From: Octopus vulgaris
Taxonomy: Eukaryota
Length of the DNA stretch: 64,000 bases
Assembly (NCBI GenBank): GCA_951406725.2
Contig: OX597815.1
Location: 55,800,001 to 55,864,000, forward strand
Reading direction: 5' to 3'
Shown in pieces: positions 1 to 64,000 of the stretch. The first letter of the stretch is position 1; each line of letters begins with the position of its first letter. Below the pieces are notes generated by a model, which saw only the letters and a list, made by a program, of their open reading frames with translations, had not been told where the DNA came from and made no database searches. A program made the position numbers and the translations under genes.

Positions 1-2733
1 GTGATGTTACAGTACTCTACAAAGGTTTGATAACCTGAAATAGGCCTTGCGTATAGTTTGTAAGGAAATATATTGTACTTAGTAATGCGGTGACTAGCAC
101 TGAACCCTAAAACCTCGGTAATGTCAATGGTAATTAGACTTGAATGTGTGTGTGTGCGCGCATGTATGTGGGCATATGTGTATGTGTGTGTATGCATGTG
201 TGTGTGCGTGTGTTTGTTTGTCTGTGTTTAATTTAATCGCTTTGATGTCTCTACATAGTCTGCGATAGAGTTCTCACCCAAACCGCTTTTCTAAAAATAG
301 AAAAACCTTATTGAAAAATCTTAAGTCTCTATTATCCATATTAGAGTTTGATTTAATTTATATAGATTTATAGCTGTTCATCTCCCAGATCTCCTCAACA
401 TACTGCTCGACCGTCACTGATAAAGAACATTTTTAAAAAGAGTTTATTTGCTAGGGAAATAATTGCCAGAAAATAGTGAGCATCGAGTGAAATAGGAATT
501 AATCCTTCATTCTTACCAAAAAACTGATTTGGTTCCCACTGACATGTAGAACATATTTGCACACTAGAATACATATACATGCTAGTGGGTGTGTGCATGT
601 GTGATAAAAAAAATACAATCAATGCCACAGACATTGTATGTGTGTATGAGTGCACATTTGTTGATCTATGTCAACTTGACCTTTCATATCAATGACCTGT
701 CTGGTTTATTTTTATTTGTTACTCTTTTTTAACATTATTCTGAACATAGACAAGTAGGACAAAGTGCGGTTATAATGTGTTGATTACAACACGATATAAA
801 CAACTCATCTTAAATAACCACACCTTTTATGTGTAAAGGGAAGACAAATACTATTTACTAGCCCAGTACTCGGGTTCGAGTGTATCATTGAAGATTTTGC
901 TTTTGTGAGGTTAGGCAAAGTAAATTATAAGTAGGTGCTCTTTCTATCGCTTCGTAGTATGAAGGTCTTTAAAATATTTGAAACAATTTGAATACCGAAA
1001 AATAGGTCTAAATAAACGACAGACTTATTAATCCCTTTCCTACATGCAAAACTATTTCCACTGCATGTTGAATAAGGTAATCTGAATTACCCACAAATTC
1101 TAATGAGGGAGAACTTATGATTTTTTTCTTTTTGTGAATTATCAATTTGTGTAGATTCAAATTTCCATTTATCGCCAATTAATGACTAAATTTCAAAGAA
1201 ATGCTTGTTACTTTTTTATTGTCGCTGTTTTCTAATAGACAGTAAGCATCACGAAAAACATGTAACAGATAAAATCACCTTTGCCGATTTAAAAATTTGT
1301 TTCAGTTATAACTATACATTTGGAAACTACTTATAGTTTCTTTACACAAGTCCTCTGCTTGAGAGTAAAATTTTCGTTAGATTTAAATTGTTAACAAAGC
1401 TTCCATAACATCTAGTTTTTGTGGAATTTTAGATCAGATAATGGTTTTATCAATTAATATTCTTATATCTAGTTTTCTTTAGTGGTCTGTATTGTTGTGT
1501 ACTGTGATGACACCTTGAAAATGCATGATCAACCCGTGGAGAAGCGTTGTATTTGCGTACATGATCTTTGAGTTCATTTGAGTACATTGGTTAACTGCAG
1601 CACATTCTATGTTTAGTAGATTTCTAAGTTCACACTAATGAGAAAGTCTTTCATTCTGATAAATTTTGAAATATATTCTCACTGTTAGCTTAAGATAGGG
1701 TGTTATACATGTGTTCAGTTTTAATTGGGGTTTTTTTTTTACGTAAACATCCATTCTATATCTACGATGCATTTGGTGTATTTTATAACTAGGATGCGTA
1801 CATGTGTTTTGTATGCCTTTGCTGGATGTTGTGTTTGTTTTAGTTATTGTAGCGCAGTAGTTCTTGTAGTGTTCAACAGTTTTGTCTATAAGTGTGTTCA
1901 ACCATCCGCTACTGAATAGTGTATGCTTAATTCTTTAGGTTTCTTTTTTAAGGTGACTTTCAACAAACGAACATTGTAAAAAAATCTTCTCAGAAAGGAT
2001 TTTACTCCATCCATTTTACATCTACAAGGGCACTCACTGCGCATATGCTGACATTCGTTGCTGCCTTTCATGTACACAGAAGTATTATATAAGTCGTTCA
2101 TTATTCTTAGGTTCCTGTATCTAAAAATGGGGTACGTGTAACTCTGGATGTGAAACTAGAACTATATTATATAAAAAATTTGAAGATGGAAGGATTTTCA
2201 GAATGTACATTCAGTTAAACTGCCTGTTCCATTGTTCAATACAAAGAATACATCGACGTGCCGAGTATACATATGATTGGGTTCAGGAATAATTTTTTTT
2301 CAGCAAATGCCCACACCGGCAGGGATAATGAGTATTTAAATTTGTGCAAAATTTTTGAGCTAGGCCTTTAAATTTCCTTCAACAAAAGACGCTTTGCAAA
2401 GGGAAATCCAAAGAATTAACAAATGAGGAATATTCTACACGCTAGTAGTCCAAAGCTGTAGAACAACACAAAAAAACAAAAATAAATTTACTCTTACCGA
2501 TATAACAAATAGAATACCCAGTAAAACACACACGAAACACGAATAAAACAACAGAATATGTTTACATCTAACAATAAACTAACAATACATATGTATTACA
2601 AAAGTACCAAAATAGGCTTCGGAACGTACATCAGATAACCAATGTAATATATAATTTTAATGTAAACAAAATAGTTGTAAACATCGAGACTTAGACTGAT
2701 ACATCGCACACCTAAATATGTAGTAAAATATCT

Positions 2734-3170
2734 AGATCGGACATAAATGAACATAATTGAAATAGAAAGAAATATCAAAAGGCATGATTGCTCAACGCAA
2801 TGATTCTGCCAACCCGTGTCGATACACACACTACCATTTGTACCTCTCCTCCCTACAAACTCTCTCTCTCTCTCACACACACACACAACTTTAAATGTAA
2901 TGCATACAGTCATAAAACAAGTGCCTTCATATTTTAACTGTGCAAAGGAAATAAAATGGTTTCAGTACATGAATTTTGAATCCCTGAATGGGTAGAAAAC
3001 TGGAAGCGAACTGACAAGTTTCTAATCTTGTTTGGACCTCATCAGAGAAAGAATACTCATCTGAGAGATTAAAGTCTACAGCTATTAATACTGTATAAAA
3101 ACTATCTAAACTGATACAAAAATAGTGCATGAACGGAAAAAGTGAATACATACATACATACATACATACA

Positions 3171-3202
<32 letters not shown>

Positions 3203-3731
3203 CATACACACATACATACGTAATACATACATACATACATTCATACATACATACATACACATACACACATACATACATAATACATACATAATACATACAT
3301 AATACATACATACATACATACATACATACATACATACATACATACATACATACATACATACATACATACATACATACAAAATAGATCAATGGGACACTAC
3401 ACAGGTTCCGCATGCTCAAGTGCGCGCACACATACACATAAACACACACACACACATTCTCTTTTTATCAATGATCTTTTGTTTCAGTCCTTGGACTGTG
3501 GTCAGGCTGGGGTATCGCCTCGGAGGTTTTAGTCGAACAAAGATATGAAGGCACTTGTTTTATGACTGTATGCACTGCATTTCAAGATGTGTGTGTGTGA
3601 TAGAGTTTTGTAGGGAGGAGAGGTACAAATGGTAGTGTGTGTATCGACGCGGTTTGCAGATTCATTGCGTTGAGCAATCAAGTCTTTTGATATTTCGTTC
3701 TATCTCAATTATGTTAATTTACTTCCGATCT
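2734..3731. repeat. Inverted repeat, ~200 bp arms (2734-2932 / 3543-3731) around a ~610 bp spacer
   Basis: The arm ...ctaccatttgtacctctcctccctacaaa...cagtcataaaacaagtgccttcatat is the reverse complement of atatgaaggcacttgttttatgactg...tttgtagggaggagaggtacaaatggtag, with scattered mismatches. Confidence 0.85.
3146..3378. repeat. (TACA)n microsatellite, representative of dozens of (TA)n, (CA)n, (TACA)n, (GATA)n, (AAT)n and (AGT)n tracts across the window
   Basis: Direct reading of the sequence. Confidence 0.95.
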
Positions 3732-3978
3732 CGTAAGTTACTGGAAAGTAAACAAACCAGCACCAGTTGTCCTGTGGTGCCGAGGTACAAACAAGCACAA
3801 AGGCATTAACAATAAAGAAGTGATACTGAACCAATGCATGCTTACTGTTATTGGCGTAATATATATAATAAAAAATGGGACAACAAAACATCCAGACAGA
3901 CGATACAAAGAAAACAAGGACATGTCATTCGAAGTTTTCTTTCCTCAGTCAAGCACCAGATTATCCTCGCAATTTCGG

Positions 3979-4040
<62 letters not shown>

Positions 4041-4195
4041 AAAATAATAAGGGTAATAATATATTACATACATTGTCTTGCTCGCTAACGTTCTGGCGTT
4101 TGCTAAATTTCCTTGAGAACATTCCTATCTTAGTGGTAAGATCATAAGGGGTAGACCTCTAGCAAAATGGATGCCCACTTAGTGGTCATCCCTCT

Positions 4196-4258
<63 letters not shown>

Positions 4259-4389
4259 GTCGTTCTCTGTGTCTACTTGTCCTGTTTTCCATTTTTTCTC
4301 TCGTTTGCGTATTTAACTCGTTTATTTTCGTATTCTACACAGAATACACAGCTGGTGACGTCCTGTACCCATATATGCACACACACACA

Positions 4390-4467
<78 letters not shown>

Positions 4468-5108
4468 ATTATACTTCTTAAATGAACGCTACGCATCCGA
4501 TTCCAAGTAAGTTAATTTTAACCTTTTTGATGCGACTCTTCTCTGTGCTGTTTTCTTCCTCCTAATTCCATTTTCTCCCCTCCCTCTTTCACTGTTTTGT
4601 ACCTCTCTCTCACTCTCTCTCCTTTTCTCTTTTCTCTCTCTCGTTGCTCACACGTGACCATCGTCCATCTTTCTTTTTCTCACATGACCATCTTTCTTTT
4701 CTTGTACGGACGTTCAAAGGACTGGATGTTTACTTTCTCTCTCATCTATCTTTTCTCTTTTCAAACAAAATATTTCTCCCACCGTTCACTATCTTCCTCT
4801 CGTTCTGGTCCAACGACCCTCCGTTTTTTTTTTGTTTTCGTTCGGTTTCATTGTATATCTCCACTGCCCTGTTTTTATTCCCAGCTTTGAGCCTCCATAA
4901 ATCCTAGATTTTATTTTAGAATTTATGGGGGCAACTGTCTTTGAAGATTCCTATTGTCATTGAACGGTCGAAATGAGGAAGAGAAAGACAGCCGACAACT
5001 GATAAAGAGTCGTTCTCCGTGTTTACTTGTCCTGTTTGCCATTTTTTCTCTCGTATACAAACATACAAACATACATAAATACATACATACATACATACAT
5101 ACATACAT

Positions 5109-5165
<57 letters not shown>

Positions 5166-5239
5166 AAGTATACTGTACACATCGGATAATATATGTATGT
5201 ACAGTATACTTCGGATAATATACCCTCTATTGACAAATA

Positions 5240-5303
5240 TGGCGTTGTGGTTAAGAGCGCGGGCTACTAACCCCAAGATTCTGAGTTCGATTCTAGGCAG
5301 TGA

Positions 5304-5389
<86 letters not shown>

Positions 5390-5404
5390 TTAATGATGAT
5401 GATG

Positions 5405-5453
<49 letters not shown>

Positions 5454-5618
5454 TAATAATAATAACAACAACTGCTACATCGAAAAATACCTTAGGAATG
5501 AGAACCTAGGTTCAAAATTTCCCCAAGACACCTGATGAAGGCTGGAGGGTACATCAGCCGAAACGTTGTGTTAACAACAAACAAGATGAGGACAAATATC
5601 CGCCAAATGTAAATAATG

Positions 5619-5620
<2 letters not shown>
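5240..5620 (+). mobile_element. tRNA-derived SINE with internal (AAT)n tract and 3' hammerhead ribozyme, copy 1
   Basis: Box A-like tggcgttgtgg, anticodon-like stem-loop ggg-ctactaa-ccc, box B gttcgattc, then (AAT)n, then a body near-identical to 22679-22997. Confidence 0.8.
5527..5572 (+). ncRNA. Minimal type I hammerhead ribozyme
   Basis: Stem I gacac/gtgtt, core CTGATGA (+A), stem II ggctg/cagcc, GAAAC, palindromic stem III aacgtt, cleavage triplet GUU. Confidence 0.8.
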
Positions 5621-5717
<97 letters not shown>

Positions 5718-7140
5718 CATATACTTACATACACACACACACACACACATATATATATGAGAAAAGTTTGAGTTCTTTGGGAGGTTCCAAATGACGATTT
5801 CTAATAAAGATTCTTCATATTGCAAAGGTAGCTTACTGTTGTAAGAATTTTTCGAATATGAAAATGCTACAAGTATAAGTTGTGTTTACGAGCATTTATA
5901 GAACACATATCCTATTGAAACTCAACAAACAATTAAAGATGGAGAAGAAAAGGTGTCAAAAGTTTTAAAAGAATTTAATCCATGCATACGATAATTAATC
6001 GAATGGTAATATTAACATGAAAATACCATGATAAAAAAAAATTAGAAATTAATATAATATAATATAATTAAATTAATTACATATTACTGTTCTCCTCAGT
6101 GCAAAAAAAGAATACATCAGAAAAATATTATATTGTTACAGAAGAGTAAATGGAGTGAATGTCACATAACATATTTGGATATACATAATAATCCTTATGA
6201 AAGATAAAAACATGCTAAAGATATTGTTGTTGAGTCTAGTTGTGTATGAACTATATATATTTCCGTCTAGCAAGTCCACTTACAAGGCTATTGTCGACCA
6301 AAGGGGCAAGGTACTACGCAGTGGTGCTGAACCCGGAACCATGTGGCTGGGAAGCAAACTTCTTGCAACACAACCACATATGTTCCCTTCACAGGCATAG
6401 AGTGAATGGCTGATATTTATCCTCTGATGAGTGATTATGAAGCCACAAAATATGTTGTTTTTTTTTTGGTGGGGTGGAGGGTCTACAAGATGTATTCACA
6501 TCTACTTAATATTCTAAAAAAAAAAAATCCTCGCTGTATTGTACATCAATTTTATACACACAGGTACGCGCGCGTGTATGTGTGTGTGTGTGTGAATGCG
6601 CGCGCGCGTATGTGTGAAACATTTCTAAACACATTCACAAAACGATATATATGATCATTTAACATCTCATACTAACTGTTTCTATAACAGTGTTATTGAA
6701 TATCCATCCTCAATCTACTGGATTTCTATAATTATGGCTTCCTCACATTATCTCCCCTATTTTTAAGAATGACCAAAAATTCGGTCGCTAAAATAATTTC
6801 GTTTCAACTACAGCTACTTCATATGTAAACTCGTCACTCCGTTAACGTCAAAGTTTATTTTCGTAAAGTATTTAAAAATAAGCCTTTCAGAACAATTTGA
6901 ATATTTAATACCTTTCAAAACATTCGTTATAACTATAATCTGAAATAATCTGACTTTTGCTAAAAAGAGATCCCAGCTAACGGCTCACACACGGTTTCTG
7001 TACGAGATTCCTATTATCCCACTCTCCCTCAATCTCTTTATATCTCTTTCATCCTTTCGCTTTATTTCTTCGCCCTCCCTTCTCTTTCACTGTATAACAC
7101 ACTCTCTCCCTCCCTCCCTGCTTGCGCAGTGCATGAATAA

Positions 7141-7199
<59 letters not shown>

Positions 7200-7539
7200 A
7201 GGGAGGGAGAAAGAGAGAAGACGTCTGTGAACACATGTATGTATGTATAGAGATATATATATAGAGAGAGAGATAGATAGATATGTACACACAAGTATAA
7301 GTATTTTACATATACTATGCAGTCACACACACGTGCTGATGAAGGGGAATATTCCTTGTATTGTTTGTCTTGTACTCTGTTTTTTCGTTGTTAAAAAAAG
7401 TCCGTTTCCTTGTTTGATTTCATGTTTTCGTCTCTCGTTGTGTTCTACGTTTATTTGTGGTGTCCTGTACTCATATATACATGTATATATACATATAGAT
7501 GTAGGTATGTACATATATGTTTTATTCATTAAATTGTTA

Positions 7540-7586
<47 letters not shown>

Positions 7587-7632
7587 AATTGTTCTTTTAA
7601 CATACTTTGTAAAATTATTAATTAATTTTACC

Positions 7633-7663
<31 letters not shown>

Positions 7664-8214
7664 GAGTGAGAGAGCAGTTCATGCCATCAAAGTGACACTG
7701 GGGTAAAATATACGAAGCCCAATATACCCATCATGACTACCCGTCTGATAAAGGTACACCAGGCACATGCATCACAACCATATGTGCGCGACATGGTGAT
7801 CTCATATCAAGATAAACAGCACATGACCTTGCAGGTGGGGCCCAGTTAGAATTTTCTTCAGGTTGAGTAACCCATCCCGCTCAAACGGTCCCTGAATAAG
7901 GGTTGTTTAAGGATGTTGAAAGAACCACCCATGTTTCCAGAGGTGAACTATTCAAACCCCAAAGAATCCCTCTCAACACATGGCTATGATGCTCCCCCAC
8001 TACTTCTGCTCGTGATCAGAGATGCACATATCGTCAGCCACTAAGGGACATGCTCAACTGGTTAAGGTCAAACAACTGACAAGCAAATCTGTGGTATTGA
8101 GCAGAATATTTGCTGTAGCCCATCTTTTATACCAAGACAAAACAATGTACATGATAACACTTCCAATCAGTTAAGATCAGAAGCCATGAGAGCCACTGCC
8201 TGGTACTGCATCAG
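7664..8214 (-). mobile_element. Non-coding retroposon inserted in an (AAT)n tract, copy 1, with a long target-site duplication
   Basis: Close homologue at 52539-52998 shares the same terminus abutting (TTA)n; attaattttaccc(att)n flanks both sides (7621-7663 and from 8215). Strand is inferred from the shared end. Confidence 0.75.
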
Positions 8215-8226
8215 ATTAATTTTACC

Positions 8227-8272
<46 letters not shown>

Positions 8273-8322
8273 TACAAATTGTTCTTTTAACAAACTTTGT
8301 AAAATTATTAATTAATTTTACC

Positions 8323-8404
<82 letters not shown>

Positions 8405-8450
8405 AATTGTTCTTTTAACAAACTTTGTAAAATTATTAATTAATTTTACC

Positions 8451-8750
<300 letters not shown>

Positions 8751-9041
8751 AGATAAATTTCCTCTATTTACATAATATTGAGGTCTCTTTCTTTCTTTTG
8801 TTATCTTACCGTTTTATCAATATATATATATATATATATAATTAAATGAGTGAGATTGTTAGCAGTTTCACTAAAAAGGAAAACAATAAACGTCATTAAA
8901 TATGACCGGCGATGTTAAACGCATACACTGCTAGAAATAAAAGCCAGATGACTTTGTTGCTACTGTCAACGCACATATAATTGTATACATACAAGTCAGC
9001 AGCGACCGTAGATGGCCGGAAACTGGCGGCTCTGATATCTA

Positions 9042-9122
<81 letters not shown>

Positions 9123-9126
9123 TAAA

Positions 9127-9178
9127 GGCAGTGCTCCAGTATGGCCGCAGTCACATGACTGAAACAAGTAAAAGAATA
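9127..9178 (+). mobile_element. SINE 3' tail fragment
   Basis: ggcagtgctccagtatggccgcagtcacatgactgaaacaagtaaaagaata, shared with 23182-23230 and 55351-55416. Confidence 0.7.
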
Positions 9179-9320
9179 TATATATATAATATATATTCCA
9201 CTTATTTCTCTAAAAGAGAATGACTCTCCCCAGACACAACAGAATATGCTTCAACACACGAACTCACATAAAGAATCTTGCAAACCAAATCAAAAAACGA
9301 AATATATATATATATGTATG

Positions 9321-9352
<32 letters not shown>

Positions 9353-9460
9353 TGTATGTATGTATGTATGTATGTATGTATGTATGTATGTATGTATGTA
9401 TGTATGTATGATGTATGTATGTATGTATGTATGTATGCAAGTATATGTATATGTATATTG

Positions 9461-9767
9461 CAGTCATTTGACTACAGCCATGTTAGAGTACCACCTTGAA
9501 GGATTTTAGTCGAACGAGTTGCCGTCAATATTTATAATTTTTAAAGCTTGTTGCTCATTCTATCGGCTTCTTATGCCAAAGCAGTAACTTATGGAGACGT
9601 GAACAAACCGATTTTGAAAATAATCCCGCTGCAGCTTCCGTCTGCCAAATTCAGTTACAAGTCTGTGGTTGGCCTAGGGCTATAGCAGGTTACCATACAG
9701 AGGGACTGAACGTGGAACCATGTGGTTGACAAGCAAAATTCTCAACCACACAGTTATTCTTGCACCT
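9461..9767 (-). mobile_element. Diverged tRNA-derived SINE
   Basis: Reverse-complement SINE tail at the left and tRNA-like head (ggctgtgtggttgagaa...ggttccacgttcagtccc-like) at the right; similar pieces at 6280-6380, 32860-32965 and 59515-59665. Confidence 0.6.
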
Positions 9768-9768
9768 A

Positions 9769-9810
<42 letters not shown>

Positions 9811-9993
9811 CCATTTATTGTTTTCAATCGTGGTGTCTCTGTGGTAACTTGAGCTACTAAAAATAGCAGTCAAATCTCTCTTAAAACACACCCTTTCATC
9901 AAAAGAAAGACAGATTACGCAGAATGTTAATTTTATCATCTCGCCAATGTACTACCGGTGTAAGGATGTGTTGAACCCAAAATAATATATATA

Positions 9994-11581
9994 CAGTTGC
10001 GGCCAAAATGTTCAGAACAGCATTGTTTTCGTCAGAAAAGTAAGTATAAGTTTTTATCAAAGTAGTTTTATATTCTATAATTTTCACAGACAATAAATAC
10101 AATATTAATTGTTATTGTCTGAGATTTTGGTGTAATTTGAGAGGATAATACAAATGTTATGGATGATTTAGTGATTTACTGCAAAACCCATGGCGGCCAA
10201 AATGATCAGAACGGTTGAAAAAATAACAAAATAATAAAAAATGACAGAGAATACTGGAATTATTTAATATTTAGTGTGAAGCCCTTTAGCTTCAATCACA
10301 CTCTGACATCTTTGACTGCATGAGGAAATTAAATTTTCAATTTCTTGCTGGGTGATCTTATTCCATTCTTCCTGAAGGGCATTCCATAATTGCTCAGTTG
10401 TTTTAGAATTTCTGGCTTTCGAACGTTCTCCTAGAATATTCCATACATTTTCAATAGGATTGAGATCTGGGCTTTGAGCAGGCCAATCCATAACAATAAC
10501 CTTTTCAGCCTTGAGGAAGTTCATGACCACCTTAGCCTTGTGACATGGGGCATTGTCCTCCATGAATATGGGTGGTCGCTTAGTTGAATTTCTCAGCACA
10601 GGCAAGACATGATCTTTTATAAGTTGTTTATAAACTCCTGCATTTACCTTTCCTGTAATCGCACCAAAGAGCCCACACCATCTCCAGATATCATCCCCCA
10701 AACCATGACACTTCCTCCACCGAATTTAACACTAGTCTTAAGGCATTTTGGCGACAATTTTTCACCTACTATTCTACGAAACTTAGATTCATCACTGAAA
10801 TGCACCGTTTGCCATTTTTCTTGAGACCACAACACATGTTTGGTTGCAAAGGTAAGACGACACCTTTTATTCTTGGAGCTGATCAGTGGCTTCACTGCAG
10901 GTGTTCTTGCTTGTAGGTCATGTTCAACTAAACGACGAGACACAGTTTTTCGAGATAAAGTTTTCTTCAATACAATGCTCATTTTCCGAGAAACAGCAGC
11001 AGCAGTTTTAAATCTGTCCTTTTTAACCAACTTTACCATAGCACGATCTTCTCTCTTGGTCGTTTTTCTTGGCCTACCTGTAAACTTTCTTGCTTCACAC
11101 GAACCACAATCATCGTAGACCTTAAGTGTACAACACTTTTTGACTTGTTAACAATCTTTGCAATAGATCCAATACTTATATTATCCTTCCTTCGAAGCTT
11201 AATAATCTGCTGACGAATTGGTAACGGAGTAAGTGGCATTATATTAACAAAGTACACTGCAAATATTCTTACTAATGTTTAGTAAACGAACCGTCACGTA
11301 AACAAATTCAAAACATTAGAGTTCGCCGGTTAAATATACTAGAACACGGAGTAAAAGCAACCGTTCTGATCATTTTGGCCGCCATGGGTTTTGCAGTAAA
11401 TCCCTAAATCATCCATAACTTTTGTATTATTCTCTCAAATTACACTAAAATCTCAGGCAATAACAAATAATATCGTATTTATTGTCTGTGAAAATTATAG
11501 AATATAAAACAACTTTGATAAAAAATTATATCCACTGTTCTGACGAAAACAATGCCGTTCTAAACATTTTGGCCGCCACTG
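9994..11581 (-). mobile_element. Tc1-family DNA transposon, IR/DR type, full length and defective
   Basis: ~224 bp TIRs (9994-10217 / 11358-11581) starting CAGT; each carries outer and inner direct repeats ggccaaaatg(t/a)tcagaac; TA on both flanks. Confidence 0.95.
10264..11239 (-). pseudogene. Tc1 DD34E transposase, frameshifted
   Basis: Three overlapping ORFs give an HTH N-terminus, VHFSDESKF, KFGGGSVMVWG, FMEDNAPCH and SPDLNPIENVW. Confidence 0.92.
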
Positions 11582-11613
11582 TATATATATATATACATAT
11601 ATATATGTGTGCG

Positions 11614-11752
<139 letters not shown>

Positions 11753-11780
11753 GTATATATATGTATATGTATGTGTGTGT

Positions 11781-11920
11781 GTGGACGATGCAGAAATGCT
11801 GGCATGGGACTGTCAGCGATGGGGAGCACTGGTGGACCTAGTCAGCTCCTCGAACGATGACAATCTGGGACCACTAATCTGAGACGAGCCAGCCCCATCA
11901 AGCAAGAGCATGAAGCAAGA
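11781..11920 (+). mobile_element. 3' end fragment of an RTE-like LINE
   Basis: Translation [17 protein letters not shown] resembles the RTE C-terminal A.DR..W...V motif; ends in a short caag-repeat tail. Confidence 0.45.
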
Positions 11921-11959
11921 GACAGACAGACAGACAGACAGACAGATAGATAGATAGAT

Positions 11960-12203
11960 ATCTTTATTAACCACGCAGGGCCGAACACAGAGGGGTCAAT
12001 ACAATGTGAACTTTTCTTTTCGAAAGAAAGAAAAAAAAACGATCAAAAGAGATCGAAAACATTTAGGATGTGTAAACAGCAAAATAAGGCGGGGTAAAAA
12101 TGTAAAACAGATTAGGTTTATCCGTGGAAAGAAAAGCCTACGGAAAAAACCACGGTAACCTCAGGCAGGGAAAGTAACACATGAGGGCAACGCGTGCTCT
12201 CTC

Positions 12204-12248
<45 letters not shown>

Positions 12249-15185
12249 TTTATAGGATCATTCTTAAAGTGGTTTCGTCACTTACGCGTACCATCTTTGC
12301 TACATTCACCCACCTTTTATTGAAACTTTTATGCGACAAAACTTCCCTCTCTATTCTCACCTTCCTTTTCAAGTGGCACTTGAAAAGTTGATGAGCGATT
12401 GGCCAGAGAGGAAAGTGTTTGTCTCTAGACCTTTCGCACGAGCCCACCACACACATTCTTTCACAATAGCCACCAGTGCAATGAAAACTACCTTGCCTTC
12501 CCGGTTAAAGGAAGGTGGCGGGGCAATATTCACGATAGACTCGGCCGATAACCGAATTCATCCTATACGTGACAGCAGCCGTTCGACATAAGCCCACAGG
12601 TCTGAAATGGTTGGACACTGCGCGAATGCGTGCAGAACGGTTTCGTCGCTCTGACCGCATCTCGGGCAAGTCAATCCGATGTACCTGGAACCGTACCTGT
12701 AGAGCTTATCCCGAACGGGCAATGCTTTCCGATAGCACTGCCAGGCCAGGGATCTCTGATGATTGTCCATAGGTCCCGGCCAAAAAGTTGTCCTCAAGAG
12801 GCGAGTCAGGTGTTCGCCGTCGATACCCAAATACTCCCAAGAACGTCGTCGCACCTTACCTCCATTAATCCTCTATAGAACGCCTTCATGGAATTGAAGT
12901 TGCACAAGTCTGGTCCCGGACAGCAGAGTTGCTTGAGAGCAAAGCGGCATTCGCGGTGTCATTCTCTGTTTGATCTATGACTGCAGTTCGGCCAAAGAGA
13001 CGAGCTGCGGGAAGCGCGCCTCACAAACGGCAACCTGTCATCTATGAAGTGCTGGAGATGTCGCAGTCTCAAGGCATGTCTGCATATCATCAACCACGGC
13101 ATGCCCAGCCCTCCATTTAGCGGGTGTTGATAGCAAATGGATCACCTAACTATGATAATGCTTCCCTTCCACAAAAAGCGAAATAGCATGCGTTCCAGCT
13201 TGATGATGCTAGGGTGGAGACAAGATACGACGGTCAGGCGGTTATAGATGACGGACACGATGTACGTGTTCGCTACCTCTGCCCGACCTTTTAGGGATAG
13301 CTTTCTCTCGGCCCATTGCTAGGTAAGAGTGGCCATCCTACTCGTTATCTCGTCCCAGTTCTCCATTTGGAGGTCCGGTCCGAACCAGAACCCGAGCAAA
13401 TTAACCGGTCTGTCGGTCCAGTGTCCCACGATGGAGACGCTGTTGGACGGCATGGGCCTGCCTCTCCAGGTACCGAGCCGCAAGCCCACTGACTTTTCCG
13501 AGTTAATTTTCGCTCTCGTTATCGCTTCGTATTCTTTTAGTGTCTCGCCGAACAGTTCAATATGCCTGTGGATCGACACTATGACGGTGACGTCGTCCGT
13601 GTAGGCAGACACGTTTCTCTCGCATCCCAGTTCTCGCGGGATGCCCCTCGGTGTCACCAGCTTCGGCAGTAGTGGCTCTAGAGTCAATACCTACAGAAGC
13701 GACGAGAGGGAACATCCTTGACAGACCGAACGCATGATGTTAAATGGTCTGGATAGATGACCATTTACGCGAACTACCGAGCGGATGCCGCTGTATAAGG
13801 CAGTGATCCAACCGCGGAAGACGGGACCGAAACTAGCCGCTCTAAAGGCAGCCTCCAAGTAGCGATGGTCGACCCTACCAAAAGCTTTCGATTCATCCAA
13901 ATTGTTCAGCACCCCAACCATGCCATGTTCCTTAACTATCTTGTCAATGATGTAACGCATCAGATGGAGTTTGTCATGGCTACACCTGCTAGGTATGGCG
14001 CATGTTTGCGCCTTGTCGACCAGTTTCTTGATAGGAAGCGCCAACCTCCTGGCTAGCACCTTGGCTAAAATCTTCAAATCTGCGTTGAGCAGAGTGATGG
14101 GCCTGAAGTTATCTATGCCGTTCCCCTTGTTTGGATCTTTCTTTAGCAGTTTTGGCTCACAAAACTGGGGATACTCCCGTTTTGCTGTCAGTTGCAGTAG
14201 ACTGCTGCCAAGACACCTCCAAACAAGTCAGGCATATGACAATAAAGCTCGTAGGGCAGACCATCCAAGCCTGGCAACTTGTCTCCTGCGCAGCCTGCCA
14301 TCGCATCCCGTACGTCCGCGGCTGTGATGGGTCTTTCACAACACTCCGCCTCTCTTGCCGAGAGTCGTGGCAGGCCATGCACATATGCACTAAAGTCCAC
14401 GCTGCGTTCTGACCAACCACTTGTCCCGAACAGTCGGGAAAAGTGCTGTTGAAAGGCCTCCCACATCCTTTCGGGCTCGAGTAATTCGCGCCCCTGTCCA
14501 TCTGTCAGAGACCTAATGGTGTCTTTGTTGCCTCGTTGCGCCTCCACCACTCGGGCCTCTAGGGCGACTCCAATTCCTTTGTTTCTCAGAGTATGCATCC
14601 TAGCTCTGACAACGCATCCTTAGTGTTTGGCGTTGAAGTATTGGTCGTGGGCCAACCTCGCCGCTAGCACGTTGGACGCGATGCCATGTTTATGTGCCTC
14701 TTCAAATTTCTGAACTAAGCCTTTCTCTATTCAATTTCGATCTATCGCTAGAGCCTTACTATACCTAACCGATTCCGCTTTAATCGCTTTCTTTAGGGCA
14801 TACCACCATCTATTGTTGATGATGGCGCCCGTCAATATCCTCTTAACTAATGTGCTAATCCGGTCTCTGTAAGCCTGGCGCGCCGTGAGCGACGCGTTCA
14901 GTTTCCAATAGCCGGGACGCTGCCTATGGTTCGTGTACAAGTCACAAATTTGTGATCTATGTAGCTGACTATATGGAATTGTGGACAACCTACACTATCC
15001 CTACCCGCTGTCCTCTATCTAAATACGACCTGGACGACTCGATACTTTTGCTCTGTGTCCACATTGGCACATTCGGGCGGTCCAGTCGGTACCTGTCAGA
15101 CAGTTGGGAACGTCTGAGCAGGTCTTAGAGGCATTTACATCTCCTCCTATTCCTATCTCTACCCACATAGTCTACATAGGGTCAT
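11960..15185 (-). mobile_element. Tx1/L1-clade non-LTR retrotransposon ORF2 (APE C-terminus, RT, zf-RVT) plus 3' UTR, disrupted
   Basis: SRSYLD, GYWKLNASL, PGLDGLPYELY, KILAKVLARRL, QGCSLS, SAYTDD and CPRCGQSDETVLHAFAQC; AATAAA then (TATC)n at the 3' end. Confidence 0.9.
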
Positions 15186-15257
15186 TTGCCAATCCCAGCA
15201 ACCGCCAACAACATCAACAACAACGCACTCACAAATTGATCCCAATAGCCTTCCCCT

Positions 15258-15470
15258 CTTTTTCGGAAGAACCTAGGCCTCAAAGTAAGAGCAATATTCC
15301 TAGACCTGGAGGGTAGGCTCGTCGTCTTGGATGTCGATGGCAGTAATGCGCTTTTCGACTGATAACAGTTTATACACCGTCCTTAACAGGTTGGCCGGGT
15401 TTCTTACGATGTCTAGAGGTTTTCTTGGGAACGTCTCGACCTTTACTTTTAGTGGGGGATTAGAACGCTA
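15258..15470 (+). mobile_element. Inverted endonuclease fragment of the same Tx1-like family
   Basis: Translates as LGLKVRAIFLDLEGRLVVLDV...LLLVGD*NA; its first ~90 bp duplicate 16112-16203. Confidence 0.8.
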
Positions 15471-16437
<967 letters not shown>

Positions 16438-16449
16438 AGGATTATATAT

Positions 16450-17040
16450 CTGTGAAATGTTCCCTTAAATTTTCCATTAATGAAATTGGAGAAGAGTATT
16501 TACAGCAGTGTAATGAACCCACATGCTGGCAGATTAATGCTTTGTCTACTACTGCAAAGCAGTCCATGAATGACATTCAAAAAGTGAACAAAACTGAAAC
16601 AACAAAGAAAATACCATCATGGGTTTTGAAGACAGAGAAAAAGATAGCTGATTTACGAAAGACCATCAGTCATGTGATGATGCTTACTGCGTGCAAAAAA
16701 AGCAAATCACTATATGTCTCACCAAGAAAAAGTGTAGAAAGAGATAGAAATGATGTATGAAAACAGCAAAAAGAGGACACTCACTTACAAACTGATCACA
16801 AACTGATCACAGCTAAAAGTTGTCAATGAGGAACTCCGAAAACAGAAGTGAATAACCGAGAGAAAAACAATAAACAAAAAATTTAACCGAACCAGGTAAC
16901 AGTATACAGCGACATGAGAGGAGAAGCAGTGAACATCACATAAGCTTCTTCACGAGAAGACAGACTCCTTCTGGAGGAAAATCTGGAATGAAATGGAATA
17001 TAACCAAGATGCTCTGTGGTTAGATGAACATCACAGATCC
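16450..17040 (+). mobile_element. R4/Dong-like non-LTR retrotransposon fragment, pre-RT region
   Basis: PSWVLKTEKKIADLRK and downstream [19 protein letters not shown] match motifs upstream of the RT in R4/Dong ORFs. Confidence 0.6.
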
Positions 17041-17043
17041 TTC

Positions 17044-17074
<31 letters not shown>

Positions 17075-17114
17075 TGTATGTATGTATGTATGTATGTATG
17101 TATGTATGTATGTA

Positions 17115-18400
17115 TCAGGCTGAGTAAAAAGCAAGCAACGTTTTGAAACATGTAATTCATCAATATATTTCAACAATGCCGACATTTTATTCATCAAAGA
17201 AAGTACCATTACAATCAACACCTTTTTACCAATGAGTTACAAGTCTGTTTATTCCGGTAACATAAAAATCTGGAGTTCTGGAGCTGATGAACTCTTTGAA
17301 TGCACTTTCAGCATCGGTTTGATTTTTGAACTCCTTTTCTCGCAGAAAACCTTCAAGGTGCTTGAAAAAGTAGTAGTTGGAAGGAAAAAGATCCGGGAAT
17401 AAGCTGGGTGGGGAAGAATTTCGTAGCCGAGTTCCCTCAACTTCTGGAGCGTCATTAGTGAAACGTGTGGTTTAGTATTGTTATGAAGAATGGTTGGCCC
17501 TATTCTGTTGACCAGTCTGGGACGGAAGAGTAACAGTTTTTCGATCATTTTGGCAATTTCATAGCAATATGTTTCTGCAGTAATGGTTTTTCAGGGTTTT
17601 AAGAAGTCATACTGGATGAGTCCAACAGTACACTATCAAACAGTCGCCATAACCTTCTTTTTGAAGAGGTTGGGTTTAGAGAAGGTTTTCGGTGCTTTAT
17701 TTTGGTCCAACCACTGCGAAGAACGTTTTTTTTCCTTATTGTACTGAATCTACTTTTCATCGCAAGTTATCGAGAAATGGATCGGTCTGGTTACGGAAAA
17801 GCGACGAGCAAATTTCATATTTTTTTTATTTACTGACTTTCATTCGAATCGTGTGGTACCCATTTGTCGAGCTTTTTTGATTACCCAATCGCATGCAAAC
17901 GGTTGCAGGGAGTTTTCTGGCTAACTTGAAGTTCTTTTTTACCAGTTCTCGAGTAGTTTTGCGTGGATCTTTCTCAATGATGGTTTTTAATTGGCCGTCA
18001 TCGATGACAGATGGGCGTCCACTACGGTCACGATCTTCAAAGCTCAGGTCTCCACTGCGAAATCGTTCAAACCATTTTCGAGCTGACCACTCACTGATCA
18101 TTTCCTCACCAAATGTTACATTGATATTGCAAGCAGTTTTAGCTGCTTTATGTCTTTTTTTGAAGTTAAATAGCAAAATTGCTCGAATATCGCGTTTTGA
18201 TAGTACCATTTAAGATGATTATAACAACAGGGAAAAATATCAATGTTAATTTATTGATGCATTTGGGCAAGTCTATGTCTGTATTATCAGACAATTGCAA
18301 AAAATGTTTTAAGCCCCCCTCCAAAAAAAAAAACTCTGCAAAAATCCGGTACAAATTCTTTATGGTTCAAAACGTTGCTTACTTTTTACTCAACTTTTGA
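17115..18400 (-). mobile_element. mariner DNA transposon, ~1.29 kb, defective
   Basis: TIRs tcaggctgagtaaaaagcaagcaacgttttgaa / ttcaaaacgttgcttactttttactcaacttttga, TA flanks, typical mariner size. Confidence 0.93.
17190..18209 (-). pseudogene. mariner (DD34D-type) transposase, frameshifted
   Basis: HTH WFERFRSGDLSFEDRDRSGRP, WVPH motif, LHNNTKPH and ILPHPAYS. Confidence 0.9.
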
Positions 18401-18619
18401 TATATATATACACACACGCGCGCGTTAATTATCGGACGATGTGAATGAGTGCTCAACACCGCATTGGAAGGTAAAGATTCTTTATTTGTGTATTAAGGTT
18501 ACCATTGGCTTCATGTTAAGAAAATATCTCCACAATTCTTCAAGCCGATCACATAGAAAAATTGGTGTTCATTTCCAAAGTAAAAACAAATGGCGTTCAA
18601 AATTTACGACAGCTGTATC

Positions 18620-18848
18620 GGTAGAATTTTATTTAATGCAGTCATAAAATTTTACATCATAATAGACACTCCACCATCATCAGGTAAAATTTTAAACAGG
18701 CAAGATTTTAACCATCTGCTAACCAAGCTAAAGTTGGCTATGTCCGGCTCAGGCTTAAAATCTTACTAGTTTAAAATTTTACCTGATGATAGTGTATTGT
18801 ATGTTATGATGTAATCTTTTATGACTGAATTAGATAAAATTCAACTGC
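18620..18848. repeat. Imperfect inverted repeat with ~90 bp arms
   Basis: cagtcataaaa...atcatcaggtaaaattttaaac versus gtttaaaattttacctgatgat...ttttatgactg. Confidence 0.75.
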
Positions 18849-19030
18849 TATTTGAGTTTACTTTTTATGCGTACGCTACACCAACGACAAACCTCTGAGT
18901 CGAATCTATAGCTATAAATTAGATCTGGTACTTGCATATCAACGGCATCGTGCCACCACCACCACCACCACCACCACACACACACAAACACATCCACACG
19001 CACATATATATATACTTTACATATATATAC

Positions 19031-19536
19031 TTTTTTCGCGAAAAAAAATTTATCCTACATTAGTTATAAATTGAATATTGTTCACTTCCGGATTCTGTCA
19101 CTCTGTGAAAGTTTCTAGTTCGAATCACACGTGTCTCGAGATGTGCCGAAGATTTTCTATTTTGGATATATTTGGGGTACTTAGGTCTGCTCGGGACTTG
19201 GTGCTTGCTTTTTCCGTAGGTATGAATAAGTATTTCACTTATATCTCAAGTATTTGCCGCTGAAGAGGGGAACATTCTATGAATTAACCCCGAAATTGGA
19301 CCAATACGGTGATAAATAATTTTTTAGAAATTTCTATCGGTTTGTTTCGAGACGCATAAATTATAATGGTTATTTGACAATTTTTGTCTTTCTTTCGGCA
19401 TATTTGGCATTAGAATTTTTTTTTTGCCCTTATTTTGTAAATTGTTTATAAATTTAACCTTTAAAGGTATTTTTTGATATGCTGGCCATTGATTAAAATT
19501 TTTTCCCGAAAAAATTTTTATCCTACATTAGTTATA
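19031..19536 (+). mobile_element. Retrozyme-like unit (~468 nt) with ~38 bp terminal redundancy and a central HHR
   Basis: Direct repeat ...gaaaaaa..tttatcctacattagttata at 19031-19068 and 19499-19536; flanked by (TA)n. Confidence 0.65.
19251..19318 (+). ncRNA. Type I hammerhead ribozyme, canonical core
   Basis: Stem I ttgccg/cggtga, CTGAAGA, stem II gggg/cccc, GAAA, stem III attgg-a-ccaat, triplet AUA. Confidence 0.85.
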
Positions 19537-19544
19537 TATATATA

Positions 19545-21581
19545 TAATCAAAATAAGCAACAGGATATCAAGTAGTGATGCAGTACCACCGTTTAAAGTG
19601 GCTCCATTTAATTGAACAATGCAATCATTACATCAATTTAAATGCCATCTTCAGATGCACAAATAAATATATAGGATTTTAACCAGTAGGACACATTAAT
19701 ATGATTTTTCTCAAATATTTTAATAGAGCAAGAAGATGAAGAAATTCATGTTGTCGCTATTATAGCTAAGAATAGACTACACTTCCAAGAATCGCATGAA
19801 GCCTATTGGGATCATAGTATCGTAAGGGATTGTAATTAGTTTCTAATTTACTTTTCTCTTTATCAACTACTAAATCTAAGACCAGAAGACTGTGTCTGTT
19901 TTGAATAAAGGACAAGAGTGAGTTAAAAGCTCATGACTAGGTATGGTCATACATATTATCATATATATCCCTTTTCCTCAGGGAGGAAAGAAGATATTAG
20001 GAATAGTCAATTGGATATAAGTGTCTATAAAAAGATGTGTAGGGGAATACTTTAAACAATGATGTTAATTACCAGTTAAAAGGGCAAGACGCTAAGAAAC
20101 CTAAGATGTTAATACAGAGGAAATTTTATTTTGGAGCACTATGGGTGATTGCTTATAAACAATATTGTTATATCGTATAAAAATAACATTTAAGATTTTA
20201 AAAAAAACATCATAACCAAAATAGGTAAAATATTAAAAAAGAAAGATTACATAGAATCAGTTTAACATTCATTCATGTACATAATTACTTATTCGACAGT
20301 TTCTATAAAGGCTGCTCAGGGCATTTACTTATGGAATAACTGGAAAGATAAACATGCTATCTATTATTATTAATCAGAAAAATGTAAAGATGCATGCAGA
20401 TACACATTTATATATATACATACTCAAATATTTATACGTTTATATGGATATAGTATAACCATCTCGCATAGACTTAAGTAACTGAAAAATATCTAAGAAC
20501 AAGGAAAGTAACAATTTATAAGGGAGAAGATGTTAATAGATAAGGATATCAAAATAAGAAAACAAAATAAGAATCTATAGAAAATAATAAGAAATACATA
20601 TGATCTACATTCAAAGAGACGGTGGATTAAAATTTGAGGTAGGGAAGAGATAAAGGTAACCTGAAAAGAGGTATGGAAGTAATGAGGGCAGTTAAAGATA
20701 TTCAGACCGAAGAGATTTTCTAAGTTGTAATGTTACAGGTGCTATTGTATGTATGATTTTATAGTTTCTATGGCATATGTAATTTAGTCGAAAGAAGACT
20801 TACTTACATAAAGTTACTACAAATATATATAATATAATTAGTAGGGTAGAACATCATAGAAAGGAAAATAGGGTAATCACCAAAATAGGATGAAGTCAGA
20901 CTAACTAGGCAGGGGTTATCATGGTATAGTATTATATATAGCACACTACATACCATAAACATATAGCTTATAACATATGCAATGAAATTTAATTCACCAT
21001 ATCACCATATCCCATGATTTTATTATATTTTATGCTAGAGGGTAAGTTTACAACGGATACGACATTAATTTCCACCATCAAAGTTCAAGTATGGCACCTA
21101 TAATCGTTAGTTTCGAAAATACTTAAATGTTTGGGTGACGCTATGCATGCATGATACCCTTAGGTCTAATCTATCATTAATTAGGTTTCCTTGTCCCTAT
21201 ACTTAAAAATCTCATAAGTTTTCATAGAGCACAGCTCATCCATATCTCTATAAGGCTGCGCTCTCCGTATTATATCCAATTCAAGACTAAATTTAATCCC
21301 GCTTTCCTTCAGTTCCCAAATCTTGCTAGATAAGGACGTACAATTGGCTAAAAGATGAAAAAATGGTTATTGATACGTTCTTTCATATTTATTGAACATC
21401 CTATATATATAAAGTTACCAGCATCAGTTACAATTGTACATTTACAAATTACGTTTTCGATTAGACATCGGCCTAATAACAGACAGTAAGATTGAACTAT
21501 AAAATTGCAACCAGGAGTATTACTACTATTAATATTGTTATTGTTATTTTCATTATCATTATTATTCTTACTACTACAACA

Positions 21582-21651
<70 letters not shown>

Positions 21652-21940
21652 TAATCTGCGTTATTTTTATTATTTCTGTTATTATTTATACTTCCTTCAA
21701 ATGTTGTATCATTTAAATTCACCTCAGTATCAACAGGCATTGTATTAGTAATCCCTGTGCTAGTATAAACTTCGGAGTTACAGTCTATATTGTACATATT
21801 AGATGTGTTAGTACTGTTGTTTCTAATTCTTACATCTTCATTAATATTATTCTCATTGTAGGGGTTTAAACTAGTGTTGACAATATTATTATTATTAACT
21901 GCTCTTGCATGTATATATAAGTATGTACATCTACACATAT
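19545..21940 (-). mobile_element. Penelope-like element 3' portion: GIY-YIG, long AT-rich tail and degenerate HHR
   Basis: CLLLGRCLIENVICKCTIV...FIYIGCSINMKERINNH at 21350-21510; HHR-like motif at 19578-19660. Continuity of the intervening AT-rich DNA is inferred. Confidence 0.6.
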
Positions 21941-21944
21941 ATAT

Positions 21945-22670
21945 GCTAGCATCCCTGGACTTAATAATAACACGCACCAAATATGGATTCAGGACATCCG
22001 TATACCGCAAGCCGACCTTCACTGGATGATACCTTAACTTCAATTCCCACCATCCATACGGTGTAAAGAGAGGAATTGCTCAGTGCCTAAAACATCGAGC
22101 AAAGAATATAAGTAGCGAGCGTGATACCCACCACGAAGAAATAATCAAGTTCAGTAACAATCTATTAAGCAGCAACTACTCCAAAAACATACTATCTACT
22201 CCAATTATGAAGAAAAGAGAGGATAAAACCTATAAACTGTCTACAGTCTATCTATCCTATATGAAAGAACTCTCCGAAAAGATACAAAAGATATGCGGCC
22301 CATATGACATCAGGACAGTATTCAAGAGTAATACAACACTTTGCAAATATCTCCTTCGGGTAAAACCACCAATAGAAGAGAATATGACCAAAAACTGTGT
22401 GTACTCCATCCCATGCAGCTGTGGTAGGTTATACAAAGGAGAAACATGCCACCCCCTCAAAATAAGAGTAGAGGAACATCGCAAAGCTATGACATGAGGA
22501 GATATTGAAAAATCGGGTATAGCTGGGGAGGAAGTTTGGAAAATATGAAAACTAAAAGAAGCAGGACACAACAACCTCCTAAGCAGATCAAGTGCAGATA
22601 TGAATGGCATATGGGAAGCGGTATTAAGGAAGGATAGGAAAATATTAGATTTACAAGCCCTAAAATTCAC
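21945..22670 (+). mobile_element. Penelope-like element fragment: RT thumb plus GIY-YIG endonuclease
   Basis: TSVYRKPTFTG*YLNFNSHHP and NCVYSIPCSCGRLYKGETCHPLKIRVEEH. Confidence 0.88.
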
Positions 22671-22678
22671 TCCATAAT

Positions 22679-22766
22679 TGGCGTAGTGGTTAAGATCGCG
22701 GGCTACTAACCGAGTTCTTTTGGTCGAGTTCGATTCCAGGCAGTGACCTGAATAATAGTAATAACG

Positions 22767-22839
<73 letters not shown>

Positions 22840-22997
22840 CAACAACAACAACATCGAAAAAGACCTTAGGAATGAGAACCCAGGTTCGAAATTTCCCCAA
22901 GACACCTGATGAAGGCTGGAGGGTATATCAGCCGAAACGTTGTGTTAATAACAAACAATATGAGGACAAATATTCGTCAAATGTAAATAATGTAAAT
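22679..22997 (+). mobile_element. tRNA-derived SINE with (AAT)n and 3' hammerhead ribozyme, copy 2
   Basis: Box A TGGCGTAGTGG, box B GTTCGATTCC, (AAT)n, and a body matching 5476-5620. Confidence 0.8.
22901..22946 (+). ncRNA. Minimal type I hammerhead ribozyme
   Basis: gacac CTGATGA a ggctg gagggtatat cagcc GAAAC GTT gtgtt; differs from copy 1 at a single loop II position. Confidence 0.8.
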
Positions 22998-23044
22998 ATG
23001 TATGTATATATTTGTGTATTTATATATGTGTGTATGTGTGTGTT

Positions 23045-23232
23045 TGTACCCCCCACCATCGCTTGACAACCGATGTTGCTGTGTTTCCGTACCCGTAACG
23101 TAGCCGTTTGGCAGAACACACTGATAGAATAAGTGCTAGGCTTACAAAGAATAAATCCTGGGGTTGATTTCTTCGACTAAAGGTGGTGCTGCAGCATGGC
23201 CGCATTCACATGACTGAAACAAGTAAAACAAT
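23045..23232 (+). mobile_element. SINE 3' half
   Basis: Homologous to 55225-55416 (gcttgacaaccgatg...gatagaataagt...cagcatggccgca...tgactgaaacaagtaaaa). Confidence 0.75.
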
Positions 23233-23288
23233 AAAAAAAACTATGCCAGTTTCATCCCGATCAACGCCGCGTATCCCTGGTAGTATAT

Positions 23289-23410
<122 letters not shown>

Positions 23411-23690
23411 TACAAAGTAAGATAGGGGTTATGAAAGTAACCCACTATGGAAAATCAGTTATCCAATATACTGCTGGTAAAGTACCCAAATACTAAATAC
23501 ATAAATGCAATGCAATTAATTCATTTATTGTATTGAATGGGTGAAGGTAAAAAATATTTTACCGTAAATTCATAATACAAATAAGAAAATGAAGAAACAA
23601 ATTCATTTCGATCATCAAATTACGGATATTACAATTTCACATTATTAATTATACAAATGGGAACATGAAAATCGAACAAAACAATGTACA

Positions 23691-24582
23691 TCTATATATA
23701 TAAAACTGTAGTTGTGTGAGTGTCTGTCTCCTACGATTTAGATTCCTAACTACTCCCACATTTTGCGGTGCAGTTTCACCAAATTCGGGTATCTTATAGT
23801 CGTGATTCATATCGAGCCCGTCTGGGTATTAGAGCGCGTCTACGATGAGTCTACGATTTTAAAAATAATTTACCATAATTTTTTTTATTTTAACGCATAT
23901 TTTTTAAATAAAGGGAAGGCGGCGGAGTTGGCGTCCATGCTCACACCTGCACCTGTGTTGCTTCTCCCCCTTCTTCCCTCCCTCGTGAAGCTGTAGGGAA
24001 GGGAGTGTAAGGAAATCAACGTCGTAAAGCGTTGTCAAGGAGACCAGCGTTCTTTTAGAACAACGACTTCATGGTTTGAAGTCGCCAAAACAGAAATCGC
24101 TAAATAAGCTGAAACAGATCCACAAAAACGGCAAAAACCGCCACACAGGGCATGTTTCCTGTGCAAACAATTTGCACAACCAAATGTTTTACTTGTTGCA
24201 CAAATCTTTATATATAAAAGTGAAGTTGTGTGTCTGTCTCCTACGATTTAGATTCCTAACTACTCCCACATTTTGCGGTGCAGTATCTTATAGTCGTGAT
24301 TCATATCGAGCCCTTCTGGGTATTAGCGCGCGTCTACGATGAGTCTACGATTTAAAAAAAAATTACCATCATTTTTTCCATTTTAATGCATTTTTCGCTA
24401 TTATATAAGGGAAGTAACTCTCTAAAAATGTCTACGATGAGTCAACGATTTAAAAAAAATTTACTACCATTTTTTATTCCATTTTAATGCATTTTTTTGC
24501 TATTTTTTTGCTATAACTCTCTAAAAATGCTTATATAGTTATTTCCCTTACAAACCCGAGCAACGCCGGGCGATACTGCTAG
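23691..24582 (+). mobile_element. Non-autonomous Helitron with a duplicated 5' end (second TC start at 24205)
   Basis: 5' TCTATATATATAAAA, subterminal hairpin cccgagcaacgccggg (24555-24570), 3' CTAG, inserted between A and T without TSD. Confidence 0.9.
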
Positions 24583-24629
24583 TCAATATATAAAATAAAA
24601 ATAAAAGTAAAAATAATACAAATAAACTG

Positions 24630-24762
24630 CTCCTTACAGCTGTTTCGGCTTATAGTCAAAAGTCAATTCAACTTAAATTGCCTATAGATGCCATTGTAAT
24701 ATAGTCCTAGGCATTAAATATTTTATTTGTATGTTTAAATAACCAAAGTCCTCGTCAGAGGA
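24630..24762 (-). ncRNA. Type I hammerhead ribozyme with a ~100 nt stem II insertion
   Basis: Minus strand: tcct CTGACGA gg...cc GAAAC agct GTA agga, with palindromic stem III acagctgt. Confidence 0.65.
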
Positions 24763-25147
24763 TATACATAACTTGAAAAGTATAATAATAATATTGATAT
24801 ATAAAAAACATGCTTCACTTACTATCCAATAAAAACAAGAAAATAAATAGTAAGACAAATATTCAAAATACATATATATATATACATAAACACATATATA
24901 CATATAAAATATACAAATATACATACATAGGCAAATCGTACATATTAATCACATGTGCAAAAAACATAAAGAACAACATTGAACAGTATATCACATTACA
25001 TTAGATTATTATGCTTCGTATAGTTCAGTAAATGGATTATAACGTAATATACTACCACTTTTAACAATACCAACAGTAATGCTGTTTTAACGGTAATACT
25101 AAACAAAGTAACAAAAATTCATGAAGCAAAGTACCAAGTATAAATGT

Positions 25148-25247
<100 letters not shown>

Positions 25248-26164
25248 GCACAAACAAGATATTTGCGTATGAATATATTATACAAACATAATCTAAATAA
25301 TATTTAACGCATCCGCTTAACACGAATAAGTTAAATTCTAGCATCCAAAACATTCAGTCCGGATTACAAGTCCAGGCAAGGTTAGTTCCACAAAATATAA
25401 GTCCCTGTTATATGCATATTAGATTTCACAATGTTTACATTCTTGTTATATGGATATTAAATTTAATACATCCACATAATCAAATAAATTTAATTTAAAA
25501 AAAAAACATAGTAGTAACTTAAACTCCATGTCCAAGTTTAATTTAGCTCGAGGTTTGCGTTAAAGTATGCATATTAAATATATAAAGATATTTAAAATTA
25601 TATTGGGGATTAGGGAGCAGTCATTTAAATTATTGGCTATTTAACCTATGCATATTAAATATTTAAAATATATTATGGTTTAGGGAGCGGTCACATAAAT
25701 TTTTGATCTATTTCCAATTGGCTAATTCATTTAAACGCATCCGCTAGGCCTGTTTCAAAACAATATGGGTCACCAAATTGAATAAAATGTTGAATAAAAG
25801 CACATTCATTTATATGTTAAAACTTGGATAGGCATTTAAGCAACAAACACCTACACTTACGGTCGTATATGTACTTATACTTAAGAAGTGATTTTAAACA
25901 TACAAATATAATTTTTAATGCCTAGGAATATATTATAATGGCATCTATAGGCAATTTAAGTTGAATTGACTTTTGACCATAGGCTGAAACAGCGGTAAGG
26001 AGCAGTTTATTTGTATTATTTTTACATTTATATTTTTTTTACATATTGATGTATATTGTTTTGTTCGATTTTCATGTTCCAATTTGTATAATTAATAAAT
26101 AATGTAAAATTGTAATATCCGTAATTTGATGATCGAAGTGAATTTGTTTCTCCATTTTCTTATT

Positions 26165-26225
<61 letters not shown>

Positions 26226-26475
26226 GGTGTGCATTCACAGCAATGATTAGTAATTTTACGAAACCGGTATGCTTTCGAATCTCTAACAATTCACAATAAT
26301 GACTTTTATTACTTTTATTTCTACATCAGTCCATCTAATTGTATATATCTATCGTTACTTTTCATAAAAAGCCTTTACTTTTTTGATTTCCAACGTGCAT
26401 TTTCGCTTATTTTTCTTCTTACTTTCTCCTTACATTTCCACGTGTAGTTTCTATTTTCTTTTTGCAACATATTTC

Positions 26476-26518
<43 letters not shown>

Positions 26519-26544
26519 AATATATATATATACATATATATATA

Positions 26545-26600
<56 letters not shown>

Positions 26601-27395
26601 ACAGAAAGGAGAATTTCGATTATCCCCACATTACAACTCATTGTAATGTATATAAGAAATTAAAAAAAAGAAAATACCCACACTTACATAGTTTTAATAT
26701 AATTTTTAATATATCGACCGGTTTCGCTATCGCTATTCATGATATTATGTTTTACTTATTTGAATATGTATTTTTTCTTAAGAAGAAATTTTGTCCATGT
26801 TGTGTGTGATGATATTCATGAGTGAATGACTTCTCATGTAGATAAATAAGGGGAGACATACATACATAACATATATACATGCATGTATGCATACATGTGT
26901 GTAGATAAGCGTATATGTACATGTTTATTCATACATATATGTGTACAAGGTATGTATGTCTCTTCTATTTTTTTTATTAATTTAAATCTTCCACTGAGGA
27001 GGGAGCCGGTTTCCAACAAAGATACAAAGACCATCTTTGAGATGTAGTTAACACAGACAAATTCACATTTGTAACTTGAGAAAGGCCTTACATATTTTTA
27101 CTGTTCCACTCACAAATTCCACTTTATAATATACGAATTAACCGGTCGATTTCTGTTTCTGAAAATCCCAGTTTATTCAGATTCTCCTTTTAGCATTTAC
27201 AAACAAAAATGTATGTATGTATGTATGTATGTATGTATGTATGTATGTATGTGAAAGTCGATGGTATTTGTAACCCTATGTATGTGATCATGTACGATAA
27301 CTACGGAGTAATTGAAAGATAGAGTAATATGTGGTAAATAGTTCATGTGTATGTGTGTGTGTGTGCGTGTGTGTGCAAAGAAGAGAGAGAAAGAC

Positions 27396-27445
<50 letters not shown>

Positions 27446-28258
27446 AGAGAGTAAGAAAGAGAAAGAGAGAGAGAGTGATGAAAGACTGAATATGAGTGTG
27501 TAAATAGAAGAACGAAATAAGGACAAGTGTAAAGAGAGATGTTTTCAGTTAACCTGAGTTATAAATGATCACATTATACTTATGAAAATGTATCTCACTG
27601 GTCTTGTTGCACGACGGGAACTTCCAAACACCGAATATCTCAAGCTTACTTGACGTCAGCCGACGTCAACACTAACCTATATTCAGCACTAGTTCTTTTG
27701 ATTATATCAGTATGTTGCATAATGACAATTTAACTGTTGCTAGGGGTAACAGCTTTCTGTCTGAAAATGTCTATTTACACATATTGAGCAACAGCAGTCA
27801 GCGAAACATTTGTTTAATAAGCTATACATTGAAGACATGTTTCCGTGACACTAAAAACTGACGTAGTTAGCTGGTTATACTAGAGGAGAAGGTGGAGGAC
27901 GTACGAAGTAGCAGAAAGAGAGTAACGAGAGGAAGGGGAACGCAGAAGAACCGAGAAAGTAAAGAAGAAAAAGAGAGAAACAGTGGGGTGGGAAAATTGT
28001 GAGGCGAAAAGGGGGAAGAAAAAAGACGAAGAAATAGAAAAGAGAGAAAAGCAGGTATACAAGAAAAAGAATAAGAGAGAAGAGAAAAGAAAATAGTGTT
28101 AACAGAAGAAGGGAAATTACAGAGGGTGAAAAAAGAAGTTAAGCGAAGAGTAAAGGACACTGAGAGGCAGATGAAGAGAAATAAGTGAAAGAGCAGAGAG
28201 GAAAGTTGGTGCCGCGGAAGAGAGTAGAACGACTGTTAAAAGAGGAAGGGGGGGGAAG

Positions 28259-28262
<4 letters not shown>

Positions 28263-28292
<30 letters not shown>

Positions 28293-28404
28293 AAGAAGAA
28301 GAAGAAGAAGAAGAAGAAGAAGAAGAAGAAGAAGAAGAAGAAGAAGAAGAAGAAGAAGAAGAAGAAGAAGAAGAAGAAGAAGAAGAAGAAGAAGAAGAAG
28401 AAGA
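28263..28404. repeat. (AAG)n microsatellite
   Basis: Direct reading. Confidence 0.95.
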
Positions 28405-29825
28405 CAGTCGACTTTACCTTTTGTGTTTTCGAGGTCAAGAAAATAAATACCAGTTAAGCACTGGAGCAGATGTAATCGTTGCCCTACTAAAATTTGTGAA
28501 AAAATTTGGCTTTCTGAAAATATTTAAAACCATAATTATTAACTTTAGGACAGTAAAATCGTGAGAGCGTTAAGGGTTTAACCTTGAAAGGTATTGTCTT
28601 TCAAATTCCTTGAAACTTTCTCGAAGTGAATGGTTGTGATTTTATCGGAATTCAAAGTAGGCCGTTGACAGGAGTTTGAAGATTTTGCTAAATTTGGAGC
28701 CATATTTAACCACTAATATATCCAGATTGAGACGTTTTCAAAATTTTGAAACCTTGTACATGTAACCTACTCCAAGAATACATTACAAATGAATAATAAT
28801 GAAAGACTATAGCTGTCTCAATTGTTTTCCAGGTACTCCGAAATATAAGAAAAAGCAAATTTCAAATGCAAGAAGTTTTGAATGTTGGCACCTTGTAAAA
28901 AAGATTTCAATACCAAAATTCAGATATGGCAAATATTTAGATCTAGAATTATTAGTCATTGAATAGTGAGCCGCCTAAGACTCAAATCCGCCATGTTTGA
29001 CTTCGGAAATCCAATGTGGGTCCATTATTTTTTCAAACATTTTTGAAGTAATAACAGAAATGGATTTTCAAATAAAATTGGTTTCAACTCTCAAGCCAAA
29101 GTCAGTTGCCCTTAAAATGGGCAATAATCTAACCCTAAATCTCAGGGATAAGTTTAGATGGGGAACCCAAGTACACAGTAGCTTTAGGCGTAAATTAGTG
29201 AAAATTAAATTTTGGATCCATTGGAAATTATGTATTCTTTGAAAAATAGATAGCAAAAAGTTGCAAATTTTTTTCAGTTTTTGGAGTAGGAAAGGAAATA
29301 AAAGTAGCAGAAAATGACGAATGTAGTACAACGAGGAAGAATGAAACTTAAATGTCTAACTAGCCTTTTGAAAACAACTCTGAAATTGCTTTTCTCTTTC
29401 ACTATATAACTTAAACTATTGAATTGATTGGGCATTCGATTAGACAAAGTACACGATGGAAAGAAACCCAGCAACAATCATCATGAGTTGGTCATTTGAA
29501 TGACTGTAATGGACCTGAAGGACTCATAAGCTTAACATTTGTAATGTATTCTTGGAATAGGTTACATGGAAGTTTTAGCATTGACTATAAGGTACAAAGA
29601 CTTCTTCACTTCGAAAAAGTTTCGAGGAATTTGAAAAACAATACCTTTCATGGTTGGACCCTTGACGCTCTTACGATTTTACCACCCTAAAGTTAATAAT
29701 TATGGTTTCAAATTTTTTCACAAACCCAAAAATTTTAGGAAAAAGGGCATCGATTACATCGGCTCCAGTGCTTAACTGGTATTTATTTTAATGACCCCCA
29801 AAAAGATGAAAGACAAAGTTGACAT
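28405..29825. repeat. Large diverged inverted repeat (arms ~28405-28795 / 29535-29825) including a SINE fragment
   Basis: aaataaataccagttaagcactggagc vs gctccagtgcttaactggtatttattt; tgaaaggtattgt vs acaatacctttca; atgtaacctactccaagaatacattacaaatg vs catttgtaatgtattcttggaataggttacat. Confidence 0.8.
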
Positions 29826-30629
29826 CGGCATGATTTGAACTTAGAACATCAAGAGCCAGAACAAGTGTCTCTAAGCATTTTGTTCAACGTGTTTGTCGTT
29901 ACCCCATGTAACCATGGTGTAAAGTAGCTTAATTGCTGATATGTGTGCATTTGTGCATGTGTATGTTTGTGTTTCTGTGCCTGTTGAGTGAAGAGTGTGC
30001 AGATATGACTGTGTGTTAAAAAGTTCAGTTCAGACTTTGATGATACTATTGCTCATGTTTCTTCTAATATAGTGTTTGATGGAATGAAACCGTGAGAATG
30101 AAATTAGGTAGACCGATACTGTGCAGCGGAATGAGAAGCATGAAAGCACTGTTTTGAGTTCGAATCTTGATTACCCTCCCTTTATATTGATGGCGACGTG
30201 ACTGTTCCAGGTTGTGAGATTAATAAAATATAAATCCTTGACGTATGCAGACAAGTCAATTTATATATAACAATGCCTATTGCTTTATGTTCGGCGAACA
30301 CATCCACATCCACATGCGCGCACACACAGACTCAAATACACACACATATACATTTATATAAACGCATTACTTTTTTTAAAAGCTTCATATCGGGAATCAA
30401 ACAATGCATGTCTTTAAGAGCTTCTAATAGTTTCATATGTTGAGAAATATCTCAAGCATATTCTTCAGGCACAAACCACATATCATAACGAGAGAAAAAA
30501 AAACATTGAATAAGAGAAGAGAGAGAAATAGTTTGATGAAATTTTATTATCAATAAGAAAATTCAAATATTAAGGAGGTATTTTTATGAGTACTACCGGG
30601 TTACTTTGAATCCATATATTGTGACTTAA

Positions 30630-30855
<226 letters not shown>

Positions 30856-31002
30856 GGGGGGAGAAAGAGACACAAAGAATGTGCGTGTACATACATGTAC
30901 ATATATATATACATGTATTTATGCGTGAGTGCTTATATGTTTGTATATAAATATATGTATACGCACATACTCGCACGCGCGCACACACGGATAGATTGAT
31001 AA

Positions 31003-31120
<118 letters not shown>

Positions 31121-31367
31121 CGACACTGCGTACGTGCAACTACTTTTGATATAATATTGTACATTCCGTTGTTATACGTAAACAAATCGCAAATGTCTGC
31201 CTGCCTACTTGTAGTCATACTAGCTACATGATAAGCAACAAGCCAGCTGCCTCTCTCTTTAACTGGTGAATGTTCTAGGCTAGACGGCCAGAAATAGATC
31301 CTGTCAAACTGCTGATTCACTGTCTGACCGAGACATGTGTTAGGATATGTAAGAAAGTGGATTCGCA

Positions 31368-31433
31368 ATAGCACACGGCACTATAGTTGTGTCGTATTTA
31401 AAATTTTACTTTGCGTAAGCACATGTATATGTG

Positions 31434-31485
<52 letters not shown>

Positions 31486-31600
31486 CGTGCGTGTGTGTGC
31501 GTGTGTGTTTGTGTGTGCGTGCGTGCGTGTGTGCAACAGCACACGGCACTATAGTTGTGTCGTATTTAAAATTTTACTTTGCGTAAGCACATGTATGTGT
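31368..31600. repeat. Direct duplication of a ~60 bp unique segment around a (TG)n tract
   Basis: agcacacggcactatagttgtgtcgtatttaaaattttactttgcgtaagcacatgtat occurs twice, ~170 bp apart. Confidence 0.9.
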
Positions 31601-31981
31601 GTGTTTGTGTGTGCGTGCGTGCGTGTATGTATGTATGTGTGTGTATTTGTACAAACACGTATATAACTATATATATATATTTATATATTACACACACACA
31701 CACACATATGCACAAACATAAACATGCACAGACATATATACACACAGATACTTACATGTTTTTCCAAATATACCCATACACAAGCTCACATACAAATATA
31801 CACAAGTTGAATAGTGTCATTGACCAGATAATGAATACTCTCACAAAATAGAACAAAAATAAATATAATAGTATATGTGCCTTAAAGAAAATATTTACCA
31901 TTACTCTTCTATAATGTAATTTTATACACACACATATACATACATGTATACATAGCATACATACAAATATTAATAGTATAA

Positions 31982-32064
<83 letters not shown>

Positions 32065-32102
32065 TGTGTGTGTGTTTGTGTGTGTGTTTGTGTGTGTGTG
32101 TA

Positions 32103-32133
<31 letters not shown>

Positions 32134-32242
32134 ATTATCCAAAGTCTATAGTATTAAATATCCATCTTGATCAGTGTTACGTAAATATTACAATCCGATC
32201 ATATAACTTTACGCTCATCAGAGCCAACCGATATTTATGTGC

Positions 32243-32273
<31 letters not shown>

Positions 32274-32444
32274 AGACTAGCTTACGGTAAGAGTGTGGTT
32301 GTTACTTTCTGTCGCTTCCTTTCTGCTTTTTATCACCACATTCTCCCTCTTTGTTTCTCTCACCTTTCTCTCTCACTTTCCCACTCTCTTACTCTTCATT
32401 TCTCTCGGACTCTCCCTCGCTTTCTCTTACTCTCTATCTTTCTC

Positions 32445-32483
<39 letters not shown>

Positions 32484-34399
32484 TAAACAACAAAAGTTCT
32501 TCCTAATGCATAGGATTCTCGCTTCTTTGGTTGTTGACAGACACTTGGATTCTGAAGATGTCATTTGTCAAAGGCTTCGAGATTTTACTAAACTGAGTTT
32601 CCCACGCGACCAAGAGGCTATCTTTTCCAATGATTTCAGAGCCAGCTATGTTCCTTGGATTAATGCAGATCGGGTGCATTGTCGTCGATGTCTGCTCCTT
32701 TCAATTGTTTGCCTCCCATCTCAAGCTGAAAGCTCATGATCACCACGAATAGGAACACTGATATTTGCTCCCTGTCAAAATGTCCTTTTCCAGCCCCTAC
32801 TTTTCCAGGCTGTGAAGTTTTTCACAGTAAACGCATCTTCAGTGAATCCATGAACTACATTACAGGGCTATAGCAGAAGACACTTGGCCAAGGAGCCAAA
32901 CAGTGAAACTGAGCCGAACCATGTGGTTGGAATGCAAACTTCTAACCATATAACCATGCCCGCTACTTTGAGAGATAAATATTACCTTTTGTTATTAATC
33001 ATTTTTAATAAACCCTCTGGCTATTTGCAACATCAGTGCCTGATTAGGCACTGAGATTCTATATACAACACTGACGGAGAATCGGTTGCTATGTCTAGCC
33101 GGACATTTAGGGAGGCCTAAATCACGTGATCTGCCAGTTTCAGAAGCCGTAGCGGATGGTTCTTGCTCACCAGCGATATAAACACAAGTGCTTTTATGCA
33201 CTACATATCTATATGAGAAGTCTTCTCGTGGTAAATAACGGAGTATTCTGCTTCTAACACAACGTCCACTTTAAGTGGGAGGTAAATAATACCTGTTTTC
33301 ATGTTGAGTGATAATAAAAACAATTTTACATTTAACTTACTCAATACTTTTTATAGAATACATTTATTATCATTTTTTAACAAGTATAGTGTTGGCAGTG
33401 ACTTCGAAATTTCGGCCTGCTTATCCTTTAACGGTCATTGTTGTATTTATACTCAAGTTACACACGTATACAGCTGTATAAAAAGCGCAAATATATGTAT
33501 CTACCATGTTGAATAATTCCTTGCGTTTATATTTGGAAACATGCTTATGTATGTTCAACATGCACAACATTTTAATTGGAAGCTACACCAAGAAGGCAGC
33601 AAATAAGCAGCACGAAAACTGACTTCCAACTGCCACTTAATTAGTTAGAAAATAAATTTAAAAAACGATCTAATGTGAATCATAAAACGGTTAACACAAG
33701 ATTTCGAAGAATTAATACTATCATACATCAAAGAATCAAAAATACTAGGAAAACAGTTCCGCATGATAGATAGTCCCAGAATGAAAATAGTAAAGTAGAA
33801 CCTCTCTTATAACTGGCTACAGCAACAGTAAACATATGAGAATTCAGAGTAAGGCGTGTCACTCGATTAGTGACATAATAACAACAGAAAAAAAAATGTG
33901 CCACAGAACAACGATCATGAAAATATTTATAAAAATTAAGAAGCATCGTCCGAATGTCCCGGCGATAGGAGAATGGTTAAAGTTTAGCTGCCAGAATAAT
34001 GCCTCGCGTTTAAATTTAGTCAAGAAGGGAATAGATACCAGTAGAAGCACCAGTCCAGATGAAACAGCAGAATTCCATTATATGGGGGAATAACAGACTT
34101 ATAAAGATGAAAAATATATTCGAAGGAAAGATACTGATGAGCTCCATATCGGGAATCAAACTTCATATCGGCTGATCTAGCAATAGATCTAATACAATCA
34201 TTCCATGTAAGATCTTTAGAAATAGTGAGTTTTAAAAACGAAGAGTAGAAGAACGAGGAAGAACAATATCATATATAGAAATGTGAATATTAGAGATTTC
34301 TTGTGATTATTAATTAAAAGAAGTTTAGTTTTTGCAGAGTTAAGGTAATCAACTACTGAACACTCCAACCAGTCACCGAAAATAGGTTAAGTTAAAAAT

Positions 34400-35050
34400 A
34401 ACCAACCATTGCTACCCAAACAAGCAAATCCGATTTCTAATTCAAGCAAGATTGCAAAGAAGTGTCATCAGCAAAAATAGCAAGATTACACATTATGTCA
34501 TCCAGAAAATCATTAATAAAAAAAAAATTAACAAAGTCTGATTAGGAAGCCCTGGGAAAGATCAGCTGAGATGGAATAAGTAAAAATACCGTGGCCATTT
34601 AAAACAATTTTAATATTAAATTCATAGAAATAGATTGAAGAATCTTAAGAATCCTTAAAAAATTCCATGCAACTTAAACTTAGGAAGAAGATCAGCATGA
34701 CATAATTGTCAAATGTTTTCGATATGTCAAGAGCAACAATGCTTGCATCATCACAATTATCTAAAGCACGGCAGAACCATTCAATTATTATAATCAAATG
34801 TAGAGTACAAAGTACGGAAACCGTAGAGTTTGTCAGGAAATAGACAGAATGATCAAGGTCCAAAGCAAAAACCGGTTCAAAGACGCAGACATCTTGCTTA
34901 GTATAGGAAGAACGCTCACTGGGCAGTAGATCGCGTATCACATCGTTTCACAGAGTTTTTGGAAACGAAGACAACAGAGACAATTTTCTAGCAGTCAAGG
35001 AAGGGAGAGAGATTGTTTAGTATTTGTTAGAGAGGACAGAATAAAGTTCA
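34400..35050 (-). mobile_element. Highly degraded LINE reverse transcriptase fragment
   Basis: RALDNCDDASIVALDISKTFD corresponds to the RT motif LDISKAFD. Confidence 0.6.
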
Positions 35051-35084
35051 GAACAGTACTTTTGCAAAATAATGGATTCAAAAT

Positions 35085-35290
35085 TTTGGCACAAAACCAG
35101 TAATCTCTGAGAGTGGTTACGTCGATTACACTGACCCCAGTACTCAACTAGTACATATTTTATCGACCCCGAGAGAATAATAGGTAAAGTCGACTTGAAC
35201 GGAATTTGAACTCAGAACGTAAAGACAGACGAAATGCAGATAAGAATTTTGCCCGGTTTGCAAACGATTCTGCCAGCTCGCTGCCTTAAC
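35085..35290 (-). mobile_element. tRNA-derived SINE fragment
   Basis: Reverse complement has ggcagcgagctggcagaatcg...gagttcaaattcc (box B) followed by a body also seen at 28405-28480 and 29745-29850. Confidence 0.65.
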
Positions 35291-35320
35291 TTGTACAAAT
35301 TGATAGGAATATCATGTGTA

Positions 35321-35340
<20 letters not shown>

Positions 35341-35398
<58 letters not shown>

Positions 35399-36133
35399 CA
35401 CTGGGTGTGTGTCTGTCTGTGTGATTGTCCTGTCGTTAAAACTTGAGATCCACCCAACCGATTTTAATGAAATTTTACACATGCATTCCATAGGGTCCAT
35501 GGAGTGTCATGGAGCAAAAGACTTTTCGACTTCTTGCCTAATGCGGGCCCAAGAACAGATAAACCGCATCTTTGAAGCATTTTTGCAGCGTAACTTGAAT
35601 AGTATCCAGTCGCTTTCCTCCAAATTTGCAACAAACATTAATCAGGCTCCTCGAATTGCTGTTGACTAAAAAGGTTTTCGACGCCCTCAAAAATGCAGAT
35701 TAATCAGATTTGATTTGGGTTTTATCTTTATTTTAGACCATTTACCGAGAATTTAATATTTTACACTACTAATGCATTATGAATAGTATATAATATTTCA
35801 TGAAAACCTTTTTGTTCAGGCAGAGGAAATGAGAAGAACATTAAAATTTTTGTCGGCGCCCTGTTGGTGCTTCACCGGGCTATGTGCGTGTGTGCGCGGT
35901 TGAGTAAAGGCACAACAAACTCATTCATCCATTCTCCAGAAGTGCCCTGTTGATGTTTCCAATCTTGCGCAACGCAGCATGGCCTGGCAGCATGTCTGTT
36001 TTCTATGTCATCCATGTCTGAACTATATAATGCAAAATGCTCATACAAAAAAAAATTGCTGTTGTGACTCACAGCCATTTGAGTTTGACCGCGTGACCAC
36101 TTTCGGAAGCTACGCTCGCCAACTGCAATTAGT
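35341..36133 (+). mobile_element. Possible non-autonomous Helitron-like element
   Basis: TC(TA)n start followed by gtgtgtgtctgtctgt and aaccgattttaatgaaattt, as at the 5' end of 23691; the 3' end is uncertain. Confidence 0.35.
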
Positions 36134-36179
36134 CCCCCAACCCTGTGTTCCCTCCTCTGTTTAGTCGGATGAGTAAATA

Positions 36180-36647
36180 CAGGGTATCCCAGAATTAATG
36201 ATTATTTGAGTGAAATCAGATGCATTTTGTAAAACTCACTTTTATTTATGTTTATCATGTTAAAGTGTTAAAAGTGTATAAATTTTGAATTTTGTTTATA
36301 ATGTTATTTTCATTCCTGTTGGACTCCTCTTATTTGTCCATGACTGATTTTTTCAATTTGGCAGCAATCATTTACTTTACCATCCCCAAGATGGACCAAT
36401 CGTTTAGGTGAGCTTCAAGAACACATTCAGTTAGCAGTGCAGGAGTTAACTCCGGAAATGTTTCAAAATATGTTTCACCACGCTAAGAGGAGATTTGAAG
36501 TAAGCAGGGATACAGATATGTTGAAAATTTTCAATAAAAGTTTGACGTAAGATTTATAAATCTAATTGTTTTGGTAATAAAATTCTGTCAGTTTTTAAAA
36601 ATTTGCTTAATTTCATTGAAACAGATAGTTAATTCTGGAACACCCTG
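36180..36647. mobile_element. Tc1/mariner-type deletion derivative (MITE)
   Basis: TIRs cagggtatcccagaattaa / ttaattctggaacaccctg with TA on both sides. Confidence 0.85.
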
Positions 36648-37605
36648 TAAGATGTAGTGTTGTTAAGGTGTTGCATTTCTCGAGTAAATATTAAAATCAA
36701 AGGTCTTCTCGCCGTAAACATCCCATCTAAGCATATTGTATCAAGGTGTATATAATCCAAAATGCATCTCTCCTTTATAGGCGTGGATATGTGGTTGAGA
36801 AGCTTGCTTTCCAACTATGTCATCATGGGTTCAGTCTCACTATGCGGTCGTTGGGCAATTCTCTTTCATTACAGCTCCATGCCGACCAAAGCCTTGTGTA
36901 TTATATAATTGCCTTTACTGTATTAATATATAAAATAACACATACAACTCACTTATCATTGTCATATAATAAACTAACAGAAGTTCGTGAATGAAATTGA
37001 TATTTTTTTCTACTTCAACTATTACTTTTTTTTTTCTTATAAAATGCACACATGCAGGAGGAGTAAATATATAATAACACTTCGAATGTGGCTCCCGAGA
37101 AAGAGTAAAAGTAATTACCCGATCAACGATGGGTGTTACTGCTAGTAACTCTATAAATATCAAGGTTGGAAATTACCTACTCAATAGATTTAGAAATTAT
37201 GCACGTCAGATAACGAAACGTCAGAGCTTAACTTCTGAGGAATACCACAGGATTTTGTCTGCTCCATGTATTTAGCGTTATCAGATACCTTTTTGTAGTG
37301 CTTCATTGTCAATGAGGGAATAGAATTTTTTTTTTTGAAGCGTTGGCTCTGAAGCAAAGATAGCAAAAGTGGTTCCAGTGAAAAATAGCAGAGTCACATG
37401 CTGAAAGAAAATACAGGGAGAGGAATGTGGCTTACTTAACTACTGCCGATAAGGAATGAAAGCATCAAACCAGCCTGAACCCAAGTTACTACTTCAGAGT
37501 CCCAACCAGTAGTTAAAAGAGACAAGAGATTAGCTCACAGATCACAAAGAAAATTTCGAAAAGAAATTATAAGAGTTATGATGGGCTGGTGGGTCAATGT
37601 TAGAG

Positions 37606-37667
<62 letters not shown>

Positions 37668-37805
37668 CACAAGCTAGCTGATAGTGGAGGCCTTGAAATT
37701 TTCTTCAACGAATTCATATATGGCTACTAAATCTTTCGGTAGATTAATGTCGAGATGTTCTTTGACTGCTTCTGCTACTTTTGTATCGTCGGCACATCTA
37801 GTAGG

Positions 37806-37856
<51 letters not shown>

Positions 37857-39177
37857 CTGAATTGCGTTTTTACCGCTTGGATCGCTTCCAAGGCCACTAC
37901 ATCCCGTCGGATTCACTCCAAAATTTACAGGGACATGTAAAATGAGGTGACGATGCCCGTGGGCTACCTTAGAAATCTTAAAAGGTGTCGTTGCTAGGGC
38001 CAAAAACCCATTTTGACAAGTCCACTCGCGTTCTTTAATGTATCTGTCTTCCTCAACTCACTCTCGCTATTTCCTCTCTTCCCAGCACTTTTTCACTCAC
38101 TCTATTTCCTACCTTCCCATCACTTCGGCATTCTTTTATGTATCTGTCTGCATTCATAGAGAGAATTACCATCGCCACCACCAACACACAATCATGACAA
38201 CAAATATAACGTAGGTTTTTCGTATCTATTACATTTTAGCATTTATTTAGAACCCTGCAAACATTTGGTGCTAAATTTTCATTTTTTACTACTTTATTAT
38301 TTTTTCTTAAATTGATGCTTTTATTAAAATTAATTCTAATTGTCTGGGTCAACAGTTCGTTTCCTCGGAGGATATGGAAATTCCTATTACTCGTCAGACA
38401 AATAACTCCAGCACCTCACAACTATTTCAACAAAGACAACGTTACCTGCTTACCAGTCGAATTCAGCGTCAACGCTCACGTATGAGAGAGACTCCAACAC
38501 ACACACACACATATATATATATACATATATATATATATGTATAATGTGTGCATTATGTGGTCGCTTGAGCTGAAAATATGCAGACCTATGTTAAAAGTGC
38601 TGGCAAGTTTGCATGACAACTATTTTTTTTCCTCAAACGAAACGCGTGACCTCTAGGACAAAATTCCTCATCTTATAAAATGTGGCCCCAGTAGACCCGA
38701 ATGAAATCGGGTTATATTAACCAAAATGTGAAAAGGGGTCTAAATGGGGCTGGAAGGGGATTAAAATTTAAAGGAGCGGGTGTTTAGGAATTCTCTGTTA
38801 CATGAAGCTAAAAAATTTGCGCGAGCCTTTCAATCGTCAATGTGTTGCCGTCCATGATGAAGAAGTTTTGAATGCTTGCCATGGTGCGTCTACTGTCGTG
38901 AGAAAGAATCACTTCAAAACTTGGCGTTTACGAATTTTCTTTTACATCAAGTACAAAATTTTACGCCAGCCGTTAAACTGTCAAAACGCTGCTGTCCGTC
39001 GTTAAGAAATGCCAGCCATGGTGACTCTACTATCCTCAGATTCTATCCCTTCAAACTTTGGTTTCCAATATTTTATTATTTTTATTCAGCTCGCAAGATC
39101 GTCTGTCCCTTTTAAATGTTAGTGTTTTGCTGTCTGCCTTGAAGCAGACCTTTCCGTTGTTACTGCCTGATATTTAT

Positions 39178-42090
39178 GATTGATTGATTGATTGATTGAT
39201 TCTAGTTTCAGCTCATGAGCTGTGACCATGCTGGGGCACCGCCATTTGGTGTTGCTACTTGGTTTTACTTCACGAAAGCTTTTTAGCAACTGCCATTTGG
39301 TGTTGCTACATGGTTTTACTTCACAAAAGCTTTTTAGCAACTGCCATTTGGTGTATGAGAGAGTTCGATGCAGCTGCCCTCATCTGCACCTCCTGCCGTG
39401 AAGTTGGTTCATCTGGGACACCCGACAGGAAGAGATCCAGTTTCATTTTAAAGACATCTGCATCCACCCCATGCAGGTCTCTCAGGTTCTTCGGGAGGAT
39501 ATTGAAGAGCTGTGGGCCTCGGAAGCCCAGGCTATCACAGTATCTTGTCCTACATCTTGATGGCAAATTTGGAGTCCTAGGCACCACGCAGTGGCGCCCA
39601 GTTCTGGCATTTGTGTAACTCTCGATGCCAAAGTTTGGGACACGTCCCTCCAGGATCTTCCAGATGTATATTATGGCTTATCTTTCCCGCCTACGCTCTA
39701 AGGAATATAGTTTTAATCCCTTGAGTCTTTCCCAGAAGCTTACATTCTGCATAGAGGCTATCTTCTTCGTGTAGCTACGCTGGATCGCCTCGAGCTCCGT
39801 GATCAACTTGACACTGGATGGTGACCATAACTGAGAGCAATAGTCAAAGTGGCTTAGGACAAGTGTCCTCCAGAGGACCATCATGGTTTCTTGTTCTCTT
39901 GTTCTAAAGGTTCTGAGAATCCATCCGGCCAGTCGTCTACATTTCATTGCCAATTTAGCAACATGTACATGAAAGGTGGCGTCATCACTCATGTAAATAC
40001 CCAGGTCACGCACTGATTGTGCCTCTGGGATTGCTATTCCTCCGGGTCCAGTGTATTCATTGGGTATTGCATTTAGTTTTACATGCTGATAGTATAAAGC
40101 TTGAAACTTTTCAGCATTGAACTGCATGCTATTTTTTTCAGCCCACTTGTATATTTTGTCCAGCTCACATTGCAGGCGTTTAGTGTCCTCAGGGTTCTGT
40201 ATTGCCTGTGAAACTTTTGTATCATCTGCATAACTTGTGATCGTGGCTCTCTGCGTGGCTGAGGGCATGTCTGAGAGGGCCATTATGAACAGTAGTGGTC
40301 CCAGAACAGTGCCCTGCGGAACACCGCTCACTATTTGCGTGTTAATGGAAGTGGCCCCATTGGCTACTACCGCCTGACTGCTATCTTTCAGAAAGTCATG
40401 AAGCCATTCTCCCAGTTTTCCAACTATGTTGAGATCACGCAGTTTGTGACATATCATTCCATGATCGACTTTATCAAAGGCCTTTGCAAAGTCGAGATAT
40501 ATGACTTCCACATTTGAGTGGTTGAGCAGCCGTTTCAGCACCCAGTCATAGTGTTGTAGGAGCTGAGTTAAACAGCTTCTCCCTGGTCGGAAACCATGTT
40601 GGGTGTCGGGCAGCAAGTCATTTTCTTCAAGGAAGGTGATCAGTTTCCTTCTGACTATTCGTTCCATGACCTTGCTGATGTGTGAGGTCAGAGAGATAGG
40701 TCTTTAGTTCTTGGCCTCCGCTCTGCTACCTCCTTTATGAATGGGGCATATTTTACCTTCCTTCAGTTTTCTTGGAAGTTTGCCAGCTGCAAGGAAGCTC
40801 TGAAAGAGGAACTGCAGTGGTCTTGCTAGGACTCTCTTACATGCTTTTAGGAGGATTGCCGGGAATCCATCGGGGCCAGTAGCTGAGTCTGTTTTCATTT
40901 CATCTATAGCCTTGATTACATCGTCTTCCTTTATATCGATGTAATCTATCGTCGCCGCCTCTGATTTTATATCTGCAGTGGTAAAGAAGTCAGTTGGATT
41001 GGTGATTTGGAGATGCCCAAGGGGTGGAGTGAAAACACTCTTGAATTGCTCATTCAGTATTTCACTTACCCTCATTGGTTTTCCTGTAAGTGTGCCATCC
41101 TTTTCAAGGAGTGGCCCTATTCTACAGTGCACCGTAGCTGTTTCTTTGGCATACCTGTAGAAAGCTCTGGGGTTAGATTTTATGTTGTCTATAGCCCAGG
41201 CTTCTTTGTCTGCTCTTTCCTTTTCATGGGAGAGTTGCAGACATTTTTCAATTTCCCACAGTTTTATTTTTAGGCGGGACTTTTCACTGCTTTCAATCTG
41301 TTTGTTTAGACGATTTGAAATTTTTGTACGCCGTCTCATTAAAATTTTCCTCTCTCTGGGGATTTTGTTCTTGTGTACAGTGGCCTTTCTCTCTGGGACA
41401 CATTTGTAGCATATGGCTTGCATTACAGACATGAATTGTTGAAGTTTCACGTCGATGTCTGGCGAGGAGAGACGTTTAGGCCAGTTTTGTTTGAGGATCT
41501 CTTTCTCAATTTGTTTCCAGTTTGCCTTATGGTAGTTCAAGCTGGAAAGATTCTGAGGGTTTCTTGTAGGCTGCATGTCCGTGCTCTCTTTTGGCCCGTA
41601 CATGGTCAGCTCTACCATGTTGTGATCCGAGAGTAGTGTCGGTGTCACTTTCACATTATGGATGAGATCCATGTCATTTGTGAAGCAGAGATCCAGTGTG
41701 TTACCTGCCCTGGTTGGTTGGAGTATTACTTGCTCCATGTACAGGGTGTTGATGAGGTTCAGGAGGGACCTCGCCTGTCCTCGTTCACATCTTGTCATTC
41801 CTGGGAGAGAAAGGCCCTCGGGCCATCTGACATTGGGTAGATTGAAGTCTCCCATAAGAAGTACACTTATGTGTTGTTCTAATGTGATTAGAACTTCTTC
41901 TATTTTTATAAGGCAGTCTTCAAACTTGCCCACATGGCTTGGGGCATCTGGAGGGCGATATGTAGCACACACAACTACATCAAGTTGCCTTATATGTACA
42001 ATTAGTGTGTCACACACCGAGTTTGAGTATGACAAGAGGACCTGGGGTGTGAGGTCCTCACGGATGTACATAGCAACTCCTCCATGATTG
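39178..42090 (-). mobile_element. CR1/L2-group LINE, 5'-truncated and young, with an (AATC)n tail
   Basis: APE motifs (YRPP, LMGDFNLP, LDLCFT, SDH), RT motifs (YLDFAKAFD, GVPQGTVLGP, YADD), C-terminal LYSLERRRER, and a tandem-repeat 3' end. Confidence 0.95.
39321..42090 (-). pseudogene. LINE ORF2 (endonuclease-RT), one frame with two in-frame stops
   Basis: ORFs 40704-42125, 39678-40667 and 39321-39587 share a frame; stops fall at KN*RPISL and RER*AII, where Tyr is expected. Confidence 0.9.
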
Positions 42091-42265
42091 ATCTTTCTAA
42101 ATATTTCATTCCTCAACTTACTCAAGATCTTTTGTTGTTTATAAATGGGAGAGAGATAGATAAAGATAGAGAGTAAGAGAAAGCGAGGGAGAGTCCGAGA
42201 GAAAGGAAGAGTAAGAGAGTGGGGAAAGTGAGAGAGAAAGGAGAGAGAAACAAAGATGGAGAATT

Positions 42266-42575
42266 ATCATCATCATCATCGTCGTTTAACGTCCATTTTC
42301 CGTGCTAGCATGGGTTGGACAGTTTGACAGGGGTCTGGGAAGCCAGGAGGCTGCACCAGGCTCCAGTCTGATCTGGCAGTGTTTCTACAGCTGGATGCCC
42401 TTCCTAACGCCAACCACTCTGTGAGCGTAGTGGGTGCTTTTTTCGTGCTGCCGGCACAGGTGCCAGGGGTCTGGCAGCGGCCACGATCGGTTGGTGCTTT
42501 TTACGTGCCACCGGCACAGAAGCCAGTCAAGGCGGCTCTGCAATCGGCCACGTTTGGATGGTGCTTTTTACGTGC
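42266..42575 (-). mobile_element. SINE 3' part with RTE-like tail and (GAT)n end
   Basis: Reverse complement reads ggttggcgttaggaagggcatccagctgtag...ccaacccatgctagcacggaaaatggacgttaaacgacgatgatgatg. Confidence 0.65.
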
Positions 42576-42599
42576 TGAAAGGAAGCAACAGGAAGTAAC

Positions 42600-42643
42600 A
42601 ACCACACTCTTACCCGCGCGTAGAGCGGGTCACCTTCAGCTAG
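42600..42643 (+). mobile_element. Helitron 3' terminus
   Basis: Hairpin acccgc-gcgtaga-gcgggt (42612-42630), then CTAG at 42640-42643, followed by T. Confidence 0.65.
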
Positions 42644-43232
42644 TATATATATATATATAAATTATATATATATACATACATACATACATATATATATATT
42701 CATACATACATACATACATACATACATACATACATACATACATACATACATACATACATACATACATACATACATACATACATACACACACATACATAAA
42801 GAGAAGTAGAGCATGGGAAGAGATATAGTAAATGCTAAGATCAGACACGAGGCAAAGATCAAGAAAGATGAAAATGTGGAAGATGAGTAGGGGAGAAAGA
42901 GATTGAGACAAAGAGAAATCGAAGGCAAATTTCAGTAGCATTCGTGGATTTAGAACTGAGTCAATTAACATGATGAACATTGAAACCACTAAAAAACAAT
43001 ATTCATTGAAGGACAAAACAGAAAGTACCTGGTTAGTTTCGTCAGATACAATATTAACAAGATCACGACCTTGAGAGATAAAAAAGCGATAAAGGAGAAA
43101 AGACGATTGGTAGAATGTAGGAGGAGCCAGCAATATTATACACAGAATGGTCAAGAGATTCAAACCCAGATTCTTGAGGCACTAAAGTAATTTATGATGA
43201 ATTAAAATATTTACAGTTAAGAGAGAGAGGGA

Positions 43233-43288
<56 letters not shown>

Positions 43289-44079
43289 GAGAGAAAAAGA
43301 GAGAATCATAGACAAAGAAATCTAAACAAGAAATGCCAAGATTCAAGTTAGTCTTGCATAGGGCAAAGTGACCAGAAGAATTTATTGTTGAAAAGATTCA
43401 CCATAGGAAAAGTTAGAATGAAGGCTTCAAATATTAGTGAAATACAAAATCACAGGTTTGGGTTTTGGATGTGATGTTTGTTTTCCGTGCATATGTAAAT
43501 ATGTTTTCCGTGCATATGTAAAGTCATTATGTAAATCAAGAAAAAGAATTTACAAGGAGCCCGTCCAACTACTGAAATGCCCAACAGATACGCCTGCAGT
43601 ATCTCACCTCTTATGCGCGACATGATCGTAAAATTACCCTGATGGAATAGCCTCACTTAGTGCTACAACAGAACTGTGGCTCCTTGCTACCAGCCAGTCT
43701 CAAAACCAAAAACTAAGATTAGTCCTGTGCCCTCAACAAGAGATAATATAGAAGCACACATAACAAATCCCTCAATCTGTGAAGAATTTGCCTTGCGTCA
43801 AGTATTCATTATTTCTTTGAATTTGAATATATCTTTGAATCAACGAAACTCGTTCGAATGTGGATAACCATTATCTGTGATGTTAAAATGCTTATGAAGT
43901 CATATTTTTTAAATGTTCGATTCTTTTAGTATCCATCCTGCAATTTCTTTCGACAATCAAACATTATTTAATCCCCTGCAATTTCATAATGGAATCTTTT
44001 CTTTTTCGTTCTCTATGTGGATTTTTGAGCCAACTTATTTCATTTTCAATCTGATTGAGTTGATATTTATGTATATATT

Positions 44080-45400
44080 GCATATTTTCATATCTAATTC
44101 AAAAAGCACGATTAAATGAGAAGCAGTTACCTATGTAGATTACTTTTCTGTAAGTATAGATGATGGGAAAGCCTTGGCTACTTTAACTGGAATAAACGAA
44201 TAACTAAGTATTAATAAGTTTTAAATGTCTCCAGTATACCTTTGACCCTAGCGGGCTACCTAAGTGTACATTTTTCTATCTCCAAAATTCTTTATGGAGC
44301 AGCTACTAGTGCTGATAAGTTCTACAAGACTATTTTTACTACTGATTTATGGATGTCATTGCAAAATTTCTTTAGAGTCAGTGCTAAAGATTTGATTTTA
44401 TTGCATTATACTGCATTTAGGACTGAAAGACAAGGTATAGAGTTCCAGAAAATCACCAGATCTATAGTATGCATTTGGAGCAACTTCCCTATTCTTTGCA
44501 TCGAAGACCAGATATTTTATATGATGTAGCGCTTCATCATAAGACTGACCGTAAATACAGTTTCTGACAGCCTTGCGTTTTAAATTGCTGGAGGAAAATG
44601 TTGAAATAGATCTTCAGCCATTTTGCCAGGTAATCCGCTGAACTGTATAAATCGCTTCCCTGCATCACTATGTATATATTACACGAATAAAGGAAATTTA
44701 TCAGTCCTGACATCAGTAGTAGCACTTTAATAAGAACCAAGACATTTGTTCTTGAGAAACCAAAACTTTGATACTTGCGATGATCATGAAATGCCAATCC
44801 GTGTCTTCCAAAGAGAGAACCGCATCTATTAGAATCGCCCTGATTTTCTTTGTTTCTATTCTTTCCATATACACAAGGTAAGACAAGGTAGTCCTTTTGT
44901 GGAACAAACGAAATATAACAGGAACAAGATCTTTCACCGCTTTTTGTGAGTTTCATATTTTTCAGTTTTGTATGTGCCTTTAACAGAGGTCTTAGAACCA
45001 GTTTTTGGATGACATCAAACATCCGATCAATTGGCAAAAATACAACAAACAAAACAAAGCATTGTGTTTGCCCTTCGTCCATAAACTAGTCAAAGCCTAT
45101 ACATTTCACAAGCACTTATTCTTTTCTTGTACCAACTGCACTGATATGACGTCCAGTTCCATGTTTTGGAACACCCCCGAAATTATTTGGCTAAGAGCAA
45201 GTATGAGTTCATGTTACATGTGTTTCATAAATCCAGTAGGGATCTATTGGATATTCCATATGTATATCAATGATTGCTAATAGTTTTATTTTGTCATCTT
45301 CTTCGTCTGGATGATATTCTGCTAAAGTAGTTACATCTTTGAGGGAATCTATTTCCACCACAGCGGCAATAGCCAGGATGCTGTCTTCAGCTCTTAGAAT
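44080..45400 (-). pseudogene. Degraded hAT-family (ZMYM1/DUF4371-like) transposase
   Basis: Across frameshifts: GRH.S..WY...L*LVY...LCFVCCIF (TTF zinc finger), GRHGLAFHDH (cf. RQGLAFRGH), NCIYGQSYDEA (cf. CRGQSYD.A), EVAPNAYY. Confidence 0.65.
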
Positions 45401-45879
45401 GAACATAGGCATTAGCAATTATTTCGAATAAAAAAGACTGCGTCTCATCTCCGACACACAGGAGTTTTTTCCTATTTGGTTGATCTTTCTATAAGCCGGT
45501 GATTTAAAATGGAGACTAATTAAGTAATAAAGTAATCCGATCCAGTTAATCACATTCATATCAATCCACTTTTCTACTTCTCATTTCATTTCTGATGAGA
45601 ATCAAATAGGATTTATGCCACTAATTTTGAAATCTTTCAACAATTGTTGTCGGACACACTGAGCATAAGTAATATATGGTGTCGATATACACATGTATGT
45701 ATGTATGTATGTATGTATGTATGTATGTATGTATGTATGTATGTATGTATGTATGTATGTATGTATGTATGTATGTATGTATGTATGTATGCATGCATGT
45801 ATAAGTACATACATATATAGTTATCAAAATATCTCAGAGATAAGTCCTTTGTTGGGAATTTATTTTATTCTTTTTTTAT

Positions 45880-46600
45880 CTACAAGATCTAGAGGAAGTG
45901 TCAGCGCACAAGCAAGTAGTTTCCACAGAAAATTTGCATGTCAGACTCAGTTGAAAGCTTACTGATGTTCAGGCAACAACAATGCATTTTACCAAATTTC
46001 TGTAAGGAGAAAGCTCATTGATAGGTGATGAGAGAGTAGATAACCAGTGAATCTGGTTTATGAAAACAGTTCTGGTGGTCTTCGAGGAGAGTTAGAGGTT
46101 CAAGGTTGAGTTGGAGGATATTGTTGTTTATAGCTGTCTTTCTTACCTTAAAAATACAGAATGTGATTACACTATGGCAATTGTTTGCATAATCAGAAGA
46201 GTTACCTTTCATGGTTATGAGACGCATTGTAGCTTGTTTCCAAAGAAAAGGCTAGATCTCCGTAGAGTGAGAGACTAGATAAGGGTTAGCATTGCAATGG
46301 AAATGACATTGTCAAGGCAGCAGCCCTTGTAGGCTTAAGATGGTCGAAGGTACTTTAGAATGTATCATGTGTCCAACTAAAAAGTTGATGGGTGTTCTTA
46401 CAGTTTAAAGGCAGTATATCTCGAGGGCTGTACAGTGCCTGTCGTTATCTTTTTTAGTTCGGATAGTAGGTTTTTGAGAGTTGCATTTTTAGGTAAATGC
46501 CTCCCGGTTTCGCAGGGTGGATGAGCTTCTCCAGAGATTATAGCTTTTTTTTTCCTGAACATGGTAAAAAGTCCTTTAAGGTCCGTTAATCTATAATTTC
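45880..46600 (-). mobile_element. Highly degraded LINE RT fragment
   Basis: WKQATMRLITMKGNSSDYANN...LLEDHQNCF corresponds to WK.A...PI.K.G...NYRPI...L.D.Q.GF. Confidence 0.55.
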
Positions 46601-46604
46601 TGAA

Positions 46605-46669
<65 letters not shown>

Positions 46670-46750
46670 CTCTCTTTGTATCTATATATACAGAGTGAGA
46701 GAGAGGGTGAGACAAACAGAGGACGAGTAATTCAATAAGATGCTTTAGTG

Positions 46751-46838
<88 letters not shown>

Positions 46839-47752
46839 TGTATGTATGTATGTATCTATGTATCTATGTATCTATGTATGTATACTACACACACATATAC
46901 ATACACATATATCAATCAAATACCAAAGAATTAAAATGTTTTCTGTTACAATTTTGTTTATATATTCTTAATATTATCTTTGCTATTTTGTTAAAAAAAA
47001 GTGTCGTTAACTAGAAAATAAAAAGAAGAGGAAATATTTACTGTCCTAGTCTAAATGCATATGACGTCACATTATATTTTAGACTTCAACACATTTTTCA
47101 CATGTCGAATTCGTGTTTAGTTTTGATTTCATAACATGAAGCAGATGAATGATAAATCTCGCTTTGAATATGAAACTAATCTATTGCACATAGCATTCTT
47201 AGACAATATGTTGTCCAGTCCTGTTAACAAGTAATGTATGTCGAAGTGTTCCTCTCGCAGTCTTTTCTATTTTGTCTAAAATTCAAATGGTTTATTTAGT
47301 CTTGCAACGTCCAGAGTCGATAAATTTATCACCAGGAAAATATTTGAGTTGTCCTTTTCATCGCTATTATTGCTGTTATTGTTTATTCCTGATCAATCCT
47401 GATTGATCAAAAGTGAGTTATAATCAAAAGCGAGTTATCAGACTTTATGGTGTCCAGTGTATCCTCCTATATCTAAGAGTGTGATTTTAATAGAGTTGGC
47501 TGCTATTTCCTGCAGGCCTTGTAACAGCGTGGAGGACCCCTGTTGGCTCGTTGATTCAACAGATAAGCGCGTTTTTAGTTGTATGTCTTGTCAAAAATAA
47601 CAACTATGATATTAAATTTAAATAATTACTTATGAAACCTGGGAAATTGAAACAATAGATGAGAACAGGTTTATAGACATGAATCACAACAGACACTAAC
47701 ACCCACATGGAACTGCAGACGATTGGATGTCTGATGTTTCTCATTGTACATA

Positions 47753-47829
47753 CAGGGTACGGCAGAAAGATTACCCCGATTTCAAAGGTTAATAATTTGA
47801 AATCGCGGCAACTTTTCTGCCGCACCCTG
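47753..47829. mobile_element. 77 bp palindromic Tc1/mariner MITE (MADE-like architecture)
   Basis: cagggtacggcagaaag...gatttcaaa / tttgaaatc...ctgccgcaccctg with TA on both flanks. Confidence 0.85.
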
Positions 47830-48882
47830 TATCTGGTTTAAGGAGTTCAAAAGCAGTGGAGAGCAAAAAAAAATTTTAATATTTAAATAAAATTAAAATA
47901 AAAAAATTTTTAAATGTTGGATTAAATGCCTTTTTTTTTTGTAAATTCATTTCTCTACATTCTATTATCATAGATTAAAAGTTAAATTCCAACGAACCGA
48001 GTTCACCACACTGCTTAATGTTTCTTTGCCTTTCATTTTACGTATAAAAATGTAGTTTAAATGTTATTTCATATCACTGGATATTTTGAAAATCTAGTTT
48101 GTTTTTTGACTATGTTAGATTCTGCAGGTAAAATTAATCGAGAAAGAAAGTTTACAGAAACATTAGCTAAATACAACTCTAAATTAGAATCTGTGGTACC
48201 AAATGGTGCTGAAAAGTGTTAGTCATTAGCATACTTGTCAAACTGGTTCCATAATTTAGAATTGCACAACATGAGACTGTCCATCAGAAGTCACAACAAA
48301 AATACGCACTTATAATCTCTTTACGTTGACATTGTATTTAATGTCAACAAAATATTCGAGGGTTATCTTCGCCTCTTCCATCTCTTGCTACGTCATTACC
48401 AAAACCCTTGACAGTTGAGCATTTATCTCTCTCTACACTCTCACTGCCTATCGCTAAATCTTTACTATACGTAAATTATACTCTTTTAGAGGAAGGGAGT
48501 GTCTTGAAGTAAAAAAAAATCAGCACTGGAACGCCTCTCAAATGTTCAAAGAAAGAAAAATGGAGAGAAAAAATGGGAACGGAAAGAGAATAGTGACCAG
48601 CTCGTTTAAAATTTCCATAGGACTACCAATCATGGCTACTTCTGACTCTTTTGAATTAAATCCTCTTCATCTGCAAGGGCATAGGCTAATGTATAATACA
48701 TCTGCATATAGAAAATTAATATTACTTACCAGAGAGCTGAAGGACCTATAACATAAAGTTATATAAATGTCATTAGAATATTGTGCCATAGTTTAAAACA
48801 AATTAACAAAATGATCAAGCAAAGAAATCAACAAATTAAAGAGAATACGCATATACATGACTGCAAAAGTCTCTTATGAAGG

Positions 48883-49950
48883 TATAGCGTAGCTCGGTGA
48901 TATCCTCACTGTTTGAGGAGATCATAGAAATGATATTGTGTCAGATAGCAGCCATTTTTCGGCTGCTTGGGACCGGTTGTGTCCGCTGCCCTGATTGGTT
49001 GGTTTTGGTGCAGTTTTATTTCGCACCAGTGTGTAAGCCAACCAATCACGGCCTTCGGATAAAGGTCCCATGACACAGTCTCTTGGATTTTTTGTAGAGC
49101 CTGCCTTTTGCTTTAAAATGCTTCAGCAATTCACTATATCTCGTCTTTGGTCTTCGACCATTGATCACAACCAGACCAGCCAGTTCCAGCGAGATAGCCA
49201 TGTTCCTGTGACAGCCAGCGACGACACCAACATGCAGCATCTCAGGACCGTTCTCCACCGTCGCCTTCCTCTCAACGTCGCCTTTCTCCACCGTCTCCAT
49301 CACCATCGTCGACTTCACTTTGACGCCGTCATTACCACCGTCGCCTTAGCTTATCGACATCACCAACATGTCTACGTACATACCAACACCAACATCGTTC
49401 CGGGTTCATTTTACGCTGTTGTGTATACACACCAAGGTTAAGAGCTCAGCTCTACCTGCGAGAAATTTCTGTGCCAAAGCAACCTGGCAATGGATTGAAG
49501 CCACATCTTCTACACGCGTAGTAACCGCTCTCCTCTTTGCCACCAACATCATTGATACAGAACTAACTACTATTGTGTATTTTACGAACTGGTAATTAAC
49601 TCCATCTTGTCTGAACATTCATTTGTATCCTGAGAGACACATTTCTATTTGTTCTCTATTGTTCCTTATTGTTCTTCTGTACTCACACACGAACACACAG
49701 ATACACACATATGCCGCACGCACTCAGACATACTCTGCTAGCACACATACACGCTCTTGTTATGTACACATCCTGTAAATAAAGTCTTCTTTCTCTCAAA
49801 CAGTAAACGGTTGTGTCGTCTTCCTTATTCATTGTGGAAATCTTATTCTTTTATGCCCCATATTTGGCTATCTTCTTTTGTAGGCGACCGTGCGGCGTTT
49901 AAAAGGAGACATTTCTGTCACCAACTCCTTTACGTACGGTCGTCACTACA
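48883..49950 (+). mobile_element. Solo LTR, ~1.07 kb
   Basis: Termini tatagcg...cactaca (near-inverted, cf. TGTAGTG...CACTACA), 4 bp TSD AAGG on both sides, AATAAA near 49778, GC-richer than the flanks. Confidence 0.75.
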
Positions 49951-50939
49951 AAGGTTTGTCAAGTTGAATTATAGCATCATGGATTATAGTAGTGGATTAT
50001 AGTATCCCAAACATAACTCATTGGATGCACATGCACGACAATACGTTTCACCTCTTATATAGGATTGTCTTTCTGTAATTCAGAATGTTTTTAAATAGTC
50101 ACGACTCCCCTAATGAATGCTATGAATAGTGCCCTGTCTAATCGGCCCTGGGTCGAAGATGTGACACAAAATACAGCGTACACAAATGAAAAACGGTTTT
50201 ACAAAAGACTATTACACACAAATTCGTTCAATATTACTTTTAGGCAAACAAACACTAGATCAGTTCTTTTAGGGGAAAGGAATCGAATCCAAGCACTATT
50301 TTACCGATAAGGTGAAATGAAATCAAATTCTGGTCTTGGGAGATTTCAACACAGAGCATCTAGGTACCATATTGGATATGAAAAAAAGGACACTCAAAAC
50401 GAGAAGAAACAACATTGTAAAGTTTGTGTTTTTCAAATGGCATAAGTGAAAATGATACAGCTATAACTAGGATTTGAAATCGAATGACAGTAGATTCAAG
50501 TAGTCGAGAATGTTTTGTTATTTTAGAGGGTTATTTATCCTTAAAACTAATGACAGCAACAACAATAATTTTGATAATAATGTCAATAATTACAAAATAA
50601 AAACAACAACGAAATAGCATCTATGTTTCCTGATAGTAATTGAAATTGAGCAAAGTAATTAAGTTAGAAACAAAATAGCCATTGAAGTTACATATGCAAA
50701 TATTTTCCTATTTATAAAGGCAGCTTCTCACGTGAAAATTTAGTGGGATAAATCTAAATGAAACTCAGCTTCGTCATATTTTCTAAAGAATTATGAGATC
50801 ACATTACTCTCAGATACCGATTTTGAAAGTTTTAGCAAACGCATTCAAATAAACTAAACGATTTTCCTAGCCCGTGTTTGTAAAGTTAATTCAGCTTCTG
50901 TATATGCGTCTTCTTTAGGTTGGTTGCTAACCATTAACT

Positions 50940-51160
50940 TATCGAATGTATGACCGATGAGTCGAAATTCTGGATACCATCCGCTGAGTTAATAAATACT
51001 CCATCTAAATACGACCTGGATGACCAAGTCCCCATTAGCACATTCGGAGAATGTATCTGTCGGACATATAGAATCTTCTGAGTAGGATATTCCAACCAGT
51101 ACCCAAGATGCCGTTCCAATCGCCCACTATCACTAGACTACGTCTAGATATGAAAACGTT
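50940..51160 (-). mobile_element. Old Tx1-like endonuclease fragment
   Basis: SPNVLMGTWSSRSYLDGVFI resembles RPNVPMW...SSRSYLDR at ~15020-15080. Confidence 0.5.
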
Positions 51161-51699
51161 TGGCCATTTGCCTCAGTCAGAGGATAAATGGATACTAACT
51201 TGAATATATTGGATTTTCTTCGACAGAAATCAGGAATTGTTCCATGCAGACCCACGGCTAAAGTCAAGGTATTGAATGAGCGTGTATATTTTTATTTCGT
51301 ATGCAACAAATAACAGATCCCTTTCCGTTAAAACCGCATCTTACCATCTGTGAAGGGCAATGTAGTCCCTTAAACACAGTGCTTAAGAAATTATGGGATA
51401 ATCACAGATATGAAGTCTTTTAACTACGCAAATAGACGCAATCAGGTCAGAATTGAGACTGAACAATAACAACAACCACTTCGGTATAGTTTGCAGTGTC
51501 CACAAGTATCTGGGTCATGACAGACGTTCCTTATATCAAATAAAGCACTTCAAAATCGTAAGGGGCTTTGCAGCTTTAAAGAAAATCTGATCAAGAGACC
51601 TGAAGCTGAAATGTCATCTTAACATCCATAATGCGAGAGGCTTCCATTGCAACACAGAATCGACCCTTTCTGACAGCGGATGATAAAACTTCTTTAGTG

Positions 51700-52430
51700 A
51701 CTTTTTCGTCCTGAATAAGAAATTCTGTTATAAATAAGAAATTCTGTTTGCCACTTTACTGATATTACATTCGTCGAAGTCATATTCTTCACCTGTTGAA
51801 TGGCACGGCATCTGGTACTGATAGAATCCCGTGAGAATTGTATATGTATGATGGTGTTCAGTTAAGTAGAAATTTCATGTTCTTGTTCTGACAAAAGACG
51901 ATTATGTGAATCTTACAAGTTAGAGACGCCATTACAATGTAGCTTTGTAGACTTTATCTATAATCATCTTGTTGACATTGTATTCATGGAAAACAATGTG
52001 GTTGTATACGGAATTATGATTGTAATTTTCTAAAAGACAGGGTAACTCTTCCAATTATGTGCTACTGCAGACCAAGTAACTCTGTATCATATCGTCACCA
52101 TTTTTCACATACTTAGCAAACAGATGCGTTGGATGACGAGAAATCAATGCAGACTGCAAAAGTCAGTACAGATTTTAGTAACTATTTTTGTTGCTTGTAG
52201 AACTCTTATGCTGTATCCCTTGCGACCAAAATGAATGTCTACACGATAGTAAAAATATCTCCACTATTGTATGGCTTGGAGATTTGGACTTCATAAAGGA
52301 AACTAGTAGAGATTTTGAGAGCTTCCGTATGAAATGCCTGTGTGTTAGAGATATGACATGGAAAGACAAGATCAAAAATAGCAGCTCTCTTACAAAATGC
52401 AGCTTGGAATATATTGAAACTTCCTTATTC
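51700..52430 (-). pseudogene. Possible highly decayed hAT (Charlie-like) transposase
   Basis: Weak motifs only: ELLF, LH*FL.HPTHLFAK (cf. HC..HR.HL.AK). Confidence 0.3.
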
Positions 52431-52538
52431 AAATCCCATTTCCTTTTTCAGAATGAACTTTATTTCTCTCCTGTCATTAGCGATGTTTTTATTATTATTA
52501 TTATTATTATTGTTGTTGTTGTTGTTGTTATTATTATT

Positions 52539-53104
<566 letters not shown>

Positions 53105-53978
53105 CATTCGTCTATTATTGTGTTATTTCTCCTATTTTACACCTTCCTTAAGAGTGAACGATGAAATCATTCCTCCTACAATGGAGAATATTTAATTTTA
53201 ATTTTCGTCTAATGCTTAACCTTGAATATCACTTAACCCTAGCTTCTGGTGAACGAAAAGAGAAACAATCCAACTCACAAAGGAAAAGGAAGTGAATGAA
53301 TGAATAACAGCAGGAAAGAAGTAAACCTTACAATGAAAAAGGTAGTAAATACCAGTGTCCGTCATCATTTTAGAATCTAAACTCAAAGATTATTTATAGT
53401 CTAAAATTTAGACAATATATAATCTCTGACTTTAGTCGAAGGGATTCTTGTTCATGGGGAAGAACCAGTATCTGCACGACAGGTACTGGTTTGATCCAAC
53501 CGGTTCCAACTTTACTGGCACGAAAGATTTCTCTGGTAAGAAACATTTAAATGTATGCAAGCAGTTCATTAAAATTATTTACAATCATATTATTAGTTTC
53601 CATTGCACGTGCATACAGTCTTTCAACCGTTTTAATTTGTTTATATCAAAATCTATATTATTTTCATGCCGAAAGTACTAGATAGATGCAAATAGTATAT
53701 TATCATTAAACTTGATCTTCTCTTCACAACAAAACCATCCGGTTAATCGGGCTAAAATTCACTCTTCCCCGTTCTTTAAAAGAATTCCTTGAAACACCAT
53801 CAATTGTTGCTGGTCTATTTTACTTTTTTCGTTCTGTACTGTCGCAAATCACCTCTTACGAACCCTTATTCCAAACTTATCCACATATATTCCTTATTTT
53901 GTTAAATAATATATTTTTTTACGCTTCGTTTTTGGATTTGGTTTGCAAGATTCTTTATATGAGTTCGTGTGTTGAAGC

Positions 53979-54175
53979 ATATTCTGTTGTGTCTGGGGAG
54001 AATCATTCTCTTTTAGTGCCTTATTATTTAACACACTCACCGGTAAAATTTCAAGACTATTGAAAAGGTTGTAAGACGCAACGAAAAATAAGAAATAAGT
54101 GGAAATTTTACCGGTGAGTGTGTTAAATAATAAGGCACTAAAAGAGAATGACTCTCCCCAGACACAACAGAATAT
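53979..54175. repeat. Near-perfect 74 bp inverted repeat; family member at 9195-9301
   Basis: 53979-54052 versus 54102-54175; ctaaaagagaatgactctccccagacacaacagaatat recurs at ~9210-9247. Confidence 0.9.
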
Positions 54176-55159
54176 TTTTTACACATTAATATGCATATAA
54201 GAACATACGTACACATTTGTGACCACATCGGGTTTATGTGTGCATATTGGCGGGGTGGGGTGGGGAATCAAAACATAAAAGAATTGTCATCAGAAATAAA
54301 TCCGACCACGAAAGCCTAAGCAGGAAAATGCATTTACTTTTTTCCCCTGCATGGGCTTTGTAGCAAACACAAAAAAGAAACTACTAACAAACTTTAAACT
54401 GGAAAATGTAGAATGCTTAAATGGAATAAAAGTCTACTTATATAGCATAAATTCATCATTTTAGGCGATACCAACAAAGATAAAACAAAACATATAAATA
54501 AACAGATATCAGAGAAAACTATTTAATGTGGTTTTGCCTTTAGAATAAATAACAATCAATATTAACTATCTACGTTTGTTATGACTGCATTGATTAAGTC
54601 ACCTGACCCCACTTACATAGAGATTCCGATTGACGTGTTTTCCAATGAAAATACGTCATTGATGACAGTGACTAGCGTCAGAACTGGAAAATACTATCGA
54701 ATTCATGGAAAATACCGTTTCCTACAATAGACATTATATACTTTCATCGTTTACTTTCTTTAATCATTCATTCATTCAATCATTCATTCATTCACGTATT
54801 CATTCATTCATTCATTCATTTCAATTGCTTTCTTTTCTTCTTTATTTATTACTCTGTTTTCCGGATTTCTCTTTTCTCTCTCTCAAATTTACCATGCCTG
54901 CAATATTAATTTTCTTTTCTTGATCTCGGTTGCTGTTGCTCACTTACTATAGTTTGCGCTCTCTCTCTTTCTCCCTCTCCCTCTCCCTCACTCTCTGTCT
55001 TTCTCCCTGCCTTCTCTCTTTCTCTCTTTTTCTTTCTTTCTCTTTTAACAATCTAAATTCCTCTGAAGCACCCATAACTGCTTCTCCTCCCGACCACACA
55101 CTCGCGCGCGAGCACACTGAAATTACGTGATTACAAAGTGAACTTATACATACATACAT

Positions 55160-55224
<65 letters not shown>

Positions 55225-55416
55225 ACATCGCTTGACAACCGATGCTGGTGTGTTTACGTCCACGTAACTTAGCGGTTCGGCAAACCAGACCGATAGAATA
55301 AGTACTAGGCTTACAAATAATAAGTCCTGGCGTCGATTTGCTCGACTAAAGGCGGTTCTCCAGCATGGCCGCAGTCAAATGACTGAAACAAGTAAAAGAA
55401 TAAAGAATAAAAGAAT
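55225..55416 (+). mobile_element. SINE 3' half with (AAAGAAT)n tail
   Basis: Homologous to 23045-23232. Confidence 0.75.
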
Positions 55417-56305
55417 ATATATATTGTTTTTAAACTACTGATAAAAACAAAGAGCATGCTCGATCTGTTTGGATTTCAACAGCATGCATACATACATACA
55501 TGCATACATACATACATGCATACATGCATACATACATACATGCATACATACATACATACATATATACATACATACATACATACATACATACATACATACA
55601 TACATACATACATAGACTGGTGAAAACAATTTTCCAACCATGGAAGAAAATTTATTAAAAACGAATAATAAACACATTGAAGAGGAATGATATTGATAAA
55701 ACTAGAACTGCAATATTGCACCCTAACGGTGCTACTGCTCAGTTACGAATACCACTGCTGCTGCTACAATTACTGTTGCTGTAACTATAACTGCTGCAAT
55801 AACTGCAACCGATGTTGGTGATACAAGAGCTGTCTGTTTTCTGATCGTTATATTTAATATATAGTTCCATGTAGTATCATGTTGGTACGGCCCAGTTGAA
55901 GACTTTGAGATGCTAAGCAAATCGAAGTTATATTCTGCTGCTATAACAATTTGGTGCCGGACAGTACCAGGTTTGAGTACGAACGTGGCGCATTTTGATG
56001 TGATACCAATTAACTTTTAGACCCAGATCTCGACTGAGTACCTATGAACATAAACGCTTCAACGTCTTCCTCAGCACCAATAATTAAGTATATTTTATAC
56101 TACATTTTTTAATGCAGACTTCTATCTTTTTTTATGGTATTAGGGTGAGATTTAATGGAAACTTAACTATTTCTCACCAGTCATGCTTTGATGATTCAAC
56201 ATTGCGTTGTTGACATCAGGAAAACGGTCGGTGCAGCTTCGATGAACAGAGTGAATTAATATTCAACAGTTTGTGGTATAATTAGAGTTTTCCTAATTCC
56301 GTGTG

Positions 56306-56367
<62 letters not shown>

Positions 56368-56368
<1 letters not shown>

Positions 56369-56681
56369 CTCTTACGGTTACGACGATGAGGGTCTCAGCT
56401 GATACGATCAACGGAACAGCTTGCTCGTAAAACTAACGTGCAAGTGGCTGAGCACTCCACTGAAACGTGTACCCTTAACGTAGTTCTCAGGGAGATTCAG
56501 CGTGACGCAGAGTGCGACAAGGCTGGCCCTTTGAAATACAGGTACTAATCATTTTTGCCAGCTGAGTCGACTGGAGCAACATGAAATAAAGTGTCTTGCT
56601 CGAGGACACAACGCTCGCCGGGAATTGAACTCACGACCATACGATCGTGAGCCGAATACCATAACCACTAAGCCGCGCGCC

Positions 56682-56682
<1 letters not shown>
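56368..56682 (-). mobile_element. Full-length tRNA-derived SINE with a CORE-like domain
   Basis: Reverse complement: ggcgcgcggcttagtgg (box A), gagttcaattccc (box B), gtgtcctcgagcaagacactt (CORE-like). Confidence 0.75.
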
Positions 56683-56735
<53 letters not shown>

Positions 56736-56967
56736 CACACACACACATACACGCACACACACACACACACACACACATACATATATATATATGCATAAAT
56801 ATATACGTATATATATAGACTATGTAATATATACACACATAGTTACATACATATATCATATATGCATCAATATGCATATATATGCATATATACATATATT
56901 GATATATATTTTTATGTTTGTTTGTTTGTTTGTTTGTGTGTGTGTGTGTGTGTACATATACATAAGT

Positions 56968-57286
56968 GTATGGTTTAGTTGTTAGAGCATCGAGCTTACA
57001 ATCATGAGGTAGTGAGTTCGATTCCCAGATCGAGCTGTGTGCAATGTTCTTGAGCAAGACACTTTATTTCACGTTGCTCCAGTTCACTAAGCTGCAGAAA
57101 TGAGTTGCGACGTCACAGGTGCCAAGCTGTATCGGCCTTTACCTTTCCCTTGGATAGCATCAGTGGCGTGGAGAGGGGAGAATGGTGTGCATGGGTAGCT
57201 GCTGGTCTTCCATAAACAACCCTGTTCGGACTTGTGCCTCGGAGGGGAACTTTCTAGGTACAATCTCATGATCATTCATGACCGAA
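56968..57286 (+). mobile_element. tRNA-derived CORE-like SINE with a different 3' tail
   Basis: tggtttagttg, gagttcgattccc and ttgagcaagacactttatttcacgttgctccagt are shared with the upstream SINE; the 3' half is unrelated. Confidence 0.75.
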
Positions 57287-57305
57287 TATATATATATAGA
57301 TATAT

Positions 57306-57490
57306 AAGGTAAAAGATAAAAGATATATCATTTCTGAACTGCTCAGACCTACATTTTAGAAAGGAAGTTTCCAGGTGCTGATCAACATCAAAAGACAAAC
57401 AAAGGTCCCGCTTAAAATTTGCATATATACATTATAAATATATGCATATGTATTTACTGTATATAATCTATATATGCATCTATATGTATG

Positions 57491-57538
<48 letters not shown>

Positions 57539-57817
57539 CACACATATATACATACATATATATGTATATATAGATTATATACATATATATGTATGTATGT
57601 ATATATATATATATACATACACACATATATACATACATATATATGTATATATAGATTATATACACTAAATACATATGCATGTATTTATAATGTACATATG
57701 CAAATTTTAAGCGGGACCTTTGTTTGTCTTTTGATGTTGATCAGCACCTGGAAACTTCCTTTCTAAAATGCAGATCTGAGCTGTTCAGAAAGGATATAAT
57801 CTTTTATCTTTTACCTT
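57306..57817. repeat. Inverted repeat with ~170 bp arms around a TA-rich tandem spacer
   Basis: 57306-57475 versus 57649-57817; the ORF track shows the same peptide ([22 protein letters not shown]) on both strands. Confidence 0.9.
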
Positions 57818-57939
57818 TTATTTGTTTCAGCCAGCAGAGTGGGGGCATCGCTAAGTTACGGTGATATAAACACACTAACACCGGTCGTCAAATGGTGGTG
57901 AAGTACAAACATAGATACCAAGACACACACACACATACA

Positions 57940-58039
<100 letters not shown>

Positions 58040-58121
58040 TAAAGGTAAGTATATATATATATATTATATATATATATATATATGTGTGTGCGTATATATA
58101 TATACATTCATAATATATACA

Positions 58122-58221
<100 letters not shown>

Positions 58222-58512
58222 AAGTTATAAATTGGGGTATCTACGAGATACCGTCATGCTGAAAATAGCAGCCATGATCTGACTTTAAAACCACCTAAAT
58301 TGTCCATATATCAAAACGGAGAAAAAACAAAGGGACAAGATGAAACTAGTAAAAAGTTACTGGATAATTCTAGATTCGGATTTCTGACTTTGCATTTATG
58401 AATGCTACACAGAAGATAAACAGAAATACATATATATATAAATACAACATACAAATACTTACATATACGAACGTATACCCACACATATATGCACGTATGC
58501 ATCATGGCCAGT

Positions 58513-59504
<992 letters not shown>

Positions 59505-59673
59505 GAGGGGTGCCTTTCAGTTTCCGTCAATCAAATCTACTCACAAGGCTTTAGTCGGCCCAAAGCTATAGTAGAAGAGACTTTTGCAAGGTCCCACGCA
59601 GTGGAACTGAATCCAGAACCATGTGATTGGAAAGCAAGCTTATAACCACACAGCTACGCCTGCACCATGTATG

Positions 59674-59718
<45 letters not shown>

Positions 59719-59809
59719 GGTGAGAATTCACAAAAAAACAAAAGACGAAGACAGGTGGTGTAGGCAACAAACAGATATATCAGTTTAACACTCGGGAAGT
59801 GAAAAAAGT

Positions 59810-59845
59810 CTTTAACGTTTCGAGCCTACGCTCTTCCACAGAAAG
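59810..59845 (-). ncRNA. Minimal hammerhead-like motif with an A6U core variant
   Basis: Minus strand: cttt CTGTGGA a gagc gtag gctc GAAAC GTT aaag. Confidence 0.5.
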
Positions 59846-60846
59846 GAATACAGAAAGAAACAAAGAGAGAAAATAAAGAATGTATAGTGGCTAGTGATCT
59901 ATCATGCCGAATGCCTGACAGAGCAGTCACACAGGAGAGCTAGGAAGAAGGGGAGATAATAATGTAGTGGTGATCCCAAAACGAAGGTGCGCGTGCATGT
60001 TTGTAAGAGAGCATTATATGCGTGTGGAAGAGGGCTGGTGACCTTGACGTGTGCGTGTGTGTAGGTGTAGGTGCGTGGATGTGGGGCTGGGAAGTGGTCA
60101 GTACTAGTGTGTGCGTGGTGGTGTGATGTGATGTAATGTGGTGTTGTGTGGTATGATGGTGTATGGTGTAGTGATGTGTAGTGTGGTATGGTGTGATGGT
60201 GTTGGGATGTGGAGGAGGCGAGAGTGGGGAAAGCAAGAGTGGGGTGTGGTTAGGCTGAAGGTGGGGTAGAGACGGTGTATGTGGGAGTGGGTGTAAGGGA
60301 TGGGATGGGGATGGGATGGATAGCGAAGGTGGGGTTGGATTGTGTTGGGGTGGAATTACGAGGGAAGGGTCACGATGAAGAGAGGGGGGAAGGGAGAAGG
60401 TGGGTAGGAGTGAAGAGAAGAGAAAAGGAGAGTAGGAGGGAAGAGAAGAAGTAGGAGTCGGAGCAAGAGAATAAAGGTGGGTGTGAGGTGTGAGAGGGAG
60501 AGAGGAGAGGGGAGGAGAGTTGAGCCAATGTGGCGCAAAGGAGCCTACTATTCTATAAACAAAACAAAAAAGATGTATAACATGTATATACACCTGATAA
60601 AGCATAAAGGCAAGCTGCTTGAAAACCTTCCTCACATATAACTTACATTCTTTATTCTTGAATTTGGCAACTCACCGTTTAACATCTTCATGGCTTTTTC
60701 ATTTCTACCGAATGTCCAAAAGGTAAAAATTGATATCTACTTAGTGAAGTAAAACTGCTTCAAAGCAGTTTTTGAAATTGAATTGTCTATGAAAAAGTTC
60801 TCATTCAACATAGTCATGCTTCAGTCCAAGAACAGTAAGCAAAGAA

Positions 60847-61932
60847 TTGGTGACGCGTATCCTCGATGATGGTGATGCTGTTGACATCGTTTTATTGGAC
60901 TTTACCAAAGCTTTTGACTCGGTTAACCACCGCCTATTACTTGTCAAGCTTCAAGCATATAGTTTCCATCCGGATATTGTACGATGGGTTGGTGCCTTCC
61001 TCTCAGATCGCTCCTTCCAAGTCCAAGTTAATGGTTCGCTGTCCGACGTCTCCAGTGCGAGCAGTGGCGTGCCTCAAGGTTCAATGCTTGGGCCCTTATT
61101 GTTCTTAGTCTTCATAAATGACTTGCCCGACGACCTCACGCAACACACCCTTCTATTTGCCGATGATGTCAAACTGGTCGCTCCTCGCGGTGATATAGAT
61201 ATCTTCGTCGATGCCTCCACCGTCTGCTGCTGGAGAGGACCGACCAGGTAAAGGACCTGGGTATCTTGGTGGATTCTTCCTTTTCGCCTTCGGCCCAGTG
61301 CGTCCATGCTGCCAACAAAGCACGCGGAGTTGTGTTTTTGATTCGACGGTCATTCGGAATGCTCACAGCAGCCATATTCCTACCGCTCTATGTCACGCTG
61401 GTGAGACCCATACTGGAGAACGGGATTCAAGCCTCTTCTCCTTATCTCCTCAAAGACATACATCATCTCGAAAGAGTCCAGAAGCTGGCTACCCGCATGG
61501 TTCTTGATCTCAAGCATTTGTCTTATGAAGAAAGGCTGAAGACGCTCGACCTTTATTCTCTAGAAAAACGACGACGCCGTGGTGATCTCATTCTTGCTCA
61601 CAACATCATAAGCGGAAAGTGTGACCTCTCGAAAGAGTTGTTCTTCACTCCTGCTCCAGAGCGTCGGCTGCGGGGTCATTCCGAAAAGCTCTGTCTACGA
61701 CGATTTCATCTCAATCGAAGGAGAGAGGCTTTCTCCGTCCGGGTTGCGGATCCGTGGAATAAGCTGCCGGACGAGATAGTGAAGATGCCGACGACCGCTC
61801 GGTTCAAAGTCTCCCTTGACCACAAATGGCCTGAACTCTTTGCATGAACACCACCCTGTACGTAACTCCATGTTCCCCTACATGGCCTTGCTTTTTGCTT
61901 TTTGAGCCAAAAAATTAACTTAACTTAACTAA
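60847..61932 (+). mobile_element. CR1/L2-group LINE 3' fragment with an internal deletion and (TTAAC)n tail
   Basis: LDFTKAFD, GVPQGSMLGP, LFADD, then LERVQKLATR...LYSLEKRRRRGDLI...WNKLP. Confidence 0.92.
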
Positions 61933-62149
61933 TTTATCTTTTCAGAAACACAGGTCTTCACTAACAACTTTTAAATTCTGCATGCCTTTTACTGGTGCAT
62001 TGTAGTCCAGCAATCTTCTATTAATCTTATCCTATTGAATTCCTTTCTTTGAGTTGTACAATGAAGATCATCCTTTTGCTTAAACTTAATATACATTGTA
62101 ACATGTAATATACAAAAATAAGAGTTCGTGTAGTTATTCTTCGAGTTTC

Positions 62150-63100
62150 TTCATATTCTGGAAATAGCAAAGAGTTAAATTAACAGCATTTACATATTAC
62201 ATGTAGGGCCTAAGGCTTGCTTTGATCACCAATAACATTCCAAAGTGCACTGTCCAGATTTCGGCACCTTTCACAACTTTATGATACCTGCTGGATTTTA
62301 ACATAGCAACAACTGTTAGCATAACAGAAGATGTCTGGTGAAGTTTTGTCTTCACTACTTAACATATTATACAATGATAAGATTTCCAACTCTATAAAAT
62401 AAAGTGAAATTGAAAACTGATTTTACATAGGTATTTGAAGCAGCTATTCACTATAGTTTAATTCTTCTGAAACGGTTAACATTTTTGGAATTAGCACTCT
62501 AAATTTAGTAACAGACAATGAAATAATTATGATAAACAAAAATTTTTACAAAATTTCTGACGTAAGTTTAATTATTGACAACGAATATCTATTTCTTTAT
62601 GCATTGTTAAAGGAATGCAAATATATTTGATTTAATTATCCCAGCTGTATGAGATTCTATGATCTTTATGATTCTATATGGTTAAATCACAGCTGGCAAA
62701 ATACGTATAATTGAACAGATGATGTCTACCACAGAAAATTTGGTATGTAAACAAAATGATGCAACCTGAAATGTTTCTGGAAAGTTGAATCTGCTACACA
62801 ATTTCATTTCCGAGTTGGAACAATTTATTTCAGTTATATCCCTAACAACAGGAAATATATAAACATCTGTCAATCCCATTCCCCGTCTCCTATAATTTTT
62901 AAGCTTTGCACCGTTGTTAAAATGATAAGTCTTATTTATCTTAGATTTCTATTTTTATGGGATAGTTACATTAGAAACTGGAAACAGTTACATTAGAAAT
63001 TCATCAATAGATTTAACTGATTTAGAAGCATTGCAACGACGCTAAAATATGAATGGTCGAACAAATCATTAATTTCGAACATCAATATAACTCGAACATA
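62150..63100 (-). pseudogene. Probable decayed class-A (peptide-receptor-like) GPCR, TM3-TM7 region
   Basis: Ordered remnants across frameshifts: FVRPF..RRCNASKSVKSI (ICL2), NVTIP (TM4), IIRILPAVI(L)TI(L)NIKII (TM5), MLTVVAML..PAGI (TM6), LLVIKASLRPYM*Y (TM7, NPxxY-like). Confidence 0.45.
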
Positions 63101-64000
63101 TTTATAATACTCACCGGTACACATTTAGTTAGCAGAATAAACCCACAATAATAATATAATACAACCATAAATATAGACAATAACAGTTCTGCCTGCACGA
63201 TCAATCACTCCATAACAAACCACATTAAACTAAAATGGAAAACAACACACATAGACATCGTTACATGTTGAACACAGACTACACCTACAGAAACCCGAGG
63301 TATAACCCCAAATACTGTGTTGGAATACACATCACCAAGTACAGAGAAAAAGCAACTGTTGCACTCTGACTGAATCCACATCCTGTCTGCGCTGTGGCTA
63401 CCATCAGCGTACAAAAATAGATTAAACAACAAAAATAGATTAAACAACAAAGAAATTACAATATATCAGGATTATCACATTACTCTCCATACTATTCAAT
63501 ATATATCGGAGTGTATAACTTGAATAAGGTATAAGGTAAAACATGGTAGAACTAGGAAAAAAACATAGCTAAGGGTCGCAACCTTCTTTTTTGTTTAACT
63601 GTCTGCACACTATAACACTGCACCGTCAGATTAACCCAGGGGCTACTCATCATTGGCTATCAAATAAAGTGGTTCAGTGAGGGAACTTTCTAGTGGCTGT
63701 TTTACCCGCCGATTGTTTCGATCAGTTTGCCCCAACAATATTATTAATGTTTTAAAATTGGATTGATAATTAGAAAACCTTAATTTTCGCTCCGCATACC
63801 CGTAATATAGATGAGATGGCCGTGACTTGATTGCTGAAATTCTATCAAAAGCGACTCATCATATCTGATTCATATAATGTGCTTGCGTAATGCGTTTGTC
63901 TTAAACATTGGAAAATCTTCATCTAGAAACGACTATGAATTTTATAGATTGTGGTTTGTTATGTTTATGTAGTTGGTTGACTAATCCCCGTACTAAGTCT

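Follow-up and report, generated by a model that had tools for sequence, protein, structure and literature searches.

Positions 19031..19536 (forward strand) of a 64,000-nucleotide stretch of the Octopus vulgaris genome (assembly GCA_951406725.2, contig OX597815.1, positions 55,800,001 to 55,864,000; the window) carry a predicted non-LTR retrozyme, likely a non-coding passenger copied by a Penelope-type enzyme. The first-pass annotation of the window had proposed a retrozyme-type element here, and the class assignment stands: the 468-nt unit is non-coding, low in GC and multi-copy, with a predicted hammerhead ribozyme, and on the testable features of the class it would work like a non-LTR retrozyme. 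The unit is plainly highly repeated, and contigs from public sequencing runs show a family that is colinear with the copy in the window and joined head to tail, with conservation of the predicted hammerhead fold.

Anatomy of the insertion

The insertion consists of the unit itself (19031..19498) and a tail of 38 nt (19499..19536), the latter being a second copy of the head of the unit (19031..19068). The two copies of this direct repeat are spaced 468 nt apart, are identical at 35 of 38 letters, and match each other within the window with a BLAST E value of 2e-10; this is the terminally redundant unit of ~470 nt that had been described at first pass. Because the final four letters of the repeat merge into (TA)n, the true overlap is 34-38 nt. 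The longest stop-free stretch in the unit is 67 codons, no ORF is present, and the GC content is 32%, i.e. below 50%.

The target site is evident as an interrupted (TA)n on the left (19005..19030) and (TA)5 on the right (19537..19546), a context like the latter being found at 2.0% of window positions; at this one locus no target-site duplication can be discerned within the (TA)n flanks. An inverted repeat across the unit junction (19491..19522) would form a weak hairpin (-5.5 kcal/mol alone), which the predicted fold of all 506 nt lacks. The 5' arm of this inverted repeat includes the place to which the 5' end of the insertion corresponds, and the hairpin is a weak candidate for a start signal of reverse transcription. 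Behind the head of the unit (19085-19140) are short words that resemble Pol II factor sites (ETS-like, E-box) and that could constitute an internal promoter as in the pLTRs of Penelope-like elements (PLEs).

The predicted ribozyme

The unit contains a predicted type I hammerhead ribozyme of extended form (19249..19317, forward strand), recognized by motif, descriptor and family letters, with helices assigned by the usual hammerhead numbering; three helices surround the core, and helix I is the open one. The two strands of helix I (19249..19259 and 19307..19317) form six pairs at the core (19254-59/19307-12, two of them G-U), a 2x2 internal loop and an outer 2 bp (3 bp in the family). The catalytic core CUGANGA (19260..19266, CTGAAGA in the DNA) is followed by helix II (19267..19291, pair probabilities 0.85-0.95), in which four G-C pairs (19267-70/19288-91) continue beyond a 2x2 A-rich internal loop into 4 bp (5 bp in the family) closed by a 3-nt loop. 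The segment 19292..19306 comprises GAAA (19292-95), the palindromic helix III with its 1-nt loop, and the UH site, here AUA, with predicted cleavage 3' of A19306, which leaves 276 nt of the insertion before the cut and 230 nt behind it. Helix III has five pairs (19295-99/19301-05, counting the core A-U pair) and is a perfect palindrome about A19300. The canonical core, the helix II of four G-C pairs, the 5-bp palindromic helix III with a 1-nt loop, and the AUA site named at first pass can all be located in this way.

A strict hammerhead descriptor matched only this site in the window and nothing in 200 dinucleotide-shuffled windows; a relaxed descriptor gave three matches, versus 0.01 per shuffle, the two additional ones being minimal hammerheads with cores at 5532 and 22906. 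The ribozyme of the unit is accordingly the cleanest hammerhead in the window, as the first-pass annotation had it. Rfam did not match the hammerhead at gathering score, and returned no hammerhead among seven matches at E<=10 for 18400-20200. The 78-nt hammerhead motif alone is no better folded than its shuffles (z -0.96); the 468-nt unit is more stable than its shuffles, with z -2.3 as a linear molecule and z -2.6 as a circle (2 of 100).

Helix III would be unfavourable as a hairpin (+1.8 kcal/mol) versus a duplex between two copies (-8.9 kcal/mol), in agreement with the dimer type claimed for it. A 1-nt loop cannot close, so that helix III must be either 4 bp with a 3-nt loop or a two-copy duplex. 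For a circular monomer of the copy in the window, the predicted pair probabilities are only 0.07-0.13 for helix I and 0.23-0.26 for helix III, and its ribozyme is slightly decayed, with a weakened helix I.

A highly repeated family

Part of the unit is present in 20 of the 24 public sequencing runs listed (nine studies, four organism labels). The family was compared by aligning the contigs of four runs (X1, X2, X7 and X10) to 18500-20100 at 80% likeness. X10, perhaps an RNA run, covers the neighbouring repeats as well as the unit. In X1, the summed contig depth is 57,000-774,000 inside the unit versus 229-580 just to its left (18878-18985), and a contig of the single-locus flank has a depth of 46.6; the ratio of summed depth in the unit to that of the single-locus flank contig is 1,200-16,600 in X1 and X2, which is not equal to copy number. 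Summed depth varies 13-fold along the unit and increases 4-5-fold behind the cut site in X1, X2 and X7, in a profile that is not monotonic and from summed contig depths that rank nothing.

The copy in the window differs from the majority letter of the family at five or more positions within the ribozyme, the majority being the same in all four runs. At all five of these differences (among 40 of 374 listed, with (TA)n edges left out), the family letters keep or restore pairing: a compensatory change at 19249/19317 (A-U in the copy, C-G in the family), a wobble made Watson-Crick at 19255/19311 (U-G in the copy, U-A in the family), and mismatches of the copy repaired at 19250/19316 and 19273/19285. 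None of the 40 differences listed of 374 falls in the core. The family ribozyme has a helix I of 6+3 bp and a helix II of 4+5 bp, each around a 2x2 internal loop. Helix lengths of 6 bp (I) and 4 bp (II) are the canonical ones at which loops 1 and 2 touch (PMC4209133); because the family helices next to the core have these lengths, a contact between the two internal loops is a reasonable inference.

Among the joints listed (15 of 115, likewise without (TA)n edges), at least seven are head-to-tail junctions (four in X1, three in X2), with periods of 463-470, and none of the 15 is an empty-site joint. One joint in X1, the shorter side of which measures 35 letters, extends to 19077 or further, nine letters beyond the repeat; over these nine, unit and flank have only three in common. 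This suggests read-through into a second unit, i.e. a true tandem. Most of the seven could come from copies built like 19031..19536. The family copy in the window is a monomer, and no contig in the runs examined spans two ribozymes. A metagenome scan with the core pattern found six loci, none of them unit-like outside the pattern (best E 0.022), and an exact 22-mer of the unit had no matches in prokaryote genomes and viral contigs.

Comparison with retrozymes and hammerhead SINEs

The unit is like metazoan non-LTR retrozymes in being non-coding, low in GC, hundreds of nucleotides long and present in many copies, in having a type I hammerhead with a 6-bp helix I and a 4-bp helix II, and in its head-to-tail junctions and coexistence with PLEs; dispersed monomers such as 19031..19536 are common among them. 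It differs from them in a helix II that carries on beyond an internal loop. At 468 nt it is longer than the units first described, which measured 150-450 bp (Cervera and de la Pena 2020, PMC7229834), yet it lies inside the range of 51-972 bp in a 2026 survey that treats retrozymes as non-autonomous PLE derivatives and gives kinship of retrozymes with PLEs by sequence for Xenopus only (Li et al., bioRxiv 2026.07.22.740005). The copy in the window is a "solo" in the terminology of that survey: unlike retrozymes that are "active" by the two-ribozyme rule, it is a monomer plus 38 nt with one predicted ribozyme and, because it has a single hammerhead, it is unable to release RNA of unit length. Only one of nine Xenopus retrozyme dimers tested was cleaved (bioRxiv 2026.07.22.740005), so activity of the octopus unit cannot be assumed. 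No octopus retrozyme was found in the literature searched, a body of work separate from Repbase, Dfam and the supplements of several retrozyme papers, which may list octopus families; for hammerheads in cephalopods, that literature comprised 25 listed matches of 129, mostly on sharks. For a squid genome, 235 Rfam hammerhead matches are reported (PMC6962438).

A hammerhead SINE transcribed by Pol III was considered and rejected for the unit, which has no A box upstream, a B-box-like word at chance level and nine T-runs, judged by the general Pol III consensus of the A and B boxes; ARAGORN gave no match. The SINE-like hammerhead repeats of Schistosoma are similar in being short repeats with a type I hammerhead, whose multimers are cut to monomers, but are transcribed by Pol III (PMC6765202), whereas the octopus unit lacks such a promoter. 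MRC1 of Chlamydomonas is likewise a short non-coding unit inserted head to tail under a PLE enzyme (PMC8557442); unlike the octopus unit, it has a documented 3' similarity to its autonomous partner, and most Chlamys elements are described as lacking hammerheads (PMC8557442).

Two other elements in the window are SINE-like copies (5240-5625 and 22679-23000, forward strand, 86% column identity), each with a tRNA-like head containing A- and B-box-like words, an (AAT)n tract, and behind it one of the minimal type I hammerheads (cores at 5532 and 22906), ending in (TA)n. Their build is that of a tRNA-head SINE ending in a Penelope-type ribozyme, comparable to the Schistosoma repeats, and they may be of greater novelty than the retrozyme. 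Comparison of the unit with these two hammerhead elements gave no match.

The window in general is AT-rich, and rich in microsatellites and broken transposons, with remains of LINE reverse transcriptases and Tc1/mariner transposases (39678-42263, 13319-14619, 10264-11147 and 17300-18209, reverse strand; 60814-61847, forward strand). A separate high-copy repeat family (19560-20100), whose copies elsewhere are preceded by letters other than those here, starts ~20 nt to the right of the unit. To the left is an inverted repeat with 96-nt arms (18616-18850, 84%), multi-copy in X1, X2, X7 and X10, which is either MITE-like or an inverted truncated copy.

Penelope-like elements as the candidate mobiliser

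PLEs have been put forward as a strong candidate for the mobiliser of retrozymes (PMC7229834). Remains evidently derived from PLEs are present in the same genome as the unit: the window includes a Penelope-type fragment of reverse transcriptase (RT) thumb and GIY-YIG (22030-22497, forward strand), of which the best homolog is from Octopus sinensis (74% identity, E 6e-67), and a homolog search with 22030-22494 gave 176 matches among 187 candidates. This fragment is directly upstream of the SINE-like copy at 22679-23000. A decayed endonuclease-like stretch (21351-21521, reverse strand) has a Cys-rich linker, by eye like that of Hydra or Neptune, and a YIG motif; it scores 0.89 as GIY-YIG in the atlas, a lead only and without a link to the unit, and a search for its homologs found none.

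The insertion resembles non-autonomous PLEs in its 34-38-nt tail and, at the one locus, its microsatellite target without discernible duplication. PLE insertions often bear a tail of 30-40 bp (PMC8557442), which in an anole PLE spans the distance from one internal RT start site to another on uncleaved RNA (PMC11167929); the endonuclease of the latter cuts AT-rich DNA (PMC11167929). By analogy, the terminal redundancy of the octopus insertion is best read as a PLE tail rather than a permutation point fixed by chance. A retrozyme would be compatible with fixed ends, because the PLE-tail mechanism, with its two fixed start sites, predicts them.

The Hydra clade of PLEs would fit best as the mobiliser, judging from helix III geometry, target and core. 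Among 25 Hydra families, 16 combine four pairs in helix III with a 1-nt loop and none has a 5-bp helix III (File S2, PMC8557442), and (TA)n targets are listed for 26 of 27 Hydra families (PMC8557442). Like them, the octopus insertion has a palindromic helix III with a 1-nt loop and a (TA)n target; unlike them, its helix III is of 5 bp instead of 4 and it lacks an RT-endonuclease reading frame. Hydra-1_Obim of Octopus bimaculoides is one of these 16 and has a CUGAAGAG core (PMC8557442), and the CUGAAGAG core is shared by the unit, but helices I and II differ and the ribozyme is 230 nt from the 3' end versus ~35. Octopus Naiads, which are described as lacking canonical hammerheads and as being remnants in cephalopods, also prefer (TA)n (PMC8557442), so such a target is no mark of Hydra alone. 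No autonomous partner that shares sequence with the unit came to light; two of its short motifs, sought as exact matches only, were absent from the Naiad, Chlamys and Hydra consensi in the supplement of PMC8557442. Membership of the unit in the Hydra clade itself was rejected, there being no frame for an RT with a C-terminal GIY-YIG and a CxCX5C linker.

Origin of the insertion and its template

Taken together, the insertion is probably a non-autonomous retroelement that a PLE enzyme put into (TA)n, the 38-nt repeat being its typical tail. Tandem loci would be transcribed into multimers; there, two palindromic helix III strands may form a dimer that excises monomers, and the excised monomers may be ligated to circles. 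The PLE endonuclease would nick (TA)n DNA, and the RT would begin copying at an internal position that is always the same, ~230 nt 3' of the ribozyme cut; the enzyme would belong to a Hydra-clade or other (TA)n-targeting PLE. The template must be longer than a cleaved monomer, because the copy exceeds one unit and spans an intact cut site; a cleaved linear monomer, from which no more than the 230 nt behind the cut could be copied, is ruled out. The 506-nt copy calls for either a circle or a multimer left uncleaved, with the multimer slightly favoured. The copy in the window itself, with one ribozyme and a weakened helix I, is a dead end.

The slightly-more-than-monomer copy recognized by the first-pass annotation is borne out by these 506 nt across an intact predicted cut site. 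Its reading as a circularly permuted product of a circular RNA is unproven, and the PLE tail is the simpler explanation. Rolling reverse transcription of a 468-nt circle with variable start and stop, which would leave copies variously permuted and 38 nt of chance overshoot, is improbable: the overlap falls within the narrow 30-40-bp range of PLE tails, and in the anole PLE studied in vitro ribozyme cleavage was dispensable, the RT copying mainly RNA that had not been processed (PMC11167929). It would account for a copy longer than the unit with the ribozyme in mid-unit, for a unit junction that is conserved in other copies, and for a circular monomer that folds better than its shuffles; circles have moreover been shown for retrozymes of coral, mussel and axolotl and proposed as RT templates (PMC7229834).

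More doubtful still is a rare gutted PLE, in which a deletion brought the head of an autonomous element together with the 3' end that carries its ribozyme and the sequencing depth comes from the long parent. Tandem parents would also give head-to-tail joints, and the depth along the unit varies as noted above, but the deletion point would have to fall between head and ribozyme (19069-19245), and family contigs extend across much of this stretch. One X10 contig bridges 19069-19215 directly, with 27 family letters, and the distances of X1 differences at 19078, 19226 and 19249 from their own contig ends (40, 62 and 85 letters) imply spans of 19038-19118 and 19164-19334. Only 0.01 of the aligned contigs in X1, X2 and X7 continue into unlike sequence, none of the 24 loose ends listed of 1,924 is an unrelated one inside the unit, and the unit has no coding remnant. 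Bridging of the head-to-ribozyme stretch by family contigs argues that the short form itself is repeated. Scarcely credible are readings in which the hammerhead is a passenger, whether of a DNA-level element (Helitron- or MITE-like and with a hairpin at the 3' end) or of a 430-bp insert that made a long target duplication. In their favour are the inverted repeat near the 3' end and retrozyme target duplications that are said to exceed 4 bp; against them, the 38 nt belong to the family, being attached to the unit elsewhere too, and are not host flank, family letters preserve the RNA helices, and the 3' hairpin is not predicted in context.

Implications

Which enzyme mobilises animal retrozymes, and whether from a circular template or not, is an open question in the field (PMC7229834). 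Counting copy ends can test this in a high-copy family that combines a PLE tail and a (TA)n target with a Hydra-like helix III; otherwise, the octopus unit is one more species-specific family of a known retrozyme class. In a bolder and rather unlikely version, the family would consist of circular RNA retroelements, abundant in octopus, on which a Hydra-clade Penelope enzyme starts at a fixed internal point and copies one round plus 38 nt. If so, the Penelope tail would be overshoot on a circular template, the mobiliser of a retrozyme would be named and the circle and PLE-tail models tied together, and the hammerhead would dock two internal loops instead of a loop and a hairpin.
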